A stretch of DNA of 64,000 bases, from assembly GCA_965248435.1 (NCBI GenBank), contig OZ252100.1, positions 2,176,001 through 2,240,000 of the forward strand. Reading direction: 5' to 3'. Below, in pieces: positions 1-64,000 of the stretch; within the stretch, counting starts at the first letter, position 1; each line of letters begins with the position of its first letter. Position numbers and translations under genes: made by a program. Under the pieces are notes generated by a model that ran no database searches, was not told where the DNA came from, and saw nothing but the letters and a program-made list of their open reading frames with translations. Source of the stretch: Candidatus Latescibacterota bacterium (GTDB lineage: Bacteria; Latescibacterota; UBA2968; GCA-2709665).

Positions 1-111
1 CACCACGCCTACTGCGAGCAGAGCCACGAGGCACATCGTCACCGTCACGGGCCGGGTCACCGAAATGCGTGGCAGCAACGATGCGGTCTCTTTCGGAATT
101 CTATTTGGCAT
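1..111 (-). CDS. N-terminal fragment of a second RND (AcrB/AcrD/AcrF family) permease, running off the window
   Basis: Hand translation from ATG at 111 gives MPNRIPKETASLLPRISVTRPVTVTMCLVALLAVGVV, nearly identical to the N-terminus of the 156..3332 RND protein. Confidence 0.85.
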   Translation of the reverse strand, partial: MPNRIPKETASLLPRISVTRPVTVTMCLVALLAVGVV

Positions 112-125
112 GCTATTATTCACCC

Positions 126-151
126 GTAGAGACGCCCCGGTGGGGCGTCTC
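126..151 (+). repeat. GTAG-type REP palindrome
   Basis: GTAG-AGACGCCCC-GGT-GGGGCGTCTC; same element at 12098-12123 and 48138-48165. Confidence 0.8.
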
Positions 152-155
152 CTGA

Positions 156-3100
156 TTAATCCGCCGGTTCTGGACCCCCGAGCGAAACCGTTCTGGTTCG
201 TAAAAAGGCCGTGGACACGATCCTGCGAAGAGCCAACCGCAGATCATCCAAATACGTATAGAACAGCGGCACGACGAACAGCGTCAACAGCGTCGCGCAT
301 AGCAGTCCCCCCATCATCGCCCGACCCATCGACGAATACGGCACCCCCATCAGCGTCCCCGAAGCGGCCGACAGCGGTACCAAGCCGAATATCGTCGTGA
401 ACGTCGTCATCAGGATCGGCCGAAAACGATTCGCGGCAGCCTCCATAATCGCCTCCATCCGACCCTTCCCCTCCGCCCTCACCCGGTTCACCATATCCAC
501 GAGAACGATCGCGTTGTTCACCACCACCCCGATCAGCACGATGATCCCTACCTGCGCCATCTGGTCCATCACCGTACCGGTCAGGTAGAGCGTCCAGTAT
601 ACCCCCAGAAAGGCGAACGGGATGCAGAACAGGACCGAAAAAGGAATGATCAGCGACTCGAACAGCACGCCCATCAGGAGGAACACGAACGTGATGGCCA
701 ACACCACGGCGAACTGCATCGTCTCCTCCGATTCCTTGAACCTCTCGAACCGCTCTCCCTTGGTCCATTTGTATCCCGGCGGCATCTCGAACCCGGTCAT
801 CGCCCGATCGATCTCTCCGTAGAGCGCATCCAGGTCCTCCTGATTTGTGAACAACTGGCATCCTAGGAGGATCTTTCCTTCACTCCTGAATATGGTCCTC
901 AACCCCCCGGTGATTCGAAACGAGGCGAAGGCAGAGAGCGGGATTTCCTCTCCGGACCCGGACCGAAACTTGAGGCCCTTGAGCTGTTGGATCGACTGGC
1001 GATCCAACTTGCTCAGGTGAAGACGTATGACCTTCTCTTCGTTCTCGGAGACGTAGCCGGCAAGCTCCACGCCCGCCAGCTGATAATGGAGGCTTCTGGC
1101 CACCCGGCTCGTTGAGATCTCATACTTCCGGGCTGCCTCTCGATCAATCTCGACGCGAACCTCGTCAGATCCGCTGTGTCCCTGCCCGGAGATCCCCGTG
1201 ACCGAGGGGATTGTCGCCAATCTTCGCTCCACCTCGGTGAGGAGCTTGGCCAGGACCTCACGATCATCCCCCGATAACTCGACAAAGAGGTGCGGAATCC
1301 CCACGTTGTCCCCATCGAGGTACATCTGGTGCCCCACAAATTTGGGCACGTGCTTTCGTATGTCTTCAATGACGGTCTTGCGATCCATTCGGTCGTCAAT
1401 CGGGGTTCCGATCTTTTTCCTGAAATCCCGGTAGGCCTGGAACCACCAGGCGACACTCCCCTCATCCTCCAGGATGATCCAAAACCGCAATTTCCCCCTC
1501 GATCCGGGCCAGTAGGAAAACCGGACATTTCGAATACCGTAGGCAGCCCGCCTGCTGTCCAGGAAGGCCTCGACCTCCCGCGCGACCTCACTCAACTCCT
1601 CCCACGGAAGCCACCTCGGTGGACTCAGATTCATGTGGATGCTGTTGATCGACCCCCGCAGGGAATCCGACCGTTTGACCTTTTCCATCGGGTAAAACAT
1701 CGTCGCGAACAGGGCGAGTGTGATCAAAACGGCATCTCTCCGGTGACGCAACGCCCAGGAAAGCCCTCCGAGATAGATCCCTCGCAGCCTCTCGATGCTC
1801 TTTGGATCTCCGTGTACTCGGGCCTCGGAAAACCGCTTTGCCGCCAGGGGGATGAGGAAAAGGGCCACGAAGAGCGAACCGATCAGCGCGACGATCACAG
1901 GCACCCCCACCCTGGAAAGAAAGAATGAGAGATCCACGTCGCCGCTCATCAACATCAGCGGAAGGAACACGACCACTGTCGTGAGCGTGGCCGTCGTGAT
2001 CGCAAGACCGACCTCGCTCGCGCCAGTTATGGAGGCATCCTGAGGATTCACGCCTTTCACGCGCATTCGGTAGATATTCTCCACGACGACGATCGCGTTG
2101 TCCACCACCATCCCGATCGCGACCATCAGACCCATCATCGTCAGCAGATTGAGAGACCAGTCCATGAAATAGAGCACGGCGACTGAAATCGTCACGCAGA
2201 GGGGAATAGCCAGCGTGATCAACGCGGTCATCCGAAACGTGCGAAGGAAGAAGAACAGGACCATGGCCGCGAAAAGCGCCCCCCAAAGTCCGGTGTTCTG
2301 AAGGTTCTGCATCGATTCTCGGATCAGTCTTCCCTGGCTGAAAAAGACTTCGAAATCGAACCCGATTTCCGTTTCGATCCTTTCCAGCTCGCGCTCGACG
2401 TTATCACACAATTCCACGATGTTTTGCCCAGAATCCTTGTAGACTCCGATCGCCATCGCCGGACGCCCGTCGAGAGTGCTGAACCAGTGCCGAATAGGCA
2501 CGTTCGGCGTTACGCTGGCGACCTCGCTCAGGAGCACGTTGCCCTGGCGCGTGGAGATTGGCACGTCCTCGATATCTTCCAGGCTTTCAAAGCGCGCCAG
2601 GGAGCGGACGTAGAATTTCTTCTCCCCTTCACGAACCGTGCCGCCCCCCATGACAAAGTTGTCGCCCTGGAGCGTCCTCACGAGTTCATACGGATTCACC
2701 CCGCGCGCTCGAAGTCGATCTTGATCCAGCTCGATCATCACCACCGTTTGAGGCGTTCCCCATATCCCGACCCCGGCCACACCGGGAATCCGCTCCAGCC
2801 TTGGCTGCACAAGCCGCTCCAACTCGTGCCGTGGGTCCTCGAACGCCCTCGGAAGGGCCACACCCGCCCAGAGCACCACCCTGTCCGACTCCGGATTGTG
2901 TTTGTGGACCCTGACTGTTTCTCTATACTCCTCCGGCAGCTCGCGCTTCAACTGCTCCACCCGATCAACGAGTCGGTTGTAGACCTCGGACATGTCGAGG
3001 CCTCTGCGGAAGTAGAGTCTGGAAGAGGTATTGGTTTCCGTGCTCTTGATATCGAACTTCCTCAACCCTTTCAGCGTACCGAAGTGTTCCCACATCGGGC

Positions 3101-3332
3101 GAGCAACCTGCTGGTCTTTTTCGTGCGGCGATGTGTCTGACGGGGTGTAGGTACTGACGTAGATAAAGGACGACTCCAGCCCGGTCGCGAAGGCCTGGAT
3201 CCGGATCCGGGAATAGGCAACCACCCCGACCGCGAGAATGGCCACCAGGCACATCGTGACCGTCACCGGACGGGTCACCGAAATGCGCGGAAGCAGGGAA
3301 CCCGCAGATGTTTTCGTTTCACGATTCATCAC
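156..3332 (-). CDS. Efflux RND transporter permease subunit (AcrB/AcrD/AcrF family)
   Basis: 1058 aa; two large periplasmic loops; TM motifs GMVVDNAIVVVENI, GVVVNNAIVLVD, RFRPILMTT. Confidence 0.95.
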   Translation of the reverse strand: MMNRETKTSAGSLLPRISVTRPVTVTMCLVAILAVGVVAYSRIRIQAFATGLESSFIYVSTYTPSDTSPHEKDQQVARPMWEHFGTLKGLRKFDIKSTETNTSSRLYFRRGLDMSEVYNRLVDRVEQLKRELPEEYRETVRVHKHNPESDRVVLWAGVALPRAFEDPRHELERLVQPRLERIPGVAGVGIWGTPQTVVMIELDQDRLRARGVNPYELVRTLQGDNFVMGGGTVREGEKKFYVRSLARFESLEDIEDVPISTRQGNVLLSEVASVTPNVPIRHWFSTLDGRPAMAIGVYKDSGQNIVELCDNVERELERIETEIGFDFEVFFSQGRLIRESMQNLQNTGLWGALFAAMVLFFFLRTFRMTALITLAIPLCVTISVAVLYFMDWSLNLLTMMGLMVAIGMVVDNAIVVVENIYRMRVKGVNPQDASITGASEVGLAITTATLTTVVVFLPLMLMSGDVDLSFFLSRVGVPVIVALIGSLFVALFLIPLAAKRFSEARVHGDPKSIERLRGIYLGGLSWALRHRRDAVLITLALFATMFYPMEKVKRSDSLRGSINSIHMNLSPPRWLPWEELSEVAREVEAFLDSRRAAYGIRNVRFSYWPGSRGKLRFWIILEDEGSVAWWFQAYRDFRKKIGTPIDDRMDRKTVIEDIRKHVPKFVGHQMYLDGDNVGIPHLFVELSGDDREVLAKLLTEVERRLATIPSVTGISGQGHSGSDEVRVEIDREAARKYEISTSRVARSLHYQLAGVELAGYVSENEEKVIRLHLSKLDRQSIQQLKGLKFRSGSGEEIPLSAFASFRITGGLRTIFRSEGKILLGCQLFTNQEDLDALYGEIDRAMTGFEMPPGYKWTKGERFERFKESEETMQFAVVLAITFVFLLMGVLFESLIIPFSVLFCIPFAFLGVYWTLYLTGTVMDQMAQVGIIVLIGVVVNNAIVLVDMVNRVRAEGKGRMEAIMEAAANRFRPILMTTFTTIFGLVPLSAASGTLMGVPYSSMGRAMMGGLLCATLLTLFVVPLFYTYLDDLRLALRRIVSTAFLRTRTVSLGGPEPAD

Positions 3333-4360
3333 GGATAAGTCCCCAAATCGACATCGCGGATCTCTTCATCTGCCGCCTTCTGAATGACCAGCGCGATGCG
3401 GGAAGCCTGGATGACCGATTCGGTACAAAGCTCATCCTCACCTGTCTCGCCCCGAATATCCCGCACGAAAGACTTCAGGTGTCCCCCGGGGTTGCCCTCC
3501 GGCAGCACGCGCCTGCTCACCGCCTTGTCGTGATCCAGCGCAAGCACGATCTCATTCAGATTCTGGGAAACCTCCAGGACGCCCCTCCGTCCCCAGAAGG
3601 TCATGCGCCAGTAGAAGGGTAGTCCGTATCCTCCGCCAAAAGGCGAGAAGTAAGACACATCTCCCATCACGCCGCACCCGTTCTCCATCGTCAGCATCAT
3701 CTGTGCGCCGTCCTTGAAGTGGGGATGCTCGCGTGCGAACGCGTTCCAGCACCGCGCGACGTTCACGGTCGAGAACTTCAGACCCGTCATCCACGGAATA
3801 CAGTCGAGCGCGTGGACGCCGACGTCGGCGATCGTCCCGCCGTGTTTCCCGGGCTCGAAGTACCACGCCGGACGAGAGCCAAGATTCAAGGGGTGCTGCC
3901 CGCCGAACGCGATCGCGTGAATCGGCCCGATATCTCCGTCTCGAATCACGTTTCTCGCCCCGATCACGTTGGGCTGATCTCGAAGGGTCAGCATACAGCC
4001 GACCTTCAGGTCGTGCGCACGGGCGAGCCGTTCGATCTCATCCAGCTCGTTCAGATCCGTACAGATCGGCTTGTCCGAAATCACGTGCTTCCCTTTCGAG
4101 AGCGCCTGAATCGCGAGGCTCCCTCGCCGGCCGAACCAATCTCCGATCGCGACCACGTCGCACGCCACATCCGCCAGCATTTTCTCGAACTCGGAATGCG
4201 TGATCTGGACCCCTTTACTCTCGGCTTCCCCCCGAGCCGCTTCATCTTCTTCGCAGGCGGCCGACAGCTCGATCCCCTCCACCTCCTGCTCCAGGACCCG
4301 TTTGTAAAGTGTCCGGATGTGACCGTGACGAAAACCCATAAATGCAAACTTGAGCGGCAT
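3329..4360 (-). CDS. Gfo/Idh/MocA family oxidoreductase
   Basis: Start reassigned to MPLKFAFMG; motifs GKHVISDKP and GGTIADVGVHALD; stop overlaps the RND start (GTGA). Confidence 0.9.
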   Translation of the reverse strand: MPLKFAFMGFRHGHIRTLYKRVLEQEVEGIELSAACEEDEAARGEAESKGVQITHSEFEKMLADVACDVVAIGDWFGRRGSLAIQALSKGKHVISDKPICTDLNELDEIERLARAHDLKVGCMLTLRDQPNVIGARNVIRDGDIGPIHAIAFGGQHPLNLGSRPAWYFEPGKHGGTIADVGVHALDCIPWMTGLKFSTVNVARCWNAFAREHPHFKDGAQMMLTMENGCGVMGDVSYFSPFGGGYGLPFYWRMTFWGRRGVLEVSQNLNEIVLALDHDKAVSRRVLPEGNPGGHLKSFVRDIRGETGEDELCTESVIQASRIALVIQKAADEEIRDVDLGTYP

Positions 4361-4423
4361 ATGCTTTAACCTACCTGCAAGAATAGCCACAGCATCCGCG
4401 TCGTGCCGTGGCTTGGGGGGTAT

Positions 4424-4457
4424 AAAACAAAAACGCCATCCAGAAAAGGATGGCGTT
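4424..4457 (-). terminator. Rho-independent terminator
   Basis: 10-bp stem AACGCCATCC/GGATGGCGTT followed by a T-rich tail on the minus strand. Confidence 0.8.
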
Positions 4458-4678
4458 AAACGCAATCGCTCCCCCAGACACGAGTCGGTTCAGTAAGAAC
4501 CGGGACCTGGCGTCCTGGAGAAGCGGGTGTATTGACTTGACCGAAGAATGTCGCATCGGAGTTGACAAACGCGGGTCGTGTGTTCTCCAGAACTACGGCT
4601 GATGACAGCGCATAAACTTCATAAGTGCTTGAACGCCTCCGTTTTTGCGTAGCTAGAGTGCTAGGGGTCTCATTTCGA
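4424..4678 (-). ncRNA. Candidate structured leader (attenuator/riboswitch) or sRNA, family unrecognised
   Basis: Bounded by a sigma70 promoter and a terminator; internal stems TCTGGAGAA/TTCTCCAGG and CCCCTAG/CTGGGGG; no long ORF with good signals. Confidence 0.5.
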
Positions 4679-4684
4679 TGAATT

Positions 4685-4713
4685 AACATACAATTTGCGA
4701 CCCGTTAAGTCAA
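4685..4713 (-). promoter_or_regulatory. sigma70-type promoter
   Basis: TTGACT-17 bp-TATGTT. Confidence 0.7.
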
Positions 4714-4755
4714 CCCGTATCTCCCCCGATAGCGCTTCGGGCGATCGAACCAGCG

Positions 4756-6012
4756 TTAGGTCTTTACTTCCTCAACTTTTAGCGAATCTCTCCGCTCTCT
4801 CCACCCGAACCCGAGCAGGATCACCATCACGCTGGCCAAAAGCGACAGCGCCCCGACACGAAACGTGAGGACGTAACCCGCTTCAAGAATCGTCCTTCCG
4901 GCCCACACACTGCCTGCTGCAGACAAAAGCTGGAAGCTCGTCACCTTCAGGCTCTGTGCCCTTCCCCAGTACCGCCGGTCCACGAAGTCGGTTGCAAGTG
5001 CCATTTCTATCGGCACGTTCGCATTCTCGAAGGAGCTGAAAAGCACGTAGAGGATTGCTCCAAGCAGAAGGCTCTCGATGCCGCCAAACCAGGCCAGGGA
5101 GAGCGCCGCCAGGAAGCGAACCGGGACCAGCGATCGAACTTTGCCGTATCGTCTTGAAATCGCTGGCAGCGCCATCGTACTCGCGAGCGCCGCGCTCTGC
5201 GCACAGAAGAAGATCACGCCGATCGTCGCTGCCGATGCGAGGAGTCCTTCCTGGAAGAACACGTTGAAGAAGGGGAAGCAGGTTCCCAAGGCCAGTCCCT
5301 TGAAGCCGTTGTTGAGCGTCAGCAGGGCCAGAACATTCCTGACTTCTGCTCTCTCCGAGGTCGTGGATGGGCTACTGGTCGGCTCAGGGACCTGAGGTCC
5401 CTGAGCCCGTGTACCTAAGAGTGGAATGGCGGCCAGCAGGGTCATACCGGCCCCGAGGAGCAGTGCATACCGGAACGGTTCTGGCCGTTCCGTCGTCAAT
5501 CCCGACAACGCGGCCATCAGGGCAGGCAGTGACCCCCCGACCAGGCTGACGATCATGCGCGTGAATACCTGGGTCGAATACCCGATGGCGAGGACGCGCC
5601 CTCGATTGCGGGGCGAACTGTTTTCTGCCAGGAACGGGACGTGATTGACGAAGACCAGCGAAGAGGAGATACCGCCCAGGAAGGCGAAAACGAGAAGCAG
5701 AGTAGAAGACGTGCTCAGGCAGAGGACGAGCTGAGCCAGAAACAGGATGATGGCGGCCGCCAGGAGAAACGGCCCCCGGCCGATTCGGTCGCTCCATAGC
5801 CCGATCGGGATCGCGAACAGACCGCTCGCCAACGGACCCATGCTCGCGATCTGCCCGATGAAATCCTCGCGGTAGCCCAGACGGAGGAGGTAGAGATTAT
5901 AGAGGAGAAAGAAAAGACCGAAGCCGGAAAAATAGAAGATACCGAACAGGATGTAACGTCGCACATTCCTGTCGTATCTTCTGGGGTCCATCCCCCGAAA
6001 CAGACCAATCAC
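4756..6012 (-). CDS. MFS transporter
   Basis: 418 aa, about 12 hydrophobic segments, motif A GLWSDRIGRG. Confidence 0.9.
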   Translation of the reverse strand: MIGLFRGMDPRRYDRNVRRYILFGIFYFSGFGLFFLLYNLYLLRLGYREDFIGQIASMGPLASGLFAIPIGLWSDRIGRGPFLLAAAIILFLAQLVLCLSTSSTLLLVFAFLGGISSSLVFVNHVPFLAENSSPRNRGRVLAIGYSTQVFTRMIVSLVGGSLPALMAALSGLTTERPEPFRYALLLGAGMTLLAAIPLLGTRAQGPQVPEPTSSPSTTSERAEVRNVLALLTLNNGFKGLALGTCFPFFNVFFQEGLLASAATIGVIFFCAQSAALASTMALPAISRRYGKVRSLVPVRFLAALSLAWFGGIESLLLGAILYVLFSSFENANVPIEMALATDFVDRRYWGRAQSLKVTSFQLLSAAGSVWAGRTILEAGYVLTFRVGALSLLASVMVILLGFGWRERRDSLKVEEVKT

Positions 6013-6048
6013 ACCCCGCCTCCCCGGGCCACCGGTTCTTCCGGCCGG

Positions 6049-7053
6049 CTAGCCCTTCAGAGACGTCGCATACTTCAGCTCAAGGTCGGGCCGGCCGTCG
6101 TCAAACTCCAGAACAACCGACGGCGTGATATTGGGATACTCACGCTTCAGGAGATCGAACGTCTCCTGGAGAACCTCCACCTTTTCTTGTGCATCAAGAT
6201 GATCCCACGTCCGAGACCGAATCCGAAACCTTCGGATCCTGGCCTGGTCCATCAGAACCTGGTGCGCTTCCCGCCCTCTCAATTCTACGTCGACGGAAAG
6301 ATAGACTTCCGGATTGATCTCTCGAAGGTCACGGTTGAAGGCCTTGACTTCCGGCCATCTCCGAGCGATCTGTTGCCGAGGGTCTTCCTCGCGCTGCCAC
6401 CCGTCGTTCCAGTCGCCTCGAAGATCGATCTTCCCGACCACCGGATCCCTGCCCGGTACGAGCGCCAGCGACTGACCCACCGAAACGGTTCTCGCACCTT
6501 TCCAACCCTGCTCCGCACCCCCGTTGCCGGGGAAGGTCACCTTTGCCAGCCCATCATAGACGGACACGACGGATGAATCTGATTTCGGAATATGAATCCG
6601 GAAAACGGCGTCCTCTGCGAACCCCGAAGCAACGGAACTCTCCAGAACAATCCCGCCCTGTTCGTCATTCCACGGACTCACTTCTGCCCAGACAGATCCC
6701 TGCTCTACCCGACCACCCCGGCGTCCCCCTTCCAGCAGCGTGAGCCCGGTCTCGCGATCCAGCCGGAAGCGTCCCCGGCCGTCCCATAGAAGGAGCTCGG
6801 CTCGGCCCTCGGCGGTCCGGATCGCGTCCCCCGGCACCAGCACCTCTCCCAATCGCGCGTCCTGCCAGGTTCCCTCCTGTTTCTGCACTTCTACCTTTCC
6901 CTGAATAAACGAAATGGATGCCGAGCCGGGTAAAGGTTTCTTCTCAGCAGTCCGGGCCCTCGTCTGCCCCGGACGCAGCGGCAGGTAGGCGCAAAAACCA
7001 AGCAGAAAAAGGGAAAACAGGAAGGTTGGAAGCAGAAATTGTCTGGATCTCAT
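6049..7053 (-). CDS. Exported FecR-domain protein with an unrecognised C-terminal domain
   Basis: N-terminal hydrophobic segment; GKVEV...GDAIRT...AELLL FecR-like beta pattern. Confidence 0.75.
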   Translation of the reverse strand: MRSRQFLLPTFLFSLFLLGFCAYLPLRPGQTRARTAEKKPLPGSASISFIQGKVEVQKQEGTWQDARLGEVLVPGDAIRTAEGRAELLLWDGRGRFRLDRETGLTLLEGGRRGGRVEQGSVWAEVSPWNDEQGGIVLESSVASGFAEDAVFRIHIPKSDSSVVSVYDGLAKVTFPGNGGAEQGWKGARTVSVGQSLALVPGRDPVVGKIDLRGDWNDGWQREEDPRQQIARRWPEVKAFNRDLREINPEVYLSVDVELRGREAHQVLMDQARIRRFRIRSRTWDHLDAQEKVEVLQETFDLLKREYPNITPSVVLEFDDGRPDLELKYATSLKG

Positions 7054-7217
7054 TTGACCATCCGATTGATTTCAGAGGGCTTACCCCTCTCTTCTTTCTA
7101 TCGGCGGCCGGGTCTGTAGCCTTTACTCACACGCGAGTAATGTATCTCGTATTATGTATCTCGTATCTCTTGTAACTATAACCCCTTAGAGTCAAAATAA
7201 TCCCTGGCCTGCGGTCC

Positions 7218-7275
7218 AGTCTGCCCAACGGGCAGACTTTCCATTCAAAAAGCGCGGGAATTTATTCCCGCGCGG
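7218..7275. repeat. Composite double-palindrome repeat (REP / IS200-IS605-end-like)
   Basis: AGTCTGCCC..GGGCAGACT plus GCGCGGGAATTTATTCCCGCGC; a similar composite lies at 30549-30605. Confidence 0.65.
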
Positions 7276-7303
7276 TGGGGATTCAGGGTCGCGCCATCAA
7301 TCT

Positions 7304-7327
7304 GGGCGAACACAATGTTCGCCCTAC
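7304..7327 (-). repeat. GTAG-type REP palindrome
   Basis: Minus strand reads GTAGGGCGAACATTGTGTTCGCCC. Confidence 0.7.
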
Positions 7328-7372
7328 GCCCTGTTTCGGCGTCCTCTACCCCAATCCCCAATTTGATTCTGC

Positions 7373-7590
7373 GGTACCCGGTACCCGTGTGTTGGTTCCC
7401 CGGTACCCGTGTGTTGGTTCCCTCGGTACCCGCGTGTGTTGGTTCCCCGGTACCCGTGTGTTGGTTCCCTCGGTACCCGTGTGTGTTGGTTTCCCGGAAC
7501 CCGTGTGTTGGTTCCCCGGTACCCGTGTGTTGGTTCCCCGGTACCCGTGTGTTGGTTCCCCGGTACCCGTGTGTTGGTTTCCCGGTACCC
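7373..7590. repeat. Intergenic minisatellite, nine 22-24 bp units
   Basis: Consensus GGTACCCGTGTGTTGGTTCCCC repeated head-to-tail with no spacers. Confidence 0.95.
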
Positions 7591-7675
7591 TTTTTTTCCC
7601 GGCCTTCCTTGATACAAAAAAGGCCCGATCCCTGAGGACCGAGCCCGCGAAATCCTTGGAAATCCCTGGTTGTTG

Positions 7676-8476
7676 CTAATCGGACCCATCCAGCGCCTCG
7701 ACGAGGCGGGAAGCAATCGATCGATATGCGCTTGCCGGCCCGGAATCCGGTTCTGCCAGGGTCACGGGCGTCCCCGAGTCTCCGCACGACCGTATATTGA
7801 TGTCCAGGGGGATCTCTCCGAGAAGCGGTACCTCGAACCGCTCCGCCACACGCGCCCCGCCACCGTGGCCGAAGATCTCCGTCGCCTTCCCACACTTTTT
7901 ACAGATGTAGGCGCTCATGTTCTCGATCACGCCCAGTACAGGCACCTCGACGGTCCGGAACATCTGGACGCCTCTCCGGACATCTTCCAGCGCGACGTCC
8001 TGCGGCGTGGTCACGATCACCGCGCCGTCCAGCGGTGCCGATTGGGTCAGCGTGAGCTGCACGTCTCCGGTCCCTGGCGGCAGGTCGACCAGAAGATAAT
8101 CCAGCGGCGCCCACACAACGTCGTGGAGGAACTGTATCACCATCTTGGTCAGCATCGGACCTCGCCAGATCACCGGCATCCCATCTCCGGCGATCAGTCC
8201 AAGCGAGATGAACTTCACCCCGTGCCGCTCCAGAGGAAGCATCTTGCCCGTCTCGCTCATTTCAGGGCGTTCTTTCAGCCCCATCATGATCGGCACGTTC
8301 GGCCCATAGATGTCCGCGTCCATCAGTCCAACCTGCGCACCCTGCTTCGCCAGCGCCACAGAGAGGTTTGCCGCTGTCGTGGACTTACCCACCCCCCCCT
8401 TGCCGCTTGCCACGGCCACGACGCGTTTGACCCCGGGAATCGGGGGACGTTGGACCGAACTCGCATCTGCGTTCAA
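7676..8476 (-). CDS. mrp: Mrp/NBP35 family iron-sulfur cluster carrier ATPase
   Basis: VASGKGGVGKST, DADIYGP, WRGPM, DLPPGTGD, ENMS and CxxC motifs. Confidence 0.95.
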   Translation of the reverse strand: MNADASSVQRPPIPGVKRVVAVASGKGGVGKSTTAANLSVALAKQGAQVGLMDADIYGPNVPIMMGLKERPEMSETGKMLPLERHGVKFISLGLIAGDGMPVIWRGPMLTKMVIQFLHDVVWAPLDYLLVDLPPGTGDVQLTLTQSAPLDGAVIVTTPQDVALEDVRRGVQMFRTVEVPVLGVIENMSAYICKKCGKATEIFGHGGGARVAERFEVPLLGEIPLDINIRSCGDSGTPVTLAEPDSGPASAYRSIASRLVEALDGSD

Positions 8477-8646
8477 ATCATCAGTCCTTATGATCTAAGG
8501 TTCAGTTTCCAAGCGAGGCGAAATATACGGGAGACGCCCCAAAACGTCAACCCCTTCAAGTGCAATGGAAACAAAGTATTTGTGCCTGTCAAACCGAGCC
8601 TTCTATATTTGATCTCTCTCAGATTTCCACTGCGCAAGGACAGCTA

Positions 8647-10848
8647 ATGGTTCAGACCGTTTTCAAATATCGCCTCTTGCTGGCGGCTATCCTGCTGGCG
8701 GCCGCGGGCCTTCGCCTCTTCAACCTGGATTACGACCTCCCCGAGGTCTATGAAGAAGCTACGCCCATGATTCAGGCGCTCGAGATGTGGGCCTCGGAAG
8801 ATGAGCCATTCGACTTCAATCCTCACTTTTTCAATTATCCCTCCCTCTACTTCTACATCCAGTTCCTCGGCCAGGCGATCTACTACGGCGCAAACGTGCT
8901 GACCGGGCGGTTCTCCTCCACACACGACATGCTGGCGTTTCACGGGCAAGACCCCTCCGAGCTTGTTTTGTTGGCCAGGCTGATCACCGCCCTCTTCGGC
9001 GTGGGTGCCGTTTGGGCGGTCTATCTACTGGGCTGCCGGCTGTCGGGACCCAACACGGGCCTGATCGCTGCGGCGGCTCTAGCTGTACTGCCTACCCACG
9101 TCGCCGCCAGCCGGACCATTCTGGTCGATACGCCGCTCGTCTTCTTTGTTGCCCTGGCGCTTCGGGGCATTCTTCAGGTCCTTGATAGCGGCCGGCGGAC
9201 CCACGCCCTGTTGTCCGGCCTCTGGATCGGTCTGGCCGCCTCATCCAAGTACACGGGTGCCCTGCTCGTTTTGCCACTGGTCGTGGTCTTCGCGCTCCGG
9301 ATCCACCGGGCGGGCGCCAAGCCGTGGGCCACTCCAAGACTGATCGATCTGTGGATCGGAATCGGCACAGCGGCCTTCGCGTTTCTCGTGACCAGCCCCT
9401 ACTGCCTGCTCGACTTCAAGGCCTTCTGGGCGGATCTCTCATATGAACGCGCCCACATGACCATCGGGCATTTTGGCACGGACTCCGGGTCGAACCTCTG
9501 GCCCTATGCTGGGGTCTTTTGGGGGAATTTTGGGATTTGGCTTGGCCCGTTCGTGCTCGCGGGTGTGGTTTTACTCCTTCTGCGCCTGAGGGAACAAACC
9601 CGGTGGCAGCCTTTGCTGGCCTTCTGCTTTTTCTACACAGGCGTGATCCTCACCTGGTCTGCACAGGCCGGACACTATCTGCTTCCTGTCTTTCCCTGTC
9701 TTGCTCTGTTCGCTGCCGGGAGTATTTCTGCGCTCTCCAGGCATTTGAGCCGGCCCACCCGGCAAGCCAGGAGCCTGATGCAAGTGTCGCTTCTGCTTTC
9801 GCTGCCCATCGGAATCGGGACGGCCCTGGACGTGACGTCTTACACCGAGAGGGATCCGCGGACCGAAGCCAAGGCCTGGGTCGAAACACACCTTGCTCCC
9901 GGCACGATCTTCGCCATGGAGTTTCATACACCCAACCTATCGGAGCCGACCTACACGACCGTGCGCATTCCTATGTATGTGATTCAGCCTGACCTTTCAG
10001 CACCCTTCTATGATCTGAGATGGTACGCAGACATCGACTATATCGTTACCAGCAGTTCGGTCCGGCACCGGTACAAATCGGATCCAGAACGGTTCAACAG
10101 GCAGGCCTCGTTCTACGATTCCTTAGAAAAAGAAATGACCCTTGTTGCCGAATTCCCCGGCAGCGGTACGTTCGGTCCGACCATCAAGATTTTTCACAAC
10201 CCCAGGCGTGCTTCACGCTCCCCGGATGCCAGCATCGACTCAACGCTCTATTCTAGGCTCGATCAAAGTTCGAACTTGGGCGACACCAACGTCCCGATTT
10301 TTCTGCGTTCACTCAGAGATGCATTCGATCAAAAAGGGTGGTATGCAAAAGCGGCGGATGTGGGCAGGTGGCTGATCCGCCTCACGCCCGATCCCTCCAT
10401 TTATGACCTGGATAACCTGGCCCACATCGCCCTGAAACAGGGCGACATAAGCGGCGCCATCCAGAGCTGGAAACAGGCCATTCAATTCGACAGCACGGCT
10501 GCCAGCGCATACACGAACCTCGGTGTGGCGTATGCACGAAATGGGGAGTTCGACCGCGCTGTAGCAGTTTTAGAGCAAGGACTGGACCTGGCCTCTGAAT
10601 CTTCCAACCTCTTTATCAATCTGGCGAGGCTCTATAAACTCAAAGGTCGGTTCGAGGACGCAGAGACAGTCTTTTCCAGGGTGATCCGCCTGCAGCCGGA
10701 AAATGTCGAGGCCGCAATCGAACTGGCAGAGATCTATCGGAACCAGGACCGGCCTGAAAAGGCCGTGGAAGTACTCAACGCCGCACTCCGTGTAGCGCCC
10801 GATCGCGAGGAAGTTCGCAGCCAGCTCGAGGAGCTCTTGGGAAAATAG
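8647..10848 (+). CDS. GT-C (ArnT/PMT, family 39-like) membrane glycosyltransferase with C-terminal TPR repeats
   Basis: Acidic pair YEE after TM1, NPHFFNYP, SKYTG, TSPY motifs; TPR patterns such as AYTNLGVAYA; start set at ATG 8647 behind AAGGA. Confidence 0.85.
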   Translation: MVQTVFKYRLLLAAILLAAAGLRLFNLDYDLPEVYEEATPMIQALEMWASEDEPFDFNPHFFNYPSLYFYIQFLGQAIYYGANVLTGRFSSTHDMLAFHGQDPSELVLLARLITALFGVGAVWAVYLLGCRLSGPNTGLIAAAALAVLPTHVAASRTILVDTPLVFFVALALRGILQVLDSGRRTHALLSGLWIGLAASSKYTGALLVLPLVVVFALRIHRAGAKPWATPRLIDLWIGIGTAAFAFLVTSPYCLLDFKAFWADLSYERAHMTIGHFGTDSGSNLWPYAGVFWGNFGIWLGPFVLAGVVLLLLRLREQTRWQPLLAFCFFYTGVILTWSAQAGHYLLPVFPCLALFAAGSISALSRHLSRPTRQARSLMQVSLLLSLPIGIGTALDVTSYTERDPRTEAKAWVETHLAPGTIFAMEFHTPNLSEPTYTTVRIPMYVIQPDLSAPFYDLRWYADIDYIVTSSSVRHRYKSDPERFNRQASFYDSLEKEMTLVAEFPGSGTFGPTIKIFHNPRRASRSPDASIDSTLYSRLDQSSNLGDTNVPIFLRSLRDAFDQKGWYAKAADVGRWLIRLTPDPSIYDLDNLAHIALKQGDISGAIQSWKQAIQFDSTAASAYTNLGVAYARNGEFDRAVAVLEQGLDLASESSNLFINLARLYKLKGRFEDAETVFSRVIRLQPENVEAAIELAEIYRNQDRPEKAVEVLNAALRVAPDREEVRSQLEELLGK

Positions 10849-10885
10849 AGAGGGTGTGGTGACGGGCGGCAGAAGAAAAGGAGGA

Positions 10886-12004
10886 TCAGCTTCTTTTCGT
10901 CTCGCTGACGCACTCGGCCAGGAGAGGAATGCCTTCCTTAATCTCATCCAGTGTAGCGAACGCGAAGGCAAGCCGTATGTAAGGAACGGGTCGTTCGTAG
11001 ACGTGGAAGTCACTGCCCAGACCGTATTCGACACCTTTCGTCTCGGCCAGCGCCTCGCACGCTTTCGGTTCAACGTCGTCAGGAATCTTTACCCAGATGA
11101 ACAGCCCGCCCTTGGGTCGGCTGAACCATTCGAAACAATCCGGAAACGCCCCTAGCATCGCGAACATCAGGTCCCGTTTCTCCTTCACGACCGCGTTGAT
11201 CTCCTTCAGATGTTCCCGCATCTCCTCTCGAAGATACTCATAGACGATCGCGGAGCTCAGGGCACTGGTTCCACCGTCTCGTCGGTAGTTCAGAATCTTA
11301 TCGAGCAGCGGCTGCGGGGCACAAAAGTATCCGAGCCTGACGCCCGGACCCAGGATCTTGGAAAGCGATTCGATGTGAACCACCGGGGTTTCGTGTTCCA
11401 GGGTACAGAGCGCCGGCACGTGGCTGGGTTCATAGACCGTGTCGGCGTAGCAGTGATCCTCCACTACGGGAACCTCGAAACGATCTGCAATCGACAGCAG
11501 TTCGCGTCTGCGGTCGATCGGCATGATGCTTCCGGTTGGATTCTGATAGGTCGGGAGCGTATAGATGAATTTGGGTTTCTTGTCGCGCGCGCACAGGTCC
11601 TTCACCCGTTCCTCGAGGGCGTCCATCCGCATTCCATCCTCATCTTGCGGGATACCGACCAGCTCCGCCTTCTCCTTTCTGTAGGCATCCAGCGTGCCGG
11701 AGTAGCTGAACTCCTCCAGAATGACCACATCTCCCGGAGACTCGACGAAGGCCTGAACCATCAGCGTAAGCGCCTGAAAGGACCCGGTCGTGAGTGCGAT
11801 CTGATCCACCGGCAGGCTCACTCCCTCCCGTCTTCGAAAACGCTCCGACATCAACTCCCGAAGCGGCTCGTATCCAAGGCTGCCGGGATACATGGCCAGC
11901 TCGCCTCCCATCTCGGGGAGGATTCGCGCGGCCGCATCAGCCAGACCCCGGTTCGGGAACGTCTCCGGGTCTGGCCTTCCGCTGGAAAAGGGATATGTTT
12001 TCAT
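10886..12004 (-). CDS. PLP-dependent aminotransferase (class I/II, MocR/LysN-like catalytic domain)
   Basis: PTYQNPTG, VVEDHCY, SLSKILGPGVRLG; start MKTYPFSSG. Confidence 0.9.
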   Translation of the reverse strand: MKTYPFSSGRPDPETFPNRGLADAAARILPEMGGELAMYPGSLGYEPLRELMSERFRRREGVSLPVDQIALTTGSFQALTLMVQAFVESPGDVVILEEFSYSGTLDAYRKEKAELVGIPQDEDGMRMDALEERVKDLCARDKKPKFIYTLPTYQNPTGSIMPIDRRRELLSIADRFEVPVVEDHCYADTVYEPSHVPALCTLEHETPVVHIESLSKILGPGVRLGYFCAPQPLLDKILNYRRDGGTSALSSAIVYEYLREEMREHLKEINAVVKEKRDLMFAMLGAFPDCFEWFSRPKGGLFIWVKIPDDVEPKACEALAETKGVEYGLGSDFHVYERPVPYIRLAFAFATLDEIKEGIPLLAECVSETKRS

Positions 12005-12097
12005 CGTTACGGCTTTCCCTCGTTCGTGGATCGTCCCCTCGACACATTCGACTCGCTTCGCTCGGGACAGGCGTTCGTTGTTCGCAAACAAAAAAGC

Positions 12098-12123
12098 GAG
12101 ACGCCCCGGTGGGGCGTCTCTAC
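12098..12123 (-). repeat. GTAG-type REP palindrome
   Basis: GAGACGCCCCGGTGGGGCGTCTCTAC, matching 126-151. Confidence 0.8.
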
Positions 12124-12155
12124 GGAAATGGTATGGCTTCATACGACGTCTTTTC

Positions 12156-12190
12156 AATCCGCAATCCCAAATCCGCAATCCACAATTGAT
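12156..12190. repeat. Heptamer tandem repeat (AATCCGC family)
   Basis: CAATCCG-CAATCCC-AAATCCG-CAATCCA; related copies near 18805, 26100, 34686. Confidence 0.75.
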
Positions 12191-12208
12191 TCACGATTCA
12201 CGCTCTTA

Positions 12209-13795
12209 CTAATAGCCTTTCTCGCGTCCCCCAAGCCGCGGATCGATCACGGCGTGGAGTTCCCCCGAATCTGTGACCTCGATCGCTCGCACCTTGGCGG
12301 CCGCCAGTCCCTTGCGGAGTTTATACCCGACCTCTTTGAGGTATGCCGGCGCCGTTTCGCCGAACTCCTCCTCCATGATCGCCCACTCATTCCCTTCCGC
12401 GTGGACTCTTGGCGCCGAAATCGCCCAGGCCAGGTCCTCCTCCATGCAGAGACACCGTGCCAGAACCTGAAGAAGGGACGTCGAGATTCGCGTTCCGCCG
12501 GAACCACCGATCGTCATCACGGGCTGTCCATCTCCAAGGATGATGACCGGGCACATGTTATTGATAGGAATCTTTCCGGGGGCAATGGAGTTGGGCAGGC
12601 CGGGTCCCGGATCGAACCGGGACATCCCGGAGTTCATCAGCAGGCCCATCCTCGGAATCGTGACGAAGGATCCATAGCCCGGTCCGTGCGTAAAGGTCAG
12701 CGAAACCATGTTTCGATCCGCATCCACCACCGAGATGTGGGTTGTACCTCCCGACCCCGGGGGTCTCATCAGACACTGTCCGCGCGTACCCTCGGATACG
12801 TGACCTGAAACTTCCTCTCCCGTGGCCTTCAAATGGGCGTCGGACAGCAGTCGCTCGCGAGGAACCTGGACCTTGCTGGGGTCGCCGAAGTGCCGATAGC
12901 GATCCAGCCACGAAGCACGTATCGCCTCGACCATCCCGTGGGCAAAGCGCCCCGTATCTCTCGCCCAATGCCCCAGGTCGGCCACCTCCGCGATGCGGAG
13001 CATCTGCAGCAGACTGAGGCCATTGTGGCAGAGCGGAGCTGCATAGAGGTCGTAGCCGGCGCAAGACCCGACTACCGACTCCACCACTCGGGGGCGATAT
13101 GCCTCGAAATCTTCCTTGGTAAGGATGCCCCCATTCTCCTGCAGATAGGTTGCGATTCGATCGGCAATTCTGCCCTTGTAGAACTCCTCGGTCCCTTTGT
13201 TGGAGATCTGCTCCAATACCTTCGCCAGATGGCTGTTCTTCACACGGTCGCCCGACTTCGGAAGCTCGTCCCCCACCTGAAGGAGTTTCTCTGTCTCAGG
13301 AAACATACGTATGCGCCGCTCGTATTCCTCAACGTGCCCCGCATAGGAGGCAGAGATCCTGAACCCGTTCTTGCACGCACGAATGGCCGGGGCCAGCGCG
13401 TCACTCATCGAAAGGGTGCCGAACCTCTCCAGGGCCAGATTCAGCCCGGCAAGCACACCCGGCACAGATATCGCAAGAGGGCCCACCTCATTTACACGGT
13501 CCTTCACAAACGATCCGGAACGGCCGTCAGAACTCACAACGGGGAACATGTTCGGCTTGGCAGCGAGCGGCGCTGCGGTATTGAAATCGATGCAGGTTAC
13601 TTCTCCGTTCATGTAGACCAGCATGACGCCGCCATAACCGCCAATACCGCACTGTGACGGCATCACCACGCTGGAGAGCAGGGCCGTGGTCACGGCGGCA
13701 TCGACCGCGTTTCCCCCCTTTTTCAGCACGCTGAGTCCTGCGCTGTCCGCCTCCGGCTGCCCCACAATCGCAGCCTGTTCAAACATCGCTGACAA
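12209..13795 (-). CDS. ggt: Gamma-glutamyltransferase family protein
   Basis: GGNAVDAAV, GIGGYGG, nucleophile segment GTTHISVVD, IGGSGG. Confidence 0.92.
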   Translation of the reverse strand: MSAMFEQAAIVGQPEADSAGLSVLKKGGNAVDAAVTTALLSSVVMPSQCGIGGYGGVMLVYMNGEVTCIDFNTAAPLAAKPNMFPVVSSDGRSGSFVKDRVNEVGPLAISVPGVLAGLNLALERFGTLSMSDALAPAIRACKNGFRISASYAGHVEEYERRIRMFPETEKLLQVGDELPKSGDRVKNSHLAKVLEQISNKGTEEFYKGRIADRIATYLQENGGILTKEDFEAYRPRVVESVVGSCAGYDLYAAPLCHNGLSLLQMLRIAEVADLGHWARDTGRFAHGMVEAIRASWLDRYRHFGDPSKVQVPRERLLSDAHLKATGEEVSGHVSEGTRGQCLMRPPGSGGTTHISVVDADRNMVSLTFTHGPGYGSFVTIPRMGLLMNSGMSRFDPGPGLPNSIAPGKIPINNMCPVIILGDGQPVMTIGGSGGTRISTSLLQVLARCLCMEEDLAWAISAPRVHAEGNEWAIMEEEFGETAPAYLKEVGYKLRKGLAAAKVRAIEVTDSGELHAVIDPRLGGREKGY

Positions 13796-13816
13796 CGTCC
13801 AACGCCCCTCTCTTCA

Positions 13817-13852
13817 CAAAAAAAGGGGCCCCTGTAGAACGCACGGGGCCCA
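13817..13852 (-). terminator. Rho-independent terminator immediately upstream of ggt
   Basis: GGGCCCC...GGGGCCC stem followed by a long T run on the minus strand. Confidence 0.75.
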
Positions 13853-14038
13853 ACTATCCCTTTAGCAAGGTTCCTGACCCGTAATGATGTTCTGACCTGC
13901 CCCCCGACCAGCCAGTAAGAATCACGCCGATGATCACCTGTTCTAAGAACTTACACGATTCGCCCCCGTTTCTGCGACCCGAAAGCGATTAGCGAGACTA
14001 AACCACAGTTTTCATGATATCCCCAGCCAATCGGGCGG

Positions 14039-15088
14039 TCAAGGACTTTCTCCGGTCAGGGAATCGTAGTCCAGCACGACCTTGACGGCCCCATCCTTTC
14101 GGTCTGCAAACAGTTCGTATGCCCTCTGCACCTCCTCAAATGGGAGGACATGTGTAACGATCGGAGAAACATCGATGCGACCTTGAACGATCATATCTCG
14201 AGCGAGCGAGAAATTGGGGATCACATCGGGCCCGACGCTTCCGATAAGAGTCAAATTTTTCCGGTAGAACTGGGCATACGGAAAGTTCTCGTAGACTGCG
14301 ACGTCCGGAACTCCGAACGCCACGAGCGTTCCCAGGTTCCGAACCAGTTTCATGCAGAGCCCGACCGTCTCGGTCTGGTGTCCCACCGCCTCGAACACGA
14401 TGTCCGCCATCTTTCCGTCCGTCATCTCTCGCACGGCCGTTACTGGATCCTCTTTGTCCGTGTTGATCGTGTGGGTGGTCCACATCTTCCGAGAGACATC
14501 TAATCGGTAGTCCAGCTTATCGACACCGATGATCGACCTCGCCCCAAGGTTGCTCAGCATGTGCGAGATCAACAGCCCCATCGGCCCCTGGCCGACAACG
14601 ACGGCATTCACGTCCACCAGAGATCCCAATTTCTGAAAGGCCCAGATCACGGTGCCCAACGGTTGAGCGATCACGATCTGCTCGGGGGGCACCCTGTCTC
14701 GAGGTAGGAGAATGGCGTCACCTTCGCCTGTGCAGAAGAACTGTGCGGCCCCGTCGAAGGCCGGGGGCTCCGCCAGAACAAAGTCCCCTTCCTTGAACTT
14801 GGACGAGGTGGACTCTACCACCGTCCCGACGCATTCGTGCATGGACTGCCCGGGCCGCAGGGGATAGGGGTTCGCGCCATCGAACTCGGCGAAGGGCCCA
14901 AGGAGATCGCCTCCGCTGGCGTTACTTTGTGCGGCAAGGTCGTATGAGAACAGGGGGATGTCAGACCCGCAGATCGCGGCGCGCACGAGGCGCACTTTGA
15001 TCATTCCGCGGGGGGCCCCGTTTAGCGTCGGTTCTTCCACATCAACGATCTCGAACGTCCTGGGGGCCACGATCTGGGCTGCCTTCAT
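14039..15088 (-). CDS. Zinc-binding (MDR) alcohol/sugar dehydrogenase
   Basis: ICGSD, HECVG, GQGPMG Rossmann motif, FEAVG. Confidence 0.9.
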   Translation of the reverse strand: MKAAQIVAPRTFEIVDVEEPTLNGAPRGMIKVRLVRAAICGSDIPLFSYDLAAQSNASGGDLLGPFAEFDGANPYPLRPGQSMHECVGTVVESTSSKFKEGDFVLAEPPAFDGAAQFFCTGEGDAILLPRDRVPPEQIVIAQPLGTVIWAFQKLGSLVDVNAVVVGQGPMGLLISHMLSNLGARSIIGVDKLDYRLDVSRKMWTTHTINTDKEDPVTAVREMTDGKMADIVFEAVGHQTETVGLCMKLVRNLGTLVAFGVPDVAVYENFPYAQFYRKNLTLIGSVGPDVIPNFSLARDMIVQGRIDVSPIVTHVLPFEEVQRAYELFADRKDGAVKVVLDYDSLTGESP

Positions 15089-15097
15089 CGTCCCTCC

Positions 15098-15964
15098 CTA
15101 TCCTTTCACCGCCGGCTCGTCCAGGCTCTTTGCGAGGCACTCGATCATCTCCTCCAGATTCCCAGTCGGTACATCCGCACCGCTCACCATCCGGTAGATA
15201 TCCGCCGCGCCGTGATAGATCCGCGGTGTCATCCCCAGGTCCCCGAACGTCTTCGCGATCTCTTCCATCTCCCCGATCCAGCGTCCCGCCTTGCTCGGCA
15301 TCCCCGTCAGGCCCTCGATCGACTTATAGCGTCCCGATTGGCTCAGCTTGAATTCTGCGACCAGATCATCGTAAAGCCCCATCCGCTTCGCCGCCACCAT
15401 CAACTCGGTGCACAGCGCGGCGGTCCCCTTGGTGAGCGCGGCATACGTCATCTTGAGCCCGGAGGCCTGGCCGATCTGATTCCCCACGGGGCGAATGTCC
15501 AGCCCATGTTCAGAGAGCGACGCAAACGCCGTTACGTCCGGTCCGGAGGTGTAGAATCGTGTCTTACCCTCCTGTCTCGGCGGCGGGCCGATGATGCCCG
15601 CATCGACGAAAATGCTCCCTGCCGCGGTGATGATCTCTCCCATCTGTCTCGCCGTCGCGGGGGCCACCGCGTTGCAGTCGACGTAGACGACGCTCTCGTT
15701 GGCTTGAGTCAGGACCTCCGCGACTTCACGGGTGACGCCGATCGCCTCTGACGGGACCATGATGGACAGGATCAGGCCCGCCTCTTTGACGAGCTCGCGG
15801 GTGTCCGAAACCGCTTCGATCCCCGCCGCTTCGGCGCGTTCGCGAGTGCGGTCGCTTCGTCCTTCCAGACAGGTGAGCACCGGCATCCCGTGATCGATCA
15901 GCACCTTGCCGACCACGTGTCCCATCTCTCCGGGGCTCAACAGTCCGACTCGCTCTAAGGTCAT
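15098..15964 (-). CDS. NAD(P)-dependent oxidoreductase, 6PGD/3-hydroxyisobutyrate dehydrogenase-like (DUF1932 type)
   Basis: GLLSPGEMG, YVDCNAVAP, FVDAGIIGPPP, LKMTYAALTKG, RWIGEMEEIA. Confidence 0.88.
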   Translation of the reverse strand: MTLERVGLLSPGEMGHVVGKVLIDHGMPVLTCLEGRSDRTRERAEAAGIEAVSDTRELVKEAGLILSIMVPSEAIGVTREVAEVLTQANESVVYVDCNAVAPATARQMGEIITAAGSIFVDAGIIGPPPRQEGKTRFYTSGPDVTAFASLSEHGLDIRPVGNQIGQASGLKMTYAALTKGTAALCTELMVAAKRMGLYDDLVAEFKLSQSGRYKSIEGLTGMPSKAGRWIGEMEEIAKTFGDLGMTPRIYHGAADIYRMVSGADVPTGNLEEMIECLAKSLDEPAVKG

Positions 15965-16005
15965 TGCATCCGCTCCTTCAGGCTAATCAGTCTTCGCTGA
16001 CATCT

Positions 16006-16095
16006 GAAATCCCCCTCAATCCCCCTTTTTCAAAGGGGGAAGAATTTGTTCATGGATGGGTACTCTTTCAGAAGGTAATCTCCCCCCTTTAGCAA
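16006..16095. repeat. CCCCCTTT/AAAGGGGG palindromic repeat, interrupted by the IS and continuing at 17419-17445
   Basis: ATCCCCCTCAATCCCCCTTTTTCAAAGGGGGA then TCCCCCCTTTAGCAA | IS | TTTACAAAGGGGGGCAGGGGGGATTT; related copy near 24365. Confidence 0.7.
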
Positions 16096-17418
16096 GGTTC
16101 ATCACCGATTTCCGGGGAAGGCGTGGCGGATTCTAAGAAAGAAATAATTATCATCCCTGAAGCCATATGCCATCCGCTTGATGACCTTGATTTTGTTGTT
16201 AATTCCCTCAATCAGGCTTGTCCCGATGGGATAGTCACAGTGAGCTAGGATTCCTGGCATATACGTCTTCAGATTGCGTGCGAATTTCTTGAGTGGCTCG
16301 ATCTTGCTGTAGATGGCGCGTCGATACCACTGATTCCAGAATCTGTTGGCCGCAGCTCTGGATCGATAAGACCAGAGATGATTGAGATCCTCTTTGAGGA
16401 GGTATACCGTGTAGAGGCGTTTGTTTGCAGAAAGCAATTCTCTTAGCGACACTCTGTCTTCTTTGCTCGTGACATTTGCTTTGCTGCGCAGGAGCAACCA
16501 CCGTTGGTTCTGAGTCACTTTGCGATCGGGTCGGCCACCGCGCACCCGACCCAGTTCGTCGATGCGTACTCGCTCGACGACGTCGCGGTTGTACTTGGCT
16601 TTAACGTGATACAGGTCATAGATGATGTCCACATCCGGACAATGGGATCGCACCTCCTCTTCGTAGGCACCGTTCATGTCCATCGCCACGGCCTCAAGTT
16701 GCTTGCAGCCTTCTTCTCCAAGGAGGTGGAAAAACGGGCGGATGTCCTCTCGACTTCGGCCGCGACCCACCCATAGGACACGCTTGGTCTCCATGTCAAC
16801 AATCACTGTGGCGTAGCGATGGCCCTTTTGGATCGCAAATTCGTCCATGCCGATCACCGTGACCCTGGCAAAATCCGGCGGTTCCAGCTCTTGCTGGAGA
16901 TGGGTCTTGTGAATGCGCTTCACGGTATTCCAGCTCATCCCATAGGTGCTGTGCCACGTGCTGGATGGGCAGGACTTCGCACAATCGAACAACACTTTCA
17001 GCCAGGCGTTGAGTGACCCGTGAATACCGATCCAGCCAGTCAATCTGCTCCGTCCGGCAGCCACATCGGGGACATAGGACGCGCCGGGAGTGCACGATCA
17101 GCCTGGTTCGAGACCCCCAGATCGGCAAATCCTGAGCAAATCGCACTGCCCAATCATGAACCCGGTACGCCTTCTTCCCGCAACCACCACACCGAGGAAG
17201 GCGGCCTGTCTTGGGACGTAACTCGACTCCAACAACGTCTGCTTCCTGACGTTGAATGCCAACTACCACAAACCCTTGCCACCTACCCAGTAAGGATATA
17301 CTTTGCACCTGAGACAACGCGCTCTCCTTTCTACCTTCAGGTTTATAGAGGATACTCTGAAGATAGGTCGGATGCCGTTGTCTCGTCTATTTTCTACCCC
17401 AACATTTGACGAAGAACC
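16096..17418 (-). mobile_element. ISL3 family insertion sequence, 1323 bp
   Basis: Imperfect terminal IRs GGTTCATCACCGATTTCCGGGG / GGTTCTTCGTCAAATGTTGGGG; AT-rich flanks TTTAGCAA and TTTACAAA; lower GC. Confidence 0.92.
16102..17317 (-). pseudogene. ISL3 transposase, frameshifted
   Basis: N-terminal zinc finger (CGGC...CPRC) in one frame; DDE part (IGMDEFA, VAMDM, YDLYH, IEGINNKIKVIKRMAYGFR) in another; one extra base near 16945. Confidence 0.85.
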
Positions 17419-17561
17419 TTTACAAAGGGGGGCAGGGGGGATTTGAATTTCGAGAAATCAAAGACTGAACTGAATTTCATCCGACAGGACGCTCGAACCT
17501 TCCCTCCTTCAGGGAGGCCGCGCCCCGCTGCTTCTTCGATGCTCGGGGGATAGGCCCACAA

Positions 17562-18749
17562 CTATTCCAGCCCGATCGCGCCGTCGTGCTCGACGATGAC
17601 AGCCCTGTCGTACGGCTTCCCCGGGTACCCGGCCACGTCCTCTTCGTTGAGTTCGATCCCCAGCCCAGGGCTCTCCGGGAGCTCCAGGTGGCCATCCTTG
17701 ATCCGAGGCGTGGGCGAGAACAGATCCTTCACGAACGGGTCCTCAGGGTTTATGTGACATTCCTGAATCAGAAAGTTGGGGATGCTGGCGTCGATGTGTG
17801 CGCAAACAAGGAGCGACACGGGTCCGCAGGCCTGATGGGGCGCCACCGTCACATGATAAAGCTCGCACAGGAAGGCCCACTTGACGGTCTCGAAAATGCC
17901 GCCGTTGACCAAGGGCTCGGGTTGCAGGATATGCAAGGCGCGCTTCTCCAGGAGCCCGCGCAGTTGCTCACGGTTGACACACCGTTCGCCCCCGGCGATG
18001 GGGATGGAGGTCTTCATCTTCGCCTCAACCAGGGCATCGGGGTTCTCCGTGAGGGTGGGTTCCTCCAGGAACAAGGGATGATAAGGCTCGATTGCCTGCG
18101 CCAGACGCACAGCCTCGGTGACCGAGAAGCTGCGGCCGTGGTAATCAAGGCAGATGTCTATGTCGTCGCCAACGGCCTCGCGAACGGATCGCACCCGTTC
18201 CACCGCGTCCCGGTGGATCTCTTCCGGGCCCTTGGCCTTGTAGTCAATCGGTTGGGGTGTAAATTTGACTGCTGTAAAGCCCTCATCCACACGCGCCTGG
18301 CACGCTCCGACGAGGTCATCACCTCCCAGGTCGAAATGCCGCGGCTCGCACAAGGGGCCGCTGGCGTACAACCGGATGCGGTCGCGCGTCGGGCCGCCCA
18401 GCATCTTGTAAACCGGCAGACCGCACGCCTTGCCCGCGATATCCCACAATGCCTGCTCCACCGCGCTGAGCGCGGACAAAGTCGCCGTGCCGAGGGGGTA
18501 GCGCAGGCCCCGGTAGATCGCCTGCCAGTTGTGCAGAATGCGAGTGGGGTCCTTGCCCACCAGCCATCGCTCGAATTTCCGCAACGCGCCTTCGATCGGT
18601 TCGTCGAGGCCGTGGAACGCTTCTCCCAGGCCCTCGATCCCTTCGTCGGTGTAGACCTTCACCAAGACCGTATTCTTCGCCCAGCCCGTGCCCCAGCTCA
18701 CCTTGCGACCGGGGTTGACGGTGAAAACGTTCAAGTGTGTGATTTTCAC
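17562..18749 (-). CDS. Mandelate racemase/enolase superfamily dehydratase (galactonate dehydratase-like)
   Basis: ALWDIAGK, DYHG, FLEEP, GGE, VAPH, NFLIQE, PGLG. Confidence 0.9.
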   Translation of the reverse strand: MKITHLNVFTVNPGRKVSWGTGWAKNTVLVKVYTDEGIEGLGEAFHGLDEPIEGALRKFERWLVGKDPTRILHNWQAIYRGLRYPLGTATLSALSAVEQALWDIAGKACGLPVYKMLGGPTRDRIRLYASGPLCEPRHFDLGGDDLVGACQARVDEGFTAVKFTPQPIDYKAKGPEEIHRDAVERVRSVREAVGDDIDICLDYHGRSFSVTEAVRLAQAIEPYHPLFLEEPTLTENPDALVEAKMKTSIPIAGGERCVNREQLRGLLEKRALHILQPEPLVNGGIFETVKWAFLCELYHVTVAPHQACGPVSLLVCAHIDASIPNFLIQECHINPEDPFVKDLFSPTPRIKDGHLELPESPGLGIELNEEDVAGYPGKPYDRAVIVEHDGAIGLE

Positions 18750-18891
18750 GTGTGTGCTCCGTAGACACGCATCAGTTCAGTGGCCCTCACCGCTTCTGCC
18801 TTTTCAATCCGCACTCCGCAATCCGCATTCCGCAATCTCCTGCCTTTCCCGATCCCCGGTACCCGTGTTCTGGTTTCCCGGTACCCGGTCT

Positions 18892-21048
18892 TCACATTTC
18901 CACATATATCGGACTCGACCAGGCCCTTCCGCCATCGGTCTGCAGCACGCGGACCCAATAGGGGTTACAACCCTGCGCCAGGTCCTTATCCTGAAACGTG
19001 AAGGCTGCTTCGTGCCCGACCCCGATCGGGAGCGATTCGAACACCACCTGAATATCCACGCCGCCGCACGCCACCTTCACGGGTCCATCGGCGATCTGAC
19101 CCAGTGAAACGGAATGGTTCACGACCTGGGTCCTGAAGTCGAGCACCGCATCCGCCCGTGCATCAAGGTTCAGGATCACCCCGTCCGCATCACCGGTCGT
19201 CACCGATTTCCACGTCACCTTTCGGTCGGATGAATCCTGAATCCCCTCAGCAGGCGTGTCGAAGGCATACCCTTCCACGTCGACGATCCGTCCTTGATCG
19301 AGTGAGACTGAACCGTCCCATCTCACCAGTCGATTCCGCGCCAGAATCCGCTGTCCCGACCACGCGATCCTCACCCGGTTCGGGTCGCGTTCGACCTGCT
19401 CGGGAAAACTGTAGATCTTGTCCAGCCCCCGGAAAAGATCTACCCGTTCGATCGGCGCCGTACCCTGAACCCGCACCGAGATCTCCGGCGGGGCAATGGC
19501 CTGGAATTCCGACCCCATCGGACTTCCGTCCGCCGTCACCTCAAGGAGGGTGCGCTGGCCAGACGTCCCGTAGCATCGTCGCGCCTTCAGGGCCTCCCAG
19601 ATCCCCTCCCTCGTCAGCGTCTCCGCGAAAACGCACGTCAACCCGCCGTAGACCCCGAAAGATCCACTGCCGGGATGGGCCGCGCCGGGGCGTCCCTTGT
19701 GGTCGTCGCTTCCGGCCGTGAACCCGACGCGATATCCTTTTGCAAGGGCGTCCCGGAGAAACCACTCGAACTCTCCCCACTCCGAGTAGACCTCGATCAC
19801 CGGCTCCAGGACCGGGTCGCGCCACGCCAGGTTTGCGTAGCGTCCCCCCACGTGCGGAACCACGAGGGCCTCCTCGCCCTTCAGCGCATTGTGTAAATCC
19901 GTCACGTGTGTGCAGTCTCCGCCCGTGTCCGACTTGTCCGGGACCAACACGTGGCTGGACCGGTAAAGCGGCCCGTCATCCGCCAGGTAGTAGACGTTGC
20001 GATCCCCCCCCAGCGGCGTATTGCCGGACCACTCGTAGCCCACGAACGCAACGAACGCGCCCGGCGCGTTCTGGGAGTTTGCCTGTTTTTTGATCTCCTC
20101 CCAGACCTCCCGGGTGATCTGAAAATCGTTCCCCTGATGTCCGGCGAAGTCGATCATCGCAGAATCACGTGCGAATCGAAAGTATGAGGAGACCGGATTC
20201 GTTCCCACGGTCTCTTCACTCTGTCCGTGCAGGTCCCCCCAGAAAGGTCGATAGCGGCCCGCAGCTTCCACACAGCGCAGCGGATTCCCTTCCGCGGTCA
20301 GACCGTTTTCGAGATCTTCCACCCGGACCCTGTAAACACCGTCACGAGGTGCTTTCACACCCTCGAATCTCTTCACACCCTCATCTCCCACCCCGAACCG
20401 ATGCTCATCAGGAAGGCCCTCCAGATCCCCCGCATCGATCCGCACAGCGCCTTCATACGCGCGGCTCGGATTCCCCCAAAGATCTTCCGCCTTCACCCCC
20501 ACCCACGTCCCTTCTCCGGGTGTCGTGTTGGAGGGACACACGACCACGAGCCTGTCCGCCGGGCCGCTCTTTATCTCTACGGTCGGAGAGGGCACTTCGG
20601 TGTAGACCCACGTGCCGCACCAATCCACCGCGACGCGAAACTCGAACGCCTCCTTGCAGAACGTCTGCGCCCGGCTGCCCGGACTCCCCTGCGACCTGTC
20701 GCCCAGGGTCAGCGTCACCGTGTCGCCTTCCGACAGCGAGTCGTCGAACACGTCGATCGTCACGCAGAGCCGCCAGGGACGGACGTAGCGCTGCTTCTCG
20801 AACGCCGCGCGCAGTGATACCGGACCGGTCGTCGCGACAGATGCGTATGCCGACGCCTCTGGATCCGTAAATTGAGGCGCCTTCCAGTCACTCACATCTC
20901 GCCACGCGATCTTGATCACCCCTCCATCGTCCACCCCGTACCTGCCTGCGTGGTACGTAATCCGCCAGGTCCCTGTCGATCCAGCTACGACCGGGCCATC
21001 CGGATCGATCTCCGCCCAGCCGTAATCTCTCCTGATGTCCGAGTCCAT
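18892..21048 (-). CDS. DUF3604 / PHP-like metal-dependent hydrolase
   Basis: WGDLHGQS, GYEWS, GFTAGSDDHKGRPG, RRCYGTSG, RAWSSPI. Confidence 0.8.
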   Translation of the reverse strand: MDSDIRRDYGWAEIDPDGPVVAGSTGTWRITYHAGRYGVDDGGVIKIAWRDVSDWKAPQFTDPEASAYASVATTGPVSLRAAFEKQRYVRPWRLCVTIDVFDDSLSEGDTVTLTLGDRSQGSPGSRAQTFCKEAFEFRVAVDWCGTWVYTEVPSPTVEIKSGPADRLVVVCPSNTTPGEGTWVGVKAEDLWGNPSRAYEGAVRIDAGDLEGLPDEHRFGVGDEGVKRFEGVKAPRDGVYRVRVEDLENGLTAEGNPLRCVEAAGRYRPFWGDLHGQSEETVGTNPVSSYFRFARDSAMIDFAGHQGNDFQITREVWEEIKKQANSQNAPGAFVAFVGYEWSGNTPLGGDRNVYYLADDGPLYRSSHVLVPDKSDTGGDCTHVTDLHNALKGEEALVVPHVGGRYANLAWRDPVLEPVIEVYSEWGEFEWFLRDALAKGYRVGFTAGSDDHKGRPGAAHPGSGSFGVYGGLTCVFAETLTREGIWEALKARRCYGTSGQRTLLEVTADGSPMGSEFQAIAPPEISVRVQGTAPIERVDLFRGLDKIYSFPEQVERDPNRVRIAWSGQRILARNRLVRWDGSVSLDQGRIVDVEGYAFDTPAEGIQDSSDRKVTWKSVTTGDADGVILNLDARADAVLDFRTQVVNHSVSLGQIADGPVKVACGGVDIQVVFESLPIGVGHEAAFTFQDKDLAQGCNPYWVRVLQTDGGRAWSSPIYVEM

Positions 21049-21140
21049 TTCACTCCTTTTTCCGGCCTGAATCGATTTCGAAAGGATCTATGATACGTAT
21101 TATTGAGAGTGCTGGCAAAGTCATTCACCTTTCCTAAAGG

Positions 21141-21230
21141 CAGACCGCGGGACGACGGACGGCAGACCGCCGGATAGAATGCACTTGATTTTCAAGGTTT
21201 AAGCGGTCTGTGGTCAGCCGTCTGCGGTCA
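21141..21230. repeat. Inverted heptamer arrays (CAGACCG/CGGTCTG family) around a short spacer
   Basis: GCAGACCGC...GGCAGACCGC spacer GCGGTCTG...TGCGGTC; related at 43766-43860, 48277-48364, 54963-55033. Confidence 0.7.
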
Positions 21231-21333
21231 ATTACTGCGTCTTCCTAAAAGAACCTTATGCTTGACCCCTTATTTCATCTGGGTTACCTTTTCCACCGAG
21301 TTGGATTTCTCACGTGCCCTTCTCTTCGCGCCT

Positions 21334-21582
21334 ATGACATCCAAGCCTCCGATCGTCAGAATATACTCAAAACCGGACTGCCATCTCTGCGACATCGCAA
21401 AGGAACGCGTCGTTAACGTGCGTCGACGGGTCGACTTCGATCTCCAGGTCGTGGACATCTCGACCGATCCGGAGCTCCTCGAGAAGTATGAACAGCGCAT
21501 CCCCGTCGTCACGATCGACGGTGAAGAGGCCTTCGTCTACCGCGTGAGCGAAAAGCAGCTCGAAAAGAGACTCTCCGGATGA
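21334..21582 (+). CDS. Glutaredoxin-like protein (DUF836 type)
   Basis: YSKPDCHLC, IPVV cis-Pro motif; about 82 aa. Confidence 0.9.
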   Translation: MTSKPPIVRIYSKPDCHLCDIAKERVVNVRRRVDFDLQVVDISTDPELLEKYEQRIPVVTIDGEEAFVYRVSEKQLEKRLSG

Positions 21583-21947
21583 ACCTCTCCGAACCCGAAA
21601 AAGTCGCCGTCCTCCTCATCGCCCTGGGGCGAGAGCGGGCAGAAAAGATCCTGAATCAGCTCGGCCCGGACGATCTGGTCACCATCATCGATGCGATGAA
21701 AAACGTAAAGAACGTTACGGCCGAAGTCCGCCGCGCCGTCCTGGAAGAGGTGAATGAGATCCTCCTCGATCCGGGCACTGCTTCAGAGACCGGCGGCGGG
21801 CCGTCCAAAAGGCGAGAGATCCTGGGACGCATCCAACCACTCCTCCCCGATCGAATCGAGCCTGACGGGATCGACTGGGATGCTGCGGGGTTCGACTTCG
21901 GGGATCCCTGGCCCCGGCGTCCCCCCCCTCCGGATGACGAATCATGA
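21579..21947 (+). CDS. Small protein with a FliG N-terminal-like domain
   Basis: LSEPEKVAVLLIALGRERAEKILNQL resembles the FliG N-terminus (LTGxEKAAILLLSLGEExAAEVLKHL); only 122 aa. Confidence 0.6.
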   Translation: MNLSEPEKVAVLLIALGRERAEKILNQLGPDDLVTIIDAMKNVKNVTAEVRRAVLEEVNEILLDPGTASETGGGPSKRREILGRIQPLLPDRIEPDGIDWDAAGFDFGDPWPRRPPPPDDES

Positions 21948-23314
21948 GCTCGGAGGACCTCTTCTACCCGTCCCCGCCCGAAGCCCCTCTGGCGGACCGC
22001 ATGCGTCCCCGAACACTAGACGAAGTCTGGGGACAGGATCACCTCGTCGGTCCCTATGCACCGCTCCGACAGATGATCGAGTCCGATCACCTGCCCTCCA
22101 TCATCTTCTGGGGTCCGCCCGGGTCCGGGAAGACCACGCTTGCCCGTATCATGGCACACGTCACGAAGAGTCGCTTCGTCGCCTTCAGCGCTGTCACCTC
22201 CGGCGTGAAGGAGGTCAGGGGGATCGTCGCTGAGGCCAAGGAAGAGCGTCGTGTTGGACGACAGACCATCCTCTTCGTCGACGAGATCCACCGGTTCAAC
22301 CGCGCGCAGCAGGACGCCTTCCTGCCGCACGTGGAAGACGGCACGATCGTCCTGATCGGTGCCACGACCCTCAATCCCTCGTTCGAGATCAACGCCGCCC
22401 TCCTTTCGCGAACGCGTGTCTTCGTCTTGAACCCCCTCGAGCCGGATGCGATTCGAAAGGTTTTGGATCAGGCCCTTTCCGATTCCGAGCGTGGGTTGGC
22501 CCCCTTCAAAGCAGATCCGGACGCCCTCGACCTGATCGCGAATGTTGCCGAAGGGGACGCGCGCCGCGCCCTCAACACCCTCGAAGTGGCCACGACCTCG
22601 CTCGGACAGGAACCGGAGCGGAATGGAAAGGTCACCGTCCAGACCGTGGAAAGGATCCTGGGACACAAGTCCCTCCTCTACGACAAATCCGGCGAGGAAC
22701 ATTACAACCTGATCTCCGCCTTTCACAAAAGCCTGCGGGGCAGCGACCCGCAGGCCTCGCTCTACTGGCTGGCCCGGATGATGGAGGCTGGCGAAGACCC
22801 GCACTACATCCTGAGGCGGATGATTCGCTTCGCCTCCGAAGACGTCGGCAACGCCGATCCCCGCGCCCTTTCCGTCTCGATTGCGGCCAGGGAGTCCTAC
22901 GACTTCCTCGGCAGTCCGGAAGGGGACCTCGCCATCGCGCAGGCCACGGTATACCTGGCTACAGCCCACAAAAGTAATGCGGTCTACGCGGCCTATGGAG
23001 AGGCCCGTCACGACGTTCAGGAGCAACCCAACCTCCCCGTCCCACTCCACATCCGAAACGCGTCGACCTCGCTGATGAAGGAACTGGGCTACGGGGAAGG
23101 CTACCGCTACGCCCACGTTGACCCGGATGCCTACCTGCCTCAGGACTACCTCCCGGATAACCTCAGGGGCCGCAAGTACTACGCGCCGACGGACCGCGGC
23201 TACGAGCAGCGAATCGGGGAGTTGATGGCGTGGTGGGAGGGGCTCAGAAGACAGAAGTCAGGCCCCGGAATTCCGGATTCGGAAGAGGGCGGAAGTGCGC
23301 ATTCTCATGAATGA
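21944..23314 (+). CDS. rarA: Replication-associated recombination protein A (RarA/MgsA)
   Basis: PLADRMRP, GPPGSGKTT, FVDEIHRFN, ISAFHKSLRGSD, ASEDVGNADP. Confidence 0.96.
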   Translation: MSSEDLFYPSPPEAPLADRMRPRTLDEVWGQDHLVGPYAPLRQMIESDHLPSIIFWGPPGSGKTTLARIMAHVTKSRFVAFSAVTSGVKEVRGIVAEAKEERRVGRQTILFVDEIHRFNRAQQDAFLPHVEDGTIVLIGATTLNPSFEINAALLSRTRVFVLNPLEPDAIRKVLDQALSDSERGLAPFKADPDALDLIANVAEGDARRALNTLEVATTSLGQEPERNGKVTVQTVERILGHKSLLYDKSGEEHYNLISAFHKSLRGSDPQASLYWLARMMEAGEDPHYILRRMIRFASEDVGNADPRALSVSIAARESYDFLGSPEGDLAIAQATVYLATAHKSNAVYAAYGEARHDVQEQPNLPVPLHIRNASTSLMKELGYGEGYRYAHVDPDAYLPQDYLPDNLRGRKYYAPTDRGYEQRIGELMAWWEGLRRQKSGPGIPDSEEGGSAHSHE

Positions 23315-23344
23315 CGAAATCCTCCGCTCTGTCTCCTGACCATC

Positions 23345-24220
23345 GTGGTCGCCCTTATCCTCATCGTAGGCGTCGCCTCCTCCTCTGCCGCGGCCATCCT
23401 CGTCAGACTCTGTGACGCACCCCCCCTCGTCATCGCGACCTACCGGCTGGGCATCTCCGCCTGTATTGTTCTTCCCCTGGCGATCCTGAAGTACCGAAAT
23501 CACCTCATCTCTACAACCCCTCGAGAGCGACTTACCCTGCTGCTCAGCGGCGGCTGCCTGGGCATCCACTTCGCGTTCTGGATCACCTCACTCTTCCATA
23601 CCTCGGTCGCCAGTGCGGTATTCCTCGTCTGCACGAACCCCATTTTCGTCGCCATCGGCGGCTGGCTTTTCCTCAAGGAGAAGATGAGCCCCGCTCAAGC
23701 CCTCGGTACGGCCGTTGCCCTCGCGGGCGTGGGCATCGTCGCGCGCAGCGATCTGGGTTCCGGCGAGCACGGCCTTTTTGGAGACCTGCTCGCGCTCGCG
23801 GGCGCGGCCTTAATGTCAGCTTACCTGCTGATCGGTCGCGCTCAGCGGCCCAACCTCGGCCTCGTCCCCTACATCACAGGCGTCTACTCGACCGCTGCGG
23901 TAGTGCTCATCCTCCTGACCTTGGCGGAGGGCCATCCGTTCACCGGTTACAGCCGCCAGACCTATCTGCTTTTCCTGCTGCTCGCACTCGTCCCCCAGAT
24001 CCTCGGCCACGGCTCCATCAACTATGCCCTGAGCCGAGTCTCTCCCTCCGTCATCGCACTCGCCTTTCTGGGCGAGCCGATCGGCAGTTCGGTCCTGGCC
24101 TACTTCGTGCTGGACGAGGCCCCGACCCTGCTGCTGATGGCCGGCTCCGTTGTCATCCTCTTCGGCATCGGACTGGCGACCTGGCCTCGGGCCAGTAAAC
24201 CCGTATTTCGTATCTCGTGA
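23345..24220 (+). CDS. DMT/EamA family transporter (true start may be ATG 23311 with an early frameshift)
   Basis: About 10 TM segments; HFAFWITSL, PQILGH, LGEP motifs. Confidence 0.88.
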   Translation: MVALILIVGVASSSAAAILVRLCDAPPLVIATYRLGISACIVLPLAILKYRNHLISTTPRERLTLLLSGGCLGIHFAFWITSLFHTSVASAVFLVCTNPIFVAIGGWLFLKEKMSPAQALGTAVALAGVGIVARSDLGSGEHGLFGDLLALAGAALMSAYLLIGRAQRPNLGLVPYITGVYSTAAVVLILLTLAEGHPFTGYSRQTYLLFLLLALVPQILGHGSINYALSRVSPSVIALAFLGEPIGSSVLAYFVLDEAPTLLLMAGSVVILFGIGLATWPRASKPVFRIS

Positions 24221-24474
24221 AGCGTATCTCGTAATTCCGTCGTTCGTCTCAGGTCGCGTCCTGTAGGACACGACCGACTCGTCTTTCGCAGACCCCTCCC
24301 TCGCTAGAGCAATCCACCCTGGCGAAATCAACGTCCTCCGATAATTCACTGTGACCCTCGCTGCGCCCCCTTCCCTTTAGGGAAGGGGGCCGGGGGATAT
24401 GTCCGAGATACGAAAAAATCGGGCGCCCAGTCCTGAGCGCCCGATCGACTTGCAACAACGATCCATTCGGCCGA

Positions 24475-24807
24475 TCACATAGGAGCGACCAGTTTCTCCC
24501 GTAAGACAAACAGCGAGATCGCAACGACCGCGCTGAGCACCAGGACGATCCCCGCCGGCATCACCTTGCGCGTCCGGATCAGTCTGCTCAAGAATACACC
24601 CGCCAAGAGCACGGCCAGCATCCCGCCGATCAGGAATCCCTGGGCCGGATCATTCTGGCTCGTCCGCAGGGCAAGAAGCGCCGCGAGCCCGCTGAGGCTT
24701 CCGGCAATAAGGGAGACCGTGCTGCCCGCCTTCAGTTTTCCCATGATCCCTCCCAGGATCAGCAGGAGGGCGTATACGCCCAGGATGATTTGCCCTGCCT
24801 CCAGCAT
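24475..24807 (-). CDS. TMEM14 family small membrane protein
   Basis: YALLLILGGIMG..KAGSTVSLIAG and KVMPAG motifs. Confidence 0.85.
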   Translation of the reverse strand: MLEAGQIILGVYALLLILGGIMGKLKAGSTVSLIAGSLSGLAALLALRTSQNDPAQGFLIGGMLAVLLAGVFLSRLIRTRKVMPAGIVLVLSAVVAISLFVLREKLVAPM

Positions 24808-24851
24808 ATTTTCCTCCTAACTCACGAAACGCTTCGCCAAGTCACCCCAGG

Positions 24852-26051
24852 CTACAAACCTGGGTCCTGTCTGATAACGCCGGCCTCGCTCAGCCGCTCG
24901 ATTTCCTGGGTCGAACACCCAAATGAGTCCAGCACCTCGTCTGTGTGTTGACCTAAGGTCGGCGCAGGCAGCCGGACGGTCGCAGGTGTCTCGGAAAGCT
25001 TCGTCGGAACGCCGATGTTCCGGACCGGACCGGCGATAGGGTGTTCCAGCTCCACGACCATCTCCCGTGCCTGGACGTGCGGGTCAGCGTAGACTTCCTC
25101 CATGTCACTGATCGGACCGCACGGCAGGCCGGAATCCCTGAGCAGATCCAGCCAGCGCTCCGTCGTGCTCGCCTTGAAGGTCTCTTCCAGGATTCTGGTC
25201 AGTTCCTTCACGTTTTTCATCCGGTCCGCGTTGCTCCCGAACCTGGGATCCTGAATCAGGTCCGTTCGCCCGATCGCCTTGCAGAGTCGCTCCCAGTTCG
25301 CCTGGTTGGGTGCGCCGAGCGTGATGTGTCCGTCACTCGTCGAAAACGCCTGGTAAGGGGCACCGAGTTGATGGGCGGAGCCCAATCGTTTCGGGGCGAC
25401 CCCGCTGGCAAAGAACATGGCCGATTCCCAAATCGTATACGCGATGCCCGCCTCCAGGAGCGACGTATCCACGTGCTGTCCCTGCCCGGTCTTCTGTCGA
25501 CTCACGAGGGCACAGACAATGCCGAAGGCTCCGTAGGCACCCGCGTTCAGATCGGTGATCGGTACACCCACCTTGGCCGGCGGTGAATCCGGATGCCCGG
25601 TTAAGCTCATCAGGCCGCTCATCCCCTGGGCAATCAAGTCGAATCCAGGACGATCCCGGTAGGGGCCCGTCATCCCGAACCCGGAAATCGAGCAGTAGAT
25701 CAGTGAACCGTTCACTTCTCTCAGATCGTCGTAGCCCAAACCCAGTCGGTCCAGCGCCCCCGGGCGCAGGTTCTGGACGAACACATCCGCCTGGGCTGCC
25801 ATGCGCCTCAGCAGTTCGGCACCCGCTCCCTGCTTCAGGTCGATCACGATGCTTCGCTTGTTGCGATTGATTCCCAGAAACGCCGCCGACTCCCCGTTCA
25901 CAAATGGAGGCCCAAAGCGTCTGATATCGTCGCCGTCGGGCTTTTCGATCTTCACGACATCTGCACCCATGTCTGCAAGCAGCATCGTGCAGAACGGCCC
26001 CGCCATCATCTGCGTGCAGTCCAGCACCCGTATGCCATCCAGCGGCCCCAT
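24852..26051 (-). CDS. CaiB/BaiF family III CoA-transferase
   Basis: PLDGIRVLD, AGPFCTMLLADMGADVVKIE, NRNKRS, catalytic Asp in PITDL, APTLGQHT. Confidence 0.95.
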   Translation of the reverse strand: MGPLDGIRVLDCTQMMAGPFCTMLLADMGADVVKIEKPDGDDIRRFGPPFVNGESAAFLGINRNKRSIVIDLKQGAGAELLRRMAAQADVFVQNLRPGALDRLGLGYDDLREVNGSLIYCSISGFGMTGPYRDRPGFDLIAQGMSGLMSLTGHPDSPPAKVGVPITDLNAGAYGAFGIVCALVSRQKTGQGQHVDTSLLEAGIAYTIWESAMFFASGVAPKRLGSAHQLGAPYQAFSTSDGHITLGAPNQANWERLCKAIGRTDLIQDPRFGSNADRMKNVKELTRILEETFKASTTERWLDLLRDSGLPCGPISDMEEVYADPHVQAREMVVELEHPIAGPVRNIGVPTKLSETPATVRLPAPTLGQHTDEVLDSFGCSTQEIERLSEAGVIRQDPGL

Positions 26052-26136
26052 AGGCGTCGTTCGTTGTTCGTCGTTCGTTGATCGTTCTGGAGAATCAGCC
26101 AATCCGCAATCCCCAATCCGCAATCCGCAATGCAAT

Positions 26137-26925
26137 TCACCTGCCTTTGAAATTCGCCTTCCGTCTTTCTTTGAACGCCCGTCTCCCCTCTTGATAATCT
26201 TCGGTATCCATGAAAAACAGGGGCAGACCCTCCTGGTCCGGCGTCAAACCCGAGAGACCGGGGTTTCGCAAGACCGTTCGAAGGATCTCCTTTTGATGCC
26301 GGTGCGACAGGGGGGCAAGGGAAGCGATTTCGCCAGCCAGCTCCGAAACGAACGCGTCGATCTCATCCAAAGGAAGCACCCTGTTCACGAGCCCGACCCG
26401 CAGCGCATCCTGCGCATCCAGCAGCCGCCCCGTCAACAGGATGTAAGAGGCGTTCGTCGAACCCACGATGTTCACGAGGCGCCGCATCTCATCGTAACCG
26501 ACAGCGATGCCCAGCTTCGCGGTCGGAATCCCGAACCGACTGCTATCGTCTGCGATCCGGATATCCCCCGCGACCGAAAGCTCGCATCCGCCGCCCAGAC
26601 AGTATCCTTTGATCGAACAGATCGAAGGTTTGGGCAGCGCCTCGATCGCATCCACGGCAGATCCGAACACATTTGCGTAATCTTTGGCTTGTTCGGGTGT
26701 GCTCCTGCGGCGATCGAAATCCACGATGTCAGCGCCGGCGGAAAACGCTTTGTCTCCCTTTCCTGTAAAGATCACCACACGCACGTCATCATCTACGGCC
26801 AGCGCGTTCGTCACCCGCGCGAGGTCAAGCCATCCCTCGTAATCGATCGCATTTCGTTTCTCCGGACTGTCGAACGTCACGGTCGCGACCCGATCCCGCT
26901 TTTCTACCAGAATACGGCTTTCCAT
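26137..26925 (-). CDS. Enoyl-CoA hydratase/isomerase (crotonase) family protein
   Basis: KRNA, AFSAGADI, GYCLGGG, DYQEGRRAF. Confidence 0.92.
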   Translation of the reverse strand: MESRILVEKRDRVATVTFDSPEKRNAIDYEGWLDLARVTNALAVDDDVRVVIFTGKGDKAFSAGADIVDFDRRRSTPEQAKDYANVFGSAVDAIEALPKPSICSIKGYCLGGGCELSVAGDIRIADDSSRFGIPTAKLGIAVGYDEMRRLVNIVGSTNASYILLTGRLLDAQDALRVGLVNRVLPLDEIDAFVSELAGEIASLAPLSHRHQKEILRTVLRNPGLSGLTPDQEGLPLFFMDTEDYQEGRRAFKERRKANFKGR

Positions 26926-26941
26926 ATCACACCTTTCATTG

Positions 26942-27742
26942 TCAGGCCTCTGCAAACGACCCCACCTGTGGGATCCTGTTGATCAATCCAAGCTCGAATG
27001 CATATTCGTAGAAAAGTCGGAGCCCTTCCCGTTCTCGTTCTCCAACGTCATAACTGATGCGACGCGTCAGGTAGGCTTCATAGAATTCCGATGAGTAGAG
27101 ATTGGACGCCGCCCACACCCTGGCGATCTCGGGGATCATTCCCACGCCCAGTGCTTTCGCCTCGGTCAGCCACTTCACCTCATCGGGCCCCGCAGAACCT
27201 GACCTCCCAGTCCAGCAGGCGTAAACGAACGGAAGCCCCGTGAGTTCCGACCACGCCTCACCCAGATCGAGCAAGCGATACTTACGTGGATCCAGCCCAA
27301 GGGCCGAGTCACCGATCAGGAGTGCGGCATCGCTTCTGTCCAGCATCTGTTTCAAGTCGGGAGGACTCTCAAAGACTTCGGGTCGATGCCCGTAGACCTT
27401 GTCGAAGACGATCTGGCAAAGCGCGGAGGAGGCCCGAGAGTTGGCGTCCAGTGCCAGGGTTCGAACCTCGGCTGGGTCCTTCTTCAGCACCAGGACAACA
27501 CTTTGCACCGGACCGAATGAAGCGATTCCGATGCCCGGAACCATGTTGTACGACTCGCGGGCGCGACCGATTTCAATCGAGGGGATCAGGGCGATATCTG
27601 TCTCGCCTCGATGAAGACGCTCTGCACAGCTGGAAGGGACATCGTAGATGAGGTCGAACGAATGGGAGACGTCACCCGACTCGAGGGCGTGCACTAGAGG
27701 CCGGGTGTTGAGGAAGGAGACGACGCCGAGACGCGGGGGCAT
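26942..27742 (-). CDS. mqnA: Chorismate dehydratase (futalosine pathway)
   Basis: VSFLNTRP, LLIGDSAL, DLGEAWSELTGLPFVYACW; adjacent to mqnC/mqnE. Confidence 0.92.
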   Translation of the reverse strand: MPPRLGVVSFLNTRPLVHALESGDVSHSFDLIYDVPSSCAERLHRGETDIALIPSIEIGRARESYNMVPGIGIASFGPVQSVVLVLKKDPAEVRTLALDANSRASSALCQIVFDKVYGHRPEVFESPPDLKQMLDRSDAALLIGDSALGLDPRKYRLLDLGEAWSELTGLPFVYACWTGRSGSAGPDEVKWLTEAKALGVGMIPEIARVWAASNLYSSEFYEAYLTRRISYDVGEREREGLRLFYEYAFELGLINRIPQVGSFAEA

Positions 27743-27752
27743 CCGGAGGCCT

Positions 27753-28853
27753 TTAGTTCAGCAGCTCGTAGCGGGTGTTCCTCCGAACCGGTTCATACCC
27801 GGCATCCCGGATGAGGCGCTGCATTTCCGGCAGCGTCATCTCGTTCGTATGACTCGTCCCGGCCGCGCTCACGACGTTCTCTTCCATCATTGTGCTGCCG
27901 AAGTCATTCACGCCATACCGCAGGGAGACCTGTGCGATCTTCGCGCCCTGAGTGACCCAGGAGGCCTGGATGCTCGGGATGTTGTCGAGGAAGATCCGGG
28001 AGACCGCGATCGTCCGGAGATAATCATAGCCCGTGGCCTTCCGCCCGTTCCAGCGACCGGGATCGGCGCCCAGATCGGTCTGGTCGGGCTGGAAGTTCCA
28101 GGCGATAAACGCCGTCATCCCGTCCGTCTCGTCCTGCAGGTCGCGAACCAGCTCGAGGTGCTCCATCCGCTGCTCTATGCTCTCGACGTGACCGTACATC
28201 ATCGTCGCGGTCGTGTGCAGGCCCAACTTGTGGGCGATTCGGTGAACGTCCAGCCACTCGTGAACCCGATCCTTGCGGAACCCGATGATATCACGGACTT
28301 CGTCGGAAAGAATCTCAGCACCGGCACCCGGGATCGAGTCCAGGCCCGCATCCCGCAGGCGCCCGATGCAGTCTTCCAGGGTCAGTTTCGAGATATGGGC
28401 GATGTAAACGATCTCCGTGGCAGACAGACAGTGCTGATGGACCTGGGGATATCGCTCTCGAATGGAGGCGTGCAGGTCTTCATAGTAGTCGATCTTCAGC
28501 TTGGGATTCAGGCCTCCCTGCATGAGAATCTCATTCGACTTCGGGGAATCGCCGCCGACTGCCACCATCTCATCGATCTTTTCGAAGATCTCCTCCATCG
28601 GCAGCACATACCCTTCCTCGGAACCGGGAGGACGATAAAACGCACAGAAATCGCACCGAACCCAGCAGACGTTCGTGTAGTTAATATTCCGCCCGATGTT
28701 GTAGGTCACCGAATCGTGCTGGTGTTTTCGCTCGCGAACCCGATCGGCGAGGCCTCCGAGTTCGGTCAGGTTCGGGTGCGCCATGAGTCTCAGTCCCTCC
28801 TCGACCGAGATCCGCTCCCCGTTTTGCACTTTTTCTGAGATGTCGTCGATCAT
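27753..28853 (-). CDS. mqnC: Cyclic dehypoxanthinyl futalosine synthase (radical SAM)
   Basis: RNINYTNVCWVRCDFCAF, LMQGG, IQASWVTQG, DFGSTMMEENVV; start placed at MIDDIS. Confidence 0.92.
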   Translation of the reverse strand: MIDDISEKVQNGERISVEEGLRLMAHPNLTELGGLADRVRERKHQHDSVTYNIGRNINYTNVCWVRCDFCAFYRPPGSEEGYVLPMEEIFEKIDEMVAVGGDSPKSNEILMQGGLNPKLKIDYYEDLHASIRERYPQVHQHCLSATEIVYIAHISKLTLEDCIGRLRDAGLDSIPGAGAEILSDEVRDIIGFRKDRVHEWLDVHRIAHKLGLHTTATMMYGHVESIEQRMEHLELVRDLQDETDGMTAFIAWNFQPDQTDLGADPGRWNGRKATGYDYLRTIAVSRIFLDNIPSIQASWVTQGAKIAQVSLRYGVNDFGSTMMEENVVSAAGTSHTNEMTLPEMQRLIRDAGYEPVRRNTRYELLN

Positions 28854-28878
28854 CACGTTCGCCTTCGCGCGTGACCCA

Positions 28879-30033
28879 TCAGGAAAGGACCGGAAGTTCG
28901 CCCGGTATCCCGACCGGCTCCGCCTCTTCAATTTCACGCTCCGTGGAAAGCACTCGATAAAGGTTGTCTCGCTCAACCGGGTCCCGGCCGGCCTCAACGA
29001 CCCGTTCCACGAGTTCCTTTCGGGTCAACACCTGACGCGTCTGCTCGTAGCTCGGCCGCGTGATCTCGTACTCCTGGATCGTCCCGTCAATGTCGTCCGC
29101 GCCGTACCAGAGCGCGACCTGAGAGATTTCGATCGTGTTCATGATCCAGAACGTCTTGATATGCGGAAAATTATCCAGCATCAGTCGCCCGACAGCGATC
29201 TCTCTCAGGTCCGCCATGCCGCTCGGTCCCGGGATGTGCTCGATTTCTGTCCGTTCCGGATGGAAAGAAAGTGGAATATAGGTCAGGAACCCCTCGGTTT
29301 CGTCCTGCAGCGCCCGAAGTGCCACCAGGTGTTCCACCTTCTCCTTGGGATTCTCGATGTGGCCGTAGAGCATCGTCGCGTTCGTGGGCAGTCCGACTTC
29401 ATGAGCCGTTCTGGCCACCTCCAGCCATTCCTCCGAATCCGACTTGGTCCAGAAAAGATCGTCCCTTACCCTGTCGCTGAAGACCTCGGCGCCCCCGCCG
29501 GGGATCGATGAGACCCCGGCCTCCTTCAGCTCCAGCATCACTTCTCTGAGTGGCTTCTTCGCCGCCTTTGCGATCTGTACCCATTCGATCGCCGTGAACG
29601 CCTTGACAGCAACATTAGGCCGGACCTGCTTCACTGCCTGCACGATGTCCAAATAGTATGAATAGGGAAGTTTTGGATTTACTCCTGCGACCATGTGGAC
29701 TTCTGCGATCGGAATGTGGAGGTAGGGTTCGAGTCGCGCCTTGATATCCTCCGGAGAAAGGACATAGCCTCGCGCGTCCTTTGGCGGTACATAGAAAGAG
29801 CAGAACTTGCAGAGCTTGTTGCAAACATTCGTGTAATTGATGTGCTGGTTCCTGACGTACCACGCCACGTTGCCGTTCTTTCGTTCCCGGGCGAGGTTCG
29901 CCATACGGCCGACCGCGTTGAGGTCCGGGTCGGCGTAGAGGCGCATCCCGTCCTCTGTGGACAGGCGAGTCCCGGCCTCAACCTTTTTGTAGATCTCTTG
30001 AAGCGCGTCAGGGATGTTCAGCGGCATTGACAT
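28879..30033 (-). CDS. mqnE: Aminofutalosine synthase (radical SAM)
   Basis: HINYTNVCNKLCKFCSF, VKAFTAIE, MLDNFPHIKTFW, GADDIDGT. Confidence 0.92.
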   Translation of the reverse strand: MSMPLNIPDALQEIYKKVEAGTRLSTEDGMRLYADPDLNAVGRMANLARERKNGNVAWYVRNQHINYTNVCNKLCKFCSFYVPPKDARGYVLSPEDIKARLEPYLHIPIAEVHMVAGVNPKLPYSYYLDIVQAVKQVRPNVAVKAFTAIEWVQIAKAAKKPLREVMLELKEAGVSSIPGGGAEVFSDRVRDDLFWTKSDSEEWLEVARTAHEVGLPTNATMLYGHIENPKEKVEHLVALRALQDETEGFLTYIPLSFHPERTEIEHIPGPSGMADLREIAVGRLMLDNFPHIKTFWIMNTIEISQVALWYGADDIDGTIQEYEITRPSYEQTRQVLTRKELVERVVEAGRDPVERDNLYRVLSTEREIEEAEPVGIPGELPVLS

Positions 30034-30035
30034 CC

Positions 30036-30425
30036 TCACTCTCCGAGCGCTTGCGGGCGAAAGATGAGCTGAAGGATGTTCCCCTCTGGATCGGGGAAAA
30101 AGTCCATCTGCGTTCCATCGGGCAGGTCGACCTTCGGTCCGGCGAACGCGATCCCCCGCTCGGCCAGGTTTTGATAAACAGCGTCGAAGTCTTCTACGGT
30201 CAGGGCGATGTGCCGGATTCCAGCGTCGCGTGCATCCTGATCCGTTCGACTCGCCTTGTTCGAAGGCAGGATTTCCAGGACGCCGCCGCCGGACAGGCCG
30301 ATAAAATAGGTCTGGGAATCCTTCCTGGATTCGACCATCTCAAACCTGAGCGTCCCGCAGTACCACTCGGCGAGTGCTTTTGGGTCATCCGCCACGACAG
30401 CCACGTGTTCAATCGACTGAATCAA
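30036..30425 (-). CDS. VOC (glyoxalase-like) family protein
   Basis: IEHVAV...LEIL...GIRHIAL...DPEGNILQL. Confidence 0.9.
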   Translation of the reverse strand: MIQSIEHVAVVADDPKALAEWYCGTLRFEMVESRKDSQTYFIGLSGGGVLEILPSNKASRTDQDARDAGIRHIALTVEDFDAVYQNLAERGIAFAGPKVDLPDGTQMDFFPDPEGNILQLIFRPQALGE

Positions 30426-30548
30426 GCTATCCTCCCAGGCTTTAAAGGCACATCATGAATACACAAGGAAAGAGAATTCCTCAACAGATTCATCATATCT
30501 CTTGTTTCGGGCCAATACATAGTTTTCTGATTCTTGATCCAACAGGTG

Positions 30549-30676
30549 AGTCCGCCCCTGCGGCGGACTTTACGAATCCCCAGCGCGGGAATTCATTCCC
30601 GCGCGAAGGGCGAAGAATTTGTTTGGGCTGCAGATCCGAGATTCGTTGCCGTAGGGGCAGGCCCCCGTGCCTGCCC
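30549..30676. repeat. Cluster of REP-like palindromes
   Basis: AGTCCGCC..GGCGGACT, GCGCGGGAATTCATTCCCGCGC and GTAGGGGCAGGCCCCCGTGCCTGCCC. Confidence 0.7.
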
Positions 30677-30727
30677 GGATTATTTATATATAGGCAGCCC
30701 CTGGGGCTTTGATTTCCCGGTGCTCGG

Positions 30728-32431
30728 TTACTCACTTCCCTCTAACATCTCCTGAGCGTGGCGCAACGTCAGTTCGGAGATCTCCTCACCGCCAAGCAGC
30801 TTCGCCAGGTCTTCGGTGCGGGCCTCTCCGGTCAGCTTTCGGACACGGGTGATCGTTCGCCCCTTTTCCGTACCTTTGGAGACAGAAAAATGCACATCGG
30901 CCATCTTAGCGATCTGAGGAAGGTGTGTGATCGAGATCGTTTGATGGGTCTTCGCGAGCCCCTTCAGCTTCTTGCCAACCGCCTCTGCGATCCGTCCGGA
31001 AATGCCGATGTCGATCTCGTCGAAGATGAGCACCTGCACGGAGTCCGCGTGAGAGATCACGGTCTTCATGGCCAGCATGATCCGCGAGATCTCCCCACCA
31101 GAGGCCACCTTCACGAGAGGGCGGATCGCCTCTCCGGGGTTCGTCGAAAGGAAAAACTCTGCCCGCTCCAGTCCCCGGGATCTCGGCGCGTAACTGCGCC
31201 CATCGACAACGACCCTCCCGTCGGGATTTTCCTCACGCGTCAGTTCCACACGGAACCGGACCTTGGGCATCCCCAGCTCGCGGAGCGCCTTTTCTATGGA
31301 AGAAGAAAGTCGCCCCGCCGCCTTGTCGCGCGCCTCTGACAGCCGCTGGGCAAATCCGGAGTACTCTTCGGCGCACGATGCGAGAGCTGCCCGGATCCCC
31401 TTCAAGTCGGCGTCCACTTCCTCAGATCGAGATAGCTCCCCTGCGGCGGTGTCCCTGAACGCAAGCACCTGGTCGAGCGATCCTCCATACTTCTTCTTCA
31501 GCCGCGCGAGCAGTTCCAGCCGCTCGATGACCTCCGCGAGCCGCTCCGGATTGTGCTCCACCCGTCCTGCGTAGTCTGCAAAGAATCGAGCCAGCTCCTC
31601 CGCACCGTATCGCAGAGACTCGAGCTCCTCCAGCTTCGCGTTGAGAGACCCGTCCATTCGTGCGGCCTCGGACAGGATCCGGCCCGCCGCACCCAACCGG
31701 TCACTCACAGACTCCTCACCCTGATAAAGGGCCGTCTCCAGTTCGGCGGCGGCCTGAGCCAGAGAGACCGCATTCGCAAGCTTCGACCGCTCCTCCTCCA
31801 ACCGGATGTCCTCCTCCGGTTCCGGGTCGGCCTCCGAAATTTCTCTCAGCTGAAACTCGAGGAGCTCACGCCGTTCCCGAAGTCGCTGGGCCTCCATCTC
31901 TCGACCGGCGATCGCTTCACTCAACCTCCCCAATTCCGCGTGGGTTGCTTCAATGGCCTCTCGAAGCTCCCCGAGGCCCGCGAATCCGTCCAAAAAGTCC
32001 AGATGCCGTTCCACATCCAGAAGGGACTGGTGCTCGTGCTGTCCGTGAAGGTCGACCAGGGTCCTGCCCAGCGTATGCAACGCCTTCATCGTAATGGCCA
32101 CACCGTTTGCGTAGCAACGACTCCGTCTGTCTGAAGCCACCTCCCGCCTCAGAATCAGCTCTCGGTCTTCTGCCTCCACACCCATTTCGTCTAAAAGCGC
32201 CAGGCACGGATGTCCCTCTGGAAGCTCGAAAATCGATTCGACGACGCACCGGTCTTCTCCGGTTCGAATCTCCTCCGCGCTTGCACGCACGCCTAGAACC
32301 AGACCCAGCGCGCCCATGAGGATCGACTTCCCCGCCCCGGTCTCTCCGGTGATGATGTTCAGTCCGTGACCGAATTCGATCTCCGCCTCATCGATCAGGG
32401 CATAATCCTTCACACGCAATAAGGAAAGCAA
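30728..32431 (-). CDS. recN: DNA repair protein RecN
   Basis: TGETGAGKS, LHGQHEHQSL, ASGGEISR, FDEIDIG, THLPQIA. Confidence 0.97.
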   Translation of the reverse strand: MLSLLRVKDYALIDEAEIEFGHGLNIITGETGAGKSILMGALGLVLGVRASAEEIRTGEDRCVVESIFELPEGHPCLALLDEMGVEAEDRELILRREVASDRRSRCYANGVAITMKALHTLGRTLVDLHGQHEHQSLLDVERHLDFLDGFAGLGELREAIEATHAELGRLSEAIAGREMEAQRLRERRELLEFQLREISEADPEPEEDIRLEEERSKLANAVSLAQAAAELETALYQGEESVSDRLGAAGRILSEAARMDGSLNAKLEELESLRYGAEELARFFADYAGRVEHNPERLAEVIERLELLARLKKKYGGSLDQVLAFRDTAAGELSRSEEVDADLKGIRAALASCAEEYSGFAQRLSEARDKAAGRLSSSIEKALRELGMPKVRFRVELTREENPDGRVVVDGRSYAPRSRGLERAEFFLSTNPGEAIRPLVKVASGGEISRIMLAMKTVISHADSVQVLIFDEIDIGISGRIAEAVGKKLKGLAKTHQTISITHLPQIAKMADVHFSVSKGTEKGRTITRVRKLTGEARTEDLAKLLGGEEISELTLRHAQEMLEGSE

Positions 32432-32436
32432 AGCGC

Positions 32437-33300
32437 CTACGCCTCCCGTTCTCGCCTGTCCAGACTCCAGTCCAGCTTCCGCCTGAGCAGCTGATAAAAT
32501 GGAAGTCCCTGCAGGTTAATCAATCGCACAGGTTCCTGAACACGATTGACGATCACCGGGGTATCAGGCCCTACGGAGGAAACAGTGCGTCCATCAGCCG
32601 AGAGCATAATGTCCAGGTGCTCCGCGATCACCTCGACGCGGATCGACTGATCCCCCGGGACCACTATCGGACGCAGGGACAGTGAGTGAGGACAGATCGG
32701 AGTGACAACGATGCCCTGAAGGCTGGGATGCACGACTGGCCCCCCAGCTGACAGGCTGTAGCTCGTCGAGCCCGTTGGGGTCGCGATGATCAGGCCGTTG
32801 CCGAAAAAGGAGCTGATCTGCGCGTCTGCGATCCAGGTCTTCACCTGCACCATCCGCGCCATCACACCTTTCTCGATCACGATTTCGTTCAGCGCGAACG
32901 CCTTCTTCCCACCGATTTCCGCTTCCAGCGCCATCCGCTCTTCTATTTGATAGTCGCCCTTTTGCAGGCGCTGAAGCGAGTCCTCCAGCTCCTCAGGTGC
33001 TGCTCCGGCCAGGAACCCAAGCCGCCCGATATTGACCCCCAGGATCGGCGTCCCGGTGTCTCCGACGAGTTCGGCGGTTCGCAGGATCGTCCCGTCGCCG
33101 CCCAGCGCGATCACCAGGTCCACGTTTCGGCAGAGATCCGCCGCATCGCAAAAAAGGTCTGCCTCACCCTGGCAGACCTCCTTCAATTCCTCACCCAGGC
33201 ACAGCTCAATGCCGTTTTGCCTCGCAAGGCCCACGAGTCGATCGATCGTCTGGCTCGCCTCCGCGACCCGGGGGTTTGCGAGAATGCCGATCCGCTTCAT
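32437..33300 (-). CDS. nadK: NAD(+) kinase
   Basis: GGDGTIL, GRLGFL, LNE, ATPTGSTSYSLSAGG. Confidence 0.95.
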   Translation of the reverse strand: MKRIGILANPRVAEASQTIDRLVGLARQNGIELCLGEELKEVCQGEADLFCDAADLCRNVDLVIALGGDGTILRTAELVGDTGTPILGVNIGRLGFLAGAAPEELEDSLQRLQKGDYQIEERMALEAEIGGKKAFALNEIVIEKGVMARMVQVKTWIADAQISSFFGNGLIIATPTGSTSYSLSAGGPVVHPSLQGIVVTPICPHSLSLRPIVVPGDQSIRVEVIAEHLDIMLSADGRTVSSVGPDTPVIVNRVQEPVRLINLQGLPFYQLLRRKLDWSLDRREREA

Positions 33301-33337
33301 CCTGTCCAGCTCCGAGCACCGATTCGGAGATTCACGT

Positions 33338-33586
33338 CTATCCCTCTTCGTCCGTGTCCAATTCCGTGAGACGGAAGTTCCCGCCACTTTCAGCCGCCAG
33401 GACTTCCACCTTTTGCTTCGCTTCCTCAAGCCGCGTCCGGCAGAGGTTGGAGGCCTTCAACCCTTCCTCGAACAGACGCAGCGCCTCGGAAAGGGGTAAG
33501 TTGCCCTCCTCCAATCCGGCCACAGCCTGCTCGAGTCTTTTCAAGGCATCTTCGAATGTCGTTTCGCCAGCCTTGTCCTCTGCCAT
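33338..33586 (-). CDS. xseB: Exodeoxyribonuclease VII small subunit
   Basis: FEDALKRLEQAVAGLEEGNLPLSEALRLFEEG. Confidence 0.93.
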   Translation of the reverse strand: MAEDKAGETTFEDALKRLEQAVAGLEEGNLPLSEALRLFEEGLKASNLCRTRLEEAKQKVEVLAAESGGNFRLTELDTDEEG

Positions 33587-33636
33587 CAGACGTTCTCCGC
33601 TTTGTCGTCCCAATATAAAAGAAAAGGGCGCGTATG

Positions 33637-34620
33637 CTAGGCCTTATAGAATTCGAGTCCGTTCTTCGCCAATTCAGAAACCCGATCGATCAATGCCTGC
33701 CGCCTAGACTCGTTCATCGCTTCAAACGACTGGACGAGCTGGATCTTCTCGGCCATTTGGTGCCGGTCATCCGGCCCGGTCACGAGCACACTCACGGGGA
33801 GGGACAACACGAAATGGATCGCATCGGCCACGCTGACCCGGTCTGGTACGGCCTTGGGTTTGTCTCCGTGCTCTCCTTGTTGCGACCCGCCGAAGAACCC
33901 CCCGTTCGCCAGCGACTTCATCGCGATGATTCCCATTTTTCTCTCAACTAACGTGGGCACGACCCGCCTGATGAAACTCTCATAGCTTGGATCGGCCAGG
34001 TTGACCGGGAGCTGGCAGGTTTCGAAGATGTCGGTGCGCTCCAGGACCCGCAGGTGGGCGGACGGCCTCATGTGTCCCGTAAACCCGATATGCCTCACCT
34101 TTCCTGAATCAACGGCATCCACGAACACATCCAGAACACCCTCGCTGATCCGTCCGTCCACATCTTCTGGACTCTCTACCGTATGCATCTGCCATAGATC
34201 GACAACGTCCGTCCGCATGTTCTTCAGAGACGCATCGAGATGTCGCTTTGCGGTCTTCGCGTCCCGTGCCGCGGTCTTAGTCATGAGGAAGATGTCATCT
34301 CTATACTTCGGCGTGAGAAACTTACCGAGGCGCCTCTCGCTGCCCCCGTCCTGGTACATCTCGGCGCTGTCGAAAAACCGCACCCCGCCTTCAAGCGCCG
34401 TTTCCAGCGTCGCCTGCGCTTCCGCCTCGCTCATTCGCCCGATGTGCCACCCGCCCACGCCCAGCATCGTCACCGCCTCTCCCGTGCGTCCCAGCTTGCG
34501 GAGCGGCAGCAGTTTGCCAAGTCGATCCCGACCCGCCTCTCCTGCGGTGATGGGAATTTGATCCACGAGAATTCCGGTCGTTGCTGCCGCCAGCGATCTC
34601 AGAAAATCTCTGCGTTCCAT
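33637..34620 (-). CDS. Tat-exported aldo/keto reductase
   Basis: MERRDFL twin-arginine signal; FFDSAEMY, FLMTK, DLWQMH, IAMK. Confidence 0.9.
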   Translation of the reverse strand: MERRDFLRSLAAATTGILVDQIPITAGEAGRDRLGKLLPLRKLGRTGEAVTMLGVGGWHIGRMSEAEAQATLETALEGGVRFFDSAEMYQDGGSERRLGKFLTPKYRDDIFLMTKTAARDAKTAKRHLDASLKNMRTDVVDLWQMHTVESPEDVDGRISEGVLDVFVDAVDSGKVRHIGFTGHMRPSAHLRVLERTDIFETCQLPVNLADPSYESFIRRVVPTLVERKMGIIAMKSLANGGFFGGSQQGEHGDKPKAVPDRVSVADAIHFVLSLPVSVLVTGPDDRHQMAEKIQLVQSFEAMNESRRQALIDRVSELAKNGLEFYKA

Positions 34621-34722
34621 TTGCAAACCTCCTCGTCCCTTTCCCCCAATGGTTCTTAATCTGCGGCCTCTCCGATGAATGCCTTTCAATCCGCAATCGC
34701 CAATCCGCATTCCGCAATTTCT

Positions 34723-35949
34723 TCATTCACTCCGGACCTCATCGACGCTAGAGATGACCTCTCCCCTCGCGAACCTAACTCGCAGCCTATCCCCTTTGGC
34801 CAGCGATCTCGCATCCTGGACCACGACATCGTCCTCGACGCGCTGTGTCAGACTGTAACCTCGATTGAGCACGCCCAGCGGGCTGAGCGTGTCCAGCTGA
34901 CTCGTGGATCGACGAAATCTGGCCACGCAACGCTCGAAAATGCGTTCAATCCCGGAGTGGAGATCCTTCACGAGTTCATCTCGCAACTGAATGTGCTGCA
35001 CGATGAGGTCATCGACCCTTCTGAGCCCGTAGCGCTCCTGATAGTTTTCCAGAATCGATGCGTTCTCGGTCAGCAATCTCGTCAGCGCGTCGGTGCCCCG
35101 GCGAACCCACTTCGAGATCTGCTCCTCCAGCTCTTCGCGATCCGGAACGGCGAGTTCCGCGGCAGCAGAGGGTGTAGGCGCACGACAATCTGCTGCGAAG
35201 TCAGCCAGTGTGAAATCAATTTCGTGTCCGACGGCGGAAATGACGGGAACCGTCGCGGCCCTGATCGCACGCACTACGACCTCGGTGTTGAAGGCCGCGA
35301 GGTCCTGTGCGGCCCCACCGCCTCGGCCCACGATCAGGACATCCACTTCGCTGTGAGCATTGATTTCGCCGATTCCCTGAGCGATATCCTCGGCGGCCCC
35401 TTCCCCCTGAACGAGCGCGGGCCGGAAGACGACACAGGTCCCGGCAAACCGTCGCTTCAGGACGGTCAGAATATCTCCAAGCGCCGCACCGGTGGGTGAC
35501 GTCACGATCCCGATCGAGCGTGGAAGATCCGGAAGGGGGCGCTTGGCCGTCTCGTCGAACAGACCCTCTGCCTGAAGCTTGCGCTTGAGGGCCTCCAGAG
35601 CGATCTGCTGCTGGCCGATCCCCGCGGGAATCAGCTTCGTCACACTCAGCTGAACCTGACCTCGTCGTTCGTATACCGAAAGACGTCCACGGGCCAACAC
35701 CTGCAGACCAACCTCAGGCTCGAAAGAGGAGAGGTCGTAGGAACTCCACATAACGCACTGAAGCTGACACCGCTTATCCTTCAACGTAAAGTAACGGTGG
35801 CCGGAGCTGTGCTGTTTGTAATCGGCCAGTTCACCGACGACCCAAAAGGGTGGGAATTCTCCCTCCAGCGTTCGCTTGATCGTCTGTGTAACTTCGGTTA
35901 CGGACCACGGGCGGTCAGCCAACCCAGGCCCCTCCTCTTGTCGAGTCAA
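34723..35949 (-). CDS. xseA: Exodeoxyribonuclease VII large subunit
   Basis: SGHRYFTLKD, VTSPTGAA, GRGGG, SAVGHEID, APTPSAAAE. Confidence 0.96.
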   Translation of the reverse strand: MTRQEEGPGLADRPWSVTEVTQTIKRTLEGEFPPFWVVGELADYKQHSSGHRYFTLKDKRCQLQCVMWSSYDLSSFEPEVGLQVLARGRLSVYERRGQVQLSVTKLIPAGIGQQQIALEALKRKLQAEGLFDETAKRPLPDLPRSIGIVTSPTGAALGDILTVLKRRFAGTCVVFRPALVQGEGAAEDIAQGIGEINAHSEVDVLIVGRGGGAAQDLAAFNTEVVVRAIRAATVPVISAVGHEIDFTLADFAADCRAPTPSAAAELAVPDREELEEQISKWVRRGTDALTRLLTENASILENYQERYGLRRVDDLIVQHIQLRDELVKDLHSGIERIFERCVARFRRSTSQLDTLSPLGVLNRGYSLTQRVEDDVVVQDARSLAKGDRLRVRFARGEVISSVDEVRSE

Positions 35950-35979
35950 TCCAGAAAACGATGGATCCGATACTGATGG

Positions 35980-36768
35980 TCACGACCCTTCCTCGCTAAT
36001 CCGGAGCCTTTCAATCTTCACAGCTTTTCCAGTCTCTTCGTCGACCTCGGTGATCACACCGCACAGTTTAACATCTTCTGTCGCAGGCTCGAACCGCACG
36101 GGCATCTGGTCCAAAAACAGTTTGATGACGGTTTCTTTTTCTGCGCCGATGACGGAGTCGTGCGGTCCCGTCATGCCGACATCTGTGATATACGCGGTCC
36201 CTCCGGGCAAAATCGTTTCGTCCGCCGTCTGCACGTGTGTATGGGTCCCGAACACGGCGCTGACCCGTCCATCCATGAACCATCCGAAGGCGATTTTCTC
36301 AGAAGTGGCCTCCGCGTGGAAGTCGACCACGATCACCCGAACATCTTCTTTCAGCTTGTCGACCACCTTTCGGCCGATCCGAAACGGGCAGTCGAGATTT
36401 CTCATGTTCGTACGCCCTTGCAGACATGCCACACCCACCGCAACGCCAGATTCCGAGTAGAACACCCCGGAACCGTTTCCTCCCACGTTCGGGGGGTAAT
36501 TTGCGGGGCGAAGAACCTTGCCCCCACTCATGATGTAGGGGATAGAATCCCTTTGATCCCAAACGTGGTTCCCCGTCGTGATCACATCGGCGCCGTAGGT
36601 TTCGAATTTGCGGCCGATCTTCTCTGTGATACCAAATCCACCAGCTGCGTTCTCGCCGTTCACAATACAGAAGTCGATCGCCTCGGACTCCTTAATCTTC
36701 GGAATCCATTCCGCCGCCGCCCGTCTGCCCGGCCTGGCGTAAACGTCCCCCACAAAAAGTATTTTCAA
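35980..36768 (-). CDS. ymdB: YmdB-like metallophosphoesterase (TIGR00282)
   Basis: NGENAAGG, TGNH, DFHAEATSEK, GTHTHV; follows rny. Confidence 0.93.
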   Translation of the reverse strand: MKILFVGDVYARPGRRAAAEWIPKIKESEAIDFCIVNGENAAGGFGITEKIGRKFETYGADVITTGNHVWDQRDSIPYIMSGGKVLRPANYPPNVGGNGSGVFYSESGVAVGVACLQGRTNMRNLDCPFRIGRKVVDKLKEDVRVIVVDFHAEATSEKIAFGWFMDGRVSAVFGTHTHVQTADETILPGGTAYITDVGMTGPHDSVIGAEKETVIKLFLDQMPVRFEPATEDVKLCGVITEVDEETGKAVKIERLRISEEGS

Positions 36769-36820
36769 TTCAGCCTCTATCCTGAGTCATCAACGGGCAC
36801 GCGTCTTCTACGCATCGCCC

Positions 36821-38404
36821 CTATCTTGCGAAATCTATCGCTCGAGTTTCTCGTATCACCGTGACCTTTACAGGACCGGGATAGCTCATGTCACTCTCGA
36901 GTTTGGCGGCAATCTCACTGGCGAGATTTTCAGTATCTTCATCGCTCAGCAAGTCCGAGTCGGCGATCACCCTCACCTCTTGCCCCGCCTGGATGGCAAA
37001 CACGTTGCCCACACCCTCAGCCGTCTTGGCGATCGATTCCAGGCGCTCCAGACGACGGACGTAATTTTCCAGGACTTCACGCTGGGCCCCGGGCCGTGAC
37101 CGTGAAATCGTATCGGCAGAATCCACCAGCACGGCGATGGCCGAAACCGCGTCGACGTCGTCGTGATGCGTTTCGATGGCATTGACGACGACTGCATCTT
37201 CGCCGTACTTCCGCGCCAGGTCTGCTCCGTTCTCCCCGTGGGTTCCCTCCAATTCGTGGGACATTCCTTTACCAATGTCGTGAAGCAGTCCGGCCCGCTT
37301 GGCCAGCTGGGCATCCAGGCCCAGGTGAGTGGCCATCATGCCGGCAAGGAAAGCGACCTCCTTGCTGTGGTTCGACACGTTCTGCCCAAAGCTCGTTACG
37401 AATTTCAGCTTGCCCAGGCACTCAATCAGGCGTTCGTGAAGGCCTGGAACGCCTACGTCGAAGGCAACCTGTTCCCCTTCTTCCCGGATGACGCGCTGAA
37501 TCGAGTCGCGGGACCGGGTAACAATCTCTTCGATTCGCCCTGGGTGAATGCGTCCATCCAGGATGAGCTGCTCAAGGGACATTTTGGCAATCGTGCGTCG
37601 AATCGGGTCGAACGCCGAAAGCACGACCGCCTCAGGCGTATCGTCTACGATAACATCCACACCTGTTGCCATTTCAAACGCCCGAATATTCCGGCCTTCT
37701 CTACCGATAACGCGGCCCTTCATCTCATCTGACGGCAGGCGGACCACAGAAACGGTGGATTCAATCGTGTGATCGGCTCCCAACCGCTGGATTGCGCTTG
37801 CAATGATCTCGCGGGCCTCGTCGTTTGCGCGAGCCATCGCATCCTCACGAATCTCTTTCGTCCGCCAGGCAGAGTCGCGCCTCGCCTCATCTTCCAGATT
37901 TGCCATTAAGACGGCCTTGGCTTCATCCTTCGTCAATCCGGCAATCTGTTCCAGGCGTGAGTTTTGTTCTATAATCCGCGTTTCGAGTTCCAGAGACTTG
38001 TGTTCCACATTTTCCTGGAGCTTGGACAGCTCGTCTTCCCTGGAGGACAGATTTCCCTCCTTGTGGTTCAACAGATCCGCCCGCTTATCTAACTGGCGCT
38101 CCCATCCCGACAGTTTTATTTCCGTTTCTTTGCTTTGTTCTCGAAGCTCCTGCATTTCCTGGTCGAACTGCAGGCGCTTTTGGTGCATCTCATCCTTCGC
38201 CTCCAAGACGGCCGTGCGCTTCATCGATTCGGCCTCTTTTTGGGCCTCTTCCAAGATGTTTTCCGCAGAGATTTCCGCCCGGTAGGTCTTACTGTGTGAA
38301 ACCTTTGAGCTGATCAGCCAGCCGACAACGAGTCCAAGCAGTAGCAGACCCACCGAGAGAATCATCACCGTGAATGTTCCTGTAGTCGCGACATCAGGGG
38401 GCAT
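36821..38404 (-). CDS. rny: Ribonuclease Y
   Basis: N-terminal TM, coiled coil, KH (GRVIGREGRNIR), HD (GLLHDIGK). Confidence 0.96.
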   Translation of the reverse strand: MPPDVATTGTFTVMILSVGLLLLGLVVGWLISSKVSHSKTYRAEISAENILEEAQKEAESMKRTAVLEAKDEMHQKRLQFDQEMQELREQSKETEIKLSGWERQLDKRADLLNHKEGNLSSREDELSKLQENVEHKSLELETRIIEQNSRLEQIAGLTKDEAKAVLMANLEDEARRDSAWRTKEIREDAMARANDEAREIIASAIQRLGADHTIESTVSVVRLPSDEMKGRVIGREGRNIRAFEMATGVDVIVDDTPEAVVLSAFDPIRRTIAKMSLEQLILDGRIHPGRIEEIVTRSRDSIQRVIREEGEQVAFDVGVPGLHERLIECLGKLKFVTSFGQNVSNHSKEVAFLAGMMATHLGLDAQLAKRAGLLHDIGKGMSHELEGTHGENGADLARKYGEDAVVVNAIETHHDDVDAVSAIAVLVDSADTISRSRPGAQREVLENYVRRLERLESIAKTAEGVGNVFAIQAGQEVRVIADSDLLSDEDTENLASEIAAKLESDMSYPGPVKVTVIRETRAIDFAR

Positions 38405-38481
38405 ATTCCACCTCCTCATTAGCAGCCTGCACCTTGAATCTCATGCGGTATGTATCACCTTAACCACCGCGCACAAAAAAA

Positions 38482-38578
38482 CCCGCTTACGCTCCAACAC
38501 TGTCCGCCCTGGACCATTTCTCAGATACCCGCAACTGGCAGGCCAGATTGGTTTTTTGCCTCTAATGAGCGTAGCGGG
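38482..38578 (-). ncRNA. ssrS: Short 6S RNA (probable)
   Basis: Position between zapA and rny; ends pair (CCCGCTACGCTC / GAGCGTAAGCGGG) to give a ~97-nt rod followed by a T run. Confidence 0.7.
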
Positions 38579-38666
38579 ATTCGATTCGGCACTGTCTCCA
38601 TCGGCCAACCCCGGCCTGGCCGTTACGCCGATTCCCTTCAGACAACCAACAGTCTCAGCCCCTCCC

Positions 38667-38948
38667 TTAAGTCTGATTCAACGAGTCGGTTAACCGATTG
38701 GTATTCACGCGGAGCACCTCTTCCACACGTTCTTCCTGCTCCTTTTCTTTGAAGAGATCATCGGCCAGGTTGACCGCGGTCATCACGGCGATTTTGGCGA
38801 CCGAACGAAGCGAAAGGCTGTTGGCAACCTCCCGCATCTTTTGATCTACGTGCTGGGCAACCTTTCTGGTCTGATCCGGATCGGCCTTGGTGGCAATCTT
38901 ATATTCCGTGCTGAAAATGTTGACGTTAACGATAGGGTGGTCTAACAT
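38667..38948 (-). CDS. zapA: Cell division protein ZapA
   Basis: VNIFSTEYKI...VAQHVDQKMREV...IAVMTAVNLADD. Confidence 0.9.
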   Translation of the reverse strand: MLDHPIVNVNIFSTEYKIATKADPDQTRKVAQHVDQKMREVANSLSLRSVAKIAVMTAVNLADDLFKEKEQEERVEEVLRVNTNRLTDSLNQT

Positions 38949-38955
38949 AGATTCC

Positions 38956-39267
38956 TTACATCGTGTCTGGATTGACATCATCCAGGCGAGATAACATGGC
39001 TTCGATCTTGAGCTGCGCTTCTTCTTTATTGCGGATTAATGAGGCGTTTTCCTCGTAGACACTCTGAAGTTCATCCCGTTCACTCCGGAGCGCTGACGAC
39101 TCCTGCTCTTTCCGGCTCAACTGCCCCTGGAGTTCCTCGCATCGTCGGCTCAGGCTGTCCTTTTCCTGGCGCAACTTTTCAATCAGCTCAACGGCTCGGT
39201 CAATCTCTGTAACCAGGCGATCGATCCCCTCGCTCGTCTCTTTTTCAGCTAAAACTTCTGCTTCCAT
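38956..39267 (-). CDS. zapB: ZapB-like coiled-coil protein
   Basis: All-helical heptad pattern directly upstream of zapA. Confidence 0.65.
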   Translation of the reverse strand: MEAEVLAEKETSEGIDRLVTEIDRAVELIEKLRQEKDSLSRRCEELQGQLSRKEQESSALRSERDELQSVYEENASLIRNKEEAQLKIEAMLSRLDDVNPDTM

Positions 39268-39336
39268 GCGGTTCCCCCATCATCAAAGCCAGATTCCTGG
39301 ATTCACTCTCATTTAGCACGGCACGAACACTACCGC

Positions 39337-39365
39337 AATTTAATACCTCTCATACTCAAAGTCAA
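39337..39365 (-). promoter_or_regulatory. sigma70-type promoter of the zapB-zapA unit
   Basis: TTGACT-17 bp-TAAATT. Confidence 0.6.
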
Positions 39366-39408
39366 GGTAGGGCCGTATAGACAAGGGCCCCAACAGGTTG
39401 CCTTCAAC

Positions 39409-39460
39409 AAAAAATCGGGTGGGGGACACGGTGACCGATTCGATCACGTCCCCCAACCGA
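39409..39460 (-). terminator. Terminator after rplT
   Basis: GGGGGAC...GTCCCCC stem followed by a T run on the minus strand. Confidence 0.65.
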
Positions 39461-39481
39461 TTCAATGCGTCGCGTACTCGT

Positions 39482-39835
39482 TTAGCTCTGTTCCGAGGCC
39501 TTCTTGACCAGCACGCCAAATGCGTTCGGATCGGACACGGCGAGATCGGCGAGGACCTTCCTGCTGACTTCGACGCGGGCGTTCCTCAGCCCATTCATAA
39601 GACGGCTGTAAGACATTCCGTGCATCCGCGCCGCCGCATTGATTCGCACGATCCAAAGGGATCGAAACGAACGCTTCTTCTGTCTCCTATCCCGATACGC
39701 ATACGCCATTCCCCGTTCGACGCTGCCAATCACCGTGCGAAGGAGTTTGCTTCGGCCGCCCCGATACCCCTTAGCCCGCTTTAGCAGCTTTTTCCGTCTA
39801 CGATGGGACGCGACGCTGTTTCTAGCTCTTGGCAC
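39482..39835 (-). CDS. rplT: 50S ribosomal protein L20
   Basis: AKGYRGGRS, AYRDRRQKKRSFRSLWIVRINAAAR. Confidence 0.98.
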   Translation of the reverse strand: MPRARNSVASHRRRKKLLKRAKGYRGGRSKLLRTVIGSVERGMAYAYRDRRQKKRSFRSLWIVRINAAARMHGMSYSRLMNGLRNARVEVSRKVLADLAVSDPNAFGVLVKKASEQS

Positions 39836-39981
39836 TTTTTCTCCTCAATTCGCTAGGTCTCCATACTTCAGCTATTTGTAAAGGTTTCAGTTCCGCGATT
39901 CTGGAGTGTTGAGGTGTTGGAAAAACATGCTTTCCAATTGCTCCATTCCCCCACTACTCCGGCACTCGCGTCTTCTTCCTG

Positions 39982-40176
39982 TTAGGATGCGAGCATCCTG
40001 TCCACGCGCGCGCGGTCCGCTTCGTGAATCTCTCCGGGACGGCGCAGGTGCAATTTTCTCTTGCTCGACTTTTTGGTCAGGTAGTGCGTGGCCGTTGACT
40101 TACCCCTGCGAACACTTCCGGATTTTCGTCTCCGGAACCGCTTTGCTGCCCCACGGTGGGTCTTCATCTTAGGCAT
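39982..40176 (-). CDS. rpmI: 50S ribosomal protein L35
   Basis: MPKMKTHRGAAKRF. Confidence 0.97.
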   Translation of the reverse strand: MPKMKTHRGAAKRFRRRKSGSVRRGKSTATHYLTKKSSKRKLHLRRPGEIHEADRARVDRMLAS

Positions 40177-40214
40177 GTTTAGACTCTCTTAAAATAGATC
40201 CCTGGATCAATAAG

Positions 40215-40757
40215 CTACTTCGGCGCGAAAATCATCACCATGTCTCGGCCTTCGTTCCGGGACGGTGCTTCCGGAGATCCGAACTCCTTAAGATCTTCTT
40301 CCACTCTGGCAAGCAGTTCCCGGCCTTGATCTCGATACAAGTTTTGCCTGCCGCGGAACTGAACCGTAATCCTAACTTTGTGTCGGCTCTCCAGAAATTT
40401 TTCTGCGTGTTTCATCTTGAACTGGTAATCGTGATCGCTCGTCTGAAGTCTAAGTCGAATCTCTTTGAGTTGAGAACTCGCCTGCTTCCCCTTTTTCGCC
40501 TTCTTGCTTTGCTCATAGCGGTACTTTCCATAATTCATAATACGACAGACGGGAGGTCGTGCATCGGGTGCGACCTCCACCAGGTCCAGTTCCTGCTCCT
40601 GCGCAAGCTCCAACGCCTTGGTCGTCTCCACGACACCAAGTTGATCGCCGCTCTCGGAGATCAACCGGACTTGAGGGACCCGGACCAGTTCGTTCATCCG
40701 CGGCGAGTCTTCGCGGCGATCCCTGAAGCCCCTTTGTCCTCTTGGCCCTCTATTTAT
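40215..40757 (-). CDS. infC: Translation initiation factor IF-3, non-canonical ATA start
   Basis: LDLVEVAPDARPPVCRIMNYGK; AGGAGGT lies 5 nt before an in-frame ATA at 40757, 20 codons upstream of the track's ATG. Confidence 0.93.
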   Translation of the reverse strand: MNRGPRGQRGFRDRREDSPRMNELVRVPQVRLISESGDQLGVVETTKALELAQEQELDLVEVAPDARPPVCRIMNYGKYRYEQSKKAKKGKQASSQLKEIRLRLQTSDHDYQFKMKHAEKFLESRHKVRITVQFRGRQNLYRDQGRELLARVEEDLKEFGSPEAPSRNEGRDMVMIFAPK

Positions 40758-40793
40758 AAGACACCTCCTAAACGTGTGAAGGTCGTATGAAAC

Positions 40794-42731
40794 CTACGAT
40801 GCCGACTTCTTATCAATCTCGCCCCGCATCCTCGCAACAACCTCCTCAAGTCCTGTTTTACCCAGGTCACCCTCACCGTGGCGACGAAGCGATACCGTGC
40901 CCTCTTCCTCTTCCTGTTTGCCGACGATCAACATGTAAGGAATCTTCTGAATTTCGGCCGCTCGTATTTTGTGACCCAGCTTGCCGTCCTGGTCGTCTCT
41001 CTCAACGCGGAACCCTTCTCTTTTGAGACGTTCCGCAACCTTTTCGCCATAACCGGCAACGGCATCGGAAATCGGCAACACAATCGCCTGGACGGGCGCG
41101 ATCCACAACGGAAAATTGCCCGCGTAGTGCTCGATCAACACGCCGAAGAACCGCTCCATCGACCCCAACAGCGTCCGATGGACCATGTAGGGCCGATGAC
41201 GGTGGCCATCCTGGCCCACGAAGTTCAGATCGAACCGCTCTGGGAGATTGAAGTCGAACTGAATCGTGCTGCACTGCCATTCCCTGTCCAGCGTGTCATT
41301 GATCATCACGTCGATTTTCGGTCCGTAGAAGGCACCTGCACCTTCGTCAATCCGGTATGGCACACCGTGGGCATCCACGGTTCGCCGAAGGGCGTCCGTC
41401 GCCCGATCCCAGTCTTCGAGATCACCCACGTACTTCTCGGGGCGCGTTGAGATATGCAAACCGAAGTCCTCGAAACCGAAGGAGCCCAGGATGTTCAGCG
41501 TGAAGTCGATGACCCGGCCGATTTCGTCCTCCACCTGGTCCGGCCGACAAAAGATGTGGGCGTCGTCCTGAGTAAACCCGCGAACGCGCATCAAACCGTG
41601 CAACACGCCTGCACGCTCGTAGCGGTAAACGGTACCCAGTTCGGCCCAGCGAAAGGGGAGCTCACGATAGCTCCTCAGGCGGCTTTTGTAGATCATACTG
41701 TGGAAGGGACAGTTCATCGGCTTGGCGAAATACTCTTGCCCGTCGATGTCCATCGGGGCGTACATGCTCTCCCGAAAGTAGTCGAGGTGTCCGCTCTTCT
41801 CCCAGAGCCTAGACCGACCCACGTGTGGGGATCCGACCAGCTCGTAGCCCCCGTCATAATGTTCCTGGCGCCAGAAGGTTTCGATCTCGTTCCGGATGCG
41901 GGCACCCTTAGGATGCCAGAGTACCAGACCCGGACCCACGAGGTCATTCACTGAGAACAGATCCAGCTCCGAGCCCAGTATGCGATGGTCGCGCCGCTTC
42001 GCCTCTTCCAGCCGGTCCAGGTACGCCTTCAGATCCTTCCCGTCCGGAAAAGAGATGCCATATATCCGCTGGAGCATCTTGTTCGATTCGTCGCCACGCC
42101 AATAGGCCCCCGAAGAACCCAGGAGCTTAACTTCCTTGATCTTTCCCGTGCTCGGAACGTGTGGGCCCCGACACAGATCGCACCACTTGTCCTCATTTCT
42201 GTAGATGCTGATCGTCTGATCAGGCTCGATTTCCGAAAGAATCTCCAACTTATACGCTTCGTCCAGGTCTTCGAAGATCTTCAGGGCTTCTTCCCTGGAC
42301 ACTTCCTGCCTTTCGAAGCGCTGATCTTCGGAGATGATCTCATGCATCCGGTCTTCGATCTTCTCGAGTTCGTCGGGTGTGAACGGCTGCTCCCGATCGA
42401 AATCGTAGTAGAATCCGTTCTCTATCGGAGGACCGATGGTGACCTTCACATCCGGAAACAGATCCTGCACCGCCTGCGCCAAAATGTGGGCCGTGGAGTG
42501 CCAGTAGACCTCTTTGCCCTCAGGCGCTGCAAAGGTCAGGATCTCAACCAGTGCATCGCTCTCGAGCGAAGCGCTCAGGTCAACCGGCATTCCCTCCACC
42601 TTCCCAGCCAGCGCTGCACGTGACAAGCCGGGGCCGATCGCGTCAGCCACCTCTTTAATCGAGGTCTGCGCAGGGAAGGTCTTCTGCGACCGGTCGGGTA
42701 AAGTAACCGTGATGTCCCCGTTGGCGACCAA
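40794..42731 (-). CDS. thrS: Threonine--tRNA ligase
   Basis: HSTAH, DLCRGPHV, KPMNCP, RVRGFTQDDAH, FYGPKID. Confidence 0.98.
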   Translation of the reverse strand: MVANGDITVTLPDRSQKTFPAQTSIKEVADAIGPGLSRAALAGKVEGMPVDLSASLESDALVEILTFAAPEGKEVYWHSTAHILAQAVQDLFPDVKVTIGPPIENGFYYDFDREQPFTPDELEKIEDRMHEIISEDQRFERQEVSREEALKIFEDLDEAYKLEILSEIEPDQTISIYRNEDKWCDLCRGPHVPSTGKIKEVKLLGSSGAYWRGDESNKMLQRIYGISFPDGKDLKAYLDRLEEAKRRDHRILGSELDLFSVNDLVGPGLVLWHPKGARIRNEIETFWRQEHYDGGYELVGSPHVGRSRLWEKSGHLDYFRESMYAPMDIDGQEYFAKPMNCPFHSMIYKSRLRSYRELPFRWAELGTVYRYERAGVLHGLMRVRGFTQDDAHIFCRPDQVEDEIGRVIDFTLNILGSFGFEDFGLHISTRPEKYVGDLEDWDRATDALRRTVDAHGVPYRIDEGAGAFYGPKIDVMINDTLDREWQCSTIQFDFNLPERFDLNFVGQDGHRHRPYMVHRTLLGSMERFFGVLIEHYAGNFPLWIAPVQAIVLPISDAVAGYGEKVAERLKREGFRVERDDQDGKLGHKIRAAEIQKIPYMLIVGKQEEEEGTVSLRRHGEGDLGKTGLEEVVARMRGEIDKKSAS

Positions 42732-42888
42732 GGTTCTCCCTATTCTCAGTTCTCTGCCACCAATTTCTTACAAACAAAAAGACGCGCCACATGCGTCTTT
42801 GCGCGCCCGGAAAATTCAAAATGTCAGACCATTTATGCGCTCGGCACTCCTCAAGCGAGGACAATGAGATTAATAAGAAAGTTAAGAA

Positions 42889-42917
42889 AATCTATCTCAT
42901 CCACAAGTTCTTGTCAA
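42889..42917 (-). promoter_or_regulatory. sigma70-type promoter for thrS
   Basis: TTGACA-17 bp-TAGATT. Confidence 0.75.
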
Positions 42918-42943
42918 GGAAATTCCTCAATTTTCAGCCGTTT

Positions 42944-43750
42944 TCAGCCCTCCAGCACGTAGAAGGTCTCTCCGGGATAAGCCATCTTCCGAACCCCTAC
43001 TCGGAGCTCGGCCAGGATCCCCTTCATCACGGACTCATAGTAGGATTCCATACCTTTCTCCCGCCCCCCGAGGCTTTGTGCAGGGAAGGACACGACGACG
43101 ATTTCAGATTCCAGCCGTTTGAGCAAGTCAAGTCCGCTCCCCTTCTTCTGCTGCTCGAGAATCGGGATCGTCTTGAGGAGCAGAACCATATCGGATCCCG
43201 GGTCGGGGCATCCTGTCAGAATATCTCCGCACTTCACCCTGGCAGGCTGGCCCATTCGCCCAAAAAAACGATCGATCAGGGAGGTCAGTCTTTCGTCTAC
43301 GTCAACCGCGATGTACTCCGTCGACCGCTTCAGGGCCATCCAGGGCAGTGCAAACGGGTTTAAACCACAGGCCAGGTCGAGAAGCGTAGCGGGGATTCCG
43401 ACCATTCGAAAGAGTGCAGGATAAAAATCGGCAAGAATGGGCAGGCGTTCTGCAGTGGACGCGTGGCATTTGAGGATTTCAGAGCAGGTCTGCTCGAGGT
43501 GTGATTCGGACACATCACCCTCAAGACCCTCGACGAGCTCTGCAGCCCGGGTAAGATCGGCCTGATCCAGATAAGCCCCATAGACCTGGTGAAGCTTCCG
43601 CTTTGCGGCCTTCGTGGCGGCCTTCAGCGAGGGATGCCGCGACTGTGCCCACTCGGCCACGCGATAAAGCGCGTCTTCGCACAGGTACTGATACTTCTTC
43701 GTCTGCTTTAGGTGATCTACGATTTCTTTGCGGAGGTCGCTCGCCGTCAT
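42944..43750 (-). CDS. 16S rRNA (guanine(1405)-N7)-methyltransferase, ArmA/Rmt/Sgm/FmrO family
   Basis: KRKLHQVYGAY, HASTAERLP, DLACGLNPF, LLLKTIPILEQQ, VVSFPAQSLGGREKGM. Confidence 0.9.
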   Translation of the reverse strand: MTASDLRKEIVDHLKQTKKYQYLCEDALYRVAEWAQSRHPSLKAATKAAKRKLHQVYGAYLDQADLTRAAELVEGLEGDVSESHLEQTCSEILKCHASTAERLPILADFYPALFRMVGIPATLLDLACGLNPFALPWMALKRSTEYIAVDVDERLTSLIDRFFGRMGQPARVKCGDILTGCPDPGSDMVLLLKTIPILEQQKKGSGLDLLKRLESEIVVVSFPAQSLGGREKGMESYYESVMKGILAELRVGVRKMAYPGETFYVLEG

Positions 43751-43765
43751 GAGAAATACGTCCTT

Positions 43766-43860
43766 CGCGACAACGGACCGCGGACTGCAGACCGCTAGAG
43801 TCTAAAGGCGATTTCATCTCGCGGTCTGCCGTCTGTCGTCCGCCGTCCGCCGTCCGCCCT
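43766..43860. repeat. Inverted heptamer arrays around a short spacer
   Basis: CGGACCGCGGACTGCAGACCGC spacer GCGGTCTGCCGTCTGTCGTCCGCCGTCCGCCGTCCG. Confidence 0.7.
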
Positions 43861-44930
43861 TAGCGAAGCCGCTCCATCATTTTGGCGTAGAATCTCAGAT
43901 TGTGCAGCGTCGCGAGCCGTTTGCCCAGACTTTCCTTCACCTTAAACAGATGGTGGAGATAGCCGCGGGTAAACTGGCTACAGCAGGGACAGTCGCACCG
44001 TTCATCGACAGGTAGCCCATCCCTGGCAAACCTTTCGTCACCGATGTAAAGATACCGCCAGAAGTCTTCACTCTGGGATCCGAAGCCGTCCCAGTCGATC
44101 TCTAATGTATAGAGTCGACCCTGGCGGGCGTCGCGTGTCGGCATGACACAATCAAAGAGGTCATATCCGAAGCGATGGGCCTTCATCAGGTTGTCCGGAT
44201 TTCCGATTCCCAGGCCGTGTGTGGGATGACCTTCTGGAATCTGCTCGGCGACGAAGCCGACAATATCCAGTAGGTGTCCATCCTTGTCGATCGGCCAGCC
44301 CCCGAATCCGTAGCCGTCAAACCCGATCTCGAAAAGCGACTCCGCGCAGCGCAAGCGCAGAGCCCGGTCTTTACCGCCGTGGACAACCCCAAAAAGCAGC
44401 GGGCGCTGGGTGCCGCCGGCCCCCGAGTCCAGGAGCCGGTTGAACTCCGCCCTGCACCGGCGGGACCAAGCGACGGTCCGCTCAACACTCTCGGTCTGCG
44501 CACGCGTATCCTCGTCGGGATGGGTGCAATGGTCGAGGCAGAACATGATGTCCGCACCCAACTGAAACTGTTTCTGAATACACGTTTCCGGAGTCAGGCG
44601 ACGCTTCTTTCCACCATCCGGCTTGTAGACAAAGCCTTCTGAGGAGACCCGTCCCTTCCTGATGAGTGAATGCATCTGAAATCCACCCGAGTCCGAAGCA
44701 ATCGGTCCGCCCCATCCCGTAAAGGAATGGATGCCTCCCAGGCTCTCGATCAAGGAGATTCCGGGCCGGTTCCAAAGATGCAGCGTGTTGACCATGAACC
44801 CCTCAATCCCAACCTCCTTCAAATCGGCCGGTCCTAGACCACGTACGACGCCCATCGTCCCGTCAGGCAGGAAGGCCGGCAATCGAAGCGACCCGTGTCC
44901 AGACTGCACCTGCTTCAAACGCTCGTCCAT
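43860..44930 (-). CDS. tgt: tRNA-guanine transglycosylase family protein, divergent substrate pocket
   Basis: DSGGFQ, LDHC, FDCVMPTRDAR, Zn site CDCPCC...HNL; atypical PDGT, VVHGG, GFGGWP, HGLG. Confidence 0.88.
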   Translation of the reverse strand: MDERLKQVQSGHGSLRLPAFLPDGTMGVVRGLGPADLKEVGIEGFMVNTLHLWNRPGISLIESLGGIHSFTGWGGPIASDSGGFQMHSLIRKGRVSSEGFVYKPDGGKKRRLTPETCIQKQFQLGADIMFCLDHCTHPDEDTRAQTESVERTVAWSRRCRAEFNRLLDSGAGGTQRPLLFGVVHGGKDRALRLRCAESLFEIGFDGYGFGGWPIDKDGHLLDIVGFVAEQIPEGHPTHGLGIGNPDNLMKAHRFGYDLFDCVMPTRDARQGRLYTLEIDWDGFGSQSEDFWRYLYIGDERFARDGLPVDERCDCPCCSQFTRGYLHHLFKVKESLGKRLATLHNLRFYAKMMERLR

Positions 44931-44936
44931 GCGCCC

Positions 44937-45590
44937 TCAGGGCAAATGCAGCATTTTGTGGATTCGACACGAAAGCCGCCAGCTCGGATGTCGCGTCAGA
45001 ATCTCGAGAGTTTTATGGATATACTCTGGTCTGTTCGACTCCGGCTGAAGGTAGATGAACTCCGCGCGATCTTCTTCGACGATGTCCTCCCGGAACGCCT
45101 TGCCCACGACATATTTCAACTCGGTGATCACTTTCAGTCCCGGCGCGAGATTCCGACGCTTGGGGGACACCGTCCAGTGATCGATCAAGTCGTAGAGTTC
45201 GCCATCCGGCTCCAGAGCACCGTTCGTCTCGATGTGAATCATGTAGCCAGACCCCTTCAGTGTGTGACAGAGCGGCGTAATGTTCTGGCCCAGCGGTTCC
45301 CCGCCCGTGAGGCAGATCCATCCCGCGCGATGTCTCCTGACTTCCCGAAGGATCTCTTCAAGCCCCATGTCGGTGTAGGAATCAAACTCAGTGTCACAAA
45401 ACGCGCACCGAAGATTGCACCTCGCGAGTCTGACAAACGTCGTCGGCTGTCCGACACGCAGGCCCTCCCCTTCGATCGAGTAGAAGATCTCGTTGATCTG
45501 CAGGGTGTGCCCGTCCTCGCGCCATACAGGCATGCGCTCCTGCGGTGCGGATGGGTTTTCGAGCGCGTCGTTCTCGAACTCTTGACTCAC
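44937..45590 (-). CDS. queE: 7-carboxy-7-deazaguanine synthase (radical SAM)
   Basis: EIFYSIEGEG, FVRLARCNLRCAFCDT, TGGEP, IETNG, VSPK, YLQPE. Confidence 0.92.
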   Translation of the reverse strand: MSQEFENDALENPSAPQERMPVWREDGHTLQINEIFYSIEGEGLRVGQPTTFVRLARCNLRCAFCDTEFDSYTDMGLEEILREVRRHRAGWICLTGGEPLGQNITPLCHTLKGSGYMIHIETNGALEPDGELYDLIDHWTVSPKRRNLAPGLKVITELKYVVGKAFREDIVEEDRAEFIYLQPESNRPEYIHKTLEILTRHPSWRLSCRIHKMLHLP

Positions 45591-45769
45591 ACGAGCGTCC
45601 TTTTTTCTGAACCATCATTTCGTCGATCCTGACAGAATATAGTTTTTGTCCTGAGGATGCGCAATCTGCCTCCAATCGACTTTAAAATCGGAAAACGGCT
45701 TGACAAATCAACCCGGACGATGGACATTTCTGACACGATCCCACCTTCTGACAGACGCTGGACTTCCCG

Positions 45770-46561
45770 ATGCACACCTTCGCTGCCCTAACGATACCTC
45801 GAGACAAGGTAGGGATTCACTGGTTCGGACAAAGTTCCTTCGCACTGAAGGATACCACGGGGACCCTCGTCCAGATCGACCCCTATTTTCCGAGAGAGCG
45901 TCCCTCAGACCGTTTCATCCATCCCGTTTCGCCGCTCGATGAATCCAGCTTGAAGACTCAATTCGTGCTCCTCACGCACGACCACTCGGATCACACCTGC
46001 GTCGAATCCCTCCAGCGCCTCCACGAAGCCTTTCCCGAAACCGTTTTTTTTAGTCCTTCGGAAAGCGTTGCTCGACTCGCGGACTCCGGAATCCCCCAAA
46101 ATCTTCTCAAACAGGTGGCCTCGGGAGACGAAATTCCGATGGGTTCGATGAAAGCCACGGCGGTCTGGGCGAAACCGGCAGCCGGCCACGCGGAAGCAGG
46201 CATCGATCCGCCTGACGTGCATCACCTCGGCTACGTCGTTGAAGCAGGAAACGTGCGTGTCTATGTCTCGGGAGATCCCATCAACACCTTCGCAGAGCGC
46301 GATGACCTCCTGCGTCCCATCGCGAGTCTTTGCCCTCAAATCGGACTCTTAACCACGCATCCTACCGAGGGCGAGTTTCCCTTCTTCGCCGGGTCAGTCG
46401 AAACGGCGCTGGAACTCGGCCTCGAGGCAGCCATTCCCGCCCATTACGATTGCTTTGTCGCGAGGAACTACGACGCCGAGGCCTGGGCGGCGATCTTCCC
46501 TGAGTCCGGCCCCAAGCCGATCGTCATTCCCTACAACAGCGCGATCGTCTACCCCGACTGA
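45770..46561 (+). CDS. Metallo-beta-lactamase fold hydrolase (UlaG-like)
   Basis: WFGQSSF, IDPY, THDHSDH, YVSGD, IPAHYD. Confidence 0.88.
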   Translation: MHTFAALTIPRDKVGIHWFGQSSFALKDTTGTLVQIDPYFPRERPSDRFIHPVSPLDESSLKTQFVLLTHDHSDHTCVESLQRLHEAFPETVFFSPSESVARLADSGIPQNLLKQVASGDEIPMGSMKATAVWAKPAAGHAEAGIDPPDVHHLGYVVEAGNVRVYVSGDPINTFAERDDLLRPIASLCPQIGLLTTHPTEGEFPFFAGSVETALELGLEAAIPAHYDCFVARNYDAEAWAAIFPESGPKPIVIPYNSAIVYPD

Positions 46562-46590
46562 TCGCGCCCTGGACGGCAGCCCACGATCCA

Positions 46591-47313
46591 TCACACATAG
46601 TCCTCGGCGTTGTCTTCCGGATCGTATCCAAGTTCCTCACGTGCATTCTGGATGTCCCAGTAGGCGCGCCTATTGTTGGAGATCCCGTAATAGATCCCGA
46701 ACGTCACGGGCTCTGCTTCGATGCTGCGTCGGATAAGCTGAACGGCGTCCCGGTGGCTCAGCCAGGTCGAAAGAATCCGGTCGTCTCCCCTGTTGCGAAC
46801 GGAGGCTTCGGGTTGAAAGGTGCCGATTCGTAAACAGATCACCGAAAGTCCGAATCGATCGACGTAGTGCCGGCCGAGATGCTCTCCAAAGGCCTTACTG
46901 ACGCCGTAGAGACTGTCCGGGCGGCAGGGCATGTCCGGACGGGTATAGACGCCCTCCTGCTCGTAGAATCCGGTCACGTGGTTGGTGCTGGCAAACACAA
47001 TTCGCTTGACGCCCGATCGGCGGGCCGCTTCGAACACGGTGTAGGTGCCTCGAATGTTGGCTTCGAGGACCGCATCCCAGGGCGCGTCCAGATTCGGGTT
47101 TCCCGCCAGGTGAACAATCGCCTCGATCCCATCGACGACCTCCACCATGTGATCCAGTTGGGTGACGTCTCCAACAAAAATTTCTTCACCCGCAGTCGCG
47201 GATAGTGGCGCGCGGTCGTGGAGGCGCAACCGATACCGGTCCTTAAGGCCCTCACGTAGGACTCGACCGACGCCTCCGGCCGCCCCGGTGACAAGAAGGT
47301 TTTTGCGGTCCAT
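46591..47313 (-). CDS. NAD-dependent epimerase/dehydratase (uronate dehydrogenase-like)
   Basis: TGAAGGVG, ASTNHVTG, YGVSK, LRIG, TWLSHRD, YGISNN. Confidence 0.88.
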   Translation of the reverse strand: MDRKNLLVTGAAGGVGRVLREGLKDRYRLRLHDRAPLSATAGEEIFVGDVTQLDHMVEVVDGIEAIVHLAGNPNLDAPWDAVLEANIRGTYTVFEAARRSGVKRIVFASTNHVTGFYEQEGVYTRPDMPCRPDSLYGVSKAFGEHLGRHYVDRFGLSVICLRIGTFQPEASVRNRGDDRILSTWLSHRDAVQLIRRSIEAEPVTFGIYYGISNNRRAYWDIQNAREELGYDPEDNAEDYV

Positions 47314-47408
47314 TTAGATCCCTGCTGCGGTCTATTCCAAATTGATTTCCAATATCATTGAAAATTGGTTACTGGACATTGGAGATCGGATGTTTTTCTT
47401 TTTAGCCT

Positions 47409-48134
47409 ATGAAAGTCCTCATCCTGGCCGCCGGATACGCCACCCGTCTCTACCCGATAACCAGAAACTTCCCGAAGGCGCTCCTGGAAGTCGGGGGAAA
47501 GACCGTCCTCGATCACCTCTTTCAGAGCCTCGACGCCCTGGAAGTAGACACGGTCCACCTCGTAACAAACAGCCTCTTCGCGGATCGGTTCAAGGCCTGG
47601 AGAACTTCATCGAAGCGCGACCGGCTGGACATCATCGACGATGGCACAGCGTCGAGCGAAACGCGTTTGGAGGCCGTTGGGGATATGAGGCTCGCCGTCA
47701 CGTCCCGTGATATCAGAGACGACCTCCTCGTTTGTGCTGCGGACAACATCTTTCGGTTCCCATTTTCAGGACTCAGGGATGCCTTCCGCACTCATCCGCT
47801 TGCCCACGTCTGCGCCTACCAGGAGCAAAGCTTGGAAAAGCGCCAGGAAAAAGGCAATGTCGTTCTGGATGAAGACAATCGGATCCTCGAAATGCACGAA
47901 AAACCCCGAAATCCGAAATCACTGTGGGCAACGGCCCCCCTTTACGTGTATCCAGCCTCAACCCTTCCTCGAATCGAGGAGTACTTGCACATCGGCGAGA
48001 GTCCTGACGCGCCGGGCCACTTTTTGGAATGGCTTTGTAGTGTTGAGCCGGTCTATGCCTACCCCATTCAAGGCTCGGTCCTGGACATCGGCAGCCCGGA
48101 GTCTCTCGCGGAGGCGAGAAAAAAGCTTAGGTGA
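47409..48134 (+). CDS. Sugar-phosphate nucleotidyltransferase family protein
   Basis: LAAGYATRLYPITRNFPKALL, EKP, DIGS. Confidence 0.9.
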   Translation: MKVLILAAGYATRLYPITRNFPKALLEVGGKTVLDHLFQSLDALEVDTVHLVTNSLFADRFKAWRTSSKRDRLDIIDDGTASSETRLEAVGDMRLAVTSRDIRDDLLVCAADNIFRFPFSGLRDAFRTHPLAHVCAYQEQSLEKRQEKGNVVLDEDNRILEMHEKPRNPKSLWATAPLYVYPASTLPRIEEYLHIGESPDAPGHFLEWLCSVEPVYAYPIQGSVLDIGSPESLAEARKKLR

Positions 48135-48137
48135 ATC

Positions 48138-48165
48138 GTAGAGACGCCCGGTGGGGCTTCTCTAC
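48138..48165. repeat. GTAG-type REP palindrome (degenerate)
   Basis: GTAGAGACGCCCGGTGGGGCTTCTCTAC. Confidence 0.7.
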
Positions 48166-48415
48166 GACCTTCCTGAAACCCGTGCCAAACCTGATCAAGT
48201 CCCCATAAACCGTGGGTATGCTACACATCGGGCGTTTGCCTGTCAAGCCTGGCTCTGGTCCAAAAAGAAGCTATTCTGACCACAGACCACAGACCACGGA
48301 CGGCTCAACCGCAAGAAGCATCTCGTTATCATATGCGGTCTGCGGTCCGTCGTCGGCGGTCTGCCTCATGCAATCTATGCCTTGACTTAATGGGCTGCCT
48401 CTCTATATTTATTGT

Positions 48416-48540
48416 GGGAGGTAAAACTCCTAAAAGTGCCTTGAATCTACAGATGGTGACCCAACCGGAAGTTATTCCACTTTTATAGTGGAACTTCGTC
48501 AATAATTTTCGGCACCTAGTAGGTTAGGCGCTTTTTTTTT
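48416..48540 (+). ncRNA. Candidate ~125-nt rod-shaped sRNA
   Basis: Promoter-like TTGACT-16 bp-TATATT upstream; nested stems with several G-U pairs; ends in T9. Confidence 0.5.
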
Positions 48541-48620
48541 GGCTTTAACCTCAGGCGTGCGTGCACTATATCGTTTATTTTCAACGTGTTATTCAAAAAC
48601 ACCCGATTCACATTAAGAAC

Positions 48621-48649
48621 TTGACCAATGAACGAATGTGCACTATATT
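48621..48649 (+). promoter_or_regulatory. sigma70-type promoter of the sigma factor gene
   Basis: TTGACC-17 bp-TATATT. Confidence 0.65.
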
Positions 48650-48707
48650 TCAGAAGCTACAGAGGAAACCTCAGTCACAAAAGTTCTTGTTCATGGAGGA
48701 GCGACTC

Positions 48708-49556
48708 GTGAGATCTTCTCGCCCGTTCACAGAAGAAAAATCCCTGGAATACTACTATCGCGAGGTCGATCGTCATCCGCCCATTACTGCAGAGGATGAA
48801 AGGGCCCTGGCCATCCGCATCGAACTCGGTGACGAGACCGCCCTGGACAAACTCGTAAAGGCCAACCTCCGGTTTGTCATCCACGTGGCCAAAGACTTTC
48901 AGAACCTGGGCCTTTCCATGGCCGACCTGATCAATGAAGGCAATTTGGGGTTGGTCACCGCTGCTCGCAAATTTGACCGTCGCAAAGGATGCAAGTTTAT
49001 CACCTACGCCGTGTGGTGGATTCGACAAAACATCCTCAATGCCCTGGAGGTCCAGACGCGCACGATCAGGGTCCCGGCCAACATTCTCAACGACATAAAC
49101 AAGCTGCGCAAGGCCAGCTCCCGCCTCGCCCAGAGTCTCGAACGAGATCCCACGGCGCAGGAGGTCGCAGACGAGGTCGAGTGCAGTGCGGAAAAAGTGG
49201 CCTACACGATGGCAGCAGACCCGAGCACCATCTCCCTGGACACCCCTCTCTACGAGGATATGGATGTAAGCCTCGAGGAATCCCTGCCGGACAGCAATGC
49301 ACCACTTCCGGATGAAGTCGCCATCAATAAATCGATGAGAACAGATGTTGACACGGTTTTCAGCAGTCTTTCAGAGCGCCACAGAAAGGTGCTCTCCCTC
49401 TGTTTTGGGCTCAACGGACATTTGCCCTCAACCTACCATCAGATCGGGACGCAACTCGGCGTGAGTCGAGAACGCGTTCGCCAGCTCAAAGAAGACGCGC
49501 TCAGAAAACTGAGGCAGCCCGCCCTCTGTAAACGCCTTTCGGCCTACGTCGAGTAA
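48708..49556 (+). CDS. RNA polymerase sigma factor, RpoD/SigA/RpoS family, lacking region 1.1
   Basis: ANLRFVIHVAK, DLINEGNLGL, KFITYAVWWIRQ, VSRERVRQ; GTG start behind GGAGGAG. Confidence 0.93.
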   Translation: MRSSRPFTEEKSLEYYYREVDRHPPITAEDERALAIRIELGDETALDKLVKANLRFVIHVAKDFQNLGLSMADLINEGNLGLVTAARKFDRRKGCKFITYAVWWIRQNILNALEVQTRTIRVPANILNDINKLRKASSRLAQSLERDPTAQEVADEVECSAEKVAYTMAADPSTISLDTPLYEDMDVSLEESLPDSNAPLPDEVAINKSMRTDVDTVFSSLSERHRKVLSLCFGLNGHLPSTYHQIGTQLGVSRERVRQLKEDALRKLRQPALCKRLSAYVE

Positions 49557-49714
49557 CGTCTCCCAACCTCCAATTCCTCTCGCTTTTGGTAGCTCACTGC
49601 ACCCCACTGTGCCATCCGCTCCATCTTCTTCTTATCCTTGACACGATGGGCTAGAATACCCCTATTTACACTACCTTCCCGCGTTATCTACGATCGCATC
49701 TTTAGGACCATAAA

Positions 49715-50473
49715 ATGAAGATCATCCTGCTGACGGTGATCGGTGCCCTCATCCTGTTGTGGGCTGGGGTTCTTGCGCTCCTCAAATGGGTGCACCCCAT
49801 CCTCAAACGCCACGTCCTCTGGCTCGGCGTCTACGCGAGTGTCCTCAGCGGCCTGCTCATCTACCTCGTCATCCAGACCTCAATCACACAACAAGATGCA
49901 GCCCTCGTAAAGACCCGAGCGCGGCTCAACCACGAACTGGAAACATTCCGGGAAAAGTTGAACGATCTTACGAACCGACTCATGGGCCAGATCGTAGAGA
50001 AGGCGGAGCTCACGGAGTCCGAGTGGAAAGTCAGAGGCGACCTTCAGACCGAGCGGAGCCAGCACACACGAGCTCGGGAAGACCTGGCCGGTGCGCGCGA
50101 TCAGCTCACCGATACTCAGAGCGAGCTGATAAAGGAAGCCGCTTCTCACAAAGCTTATCTAGACAGCCTGAATACCGAGCGAGCGCTCCACAGGGCCACG
50201 CGGGTGAGTCTCCAAAAAGAGGAGCAGAAAAAGGCTGACACCCGTCACAATCTCGATTCGACTCGAGAGGAACTTGCAAGAGTGCGTGAACGCCTCGCGC
50301 TCAAAGAGTCGGAGATCGAACGCCTCCGCGTCGACCTTAAACGAACAACGCAATCGTTGAATGATCTGAAACTGGCTCGGAGCGAAATGCGCCAGCAGAC
50401 AGAAGCCCTCGGCCTTCTGCAGGCCTCCCTGGATTCGATCTTTCTGAAGGTCCTCAAACGCCCTCGAAATTGA
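49715..50473 (+). CDS. Hypothetical protein, two N-terminal TM helices plus a long coiled coil
   Basis: Two hydrophobic segments followed by ~190 aa of heptad pattern. Confidence 0.8.
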   Translation: MKIILLTVIGALILLWAGVLALLKWVHPILKRHVLWLGVYASVLSGLLIYLVIQTSITQQDAALVKTRARLNHELETFREKLNDLTNRLMGQIVEKAELTESEWKVRGDLQTERSQHTRAREDLAGARDQLTDTQSELIKEAASHKAYLDSLNTERALHRATRVSLQKEEQKKADTRHNLDSTREELARVRERLALKESEIERLRVDLKRTTQSLNDLKLARSEMRQQTEALGLLQASLDSIFLKVLKRPRN

Positions 50474-50637
50474 AGAAATTTAGCTTGCCGAGCGCGACCG
50501 TCGAGCGTAAGTTAAAATGACCCCACGGTCCCACCTATCCGCGTTCTCCCCTGCCTGACGAACTCGAACGGTCCCCACACTGAATTGAAGGACCGCCATA
50601 CTCTTGAATCTGAGATCGATCGCACCTGGAGGTGTTC

Positions 50638-51504
50638 GTGACCCGCGATAGCGAAGCATCTGGAGACACTCAGAAAATCATTCTTATCATCGGTGTGGTC
50701 GCCGTCGTACTGGCCGTACTGCTCCTTGTCGCCTTTCTCCCGAAAGAGCCGGAAATCGATCCCCACGTCGTTGAACTGGAACAGCAGGTTTCTGGTTACA
50801 CGACACAGATCGATTCGCTCAATGCGGTTGTGGACGGGCTGAATGGACGGCTAGATGGAATTCGGTCTCAGATGGACAGCGTAAGGGCCTCGAATCGTAC
50901 CCTTCTGGCCTCTTTGCATCGGGTGACGAACGAGTTGAAGGAGTACCGGCGTCTTTACAGGGAGCAGCAGACGCTCAACAGGAAACTGGCTCAAGAACTC
51001 AGACAGGTGCGGGTGGAGAAAGAAAGGGCCATCACCGAGGCTGAAGGACTCAAATCGGAAGTGGACAGCCTGAACAACGCACTCTACGAAAAGACGGTAC
51101 GCCTGGTCCGTCTCGAGGCCAGCCTTGAGCAGGCGGTCAAACAGACCGAGTCTTTAGAGGCGGCCGTCCGTGCAGTACTGGTGTATTCGGGAACCGAGGA
51201 CGAGCTCAAGCAGGCGGGCTATCTTAAAACGGGAAGGTCCGTCATCTTCAAGAAGAGTTACCGTGCAATCGGCTTCCCGGACGTCGTGAATGGCGAAACC
51301 GGTGGAGCGGTATTCAGGACCTCACTGGGAGAACCGCTCGTGCTCCAGGGTACGCTTTCGGCCCTGGCCGACCGACACGGGAAGCTGGGAAAAGGAAAGG
51401 AATATAGGCTACAAAAAGGACCGCCTGGCCAGACGGTCGTCACGTTTATCGACTCCACCCTGCAGGGACAGCGTATTCTGGCCATCCTAAAAAAATCTAA
51501 ATAG
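50638..51504 (+). CDS. Hypothetical protein, single TM, coiled coil and C-terminal globular domain
   Basis: GGAGGT then GTG; hydrophobic IILIIGVVAVVLAVLLLVAFL; heptads; C-terminal domain begins YSGTEDELKQAGYL. Confidence 0.8.
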   Translation: MTRDSEASGDTQKIILIIGVVAVVLAVLLLVAFLPKEPEIDPHVVELEQQVSGYTTQIDSLNAVVDGLNGRLDGIRSQMDSVRASNRTLLASLHRVTNELKEYRRLYREQQTLNRKLAQELRQVRVEKERAITEAEGLKSEVDSLNNALYEKTVRLVRLEASLEQAVKQTESLEAAVRAVLVYSGTEDELKQAGYLKTGRSVIFKKSYRAIGFPDVVNGETGGAVFRTSLGEPLVLQGTLSALADRHGKLGKGKEYRLQKGPPGQTVVTFIDSTLQGQRILAILKKSK

Positions 51505-51546
51505 TCAGCCTCTACGCGCCACTCATCAAAGTCCCCCACCACCGCC

Positions 51547-51954
51547 TCACCACATATGAACGAACACTGCGGGCCGAACTTTTGCGCCGCTCGGTGCGAC
51601 GGAGAGCAGCGAATCCGCGTATGCGGCGTCGTTCACGATCTGCTCTCGGCCCCCCCCTTTCAGGAACAGATGCAGGTTCCGGTCAGGCTGCGTCACCAGG
51701 TCTGAAACAACCCTCCGAAACTCGCCGACTTTCATCAGGCGTGCCACCGACCTTCCATCTGGAGATAGGCCGCGTCCCCTGGACGTGTAAACTACGACCA
51801 CGTCTCCGGTCTCGGGATCGTGATGGTGAACCCGCCAAACAGGTTGCGATACGTTCAGGATCAGAATTCCCAGGGTCAACATCAGCATCATGATCCCCAG
51901 AAAGAGCTCCTTGCTCACATCGTGCTCTTCAACGTCTGCGTGAACGCGTCGCAT
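51547..51954 (-). CDS. Small single-TM protein, ExbD/TolR-like topology
   Basis: Short acidic N-terminus, TM (ELFLGIMMLMLTLGILILNV), ~95-aa alpha/beta domain; directly follows the ExbB-like gene. Confidence 0.6.
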   Translation of the reverse strand: MRRVHADVEEHDVSKELFLGIMMLMLTLGILILNVSQPVWRVHHHDPETGDVVVVYTSRGRGLSPDGRSVARLMKVGEFRRVVSDLVTQPDRNLHLFLKGGGREQIVNDAAYADSLLSVAPSGAKVRPAVFVHMW

Positions 51955-51962
51955 GAATGATC

Positions 51963-52766
51963 TCACGGAAACTCTCTCCCATCCAGCACCCGATCTCTCA
52001 ACTCTACCCAAGACCGCTCAAGCGCCGCGATCCTACCGAGGAGCGAATCGAAGACCTTTCGAAGCGGCAGATACGCGAGCAGGGCCACCAAAGTCGTCTG
52101 AAACGCGAGCACAAGCCCTCCTGCCATATCGCGCAATACCTGAAACGTCTCGGTCGCCTCATCCAGTCGCGTCAACTCCTGAGCGACGATCAAAATGCCA
52201 CATACGGTTCCCAGGTAACCATAAAATGGAATCCTGCTCAAGGCTCGCTGTCCGTTTAGAAGCGGCTCTCCGAATACGTTCACCAGTTCCTCGACCGACT
52301 CGTCATCCCGTAGTTTCAATTCTGAATACAGATCGCTTTTCCCCTTCAGATCTTCAAGGCTGGCCCGCCTCTGCAATGAAAGCGTGGCCCTTTGAGGTCC
52401 CTTCCCGGTGTTCTGAACATCCCGCTCTTCTGCCTCGAGCCGTATCCAAACGTGAATCAGAACGATCAGGTGTCCGGCTGAAGCTGCCGCGACGAGGACA
52501 TAGGAGGAGCGCCCGATCCATTCCACGAAGCTGGCGCTGTTCGTGGCAAACAGGTAGTAATAGATCGCAATCGACGCGATAACCAGTCCTGCGACCGCGC
52601 CGACCAACGCACTCATCAGTGTAGAACTCGTTGGAGCCAGATTGAACCGGTTCTCCTCCTGCAGAATCCGCTCCATTTTCAACATCAAGACCCTTGCGCC
52701 GGCCATCGCGGCCACGGCTGCAAAGACCGAGGCTGAGAGCATCTCCAACCACGTAATCTTTCCCAC
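51963..52766 (-). CDS. MotA/TolQ/ExbB proton channel family protein with extra N-terminal TMs
   Basis: IPFYGYLGTVCGI and LAFQTTLVAL signature helices; GTG start overlapping the upstream stop. Confidence 0.8.
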   Translation of the reverse strand: MGKITWLEMLSASVFAAVAAMAGARVLMLKMERILQEENRFNLAPTSSTLMSALVGAVAGLVIASIAIYYYLFATNSASFVEWIGRSSYVLVAAASAGHLIVLIHVWIRLEAEERDVQNTGKGPQRATLSLQRRASLEDLKGKSDLYSELKLRDDESVEELVNVFGEPLLNGQRALSRIPFYGYLGTVCGILIVAQELTRLDEATETFQVLRDMAGGLVLAFQTTLVALLAYLPLRKVFDSLLGRIAALERSWVELRDRVLDGREFP

Positions 52767-54031
52767 TAAGACCTCATCAAATCTTGACGGTGGCTCAAAA
52801 ATCCGTAGGTGACGTATATGGCAAGGATCGCGGTCGGGATCCAGAGGCCGTTCCTCGACCGGCGCTTGCCCGTCCACGATCCACCCGCACCGAATGCGGC
52901 GCTTCCGTCGGGTTGGCCTCTTCCGGTTCTACCCTTCAGCCCTTCTTCCGATCGTCCACGCCCGGAGGATCTTTCACGGGAGCCGCTCCCCAGTTCCTTT
53001 GGAGGCCGGTAGGCAGCCTGCCGGTCCCCAACCGCTTCGCCGACGGCTGAGAGTGGATATGACGGGTTCGCTTCGCCCTCGCCCTTTAACGCGCGAGCCT
53101 GCGGGAAAAGAAGCTCCGCTACCCTTTCAGGAAGCCGCCTCGACCAGGCCAGCACCTGCTCCGCCACCGGTGTCGTCGCCCATTCCCGGAGTGGGCCCGC
53201 ACGGCCAAGCGTCAGGCTGAGGGACTTGCCTTCCCGGCCTGAGTAGACAGGGTAGTCCAGCTTGTCGGATCTCCGATCCGCCAGCATGCCGCCGAGTTCC
53301 ACACGCCTTTTCTGCAGGTGCGTCAAGGACCTGAGAAACGTGTCGTACTCCATGGTTTGATTCACCGAGCGCGGCGGTCGCTCCTCTCGGATCGCACCTT
53401 CAGACAGAGCTCGTGTTATTTCGCCGATTTCGAAGGTGCGTTCCATTTCAACCGTCCCGAACAGGTTGCCTCCCCAGATGACGGTCGCGTCCGGGATGTC
53501 CGGCACGGGATGCGCATAGGCGATCTCCCGAGCCTGGGCACCTTCAGCCCGCCACGCCTGATCCGAGACCAGTACTCGAAACAGCCGACCTTCCGCGTCT
53601 TTAAGATACAACCCGCAGAGAAACCCGCTCTCAATCCAGTTTGTGTCCCAGCATCGAACGCGAATCCGGTTCTGATGCCTCAGATAGAGCTCAGGGATCT
53701 TCACCTCCAAAGGGGTAAGGCGCGTTTCCCCTACCGGATAGTCGTTAATCCAAACGCGTGCCTCGTCGTCCGCCCAGAAGATCAACGAGAGAGACATCCC
53801 CTGAGGGATCATCCCACTCCGCTCACCCTCTGGAAGTCGCGCTGCCTCCGCGGCGTCGGGGTCCACCGCCTCCATCGCCCGCACCAGGCTGTCAATCTCA
53901 GCAGAAACAGCGTTATACTCCCATCGGAGAGAGAGTCGATCATCGGCGGCCCTGGCATCAGCCGTAGACACGACAGCGCAGATGAGTCCCCAATAAACAG
54001 CCTTTAGGCCAAACAACCCGTTATCCTTCAT
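52766..54031 (-). CDS. Secreted, C-terminally anchored protein with a lectin/galactose-binding-like domain
   Basis: Signal peptide ending ADARA; ADDEARVWIND...IRVRCWD...GFLCGL...VSDQAWRA beta pattern; G/R/S-rich linker; C-terminal TM. Confidence 0.65.
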   Translation of the reverse strand: MKDNGLFGLKAVYWGLICAVVSTADARAADDRLSLRWEYNAVSAEIDSLVRAMEAVDPDAAEAARLPEGERSGMIPQGMSLSLIFWADDEARVWINDYPVGETRLTPLEVKIPELYLRHQNRIRVRCWDTNWIESGFLCGLYLKDAEGRLFRVLVSDQAWRAEGAQAREIAYAHPVPDIPDATVIWGGNLFGTVEMERTFEIGEITRALSEGAIREERPPRSVNQTMEYDTFLRSLTHLQKRRVELGGMLADRRSDKLDYPVYSGREGKSLSLTLGRAGPLREWATTPVAEQVLAWSRRLPERVAELLFPQARALKGEGEANPSYPLSAVGEAVGDRQAAYRPPKELGSGSRERSSGRGRSEEGLKGRTGRGQPDGSAAFGAGGSWTGKRRSRNGLWIPTAILAIYVTYGFLSHRQDLMRS

Positions 54032-54878
54032 CTTCCCGCACACCTTTGAGGATCTTCGCGAGCGGATCTGCGAACGAGATCTGGCTGTCGTCTTCGGGTG
54101 CATACCCGATCATCTTCCGGGCATTGGCGAGGCTCCAGAATCGGTGTGTATTTCCGCTGATTCCGTAGAAGATCTGGAACGGTACCCCGTTCTCATCTTC
54201 TATGTTTTCCGTTTCAATGCTCTTGATGACCAGCTGCTGCTGGTCCCGCACGCTCAGATATGCGCCAAGTTCACGGTGGAGTTTCTTCAGATCGGGTGGG
54301 CCGTCCCCTTCGTTTATGATGGTCTCGCGAGGCGCTCCGATACGGAGCTGCACGTTCTCCAATTTCCTGCCGCCGCTAACCCTGCCGGTCGCGAAGGCAA
54401 AACCCAGGTGTTCGTAGGACGCTTTCGCCCAACCGTAGAGATTGTCCGAAAGCGGGCGCATATCGGGGGTCACAAACTCCATCCGGTCCGTCCAGATCAA
54501 CCGTTCGTAGAAATCCGCCGCGTGATTTGAGCTGAATATCACGGCCCGCCTCACGCCCTCTTCGACGCAGACGTGATAGACATTGTAAGCCATCGTCACG
54601 TTTCCGACCTCGGCCGAAAAGTAGCCATCGACGTCCGATCGGTCTGTGCGGATGAACGCACAGTGGACCACGGCGTCCGCGCCCCGGAAGTATTCCCGGT
54701 ATGCATCCCGGTCGCGGCTCAGAAGATCGGTCACTACGACCCCATCCACCTCCTCCCCATCCCGGTTCTTCGACTGAACGTCGAGCAGGACCAGATCGTA
54801 GCGCTCGCGGAAGACCGGCAGCATTCGGCCGGACAGGTAGCCCGCTGCGCCTGTTAGTACGACCTTGCGTTTCGGCAT
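54021..54878 (-). CDS. NAD-dependent epimerase/dehydratase (uronate dehydrogenase-like)
   Basis: TGAAGYLS, SSNHAAD, YGWAK, LRIG, YGISGN. Confidence 0.85.
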   Translation of the reverse strand: MPKRKVVLTGAAGYLSGRMLPVFRERYDLVLLDVQSKNRDGEEVDGVVVTDLLSRDRDAYREYFRGADAVVHCAFIRTDRSDVDGYFSAEVGNVTMAYNVYHVCVEEGVRRAVIFSSNHAADFYERLIWTDRMEFVTPDMRPLSDNLYGWAKASYEHLGFAFATGRVSGGRKLENVQLRIGAPRETIINEGDGPPDLKKLHRELGAYLSVRDQQQLVIKSIETENIEDENGVPFQIFYGISGNTHRFWSLANARKMIGYAPEDDSQISFADPLAKILKGVREDEG

Positions 54879-55065
54879 GGAGCATTCCTTTCCGTTTCTT
54901 CACCATGCGAAGGATAACTTGAGCCCTTCCGTCATCCTTCAGCGGCCAAGGTGATCAAGAATGCGGCAGACCACGGACGACGGACCGCCTAAATCTAGGA
55001 GCTGTTCATCTCGTGGTCCACAGTCCGTCGTCTGCTCCCAGCTTATTTCTAGGTCACAGCAGTGG

Positions 55066-56157
55066 TCAGGCCTTCTCCATCAAGTAGCCCGCGGTTCCAG
55101 AAGGAGACGCGCTGACCGGCTTATGAATCGTGACTCGGCGACCCTCCTGAACGCCATCCTCATAGGCACGCGTCACTCGCACCCCGCCGCTATATCGCGT
55201 CTCCACCCTCGGGTTCAGGTGGCGATAGAATGCCTTCAGTTTTGAGTCTCCCTTCCACACAAGTGCGTGTGTCTCCTGGAGGAATGTCTCCTGCTCTTGA
55301 AGTTTTCCATGAAACCCTTCAAGCACACCCGCGAAGTAGCGCTGGCGCTCACGGTTTGACGCCACATCATTCGATGCCCGGTAGTCTTCCCATAGCCTGC
55401 AAAGCAGGTGTGAGAGATATGAGTAAACGTATTCGGCCATCTCCAGGTTCGAAGACGTTCCGTAGATTTGGAGCACCGACCCGATTCGATCTCTGATCGG
55501 GTCGTAGCTCTGGGCCCAGATGACTTCGACGAAGAAGAAATCGCCCAATATCGTGGCCAGCCAGAGTTCTGCCGCAGTGTGTCGCCCCTTCACCTCTCCC
55601 AGGCACCGCGTCTCGAAGGCTCGCTCCTCATCCAGTTCCAGCAAATCCAGGTTGTACTTTGCCAGGAGATATCTCGCCTTCTTGACGGCCGTCTGAGCTT
55701 CGTGCTCATTCGGACTGTTGGCCAGGGAAAGCAGTTTTTTGAGCAGCCGCAGAACCTTCCCTTCATCCGCTCCGCCTGGTGGATTTCTCAGGGCTTCAGC
55801 CTTTGTCTCAGCACGTGGGCTGCAGCGAAGCCGCTTGCACGCCTCTTTGAAGGCCGACCCGTGAGGCGGTTCTCCGTCCGCTTTCAGGACTTCCGACACA
55901 TACTGGTGAGCCATCTCGTGGCGAAGGGTCTCCATCACGGACAGCCACGGATCTTGTTTGATGTGTGACTCGGAGATCGCCAGGGTCCTCCGGGTCTCAT
56001 TCCAGTGCCCCAACTCTACCACTCCCTGACTCACGCGGAAATGCGGACGTCTCATTGCACTGGAAATGTATTCTTCATTATAATGTTCCCACCAAAAGGA
56101 CAGCTTTCGGGTCCAGACCTTCCGCAATTCCAGGTATAGTTGTTCTCCCTTCTTCAT
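55066..56157 (-). CDS. SprT-like zinc metalloprotease / DUF2786 domain protein
   Basis: LRHEMAHQY plus HG..F; LKKLLSLANSPNEHEAQTA. Confidence 0.85.
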   Translation of the reverse strand: MKKGEQLYLELRKVWTRKLSFWWEHYNEEYISSAMRRPHFRVSQGVVELGHWNETRRTLAISESHIKQDPWLSVMETLRHEMAHQYVSEVLKADGEPPHGSAFKEACKRLRCSPRAETKAEALRNPPGGADEGKVLRLLKKLLSLANSPNEHEAQTAVKKARYLLAKYNLDLLELDEERAFETRCLGEVKGRHTAAELWLATILGDFFFVEVIWAQSYDPIRDRIGSVLQIYGTSSNLEMAEYVYSYLSHLLCRLWEDYRASNDVASNRERQRYFAGVLEGFHGKLQEQETFLQETHALVWKGDSKLKAFYRHLNPRVETRYSGGVRVTRAYEDGVQEGRRVTIHKPVSASPSGTAGYLMEKA

Positions 56158-56158
56158 T

Positions 56159-57043
56159 TCAGGATCTGCTCTTCCCTCTAAGGCTTCGTACCAGGGAGGG
56201 ACTCAGGCTACCCCTCGCCACCTCTGCGACAGGGCCCCGCATCCTCAAGTCAAAATCTCCACTCACATCTATATGCAACCTTCCTCCAGGTGAGCTCACC
56301 GTCACAGGCGAAGTCACAAGTCCGAGCCGTACCGCTGCGCTGGCAACTGCGCACGAGGAAGATCCCGAGGCCAGCGTCTCGCCGGCTCCCCGCTCCCAGA
56401 TCAGGATATAGACCGCTCGAGGGCCGGTCGGCACAGCAAGCTGCACGTTCGTCCGCTTCGGAAACATCTTGTGATGCTCGAGGACCGGACCGAGCCCGAG
56501 TAGATCATCGCGCGACCACGACCTGCCTTTGGGTCTGAAGACAACGCAGTGCGGATTCCCAACACTCACGCCGGTGAACCTCAGTTTTTCACTGTTGACG
56601 GTTATTGGATGTTCGATCAGCTCCTCGACTCCTGCCAGACAGGGTAGGGCCTTCGGCCTGAAGGTCGCCCTGCCCATTTCCACTGTTGCGCCGCTCACCT
56701 CTCCGTGTCGGTCGAGGTGCAACTTGGCCCGAACCTGCCCCCCTTTGGTCTCTACCGAAAATTCCCTGCGCCTTGTCTTCCGGGTCGCGTGCAGGTAGCG
56801 GGAAAAAATGCGAAGGCCGTTTCCAGATTTCTCCGCCTCGCTCCCGTCTGGATTGTAGATCCGCAGCCCGAAGTCTGCCTCTTCCGACGATGCTACAGCC
56901 AGGATACCGTCGCTCCCCACGCCCAAGTTCCGGTCACAGATGAGACGGATGTTCCGGGGGGTTAATCTGAAATCAAGCTCCTTCGGATCCATCACGATGT
57001 AGTCGTTTCCCAGCCCGTGGCCTTTATAGAAGCCGTTCCTCAT
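56159..57043 (-). CDS. dapF: Diaminopimelate epimerase
   Basis: KGHGLGNDY, NPDGSEAEKSGNGLR, VGNPHCV, WERGAGETLASGSS. Confidence 0.9.
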   Translation of the reverse strand: MRNGFYKGHGLGNDYIVMDPKELDFRLTPRNIRLICDRNLGVGSDGILAVASSEEADFGLRIYNPDGSEAEKSGNGLRIFSRYLHATRKTRRREFSVETKGGQVRAKLHLDRHGEVSGATVEMGRATFRPKALPCLAGVEELIEHPITVNSEKLRFTGVSVGNPHCVVFRPKGRSWSRDDLLGLGPVLEHHKMFPKRTNVQLAVPTGPRAVYILIWERGAGETLASGSSSCAVASAAVRLGLVTSPVTVSSPGGRLHIDVSGDFDLRMRGPVAEVARGSLSPSLVRSLRGKSRS

Positions 57044-57094
57044 CGCTTCCCCTCAAAGCATCCAGTCGCCGCAACCCTGCGAGGCCCGCAGAGC

Positions 57095-58066
57095 TTACCC
57101 CCTGTCCACATCGGTCAAGTCAAACGGATTGGACCAGGCCTTTGCTCCGCTCGGTCCGATCACCTCAAACCGCACCCATCTCACGTTTTTTCGGAGTGCA
57201 AACGTAGCCTTTTCGAATGTGCGTCCGTGCTCTTGATACTCCGTACCTTGAGCATTGCAGATGGCAAAGATGCGCTCCGCTTCGGAACAGCGCACCGTCG
57301 CTTCGACAATCCTGTCCGCGTCCTTGGGCTCGTCCACCCTCGTAAGCTGGACATCGTGAATCTCCGCCCCCGTACTCGCGTAGCTGCAACCCTTCTCGAG
57401 GGCCTGGATGATGCTATCGGCATTGCGTTCCTTCACCCTCACGTTCGTCCAGCCACCATAAGTGTCCAGCCTTTCCGAGTCCAGGAGGTGGGCGTCGTCA
57501 TTCGCTAGCGCGGGGTAGAGCTTCTCCTCCTGCTCCATCCAATCGTCCCAGTGAACACCCGACTCGGCCCTTCCGTGCCTTCGCGTCGTCGTATTGTAGA
57601 CCTCCACGCCGGCCAAACCCTGCAAAGGCAACGTATCCCGTATAATGTTCACCGAACTCCAGTAGGGATGCGCGAGCCAGATCGAGCCGCCTTGATCTCG
57701 CACTTCATCGATGACTTTCTGGGGTGGCATTCCAGCCGAATCCATGTCCCTCTGAAAGTTCAGGGCGAGGAAATGGTGCCGCTGGCCCCCGAAGGGATTG
57801 TCCGGATGAAGCTCTGCTCCAGGGATGAGAACAAAATCCCCCGGGCGATCCAGTCCATCAGAACGCGTGATCTTGTAGTGGTCAGACAGACAGAGGAAGT
57901 CATACCCCTGTTCGACATACCCACTCAGGCGTTCTTGGGGCGTTGCCCTGCCATCGGAGTTCGTCGTGTGGGAATGAAGATTCCCTTTTAACCAGAAGGT
58001 GTCTTCTTCCGATTCGAGCGAAAACGGACTGATCAGATCATTCTTTGGAGAATTCGTCTCCATCAT
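57095..58066 (-). CDS. PHP-fold metallohydrolase (CehA/McbA-like)
   Basis: KGNLHSHTTNSDG, LSDH, AHPYWS, EVYN, NDDAH. Confidence 0.85.
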   Translation of the reverse strand: MMETNSPKNDLISPFSLESEEDTFWLKGNLHSHTTNSDGRATPQERLSGYVEQGYDFLCLSDHYKITRSDGLDRPGDFVLIPGAELHPDNPFGGQRHHFLALNFQRDMDSAGMPPQKVIDEVRDQGGSIWLAHPYWSSVNIIRDTLPLQGLAGVEVYNTTTRRHGRAESGVHWDDWMEQEEKLYPALANDDAHLLDSERLDTYGGWTNVRVKERNADSIIQALEKGCSYASTGAEIHDVQLTRVDEPKDADRIVEATVRCSEAERIFAICNAQGTEYQEHGRTFEKATFALRKNVRWVRFEVIGPSGAKAWSNPFDLTDVDRG

Positions 58067-58155
58067 ATCGGCACCTCAGGCATCATCGAGTCGTGATTGT
58101 GGTTATTCCCGTCTTCGGTCCCCGTGTCTTGATTTCTCGGTACCCGGCCTTCGGC

Positions 58156-59139
58156 CTATTTGACCGCAATCGGATTCCCCGGCGATCCAGTTGCGCCTTT
58201 GAGGCGCAGCGGCGCATACGCGAAAGCGAACTCATAAACTTTATCTCTCGCCAGGGCTTCCAAGTCCAGGTTTTCGATGTTATAAATTCCGTTCTTGTTG
58301 ATAAGGACCTGGTGCACTTCGAACGGCCGGTTTGGGTCGTCGCCAGGCACCGCCTCGACGGCCCAGCTGTCCCCGCCCGTCATCACAATCTTCTTCTCAA
58401 CCAGCCAACGTGCGGCCTCTATCCCGATTCCCGGTTCGCCCGAGTTATAGGTCTTGTTGTCGACCATCCACAGCTTGCCGTGTCCGGTGCGGAAAAGTAC
58501 GACGTCCCCCTCTATAATCTCTACACCTTGCTTCTTCAGGGCCCCTTCTATGTCCTCCACTGTGACAATCTCACCGACGTTGAGCCGGTCCACGCCCTTA
58601 TGGCCCGCAACGTCCACCAGCACACCTCGCGTAAAGAAAACCCCGACGTTTTCGACGCCCAGTTTCTCAAGTCCATAGGCCTTGCTGAACTCCGATCGCT
58701 TGAAACCGTTGTAGAAGCGGTCCTCGTTCCCCACGCGCGTGCCAATGTGACCGAGCCCATCGAACTGCGTTCCTATCTGTCCGATCTCCCCGCTGAACAT
58801 CTCGTCGTGCCAGACGAGCTCATTCTCTCCAACCGGGCCACCGGAGGGAGACCCTACAATCGTTAGACTGTAGTGCCGGTTTCCAAACAAGGGCATGCCG
58901 GGCTCGTAGACCCGCCCGAGCTGGTAAATCTTGCTTTCTTTGATCAGGCCCGCTGCAGCTAGCACTCTTTCTGGAGTGATTCTATTCGCAGCCCCCTGCT
59001 GGTCCTCTGGACCCCACTGTGACGGCCACCATTTGGGCCCAATGGGGGTCTCTTCAGCGTTCAGATTCCAGATCGACAAAGAGATGCACACAAAAGCAGC
59101 GAAGACCACGAAACCTGGGTTAACCCTGGATTTGTACAT
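58156..59139 (-). CDS. Exported cyclase (kynurenine formamidase-like) family protein
   Basis: Signal peptide; WGPEDQQGAAN, GTQFDGLGH, EVHQ, IENL, GATGSP. Confidence 0.88.
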   Translation of the reverse strand: MYKSRVNPGFVVFAAFVCISLSIWNLNAEETPIGPKWWPSQWGPEDQQGAANRITPERVLAAAGLIKESKIYQLGRVYEPGMPLFGNRHYSLTIVGSPSGGPVGENELVWHDEMFSGEIGQIGTQFDGLGHIGTRVGNEDRFYNGFKRSEFSKAYGLEKLGVENVGVFFTRGVLVDVAGHKGVDRLNVGEIVTVEDIEGALKKQGVEIIEGDVVLFRTGHGKLWMVDNKTYNSGEPGIGIEAARWLVEKKIVMTGGDSWAVEAVPGDDPNRPFEVHQVLINKNGIYNIENLDLEALARDKVYEFAFAYAPLRLKGATGSPGNPIAVK

Positions 59140-59364
59140 CGCCCCTCCTAGTTGAAACCCGTTTTGATTCTATCGTTAGAATCACACTCTGATCTTCTCT
59201 CTTGCAATTCCATCCAAGAAAAACGCGGGTCAATCAAGATTGTTTTGGGGTGATAAAATGTCAAGCGCTATATGGGGAATGTGGGCGTGAGGCCCTTTCA
59301 CGTTGACACGACATGAGACCGAAAGTATCATAAAGTTCTGACCACACCCAAAAGAGGATGCCTA

Positions 59365-60255
59365 TTGAAGCCCGATGAGAAACTTCAGTCGATTCGACCC
59401 TTCCCAGACCTGAAAGGTGCTGCCCTTCTCATGTTGATGGGGTGGACCGTCGGCCTTCTAGCAGCTGCTTCCGTTCGATCGTTCCTTGAATTCACGGGCA
59501 CGACCACGGTCGGAACTCTTTCTAGCCTTGGCCTGATGGCCTTTTTCGGACTCCGTCATCCCTCTACGGGGAAGAAGCAGGTTCTGTCTCTTCGCCCCTT
59601 CCCACCCCGGCTCCTTCCACTCATTGTCGTGATGGCTCTCACGGGGTCCGTCCTGGTTGCTGAACTCGGCAATATGATGGAGGAACTTTACCCGATTCCA
59701 GACTCCCTTCGAGAAGTCTTCCTTCTCTTGCTGGATTCAAGCGACTGGACCGCGTTCCTTCAACGCTTCGCGCTGCTCGTTCTGATGGCCCCCGTCACCG
59801 AAGAGCTGGTCTTCAGGGGTATCTTTCAATTCGGGCTGGTCAGGAACTATGGACCAAAAAAAGGCGTGCTGGCTTCTTCTGTTTGTTTCGGGCTCTTCCA
59901 CGCGATTCCCTGGCAGATCCCCGCAGCTGCCATAACGGGCATCCTTCTGGGTTTTGTCGTCTACCGAACAGGTTCAATATTTGCCGGGATGACCCTCCAC
60001 GCGGTTTGGAATCTTCTCCCGCTCCTGTCCGTCTCCCTGATCCAAAACAGTTCTCTCCCGGGCTACACGTCCACCGGGAACGAGGTGGTACACATCCCTC
60101 TCTACGTCCTGGTTCCGGCAGCAGGGATCCTCTTTCTCGCCCTACGTGAATTTTACGTCCGGACCGCTTCTTGGGACTCAGCAGAACAGGAAAGCGACGA
60201 CAGACTGGAGATTGGAGGGGAGGAAGAAATGCGAAGCGGCGACGGAGGGGATTAG
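59365..60255 (+). CDS. CPBP (CAAX/Abi) intramembrane metalloprotease
   Basis: APVTEELVFRG, FGLFH, HAVWN. Confidence 0.9.
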   Translation: MKPDEKLQSIRPFPDLKGAALLMLMGWTVGLLAAASVRSFLEFTGTTTVGTLSSLGLMAFFGLRHPSTGKKQVLSLRPFPPRLLPLIVVMALTGSVLVAELGNMMEELYPIPDSLREVFLLLLDSSDWTAFLQRFALLVLMAPVTEELVFRGIFQFGLVRNYGPKKGVLASSVCFGLFHAIPWQIPAAAITGILLGFVVYRTGSIFAGMTLHAVWNLLPLLSVSLIQNSSLPGYTSTGNEVVHIPLYVLVPAAGILFLALREFYVRTASWDSAEQESDDRLEIGGEEEMRSGDGGD

Positions 60256-60265
60256 AACGATTCGG

Positions 60266-60745
60266 TCACTTTTTCTTAGAGTCCTTCTTCTCCGCAAGTT
60301 GCTCATTCATAGATTTGATCTTCTCTGCCAGAATGTTGATGATATTTCTCAGAACCTGGATGACAATGAGCGGCTCAACGTTTACCATGCCTTCCAGCTC
60401 CGCTTGCCCCATTGTAAGACCGGAGACCGCTTCTTCCGCAACGACGCGGGCGATTCGTGAATGTGAGCTGGCAATCTCCATCTCGCCTACGGTATCGATC
60501 GGCACGACCTGCGTAATCTCGGAGCCGTCAGGCATCTGAATGGAGACCGTCCCCTTTAGCAGGATAAGCAACTCGTTACCTGGCGTACCTGCTGCATAAA
60601 TGGTCTTTCCCTTCGGAAAAGAAGCCCTCTCGCAGATGGCCAGAACCTTTCGGACATGGTCCACGGAAAGTTCCGCAAAAATAGGGATCCTGGCGAGGAT
60701 CTCTGTTAGGTCTTGAGCGGGTTTCTCCGACACAACGGCCTCCAA
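60266..60745 (-). CDS. Stand-alone cyclic nucleotide-binding domain protein
   Basis: IPIFAEL, VGEM, RIARV. Confidence 0.8.
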   Translation of the reverse strand: MEAVVSEKPAQDLTEILARIPIFAELSVDHVRKVLAICERASFPKGKTIYAAGTPGNELLILLKGTVSIQMPDGSEITQVVPIDTVGEMEIASSHSRIARVVAEEAVSGLTMGQAELEGMVNVEPLIVIQVLRNIINILAEKIKSMNEQLAEKKDSKKK

Positions 60746-60753
60746 ACCTGAAG

Positions 60754-61416
60754 CTATTCGCCAGCCCGTTTCAGAATAACCAGCTGCCGCCCGCGAGAAA
60801 CGATATAGCCTTCACCTTCCAAACGGGTCAGCACACGCGTCACGGTCTCGCGGGAAGTCCCGACCATGTTTGCCAGGACCTGATGGGTGGGACGCTTCTT
60901 GATCACAAGCCCTTCCTCGGTCTCTGTTCCTTCCTCTTCGGCCAGATTGAGAAGCATGCTGCAAATTCGATCTGTCATGCCGAGCAGGGCCAGACCGCCG
61001 ATCTGTCTGTCTGCCTTGCGAAGCCGCGACGCAATCGTGACCATCAGCTTTACAGCGATGTCAGGATGCCGCTGTATCGCCCGGTGAAAATCCGGCCGCC
61101 GGATCACGAACAGCTCGCTGTCTTCGAGTGTGCTGACATTGGCTGTTCTCGGCCGACCGTCCAGAAGAGAGATGTCTCCGAAGAACTCTCCTGGCCCAAG
61201 AATCGACAGAATCATCTCGCGGCCGTCCGCCGCGTTAACGCTCACTTTGGCGCGGCCCCGATGGATCACGAAGAACGAGTCTCCCCGGTCATCCGCCAGA
61301 ATGATCATGCAGTTTTTGGGGAAACGCCGAACCTGGATGACCTCGTTCAGGGCGTTCAACTCCGCCTTTGTGAGGTCTTCAAAGAGCGGCACATTTTTGA
61401 AAAGGTTCTCTTCCAA
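60754..61416 (-). CDS. Crp/Fnr family transcriptional regulator
   Basis: VPLFEDL, FFGDISLLDGRPRTA, HTH GTSRETVTR; TTG start behind GGGAGGGGAG. Confidence 0.93.
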   Translation of the reverse strand: MEENLFKNVPLFEDLTKAELNALNEVIQVRRFPKNCMIILADDRGDSFFVIHRGRAKVSVNAADGREMILSILGPGEFFGDISLLDGRPRTANVSTLEDSELFVIRRPDFHRAIQRHPDIAVKLMVTIASRLRKADRQIGGLALLGMTDRICSMLLNLAEEEGTETEEGLVIKKRPTHQVLANMVGTSRETVTRVLTRLEGEGYIVSRGRQLVILKRAGE

Positions 61417-61970
61417 GTCTCCCCTCCCAACGGTCAGACCCCCGAAGTCACCGATGCTGTAGTTTAACACAATCGCCAAAGCCAATCAAGCCAATTCAAG
61501 CCTGGAAGTGACTTAAAAACAAGGACTACACCGACTTAGGATTCACCGTATTTGAAGGTCTCAGTGTTCAGGGAGACCTCATTTCTTAACACTTCTTGCC
61601 GATTGCCACCACTGGAGAAGCCTTGGAGATCAGGTGATCCGGAAGGCATTTTCGCGAAGGTTTGGAAGGACCGGGTACTCTTTGCGAAATTTTAAACTTT
61701 CTATTTCCAAATGCTTACATAATCCCTGCTGCCTCCGGGTAGATTGGAGCAGCGTTCAAGGACGCGCAAAAAGCGCTTGTGCATTGCTAGATCCGTCCCT
61801 ATTTTGACGAGTAGCAGCTTGTAGCATCCATCAAGCGCTCTACTTAGCCGTCGGTAACCTTCGGAGAACTTCATCCCCGAAGAGGTTCGTCCCCCCTCGA
61901 GGTTGCAATGCGCTTTGCTGCGCAGCACGCGTTACTTACCGAAGCAGAAGTTGATTTCCGTCTGGGAATC

Positions 61971-61999
61971 TTGACATCCCCAGACGCTTTTGTTAGATT
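61971..61999 (+). promoter_or_regulatory. sigma70-type promoter of tRNA-Phe
   Basis: TTGACA-17 bp-TAGATT. Confidence 0.75.
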
Positions 62000-62036
62000 C
62001 GGTCCTCGCCTTTTGACCCGCGCCGGAAAAGATGGC

Positions 62037-62112
<76 letters not shown>

Positions 62113-62420
62113 CCTCTTCCGGTTCTCCAGCTTGGCATCCCAGGCTCCTTTCCAAGGAGCCGGAACGGATGCCTTTTTTATTTTCGAATTCCTGCAAAAA
62201 ATCTCGTTGTGGTGACGATTGTCACCGATTTTAGTTCGTCTCTCAGGTAAGTTGTGTTTACGATCGGTTTTTCCTGTTTTGTTTCGGTGGAAACACCCAT
62301 TCAATCTATGAATCTCGCCTTTAGAAAAGGAGGTGACCTTAGCAAAGGCGGAGTTTATATCGCTTTTTTGCCAGTTTACTGCGAATACAAACCCATTTCG
62401 TGAATTCGGGAGGTTGTGCG

Positions 62421-64000
62421 ATGTCCGTTAATCTATTTATGAAGTCCCTTCTGACGGCAGTGCTGGTCTTTTGGATCTCTGACCAGGCTGCTGCAAAGGT
62501 GGCCCTCGACCTCGATCTGGCACCTGGTGACCAGGGCAAGCGCGAGGTGACGGTCAAGCCTGGGCAACGCTTGAAGGTTGAATTGTGTGCCGTGGAAGGT
62601 GCCCGTGGGGGCGCGGAGATTCAGATCAGGTTCAATCCTGAAAAGGTCAAGTTCAGACGCTTTAAGGCATCCGGACTGTTAAAGGGCGGAATGTCCATTC
62701 CCAAGAAAAGCAAAGATGGTGTCCGGATCAGCATCGCCATGCCCGGAGGACGGACCGCAGAGGCTGACAACGGCAGCCTCGGCGTCCTTCAGTTTCAATT
62801 ATCCAAAGACCTTGGTCCGGGCGCCCGGATCGGGATCTCGGGGGGACGATTTGCCACACCTGAAGGCCAGGATGAATTCGAACTCGAGACCATGGTCAAA
62901 CTCATAAACGCCGACGCCCCAGAGGGCGCCGGAGGGATGGATGAGGGGCACGGGGAGCATCATGAAAGGCCTCAAGGCGGACAGCACGGCCAGGGTATGC
63001 CTCAAGGCGGACAGCACGGCCAGGGTATGCCTCAAGGCGGACAGCACGGCCAGGGTATGCCTCAAGGCGGACAGCAAGGCCAGCGAGGTGGACAGCAAGG
63101 CCAGACAGGTGGACCGATGGGGCCAGGTGGACCGATGACCCTCGACCTCAATCCGACGCCTGGTGACCAGGGCAAGCGCGAGGAGACGGTCAAGCCAGGG
63201 CGACGCGTGAAGGTCGAACTCTGTGCCGTAGAAGGTGCCCAGGGAATCATGGGCGCACAGGTCAATATCAAGTTCAACCCGGAGAAGGTCACGTTCAGAC
63301 GCTTCAAGGCGTCCGGACTGCTGAAGGGTGGAATGGCGATCCCCACCAAGCGAGAGGATGGGGTCCAGATCAGTATCGCGATGCCAGGCGGAAAAACGGC
63401 AGCTGCGGATAACGGCAGCCTCGGCACCCTTCAATTTCAACTCTCCAGAGACCTGGGGCCGGGCGCGAGGATAGGGATCGTGGGCGGCCAATTCGCTACG
63501 CCTGAAGGGTCCAGAGATTTTGAATTCAAGACGATGGTTAAGCTCATAAACGCCGATGCACCGGCGGACGCTGGAGGGATGGATGAGGGGCATTCGGGGC
63601 ACGGCCAGGGTATGCCTCCTGGCGGCGGACAGCAAGGCCAGCGAGGTGGACCGATGGGACCAGGCGGACCGATGGGACCGGGCGGACCGATGGGACCGGG
63701 CGGAACGATGGGACCGGGCGGACCGATGGGACCGGGCGGACCGATGGGACCGGGCGGACCGATGGGACCAGGCGGACCGATGGGACCGGGTGGACCGATG
63801 GGACCGGGTGGACAGAATCCTGAAGAGATGATCGCCACCCTCCCTCCAGCCCTGCAAGGGTCCTACATGGAAACGTTGAAGTTGGAGCATACCGCCCATA
63901 TGCAGGCGGAGGTCAAGGCGTTGAAGAGCATCGTCAAGACCCTGCGTGAGACGAAAAAGTATCTGGCTGGTGCGAATGAAGACGAAAAGCGGGCCATCGC
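62421..64000 (+). CDS. Secreted protein with two cohesin-like domains, G/Q/H-rich repeats and a collagen-like tract (partial, runs off the window)
   Basis: GGGAGG then ATG 62421; open frame by hand translation; signal peptide ending QAAA; duplicated ~140-aa domain starting [11 protein letters not shown]. Confidence 0.85.
62970..63076 (+). repeat. In-frame 30-bp tandem repeat ([10 protein letters not shown]), about 3.5 copies
   Basis: CCTCAAGGCGGACAGCACGGCCAGGGTATG x3 plus a partial copy. Confidence 0.92.
63645..63806 (+). repeat. In-frame 18-bp tandem repeat (GGPMGP), 9 copies
   Basis: GGYGGACCGATGGGACCR x9, one copy with ACG. Confidence 0.92.

Follow-up and report, generated by a model that had tools for sequence, protein, structure and literature searches.

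On the chromosome of a Latescibacterota-like bacterium, genes for a QueE-like protein, a tRNA-guanine transglycosylase (Tgt) and an FmrO/Rmt-family methyltransferase form a unit whose two-gene core, tgt-rmt, recurs across many phyla and beside clinical aminoglycoside-resistance genes. The unit is, on balance, probably an operon with two separate targets in the decoding centre, G34 of tRNA and G1405 of 16S rRNA, rather than a single pathway acting on guanine N7.

Organization of the locus

The features identified in the window, the whole 64-kb stretch of DNA analysed, are as follows.

45679-45706, minus strand: promoter-like site 5′ of queE (TTGTCA-16-TAAAGT), consensus match only
44937-45590, minus strand: QueE-like radical-SAM 7-carboxy-7-deazaguanine synthase, 217 aa, first gene in the unit
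43860-44930, minus strand: Tgt of the 'GGWP' subfamily, 356 aa
43751-43859, minus strand: tgt-methyltransferase spacer with REP-like imperfect palindrome, 109 nt
42944-43750, minus strand: FmrO/Rmt-family SAM-dependent methyltransferase, 268 aa, probable 16S rRNA m7G1405 enzyme
42889-42917, minus strand: promoter-like site between the methyltransferase gene and thrS, consensus match only
42778-42800, minus strand: terminator-like hairpin between the methyltransferase gene and thrS, consensus match only
40794-42731, minus strand: thrS, housekeeping neighbour downstream (context)

An earlier note on this DNA had described three co-oriented genes with 6 nt between queE and tgt. All three are on the minus strand, their identities are backed by domain and structure matches, and the coordinates of the queE stop and tgt start agree with that distance. 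The promoter-like and terminator-like sites at 42778-42917 suggest that the unit ends before thrS, the product of which is 78-79% identical in loci L001, L002 and L018, where synteny is kept. The reported absence of other queuosine genes from the window also holds, as tblastn found neither queA nor queD in the 64 kb and a comparison of 55 window ORFs with NCBIfam, the sole kind of search made for queC and queF, gave no match to a queuosine-pathway family apart from QueE. An Rfam scan of positions 38000-49000 returned no family at E <= 0.1, and a preQ1 riboswitch was rejected on this basis.

The QueE-like protein has a radical-SAM domain (PF04055, Pfam scan) and aligns over its full length with the QueE structures from Burkholderia multivorans (4NJG, E 8.6e-19) and Escherichia coli (6NHL). 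With these it shares the radical-SAM core and the N- and C-terminal signature motifs (EIFYSIEGEG, TGGEP, ETNG and a C-terminal WRLS..HK); it differs from them in its canonical CxxxCxxC cluster motif. The NCBIfam QueE models are its best matches, but the protein is far under the cut-off of every QueE subfamily (for example, 98.7 versus 300). Orthologues with 72-75% identity are located upstream of tgt only in L001, L002, L007, L008 and L018, so that the QueE linkage is specific to a lineage of Latescibacterota-like loci (5 of the best 80 loci).

The spacer between tgt and the methyltransferase gene had been described as almost entirely a heptamer repeat. This was an overstatement, as the array consists of 5 x 7 nt (43824-43858) within the 109-nt gap. 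An inverted copy of the tandem array base-pairs with it (arms, 43769-43799 and 43817-43847), giving a long hairpin (-54.3 kcal/mol, z -3.8) that none of 200 shuffled sequences matched in stability. A related palindromic element is present at about 21140-21230 in the window, consistent with the spacer being a REP-like insertion. It was rejected as an intrinsic terminator, since the long hairpin lacks a T-run and is absent from the terminator scan list. In the closest relatives, L001, L002 and L018, tgt and the methyltransferase gene are contiguous or overlap and, with start codons chosen heuristically, a gap of >100 nt was present in just one of 67 adjacent homologous pairs.

A Tgt subfamily with an altered base pocket

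The Tgt is a clear member of PF01702 (317.1 bits; cut-off 26.3) and marginally exceeds the cut-off of TIGR00430 (312.1 versus 306.75). Archaeal ArcTGT and DNA-modifying DpdA have the TGT fold and 7-deazaguanine chemistry in common with it, but membership of either family was rejected as the scores are far under the cut-offs (TIGR00432, 68.4 versus 350; NF041059, 20.2 versus 200). The catalytic aspartates, RNA-binding TRxxR and zinc site noted earlier were all recovered in alignments, with DSGGFQ at position 80, LDHC at 132, FDCV at 259 and PTRDAR at 264, the catalytic Asp80 and Asp260 together with Asp133, and a zinc site formed by Cys312/314/317 and His343. Neither clade alignment shows any variation at D80, D133, G210, G211, D260, C312, C317 and H343, and C314 is invariant in one and nearly so in the other. 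Homology with the Zymomonas mobilis Tgt extends over the full length (E about 1e-71 to its structures), and that alignment documents the catalytic and base-binding residues Asp102, Asp156, Asp280, Gly229-Gly230 and Cys158, PTRxxR and the Cys3-His zinc site as retained.

The earlier description of the base pocket as non-canonical is also borne out, with real differences from the Z. mobilis and E. coli enzymes in the part that faces base position 7. Relative to Z. mobilis Tgt, Leu231-Ala232-Val233-Gly234-Glu235 is replaced by Trp-Pro-Ile-Asp-Lys (Trp212-Pro213 corresponding to 231-232), Tyr258-Leu259-Met260 by His-Gly-Leu, and Gln203 by His; there is also a ~10-residue insertion before the zinc subdomain. 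The equivalent E. coli sequences are IIQGS, GGLAVGE and RYLMG, and canonical representatives carry GG[LVM][AS]VGE. The His at the Gln203 position is limited to the window protein and its two closest relatives (3 of 121 sequences), whereas WP is present in 186 of 195 retrieved homologues. The GGWP Tgts constitute a large subfamily with Trp-Pro in place of Leu231-Ala232 and without Glu235. As described in PMC3660597, the Leu231/Ala232 peptide, held by Glu235, is a switch that fits the pocket to either guanine or preQ1, and its NH reaches N7 of the guanine (G34) via a water molecule. The window Tgt lacks these elements and, because proline has no amide NH and there is no Glu235, the switch in that form cannot work in GGWP Tgts.

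The methyltransferase

The downstream protein matches FmrO (PF07091) with 171.7 bits against a cut-off of 27 and is slightly under the cut-off of the 'Rmt family' model NF000466 (238.7 versus 250). Its closest solved structure is Sgm (PDB 3LCU/3LCV; E 1.3e-46 to 3LCU over residues 4-267), and RmtC (8GHU, E 2.8e-32) and RmtB are matched full length. Sgm is the product of a self-resistance gene of an aminoglycoside producer and is encoded inside an antibiotic gene cluster. The motifs KY, KLHQ, H.ST.ER, CGLNP and SFP..SLGG..KGM are conserved across 73 sequences. Among RmtC residues listed as required to bind 30S and to modify G1405 (Lys20, Arg50, His54, Lys236, Arg241 and Met245; bioRxiv 10.1101/712810), the equivalents of Lys20, Arg50/Lys51, His54, Arg241 and Met245 are either retained or conservatively substituted in the window enzyme; Lys236 is Gln, and Q, R, K or H across the module enzymes. 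As GG[WF]P-type tgt genes are also placed directly, or one gene, upstream of named clinical rmt genes, the protein is, judged by sequence, most likely a native 16S rRNA m7G1405 enzyme. Nine of the best 80 loci have two divergent FmrO paralogues, which hints at a second methylation target.

Conservation and fusion of the tgt-methyltransferase pair

A scan of the genome collection identified a relative in at least 541 species, from which the best 80 loci were kept. Counts were obtained by tblastn and profile search, as ORF clustering was unsuited to loci in which fusions merge Tgt with the methyltransferase and to high-GC loci with antisense ORFs; Pfam scans of neighbours covered representative ORFs of up to 560 aa, leaving out 43 that are longer. 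By both methods, an FmrO-like gene is present in 74 of the 80 loci, and in 70 it is directly downstream of tgt on the same strand (67 pairs, the fusion in L050, L027, in which the methyltransferase is in pieces, and L059, in which the adjacent copy is the first of two). In the six GGWP tgt loci outside the 74, no methyltransferase gene lies within reach. With the same heuristic choice of start codons, 46 of the 67 adjacent pairs overlap (median -4 nt). These loci carry labels from >10 phyla and have otherwise unrelated flanks. PF01702 and PF07091 occur together in eight protein clusters, all of which retain the catalytic Asp and GGWP. Six of these clusters and L050 form one clade (support 0.915), and the remaining two branch separately from among Chloroflexota Tgts that are not fused, giving up to three separate fusion events. 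The earlier note had called for a survey of Rmt homologs across phyla and had named a link that is not conserved elsewhere as an argument against its proposal; with the link widely conserved, mostly with overlapping stop and start codons, and fused in some lineages, that argument does not apply.

Several clinical rmt genes share this arrangement. On plasmids, tgt is directly upstream of rmtD2 (18 nt apart) and of rmtG (in the order rsmH-tgt-rmtG), a 5′-truncated tgt is directly upstream of rmtE2, and tgt is one gene upstream of rmtB2 (tgt-metallophosphoesterase-rmtB2). These tgt genes are GGWP type, with GGFP beside rmtE2, and gene order and near-abutting spacing are as in the tgt-rmt module. 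The rsmH upstream of rmtG has its counterpart in the rsmH-rsmI of loci L004 and L005. The plasmid copies are captured fragments that lie beside IS91-family and IS26 elements, whereas the window module, preceded by queE, sits on a chromosome amid housekeeping genes. The plasmid tgt genes also keep Tyr258 and Met260 (KYAMG), and the window and rmtD2 pairs are 46% (Tgt) and 34% (methyltransferase) identical. Since rmtE2 follows a truncated tgt, methyltransferase function seems to be independent of Tgt. About 1593 plasmid records have an rmt or armA match and 69 have any tgt match at E <= 1e-40; identity exceeds 45% in 9 of the 40 tgt matches listed. In the methyltransferase tree, RmtB, RmtD2, RmtG, RmtE2 and ArmA fall outside the 72 environmental sequences and RmtC groups with Ignavibacteria-like ones, a sample that was chosen by Tgt similarity to the window and so names no donor of the clinical genes. 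The presence of tgt beside rmtG is already published, as a putative tRNA ribosyltransferase directly upstream of rmtG (PMC3904158) and as an operon in which rsmH and tgt accompany rmtG (PMC9311965, a review). In the part of the literature covered, we found no description of the tgt-rmt link outside plasmids, of the GGWP subfamily or of a Tgt-FmrO fusion.

Neighbouring genes

The window tgt is linked to an Rmt gene instead of to queA or yajC. Classical queuosine neighbours are rare in the best 80 loci, with queA, yajC-secD and queD each in one. In L069, the order is ruvB..queA-tgt-rmt, with queA directly beside the GGWP tgt; L021 has tgt-rmt..yajC, with secD also present, and L052 has queD. A Vut_1 (PF02592) transporter gene, which we take to be YhhQ, a queuosine-precursor transporter, is present in L058 and in four loci in all. 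Because Tgt is in classical synteny (ruvB-queA-tgt; tgt..yajC-secD) in some loci, ordinary exchange at tRNA G34 is indicated and, with the TIGR00430 score, the synteny in these few loci suggests that the GGWP Tgt is the queuosine-pathway enzyme. In contrast, rRNA-methyltransferase genes are common neighbours (RsmI in 36, RsmF in 9, RsmE in 6 and RsmH in 2 of the 80 loci), so that guilt by association would equally suggest an rRNA role. In a Vibrio cholerae Tn-seq study, loss of tgt, rsmH, rsmI or rsmF lowered fitness under a sub-inhibitory aminoglycoside, the values under tobramycin being -15.8x, -8.4x, -8.4x and -2.5x, respectively (PMC10117853).

Alternative explanations

The earlier note had placed all three genes in one guanine-position-7 pathway. 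This is not supported, given that QueE is linked in only the Latescibacterota-like loci, that the methyltransferase retains the complete Rmt architecture and most of the 30S residues of RmtC, that RmtB2, RmtD2, RmtE2 and RmtG share the tgt-linked context, including an rmtE2 behind a truncated tgt, and that tgt has classical synteny at some loci. A narrower version, in which one guanine serves both the methyltransferase and the switch-less Tgt in turn, would account for the near-obligate adjacency, the stop/start overlaps and the fusions, for the loss of Glu235 and of the N7-contacting Leu231/Ala232 peptide to Trp-Pro (PMC3660597), and for neighbours that are mostly helix-44 methyltransferases. 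N7-methylation might, for example, provide a neutral leaving group for a Tgt unable to hydrogen-bond N7 or, alternatively, Tgt might work on 16S helix 44, brought there by the 30S-docking methyltransferase. We regard such coupling as distinctly unlikely, given the retained 30S-binding N-terminal residues of the methyltransferase, the rmtE2 context, the excess of plasmid rmt/armA records over those with a tgt match, the intact catalytic residues, PTRxxR and zinc site of Tgt, and the loci in which it adjoins queA or yajC. G1405, moreover, is base-paired in a C-G-U context, not in a U-G-U loop. Very improbable, too, is that the two form one machine in which the methyltransferase makes m7G and Tgt, having lost the N7-directed NH and gained a Trp next to the base, specifically removes that methylated base and puts a 7-deazaguanine in its place, at tRNA G34 or 16S G1405.

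Tgt could also be a tRNA enzyme of altered substrate, independent of the methyltransferase, that inserts a different small 7-deazaguanine, such as preQ0 or 7-carboxy-7-deazaguanine (the QueE product), at G34, so that the final modification is not standard queuosine. In favour of this, every change maps to the side of the pocket turned towards the 7-substituent, with Cys158 kept and Val233 Ile or Val; the window has queE next to tgt but, by the NCBIfam scan, neither queC nor queF; and queA is adjacent in only one of the 80 loci. In that one locus, L069, queA is nevertheless directly beside a GGWP tgt, and QueA requires preQ1-tRNA. With Pro232, as derived from the structural account in PMC3660597, only a carbonyl would face the 7-substituent, which fits the ammonium-methyl group of preQ1 and not a nitrile or carboxylate; with the QueE linkage also limited to one lineage, we consider an altered substrate unlikely. 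Much the same can be said of a historical accident, in which tgt and rmt are unrelated, GGWP is a neutral clade marker, and tight overlap and co-transfer hold the genes together. Overlapping stop and start codons make splitting costly, in six loci the GGWP tgt has no methyltransferase nearby, and the classical tgt-yajC-secDF linkage is a precedent for unrelated genes staying together. Against this, the link persists over >10 labelled phyla with unrelated flanks, fusion has occurred up to three times, and other decoding-centre genes recur in the cluster.

In the preferred two-target reading, the locus would be a chromosomal housekeeping RNA-modification operon built around an ancient tgt(GGWP)-rmt module. 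In tRNAs with a GUN anticodon, Tgt would replace G34 by a small 7-deazaguanine, preQ1 being the likeliest, with the ring supplied by a pathway that includes the adjacent QueE, and only a backbone carbonyl of the switch-less pocket could face base position 7. The downstream Rmt would act on assembled 30S subunits and methylate G1405, in helix 44, at N7. We infer both substrates, and also the reason for coupling, which may be that both enzymes tune the decoding centre, like the RsmI, RsmH, RsmF and RsmE that often share the cluster. This reading leaves unexplained the change in Tgt at the peptide that contacts N7 (PMC3660597) in a lineage linked to an N7-methyltransferase, and a conserved fusion, which would be unusual for enzymes with separate substrates, counts against it.

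Significance

Four clinical pan-aminoglycoside-resistance families, RmtB2, RmtD2, RmtE2 and RmtG, share the arrangement of a chromosomal operon widespread in uncultivated environmental phyla, and this operon suggests a source of clinical rmt genes and why tgt fragments travel with them. A large Tgt subfamily without the textbook peptide switch is a natural experiment on the discrimination of guanine and preQ1. The near-obligate pairing of tgt and rmt, sometimes in one polypeptide, raises the question of whether queuosine and m7G1405 are coupled, for example in aminoglycoside tolerance. Were the two enzymes one machine after all, they would carry out an RNA base exchange that methylation activates, or provide the first case of 7-deazaguanine in rRNA.

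Gene organization in the window

The minus strand carries three genes in tandem, in the order queE, tgt and methyltransferase, with other features nearby as follows.

47409-48134, upstream of queE: sugar nucleotidyltransferase
46591-47313, upstream of queE: Azf-like SDR
45770-46561, upstream of queE: MBL-fold hydrolase
upstream of queE: promoter-like site (consensus match only)
44937-45590, minus strand: QueE-like radical-SAM enzyme (full-length match to QueE structure 4NJG, E 8.6e-19)
43860-44930, minus strand: Tgt (PF01702, 317 bits; TIGR00430, 312.1 against a cut-off of 306.75)
42944-43750, minus strand: FmrO/Rmt-family methyltransferase (PF07091, 171.7 bits; NF000466, 238.7 against a cut-off of 250)
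between the methyltransferase gene and thrS: promoter-like site and terminator-like hairpin (consensus match only)

The QueE-like protein scores under all NCBIfam QueE cut-offs. As measured, 6 nt separate queE from tgt, the distance given in the earlier note, and 109 nt separate tgt from the methyltransferase gene. The latter gap had been described as almost entirely a heptamer repeat; the repeat is there, five 7-nt units in tandem at 43824-43858, but it is paired with an inverted copy, and the two are predicted to form a long hairpin (-54 kcal/mol, z -3.8). A second, similar palindromic element lies near 21140-21230. Both REP-like imperfect palindromes (43769-43858 and ~21140-21230) are intergenic and contain GNCNGAC-type heptamers, and we read the tgt-rmt spacer as a probable insertion of such an element. 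In the nearest relatives tgt and the methyltransferase gene abut, and a gap of >100 nt occurs in only 1 of 67 adjacent tgt-rmt pairs elsewhere, given a heuristic choice of start codons.

No Rfam family, preQ1 riboswitches included, was matched within window positions 38000-49000, and no queuosine gene besides QueE was found within the window, in agreement with the earlier note. The flanking genes rny, thrS, infC, recN, xseA and mqnC have housekeeping functions, and relative to three Candidatus Latescibacterota loci ThrS is 78-79% identical and synteny is kept, which points to that phylum. Of the three genes upstream of queE, the MBL hydrolase has matches in L002, L007 and L008, the SDR in L002 and L007, and the nucleotidyltransferase in L002 alone. 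The window also has a 320-aa ISL3-family transposase ORF (16102-17064) that matches only model positions 86-369 of 370 and probably has an N-terminal truncation or a mis-called start.

Conservation of the tgt-rmt linkage

With the clade alignment as query, a scan that took one genome for each species matched at least 541 species, and the best 80 loci (L001-L080) were kept. The scan pattern itself included GGW, so these loci cannot show an rmt linkage exclusive to Tgts of the GGWP type. They carry the labels Latescibacterota, Chloroflexota, Ignavibacteria, Armatimonadota, Hydrogenedentota, Planctomycetota, Acidobacteriota, Nitrospirota, Gemmatimonadota, Bacillota, Actinomycetota and others. Complete carriers include OZ244937.1, OZ252228.1, OZ242318.1, CP070816.1 and the cultured Dictyobacter aurantiacus (NZ_BIFQ01000001.1). 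Of the 80, 74 have an FmrO-like gene (by tblastn, and also by a profile search of six-frame ORFs), and in 70 this gene is directly downstream of tgt on the same strand: 67 adjacent pairs, a fusion (L050), a gene in pieces (L027) and the first of two copies (L059). One gene intervenes in L061 and L066, and the FmrO-like gene is upstream of tgt in L025 and L003; by both searches it is absent at L026, L055, L057, L070, L071 and L079. Stop and start overlap in 46 of the 67 adjacent pairs, most commonly by 4 or 8 nt (median -4, heuristic start codons). The methyltransferase linkage is thus the conserved feature of the unit, and the association noted in the window extends across many phyla.

The inclusion of queE in a conserved module was not supported: by tblastn QueE is upstream of tgt in only five of the best 80 loci (L001, L002, L007, L008 and L018), with a weak match in L052, and the queE-tgt contact is loose even within the Latescibacterota-like lineage. 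A GFO/IDH/MocA oxidoreductase gene separates queE from tgt in L008 (4121-5170) and L018 (5953-6981).

Two divergent FmrO-family paralogues, 27-42% identical, lie around Tgt in 9 of the best 80 loci (L003, L014, L020, L036, L039, L045, L059, L068 and L080), in the order tgt-fmrO-fmrO-rsmF or fmrO-rsmI-tgt-fmrO. Such pairing suggests a second methylation target besides the first.

The GGWP Tgt subfamily

Alignment to Zymomonas mobilis Tgt confirms that the window Tgt keeps the catalytic aspartates, the PTRxxR motif and the zinc site (Asp102, Asp156, Asp280, Gly229-Gly230 and Cys158 are all retained) and that, as first noticed, its base pocket is unusual. Leu231-Ala232-Val233-Gly234-Glu235 is replaced by Trp-Pro-Ile-Asp-Lys, with loss of Glu235, and Tyr258-Leu259-Met260 by His-Gly-Leu. 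In the Z. mobilis enzyme, as PMC3660597 describes, the Leu231/Ala232 peptide flips: with preQ1 the carbonyl is turned towards the base and the NH is bonded to Glu235, and with guanine the NH points into the pocket and is water-bridged to N7 of G34. Because Pro at position 232 lacks an NH and the residue at 235 varies, this Leu231/Ala232-Glu235 switch, judged from the alignment, cannot exist in GGWP Tgt.

Trp212 and Pro213 are invariant across 36 aligned homologues, and of the 195 homologues that word-based searches retrieved, 186 have WP. His in place of Gln203 is seen in 3 of 121 sequences, those of the window and its two closest relatives. Of the 95 Tgt representatives (clustered at 50%) that lie nearest a fused query, 23 are GGWP, 7 GGxP, 49 canonical (GG[LVM][AS]VGE with RY[LF]MG) and 16 other. 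By these motifs the window Tgt is a member of a distinct subfamily, and no quirk of the window. In the 710-aa protein P0211, which may be a further fused architecture, the GGWP Tgt domain is C-terminal (residues 340-694).

Synteny, the equivalog-level score and the intact catalytic machinery favour an ordinary G34 exchange that would feed the queuosine pathway, and preQ1 would be the chemically best-fitting base, as only a lone carbonyl could face the 7-substituent. A classical tgt neighbourhood surrounds the GGWP tgt in a few loci: ruvB..queA-tgt-rmt (L069), tgt-rmt..yajC-secD (L021), yebC-ruvC..rsmI-tgt-rmt-ruvA (L044) and queE-like and queD genes upstream of tgt (L052). A Vut_1 (PF02592) transporter gene, which we take to be YhhQ-type, is present in four of the best 80 loci. 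Against a queuosine-pathway role, queA, yajC-secD and queD each occur in 1 of these 80 loci, whereas genes for helix-44 methyltransferases are frequent (RsmI 36, RsmF 9, RsmE 6, RsmH 2).

The methyltransferase and its fusion to Tgt

Rmt products block aminoglycoside binding. Over its full length the window methyltransferase can be aligned with Sgm (E 1.3e-46) and with RmtC, RmtB and RmtA-like chains. Among RmtC residues tied to 30S binding or G1405 modification (bioRxiv 10.1101/712810), Lys20, Arg50/Lys51, His54, Arg241 and Met245 are each matched by the same residue or a conservative substitution, and Lys236 is Gln here and variable in other module enzymes. The motifs surrounding the equivalent residues are conserved across 73 module enzymes.

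In L050, tgt and the methyltransferase gene form a single reading frame of 663 aa, and a search with this fusion identified eight protein clusters with both PF01702 and PF07091. Six of these share 58-62% identity with the query over 96-97% of its length and form one clade with L050 (support 0.915), so this fusion is old and maintained, and no sequencing error. In the other two, P0131 and P0151, the linker is longer; they branch apart from that clade, among Chloroflexota Tgts that are not fused, and may be artefacts or fusions of independent origin. All eight have GGWP and an intact catalytic Asp. The fusion is rare, as only one of the best 150 matches among 1.84 billion representatives searched, the clade's representative, spans both domains in one stretch.

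Clinical plasmid contexts

Plasmids gave the deciding context for the identity of the methyltransferase. When rmtD2 was fetched with a 60-nt flank, the end of a Tgt-annotated gene was found just upstream; this tgt is whole, 18 nt away and of the GGWP type. Three more contexts came from a plasmid search with the window Tgt as query, a choice that biases this sample.

L086, NZ_KT935446.1: tgt-rmtD2
L087, p12100-NDM: tgt-metallophosphoesterase-rmtB2
L088, pKP13f: rsmH-tgt-rmtG
L089 and L090, two plasmids: 5′-cut tgt overlapping rmtE2

The plasmid tgt motif is GGWP, but GGFP next to rmtE2. IS91-family elements adjoin all five stretches and IS26 flanks three, with none listed for pKP13f and pMY146-rmtE, the latter one of the two rmtE2 plasmids. 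Methyltransferase matches were found in 1593 plasmid records and tgt matches (E <= 1e-40) in 69, and only 9 of the 40 tgt matches listed exceed 45% identity; tgt is missing near most plasmid rmt or armA copies. The rmtD2, rmtG, rmtE2 and rmtB2 fragments fit capture from tgt-rmt operons like that of the window. The order rsmH-rsmI-tgt-rmt in the Acidobacteriota-labelled L004 and L005 mirrors rsmH-tgt-rmtG of pKP13f. A tRNA ribosyltransferase-type gene reportedly lies upstream of rmtD. A putative tRNA ribosyltransferase gene immediately upstream of rmtG is described in PMC3904158 and a review assigns rmtG to an operon with rsmH and tgt (PMC9311965); the tgt-rmt association is partly in print already.

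Why tgt and rmt go together

In Vibrio cholerae exposed to sub-inhibitory tobramycin, transposon insertions were depleted 15.8-fold in tgt, 8.4-fold in rsmH and rsmI and 2.5-fold in rsmF, and queADEF were needed too (PMC10117853). The genes that cluster with rmt are thus ones that, when lost, reduce fitness in the presence of aminoglycoside. The earlier note had inferred that all three window genes act on guanine position 7 and may form one RNA modification unit. QueE is linked in few loci, and tgt-rmt would be best read as a decoding-centre operon with two targets, a reading that the V. cholerae data support.

This two-target reading accounts for co-expression, not for fusion, and leaves unaccounted for the change of an N7-facing peptide in a Tgt lineage linked to an N7-methyltransferase, so three rivals are kept. 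That Tgt and the methyltransferase act on the same substrate, for which the fusion and the remodelled peptide would speak, we consider quite improbable. An altered tRNA substrate of GGWP Tgt is unlikely, and we give a similarly low weight to a purely historical linkage of tgt and rmt. In the preferred two-target reading, Tgt would modify tRNA G34, its Rmt partner would act on 16S rRNA, and their co-expression would serve the decoding centre.

Follow-up and report, generated by a model that had tools for sequence, protein, structure and literature searches.

A candidate TolQ/ExbB-type membrane motor with new partner proteins in Latescibacterota

Gene layout and neighborhood of the locus

The window, meaning the whole stretch of 64,000 nucleotides that was analyzed, holds a compact minus-strand gene set facing a second, convergent set of genes on the plus strand. 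The features considered here are as follows.

54021..54878, minus strand: NAD-dependent epimerase/dehydrogenase-family gene (ORF 54021–54878; Pfam Epimerase, E 2.7e-9)
52766..54031, minus strand: "lectin-like" partner, 421 aa, secreted-looking and membrane-tethered by model and alignment (ORF 52766–54103, likely start 54031)
51963..52766, minus strand: MotA-like "ring" gene for a divergent MotA/TolQ/ExbB-family channel protein of 267 aa, by Pfam PF01618 (ORF 51963–52877, likely GTG start 52766)
51547..51954, minus strand: small gene for an orphan single-pass protein of 135 aa, the putative B (axle) subunit, by Kyte-Doolittle scan, alignment, and model (ORF 51547–52011, likely ATG start 51954)
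50632..51504, plus strand: cc290, a convergent coiled-coil neighbor, by Kyte-Doolittle scan and alignment
49715..50473, plus strand: cc252, a convergent coiled-coil neighbor, by Kyte-Doolittle scan and alignment
48561..49556, plus strand: sigma-70-family factor upstream of cc252 (Pfam Sigma70 r1.2, r2, r3, and r4)

An earlier, sequence-only reading had described the four minus-strand genes as tightly packed, and the gene calls agree. The epimerase and "lectin" genes overlap by 11 nt, the "lectin" and ring genes overlap by 1 nt at a TAG/GTG junction, and the ring gene is separated from the small gene by a spacer of 8 nt. The "lectin", ring, and small genes are translationally close-coupled.

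Synteny was assessed in 67 Latescibacterota loci. The small gene directly follows the ring gene in 66 of these, the single miss being a contig edge, and the "lectin" gene lies just upstream of the ring gene in 63, the other four holding no upstream DNA. The three-gene set is therefore kept at every one of the 67 loci where the DNA reaches far enough. In addition, the trees of the "lectin" and ring proteins resolve the same two major groups with full support, and the three genes are inherited together.

The epimerase gene had been counted as a member of the set. Its identity was upheld by the Pfam match, but its membership was not, because an enolase-superfamily (MR_MLE) gene intervenes in most loci and because different genes lie upstream in the deep half of the family. 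Specifically, the enolase-superfamily gene sits between the epimerase and "lectin" genes in the examined loci from the window's half of the family (L001, L016, L038, L005, L011, and L041), whereas the upstream genes in the examined deep-half loci instead encode Na/Ca exchanger, SDR, and TPR proteins. The epimerase gene is an adjacent passenger rather than a conserved member of the module. In 13 loci, the gene next upstream of "lectin" encodes a secreted TPR-like protein.

The convergent coiled-coil genes (49715–51504, plus strand) had been overlooked. Of the 67 loci, 47 have them adjacent to the module (cc290 in 44 and cc252 in 46) and 19 do not have them next door; the 47 fall on either side of the midpoint root. 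In the window, cc290 has an N-terminal membrane anchor (segment 16–34), a coiled coil of ~130 aa, and a conserved C-terminal domain of ~100 aa; in the deep half of the family it instead carries a lipoprotein signal, with an L[SA]CG lipobox in 9 of 19 aligned rows. All 95 of its homologues are hypothetical or generically named, and its Pfam and PDB matches are to generic coiled coils only, including a weak DUF3450 match (E 0.006) that is no better than the others. The cc252 protein has two N-terminal hydrophobic segments (3–30 and 35–57) followed by a long coiled coil, with a conserved block running from E95 to H117 and an invariant D240. A tblastn search placed the sigma-70-family gene next to cc252 in 27 of the 67 loci; all 27 belong to the half of the family that includes the window, and in the deep half no such gene was found adjacent to the module.

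Genes of known Ton, Tol, or flagellar systems were reported to be missing from the surroundings, and this observation was borne out. Pfam domains of TonB, TolA, TonB-dependent receptors, OmpA, or flagellar proteins were found neither in 48 further ORFs of the window (E<=1e-5) nor in eight proteins of the locus, and Ton, Tol, OmpA, and flagellar domains were likewise absent from 124 flanking ORFs of 14 sampled related loci.

Features of the three module proteins

The ring protein is, as judged by its sequence, a genuine but distant member of the MotA/TolQ/ExbB family. Pfam PF01618 (MotA_ExbB) is matched by residues 215–287 of the 304-aa ORF (E 9.6e-6; 25.8 bits against a cut-off of 22.9), and precomputed annotations place this domain on 102 of the 120 homologues listed. 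The two signatures first noticed, PFYGYLGTVCG and AFQTTLVAL, are both present and largely invariant across 63 family members. When a profile of 26 members was compared with the PDB, TolQ was the best family match among solved structures (8odt_A, E 0.036, over the last two TM segments), and alignment to TolQ TM2–TM3 revealed conservation of P, G, GTV, GI, T, and P in the ring protein. The pore-lining Thr residues of the last two TM helices (TolQ Thr145/Thr178 and ExbB Thr148/Thr181) are represented by T187 and T225, which align with the TolQ pair and are invariant in 63 of 63 sequences. In the available part of a published study, TolQ Thr145 and Thr178 are named as essential (PMC12905483).

A Kyte-Doolittle scan located hydrophobic segments at residues 9–27, 50–68, 90–108, and 217–235, and TM4 was placed from the TolQ alignment. 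The resulting layout comprises three N-terminal hydrophobic segments, as had been proposed, then a cytoplasmic stretch of ~65 aa, and finally the TolQ-like TM pair, or five segments in all. Conservation is highest (0.82–0.92) in TM4, the loop, and TM5. The assignment of this protein as TolQ or ExbB proper was rejected on the basis of its five hydrophobic segments rather than three and of NCBIfam scores far below the equivalog cut-offs (TolQ TIGR02796, 18.9 bits versus 221; ExbB2 TIGR02805, 18.4 bits versus 135).

The small protein has one hydrophobic segment (17–35), in agreement with its initial description as a single-TM partner whose acidic residues (HDVSKELF) do not match the usual PxxD motif. 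An HDxSKE motif occupies the cytoplasmic end of the TM helix, and its residues H11, D12, S14, K15, and E16 do not vary among the 66 sequences (66 of 66); mean identity over residues 11–41 is 0.92. Of the two invariant carboxylates, E16 lies at the margin of the hydrophobic segment and D12 one turn before it, so that the nearer one is Glu rather than Asp.

No established family claims this protein. It matched no Pfam family at E<=10 in 22 of 22 members and no NCBIfam or PADLOC model, and its profile retrieved nothing from the PDB sequences at E<=10. An exhaustive HMMER profile search of 1.84 billion representatives recovered only its own family and two spurious repeat proteins. Identification as ExbD/TolR (PF02472) or MotB by sequence was consequently rejected, given that no such model or solved sequence was matched. 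The structural model (pLDDT 78) predicts a periplasmic domain with the order beta-beta-alpha-beta-alpha-beta. Foldseek yielded no match at E<=0.001 (best E 0.16); TolR 5by4 ranked second and had the highest probability, a weak similarity (E 0.18, prob 0.66, TM-score 0.46 on target).

The "lectin" protein is arranged as an N-terminal signal-like segment, a conserved helix, a beta-sandwich (~80–201), a helical region, a tether (328–392), and a C-terminal TM helix (397–420). The model has a pLDDT of 71 overall and is confident in the beta-sandwich blocks (near 90) and in the C-terminal helix (~90), and a C-terminal hydrophobic segment is present in all 62 aligned sequences. The 65-residue tether is of low confidence or disordered and is rich in Gly, Arg, and Glu, and it holds an invariant R337/Y341/P344 motif. 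An invariant acidic cluster in the beta-sandwich (W86, D88, D89, E90, D129, and T130) would be compatible with a putative ligand site.

The signal-like segment and C-terminal TM helix of the original description stand, while the label "lectin-like" is weakly supported. Foldseek searches of the PDB gave no match at E<=0.001; the top matches are sugar-binding modules below significance, led by alpha-L-rhamnosidase 3w5n (E 0.012, prob 0.98) and including a Pleurotus lectin (prob 0.84). Leads from the Atlas are clusters of rhamnosidase N-terminal domains scoring 0.78–0.79, below the 0.9 line; carbohydrate-binding beta-sandwiches of this rhamnosidase N-terminal type are labeled CBM67-like. No Pfam family, TonB_C and TolA included, was matched at E<=10 in 23 of 23 members, and among 120 listed of the 129 homologues found, none has a Pfam domain. 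The beta-sandwich may bind sugar.

Comparison with known motors

The module resembles TolQ–TolR and ExbB–ExbD in several respects. Its ring protein has the MotA_ExbB domain, aligns with TolQ in the last two TM helices, and conserves both essential Thr residues and the helix-ending Pro; the gene that follows specifies a small protein that crosses the membrane once, has conserved carboxylates, and is predicted to have an alpha/beta periplasmic domain; and a third component is encoded just upstream, as in the tonB-exbB-exbD order that occurs in some bacteria. There are also clear differences. TolQ and ExbB have one hydrophobic segment ahead of the cytoplasmic stretch, whereas the ring protein has three, and the position of TolQ Glu173 is an invariant Leu in the ring-protein family. 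No sequence similarity links the small protein to ExbD or TolR, and the Glu and Asp of the small protein lie at the membrane edge, whereas the corresponding residues of known axles (ExbD Asp25 and TolR Asp23) lie inside the TM segment.

The "lectin" protein resembles TonB and TolA only in its long disordered tether. It is anchored at its C terminus, has a beta-sandwich in place of a TonB-type C-terminal domain, and lacks an SHLS motif, which was not seen by eye in any partner protein. Because of this C-terminal anchor and the absence of an SHLS-type motif, the known docking mode of TonB and TolA cannot simply be assumed.

Another parallel may be found in the non-TonB force transducers with vWA domains that have been proposed, from synteny and models, to act next to TolQ/TolR-like motors, as described in the available part of PMC12204202. 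Like those proteins, the "lectin" protein is a membrane-tethered periplasmic protein that is neither TonB nor TolA, has a disordered linker and a binding-type globular domain, and has its gene next to that of a TolQ-like motor protein; some lineages have co-occurring TPR genes as well, and the case is likewise made by synteny and modeling. Unlike them, it has a beta-sandwich rather than a vWA domain, a C-terminal anchor, and no SHLS motif, and its neighboring small subunit is an orphan rather than a recognizable TolR. The phylum also differs, as the available part of that paper makes no mention of Latescibacterota.

Vibrio TonB2-type systems, according to the available part of PMC6957404, have the extra components TtpB (DUF3450), TtpC, and TtpD, and thus similarly combine an ExbB-family motor with additional envelope proteins that include a coiled-coil periplasmic protein. 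However, the Vibrio systems keep ExbB, ExbD, and TonB in the service of TonB-dependent receptors, none of which is recognizable at this locus. Finally, GldLM/PorLM, AglRQS, and Zorya ZorAB are further ion-driven ring-and-axle motors with nonflagellar uses and fall in this broad class, but the ring-protein profile matched none of them among solved structures at E<=1. Their TM counts and partner architectures differ from those of this module.

The module comes from an uncultured phylum and is judged to be a lineage-specific form of TolQ/ExbB-type motor whose partners are novel. The earlier assignment to an unclassified motor holds with regard to the divergent channel protein, the small partner that fits no ExbD, TolR, or MotB model, and the lack of PADLOC Zorya matches and of nearby Ton, Tol, or flagellar genes, but the unit as then drawn was incomplete without the coiled-coil pair.

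Proposed function and competing explanations

The reading that we favor, with modest confidence that it is the correct one, is that the genes specify an ion-driven membrane motor of TolQ/ExbB type that is specific to Latescibacterota and has new partners. In such a motor, the ring protein would form the outer ring and the small protein the inner axle, with the invariant carboxylates E16 and D12 taking the ion. The conserved TM4-loop-TM5 region of the ring protein and residues 11–41 of the small protein are the parts expected to touch in a 5:2 motor. The "lectin" protein would dock by its C-terminal membrane helix onto the ring protein, either at the additional N-terminal helix pair or at the rim. 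Its long disordered tether would allow the beta-sandwich to extend to the cell wall or outer membrane, where the domain would capture a ligand that may be a glycan. Driven much as TonB and TolA are, the "lectin" protein would then be pulled or moved by the motor, and cc252 and cc290 would probably be part of the same envelope-spanning assembly. Gene order and co-inheritance suggest that the "lectin" protein may be a force transducer or sensor.

A different division of labor is conceivable if the locus encodes a divergent functional analogue of Tol-Pal, with a role in division or in keeping the envelope intact and not in capturing a ligand. TolQR would then be represented by the ring and small proteins, TolA by cc252, TolB by the "lectin" protein, and an outer-membrane tether like Pal or CpoB by cc290, with the TPR protein of some loci as CpoB. 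This parts list matches in kind, and it is in keeping with the TolQ match of the ring protein, the recurrence of the coiled-coil pair across the midpoint root, the lipobox on deep-half cc290, and the TPR-like gene upstream of "lectin" in 13 loci. Nevertheless, we regard it as unlikely, given that no partner resembles TolA, TolB, Pal, or CpoB in sequence or to a significant degree in fold, that no OmpA-like peptidoglycan-binding domain is present, and that the coiled-coil genes are convergent, outside the operon, and absent from the immediate vicinity in 19 loci. An improbable scheme would make the tethered beta-sandwich a sensor or gate that detects a periplasmic or wall-derived ligand and controls ion flow, with signaling, for example to the sigma factor, as the output. 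The acidic cluster is of the sort that a ligand site might have, and the sigma-70-family gene is a conserved neighbor in the window's half of the family. However, this gene belongs to the convergent set and is not beside the module in the deep half, the short cytoplasmic stretch of the ring protein (~65 residues) has no recognizable output domain, and searches of the flanks in the window and the 14 sampled loci revealed no anti-sigma or kinase domain.

Public records name the ring family "MotA/TolQ/ExbB proton channel family protein" or "biopolymer transport protein ExbB/TolQ", as would befit an ordinary Ton/Tol energizer whose TonB and receptors are encoded elsewhere and whose "lectin" and coiled-coil genes are unrelated neighbors. 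The available parts of two papers lend this some plausibility, one reporting that bacteria do not always have the TonB gene next to the motor genes (PMC12204202) and the other that TonB, ExbB, ExbD, and Plug-domain proteins occur in Latescibacteria single-cell genomes (PMC4454575). The explanation is quite improbable, however, in view of ring-protein scores of 18–19 bits against TolQ and ExbB cut-offs of 221 and 135, the differing TM count, a small partner that is not ExbD by any sequence test, and a "lectin" gene that overlaps the ring gene by one base, is present at every locus reaching upstream, and has a tree congruent with that of the ring protein. The chance that the module is a Zorya-like antiphage defense motor, one of the options raised at the outset since Zorya uses a MotAB-like channel, is very slight. 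Among seven proteins scanned with PADLOC, none matched a Zorya model, and the sole hit among the three module proteins was to one weak Csx1 model (E 0.023). Moreover, ZorC/D-type nuclease or helicase partners were absent from the flanks of the window and the 14 loci, and the stable chromosomal neighborhood and vertical inheritance across the family are unlike those of typical defense islands. In the 18-row clade without the adjacent coiled-coil pair, an AAA_21 ATPase neighbor occurs only in L016 among the loci examined.

The favored reading of a TolQ/ExbB-type motor with new partners can be extended, tentatively and with well under even confidence, to a fuller picture. The locus might encode an undescribed proton-driven envelope machine, found only in Latescibacterota, that combines a five-helix TolQ-like ring, an orphan axle with a juxtamembrane Glu/Asp pair, a tail-anchored glycan-binding arm driven via its C-terminal helix, and two periplasm-spanning coiled-coil proteins, one of them an outer-membrane lipoprotein. 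If this is true, the machine would use membrane energy on cell-surface or captured polysaccharide, or would replace Tol-Pal in this lineage. With respect to a TolA-like or tether role, cc252 and cc290 are as good candidates as the "lectin" protein.

Gene organization and conservation of the locus

The sequence-only reading had described four tightly packed minus-strand genes as an unclassified, TonB-less ExbB/ExbD-like motor, with a lectin-like protein as possible force transducer or sensor. By choosing starts to fit homologues, we recovered four ORFs on the minus strand within 51547-54878, and their packing is as described. The epimerase and 'lectin' genes overlap by 11 nt, the 'lectin' and ring-protein genes share one base at a TAG/GTG junction, and a spacer of 8 nt separates the ring-protein and small-protein genes. 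For each gene there are dozens of homologues with a matching length, and the family alignments of 62-66 sequences contain conserved columns; these ORFs are real genes.

Genes of the module and its neighbours (window coordinates)
54021-54878, minus strand, epimerase-family gene (ORF)
52766-54031, minus strand, 'lectin' gene, 421 aa (ORF, homologue-fitted start)
51963-52766, minus strand, ring-protein gene, 267 aa (ORF, homologue-fitted start)
51547-51954, minus strand, small-protein gene, 135 aa (ORF, homologue-fitted start)
50632-51504, plus strand, cc290, convergent and downstream, near the module in 44 loci
49715-50473, plus strand, cc252, convergent and downstream, near the module in 46 loci

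Scanning genomes with the alignment of the ring protein gave 67 loci, labelled Latescibacterota, Gemmatimonadota/Gemmatimonadetes (including Gemmatimonadaceae) or plain 'bacterium'. By using tblastn, we located the small gene 3' of the ring gene in 66 of the 67 loci, the sole miss being at a contig edge, and the 'lectin' gene 5' of the ring gene in 63, the four misses holding no upstream DNA. A quick 'lectin' tree again yields both the deep group and the 18-row clade of the ring tree (support 100), so the ring and 'lectin' genes have travelled together. The module is marked by strict three-gene synteny, coupled translation signals and co-inheritance.

The epimerase, which had been read as part of the unit, does not belong to this conserved arrangement, since it directly adjoins the 'lectin' gene only in the window and in one related locus (L003) and other genes occur elsewhere. 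In the window's half of the family, all six loci examined (L001, L016, L038, L005, L011 and L041) have an enolase-superfamily gene between the two; in the deep half, those examined (L043, L046, L049, L050, L055 and L062) have genes for a Na/Ca exchanger and a short-chain dehydrogenase upstream. Just upstream of the epimerase is a gene for a SprT-like, DUF2786, DUF7168 protein (55066-56157, minus strand), and several related loci keep this neighbour as well. In 3 of the 14 loci scanned (L041:12681-14678, L046:10940-12874 and L062:12572-14545), a gene for a large DUF6785/DUF6784 membrane protein lies downstream of the module at a distance of 3-5 kb.

Domains of TonB, TolA, TolB, Plug/receptor, OmpA and flagellar proteins were found neither in the 48 window ORFs (E<=1e-5) nor in 124 flanking ORFs from 14 loci (E<=1e-6), which upholds the earlier statement that the neighbourhood lacks such genes: Ton and Tol partners are absent nearby. 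PADLOC likewise gave no relevant match. An end-cut CarboxypepD_reg protein is encoded 6 kb from the module in L046. Between 49400 and 55300, 3 promoter-like sites (1.4 expected) and 7 terminator-like sites (5.1 expected) were found, a scan that as a whole is not above chance. One terminator-like hairpin with a T-run lies at 51438-51419 on the minus strand, about 110 nt beyond the small gene stop and within the 3' end of convergent cc290.

The ring protein and the small protein

The ring protein matches Pfam MotA_ExbB at E 9.6e-6 (25.8 bits, cut-off 22.9) and scores 18.9 bits against the NCBIfam TolQ equivalog (cut-off 221) and 18.4 bits against that for ExbB (cut-off 135). A 26-member profile searched against solved structures recovered TolQ at E 0.036 and ExbB at 0.55, and no MotA, PomA, GldL or ZorA chains at E<=1. 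In the profile alignment, T187 and T225 correspond to TolQ Thr145 and Thr178, which are named essential in a 2026 review (PMC12905483). Both threonines, and P234 at the position of TolQ Pro187, are invariant in all 63 family members; TolQ Glu173, in contrast, is replaced by an invariant Leu. The Pfam match over its cut-off and the invariant threonine pair confirm the proposed MotA/TolQ/ExbB membership, and the protein has kept the channel threonines of that family.

Hydropathy scanning placed hydrophobic segments at 9-27, 50-68 and 90-108, ahead of about 65 polar residues, and another at 217-235; the TolQ alignment adds 178-200. The predicted membrane segments of the ring protein therefore number five; three lie towards the N-terminus, as the sequence-only reading had suspected. 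Conservation peaks in TM4, the loop and TM5, where the window's residue occurs in 0.82-0.92 of sequences, and is lowest, at about 0.4, in TM1 and TM2. A ring-axle fusion in locus L009 is apparent only, as a TAG separates the two genes.

The small protein has one hydrophobic segment (17-35, hydropathy scan), as expected of the single-TM partner originally described, and its alignment contains two invariant acidic residues, D12 and E16, at or ahead of the edge of that segment; together with H11, S14 and K15 they are identical in 66/66 sequences. Also invariant are N34, P38, V39, W40, R41, the C-terminal H133 and W135, and much of the helix, residues 11-41 being the best-conserved part (0.92). 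No match was obtained in Pfam, NCBIfam or PADLOC; at E<=10, Pfam gave none for 22/22 members and the family profile found none among PDB sequences. When 1.84 billion representatives were searched exhaustively with an HMMER profile, 12 matches were obtained at E<=0.001, of which 10 are the family itself or its fragments; the other two (P0251 and P0252), which are proteins of ankyrin and ARM/HEAT repeats, were rejected as spurious. By these searches, the small protein is an orphan in sequence space.

Its predicted structure (pLDDT 78) comprises a long N-terminal helix followed by a beta-beta-alpha-beta-alpha-beta arrangement. Foldseek gave no match at E<=0.001; second in rank, and first in probability (0.66), was the periplasmic domain of TolR (5by4), with a weak E value of 0.18. 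Its position, its topology and the pattern of its conservation therefore make the protein look like an axle subunit; every ExbD/TolR sequence test failed. A complex prediction with four copies of ring residues 76-267 and two of small-protein residues 1-60 scored 0.04 against a mark of 0.32, a result that speaks neither for nor against assembly.

The tail-anchored partner and the coiled-coil neighbours

The model of the 'lectin' protein (pLDDT 71, pTM 0.61) begins with a helix that includes a signal-like segment, predicted from sequence to be a cleaved signal peptide, and continues with a confident beta-sandwich (residues 80-201), two more helices (203-252 and 283-308), a Gly/Arg/Glu-rich tether of low model confidence (328-392) and a C-terminal helix (397-420). 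All 62 aligned sequences carry a hydrophobic C-terminal segment with a mid-helix Tyr or Trp. Foldseek gave no match at E<=0.001; the top row is a Streptomyces alpha-L-rhamnosidase (3w5n, E 0.012, prob 0.98), and a Pleurotus lectin (prob 0.84) and beta-glucuronidases are among the other top rows. Atlas returned sub-threshold leads only, to rhamnosidase N-terminal-domain clusters (0.78-0.79). Pfam found nothing in 23/23 members or in any of the 120 homologues listed, and these are named 'hypothetical protein' save for one automatic 'YgcG' label. Thus, of the proposed lectin-like domain with a C-terminal TM, the beta-sandwich and the terminal segment stand and a significant lectin or sugar-binding match does not; given sub-threshold fold matches, no Pfam domain and unnamed homologues, 'lectin-like' is a lead. 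Invariant residues cluster at W86-x-D88-D89-E90-A91 and D129-T130, which could form a ligand site, and a second invariant set (R337/Y341/P344) lies within the tether.

The genes cc290 and cc252, which encode N-terminally anchored coiled-coil proteins, had gone unmentioned in the sequence-only reading; one or both lie beside the module in 47 of the 67 loci. In a maximum-likelihood tree built from 63 ring-protein rows, loci with the pair alongside occur on either side of the midpoint root, and the rows without it next door are one 18-row clade (support 99/96) and a single other row. In the window's half of the family cc290 has a TM anchor, and deep-half members have a lipoprotein-type L[SA]CG signal in its place, a switch seen with loci L043, L046, L049-L051, L053, L055, L059 and L060. 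An Atlas search with cc290 gave no match at 0.9, and its profile found only generic coiled coils in the PDB. In 13 loci, all deep-branching (L046:4748-5824, L049:4536-5588, L062:4611-5741 and 10 more), the 'lectin' gene is immediately preceded by one for a secreted TPR_19-like protein of some 350 aa, which the window lacks.

The 'lectin' protein, cc290 and cc252 have in common an invariant hydrophobic-Asp-Ser-hydrophobic motif within a helix, which may be a coiled-coil chance or a shared docking element.

Positions of the shared motif
53891-53902, 'lectin' residues 44-47 region, D47 invariant (n=62)
50809-50820, cc290 I60-L63, D61 and S62 invariant (n=43)
50429-50440, cc252 L239-I242, D240 invariant, S241 in 45/47

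A candidate motor with a new axle and load

Ring-and-axle ion motors power flagella, nutrient import, envelope division, gliding and phage defence, and every new motor output so far has informed how one engine is re-used. The best-supported reading of the locus is a lineage-specific TolQ/ExbB-type motor with a new axle and a new load. The ring and small proteins would assemble as ring and axle, with E16 or D12 of the latter as the ion-binding site; the 'lectin' C-terminal helix would dock onto the ring; and the output would be mechanical, acting on a ligand, possibly a glycan, with the coiled-coil pair perhaps taking part. The original observation was largely right, and its central interpretation is reasonable but unproven.

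The main rival is an analogue of Tol-Pal. Here TolA would be represented by cc252, Pal/CpoB by cc290, TolB by the 'lectin' protein and CpoB by the TPR protein; this reading fits the parts list but draws no support from homology. Tol-pal is hard to find in FCB lineages, and a module that replaced it would bear on outer-membrane retention there. Because a study of Latescibacteria single-cell genomes reported ordinary TonB/ExbB/ExbD and flagella encoded elsewhere (PMC4454575), the module is probably a motor additional to the ordinary ones. The same study describes Latescibacterota as an uncultured phylum thought to degrade algal polysaccharides.

There is precedent in vWA-domain proteins: a recent survey, drawing on evidence similar in kind to that presented here, proposed them as non-TonB transducers for TolQ-like motors and concluded that more such systems await discovery (PMC12204202). 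A classification of MotAB relatives (PMC12505986) also includes numerous 'generic ion transporter' motors whose function is unknown. Latescibacteria are mentioned in neither work, and no description of the module was found in the literature on MotA/ExbB/TolQ/GldL/ZorA/AglR or on Latescibacter* with ExbB/TonB/gliding.

The locus is of interest for its orphan axle, predicted five-segment ring protein, tail-anchored partner and conserved coiled-coil pair. It is conserved phylum-wide, with a recognisable engine and with an axle and three periplasmic partners without known relatives. If the 'lectin' protein is motor-driven, it would represent a new kind of load and, through its C-terminal anchor, a new docking geometry. 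Given the small size of the proteins, expression in E. coli should be feasible, so that the question could be addressed with the host still uncultured.

Elsewhere in the window, an ISL3-family transposase (16102-17064, minus strand; Pfam DDE_Tnp_ISL3, 4.4e-66) lies amid metabolic genes, and an FmrO-family ribosomal RNA methyltransferase gene (42944-43750, minus strand; Pfam 2.6e-50) adjoins tgt and thrS. VitK2_biosynth and two radical-SAM CofH/MqnC-type genes (26942-30039, minus strand) form what looks like a futalosine-route menaquinone cluster.
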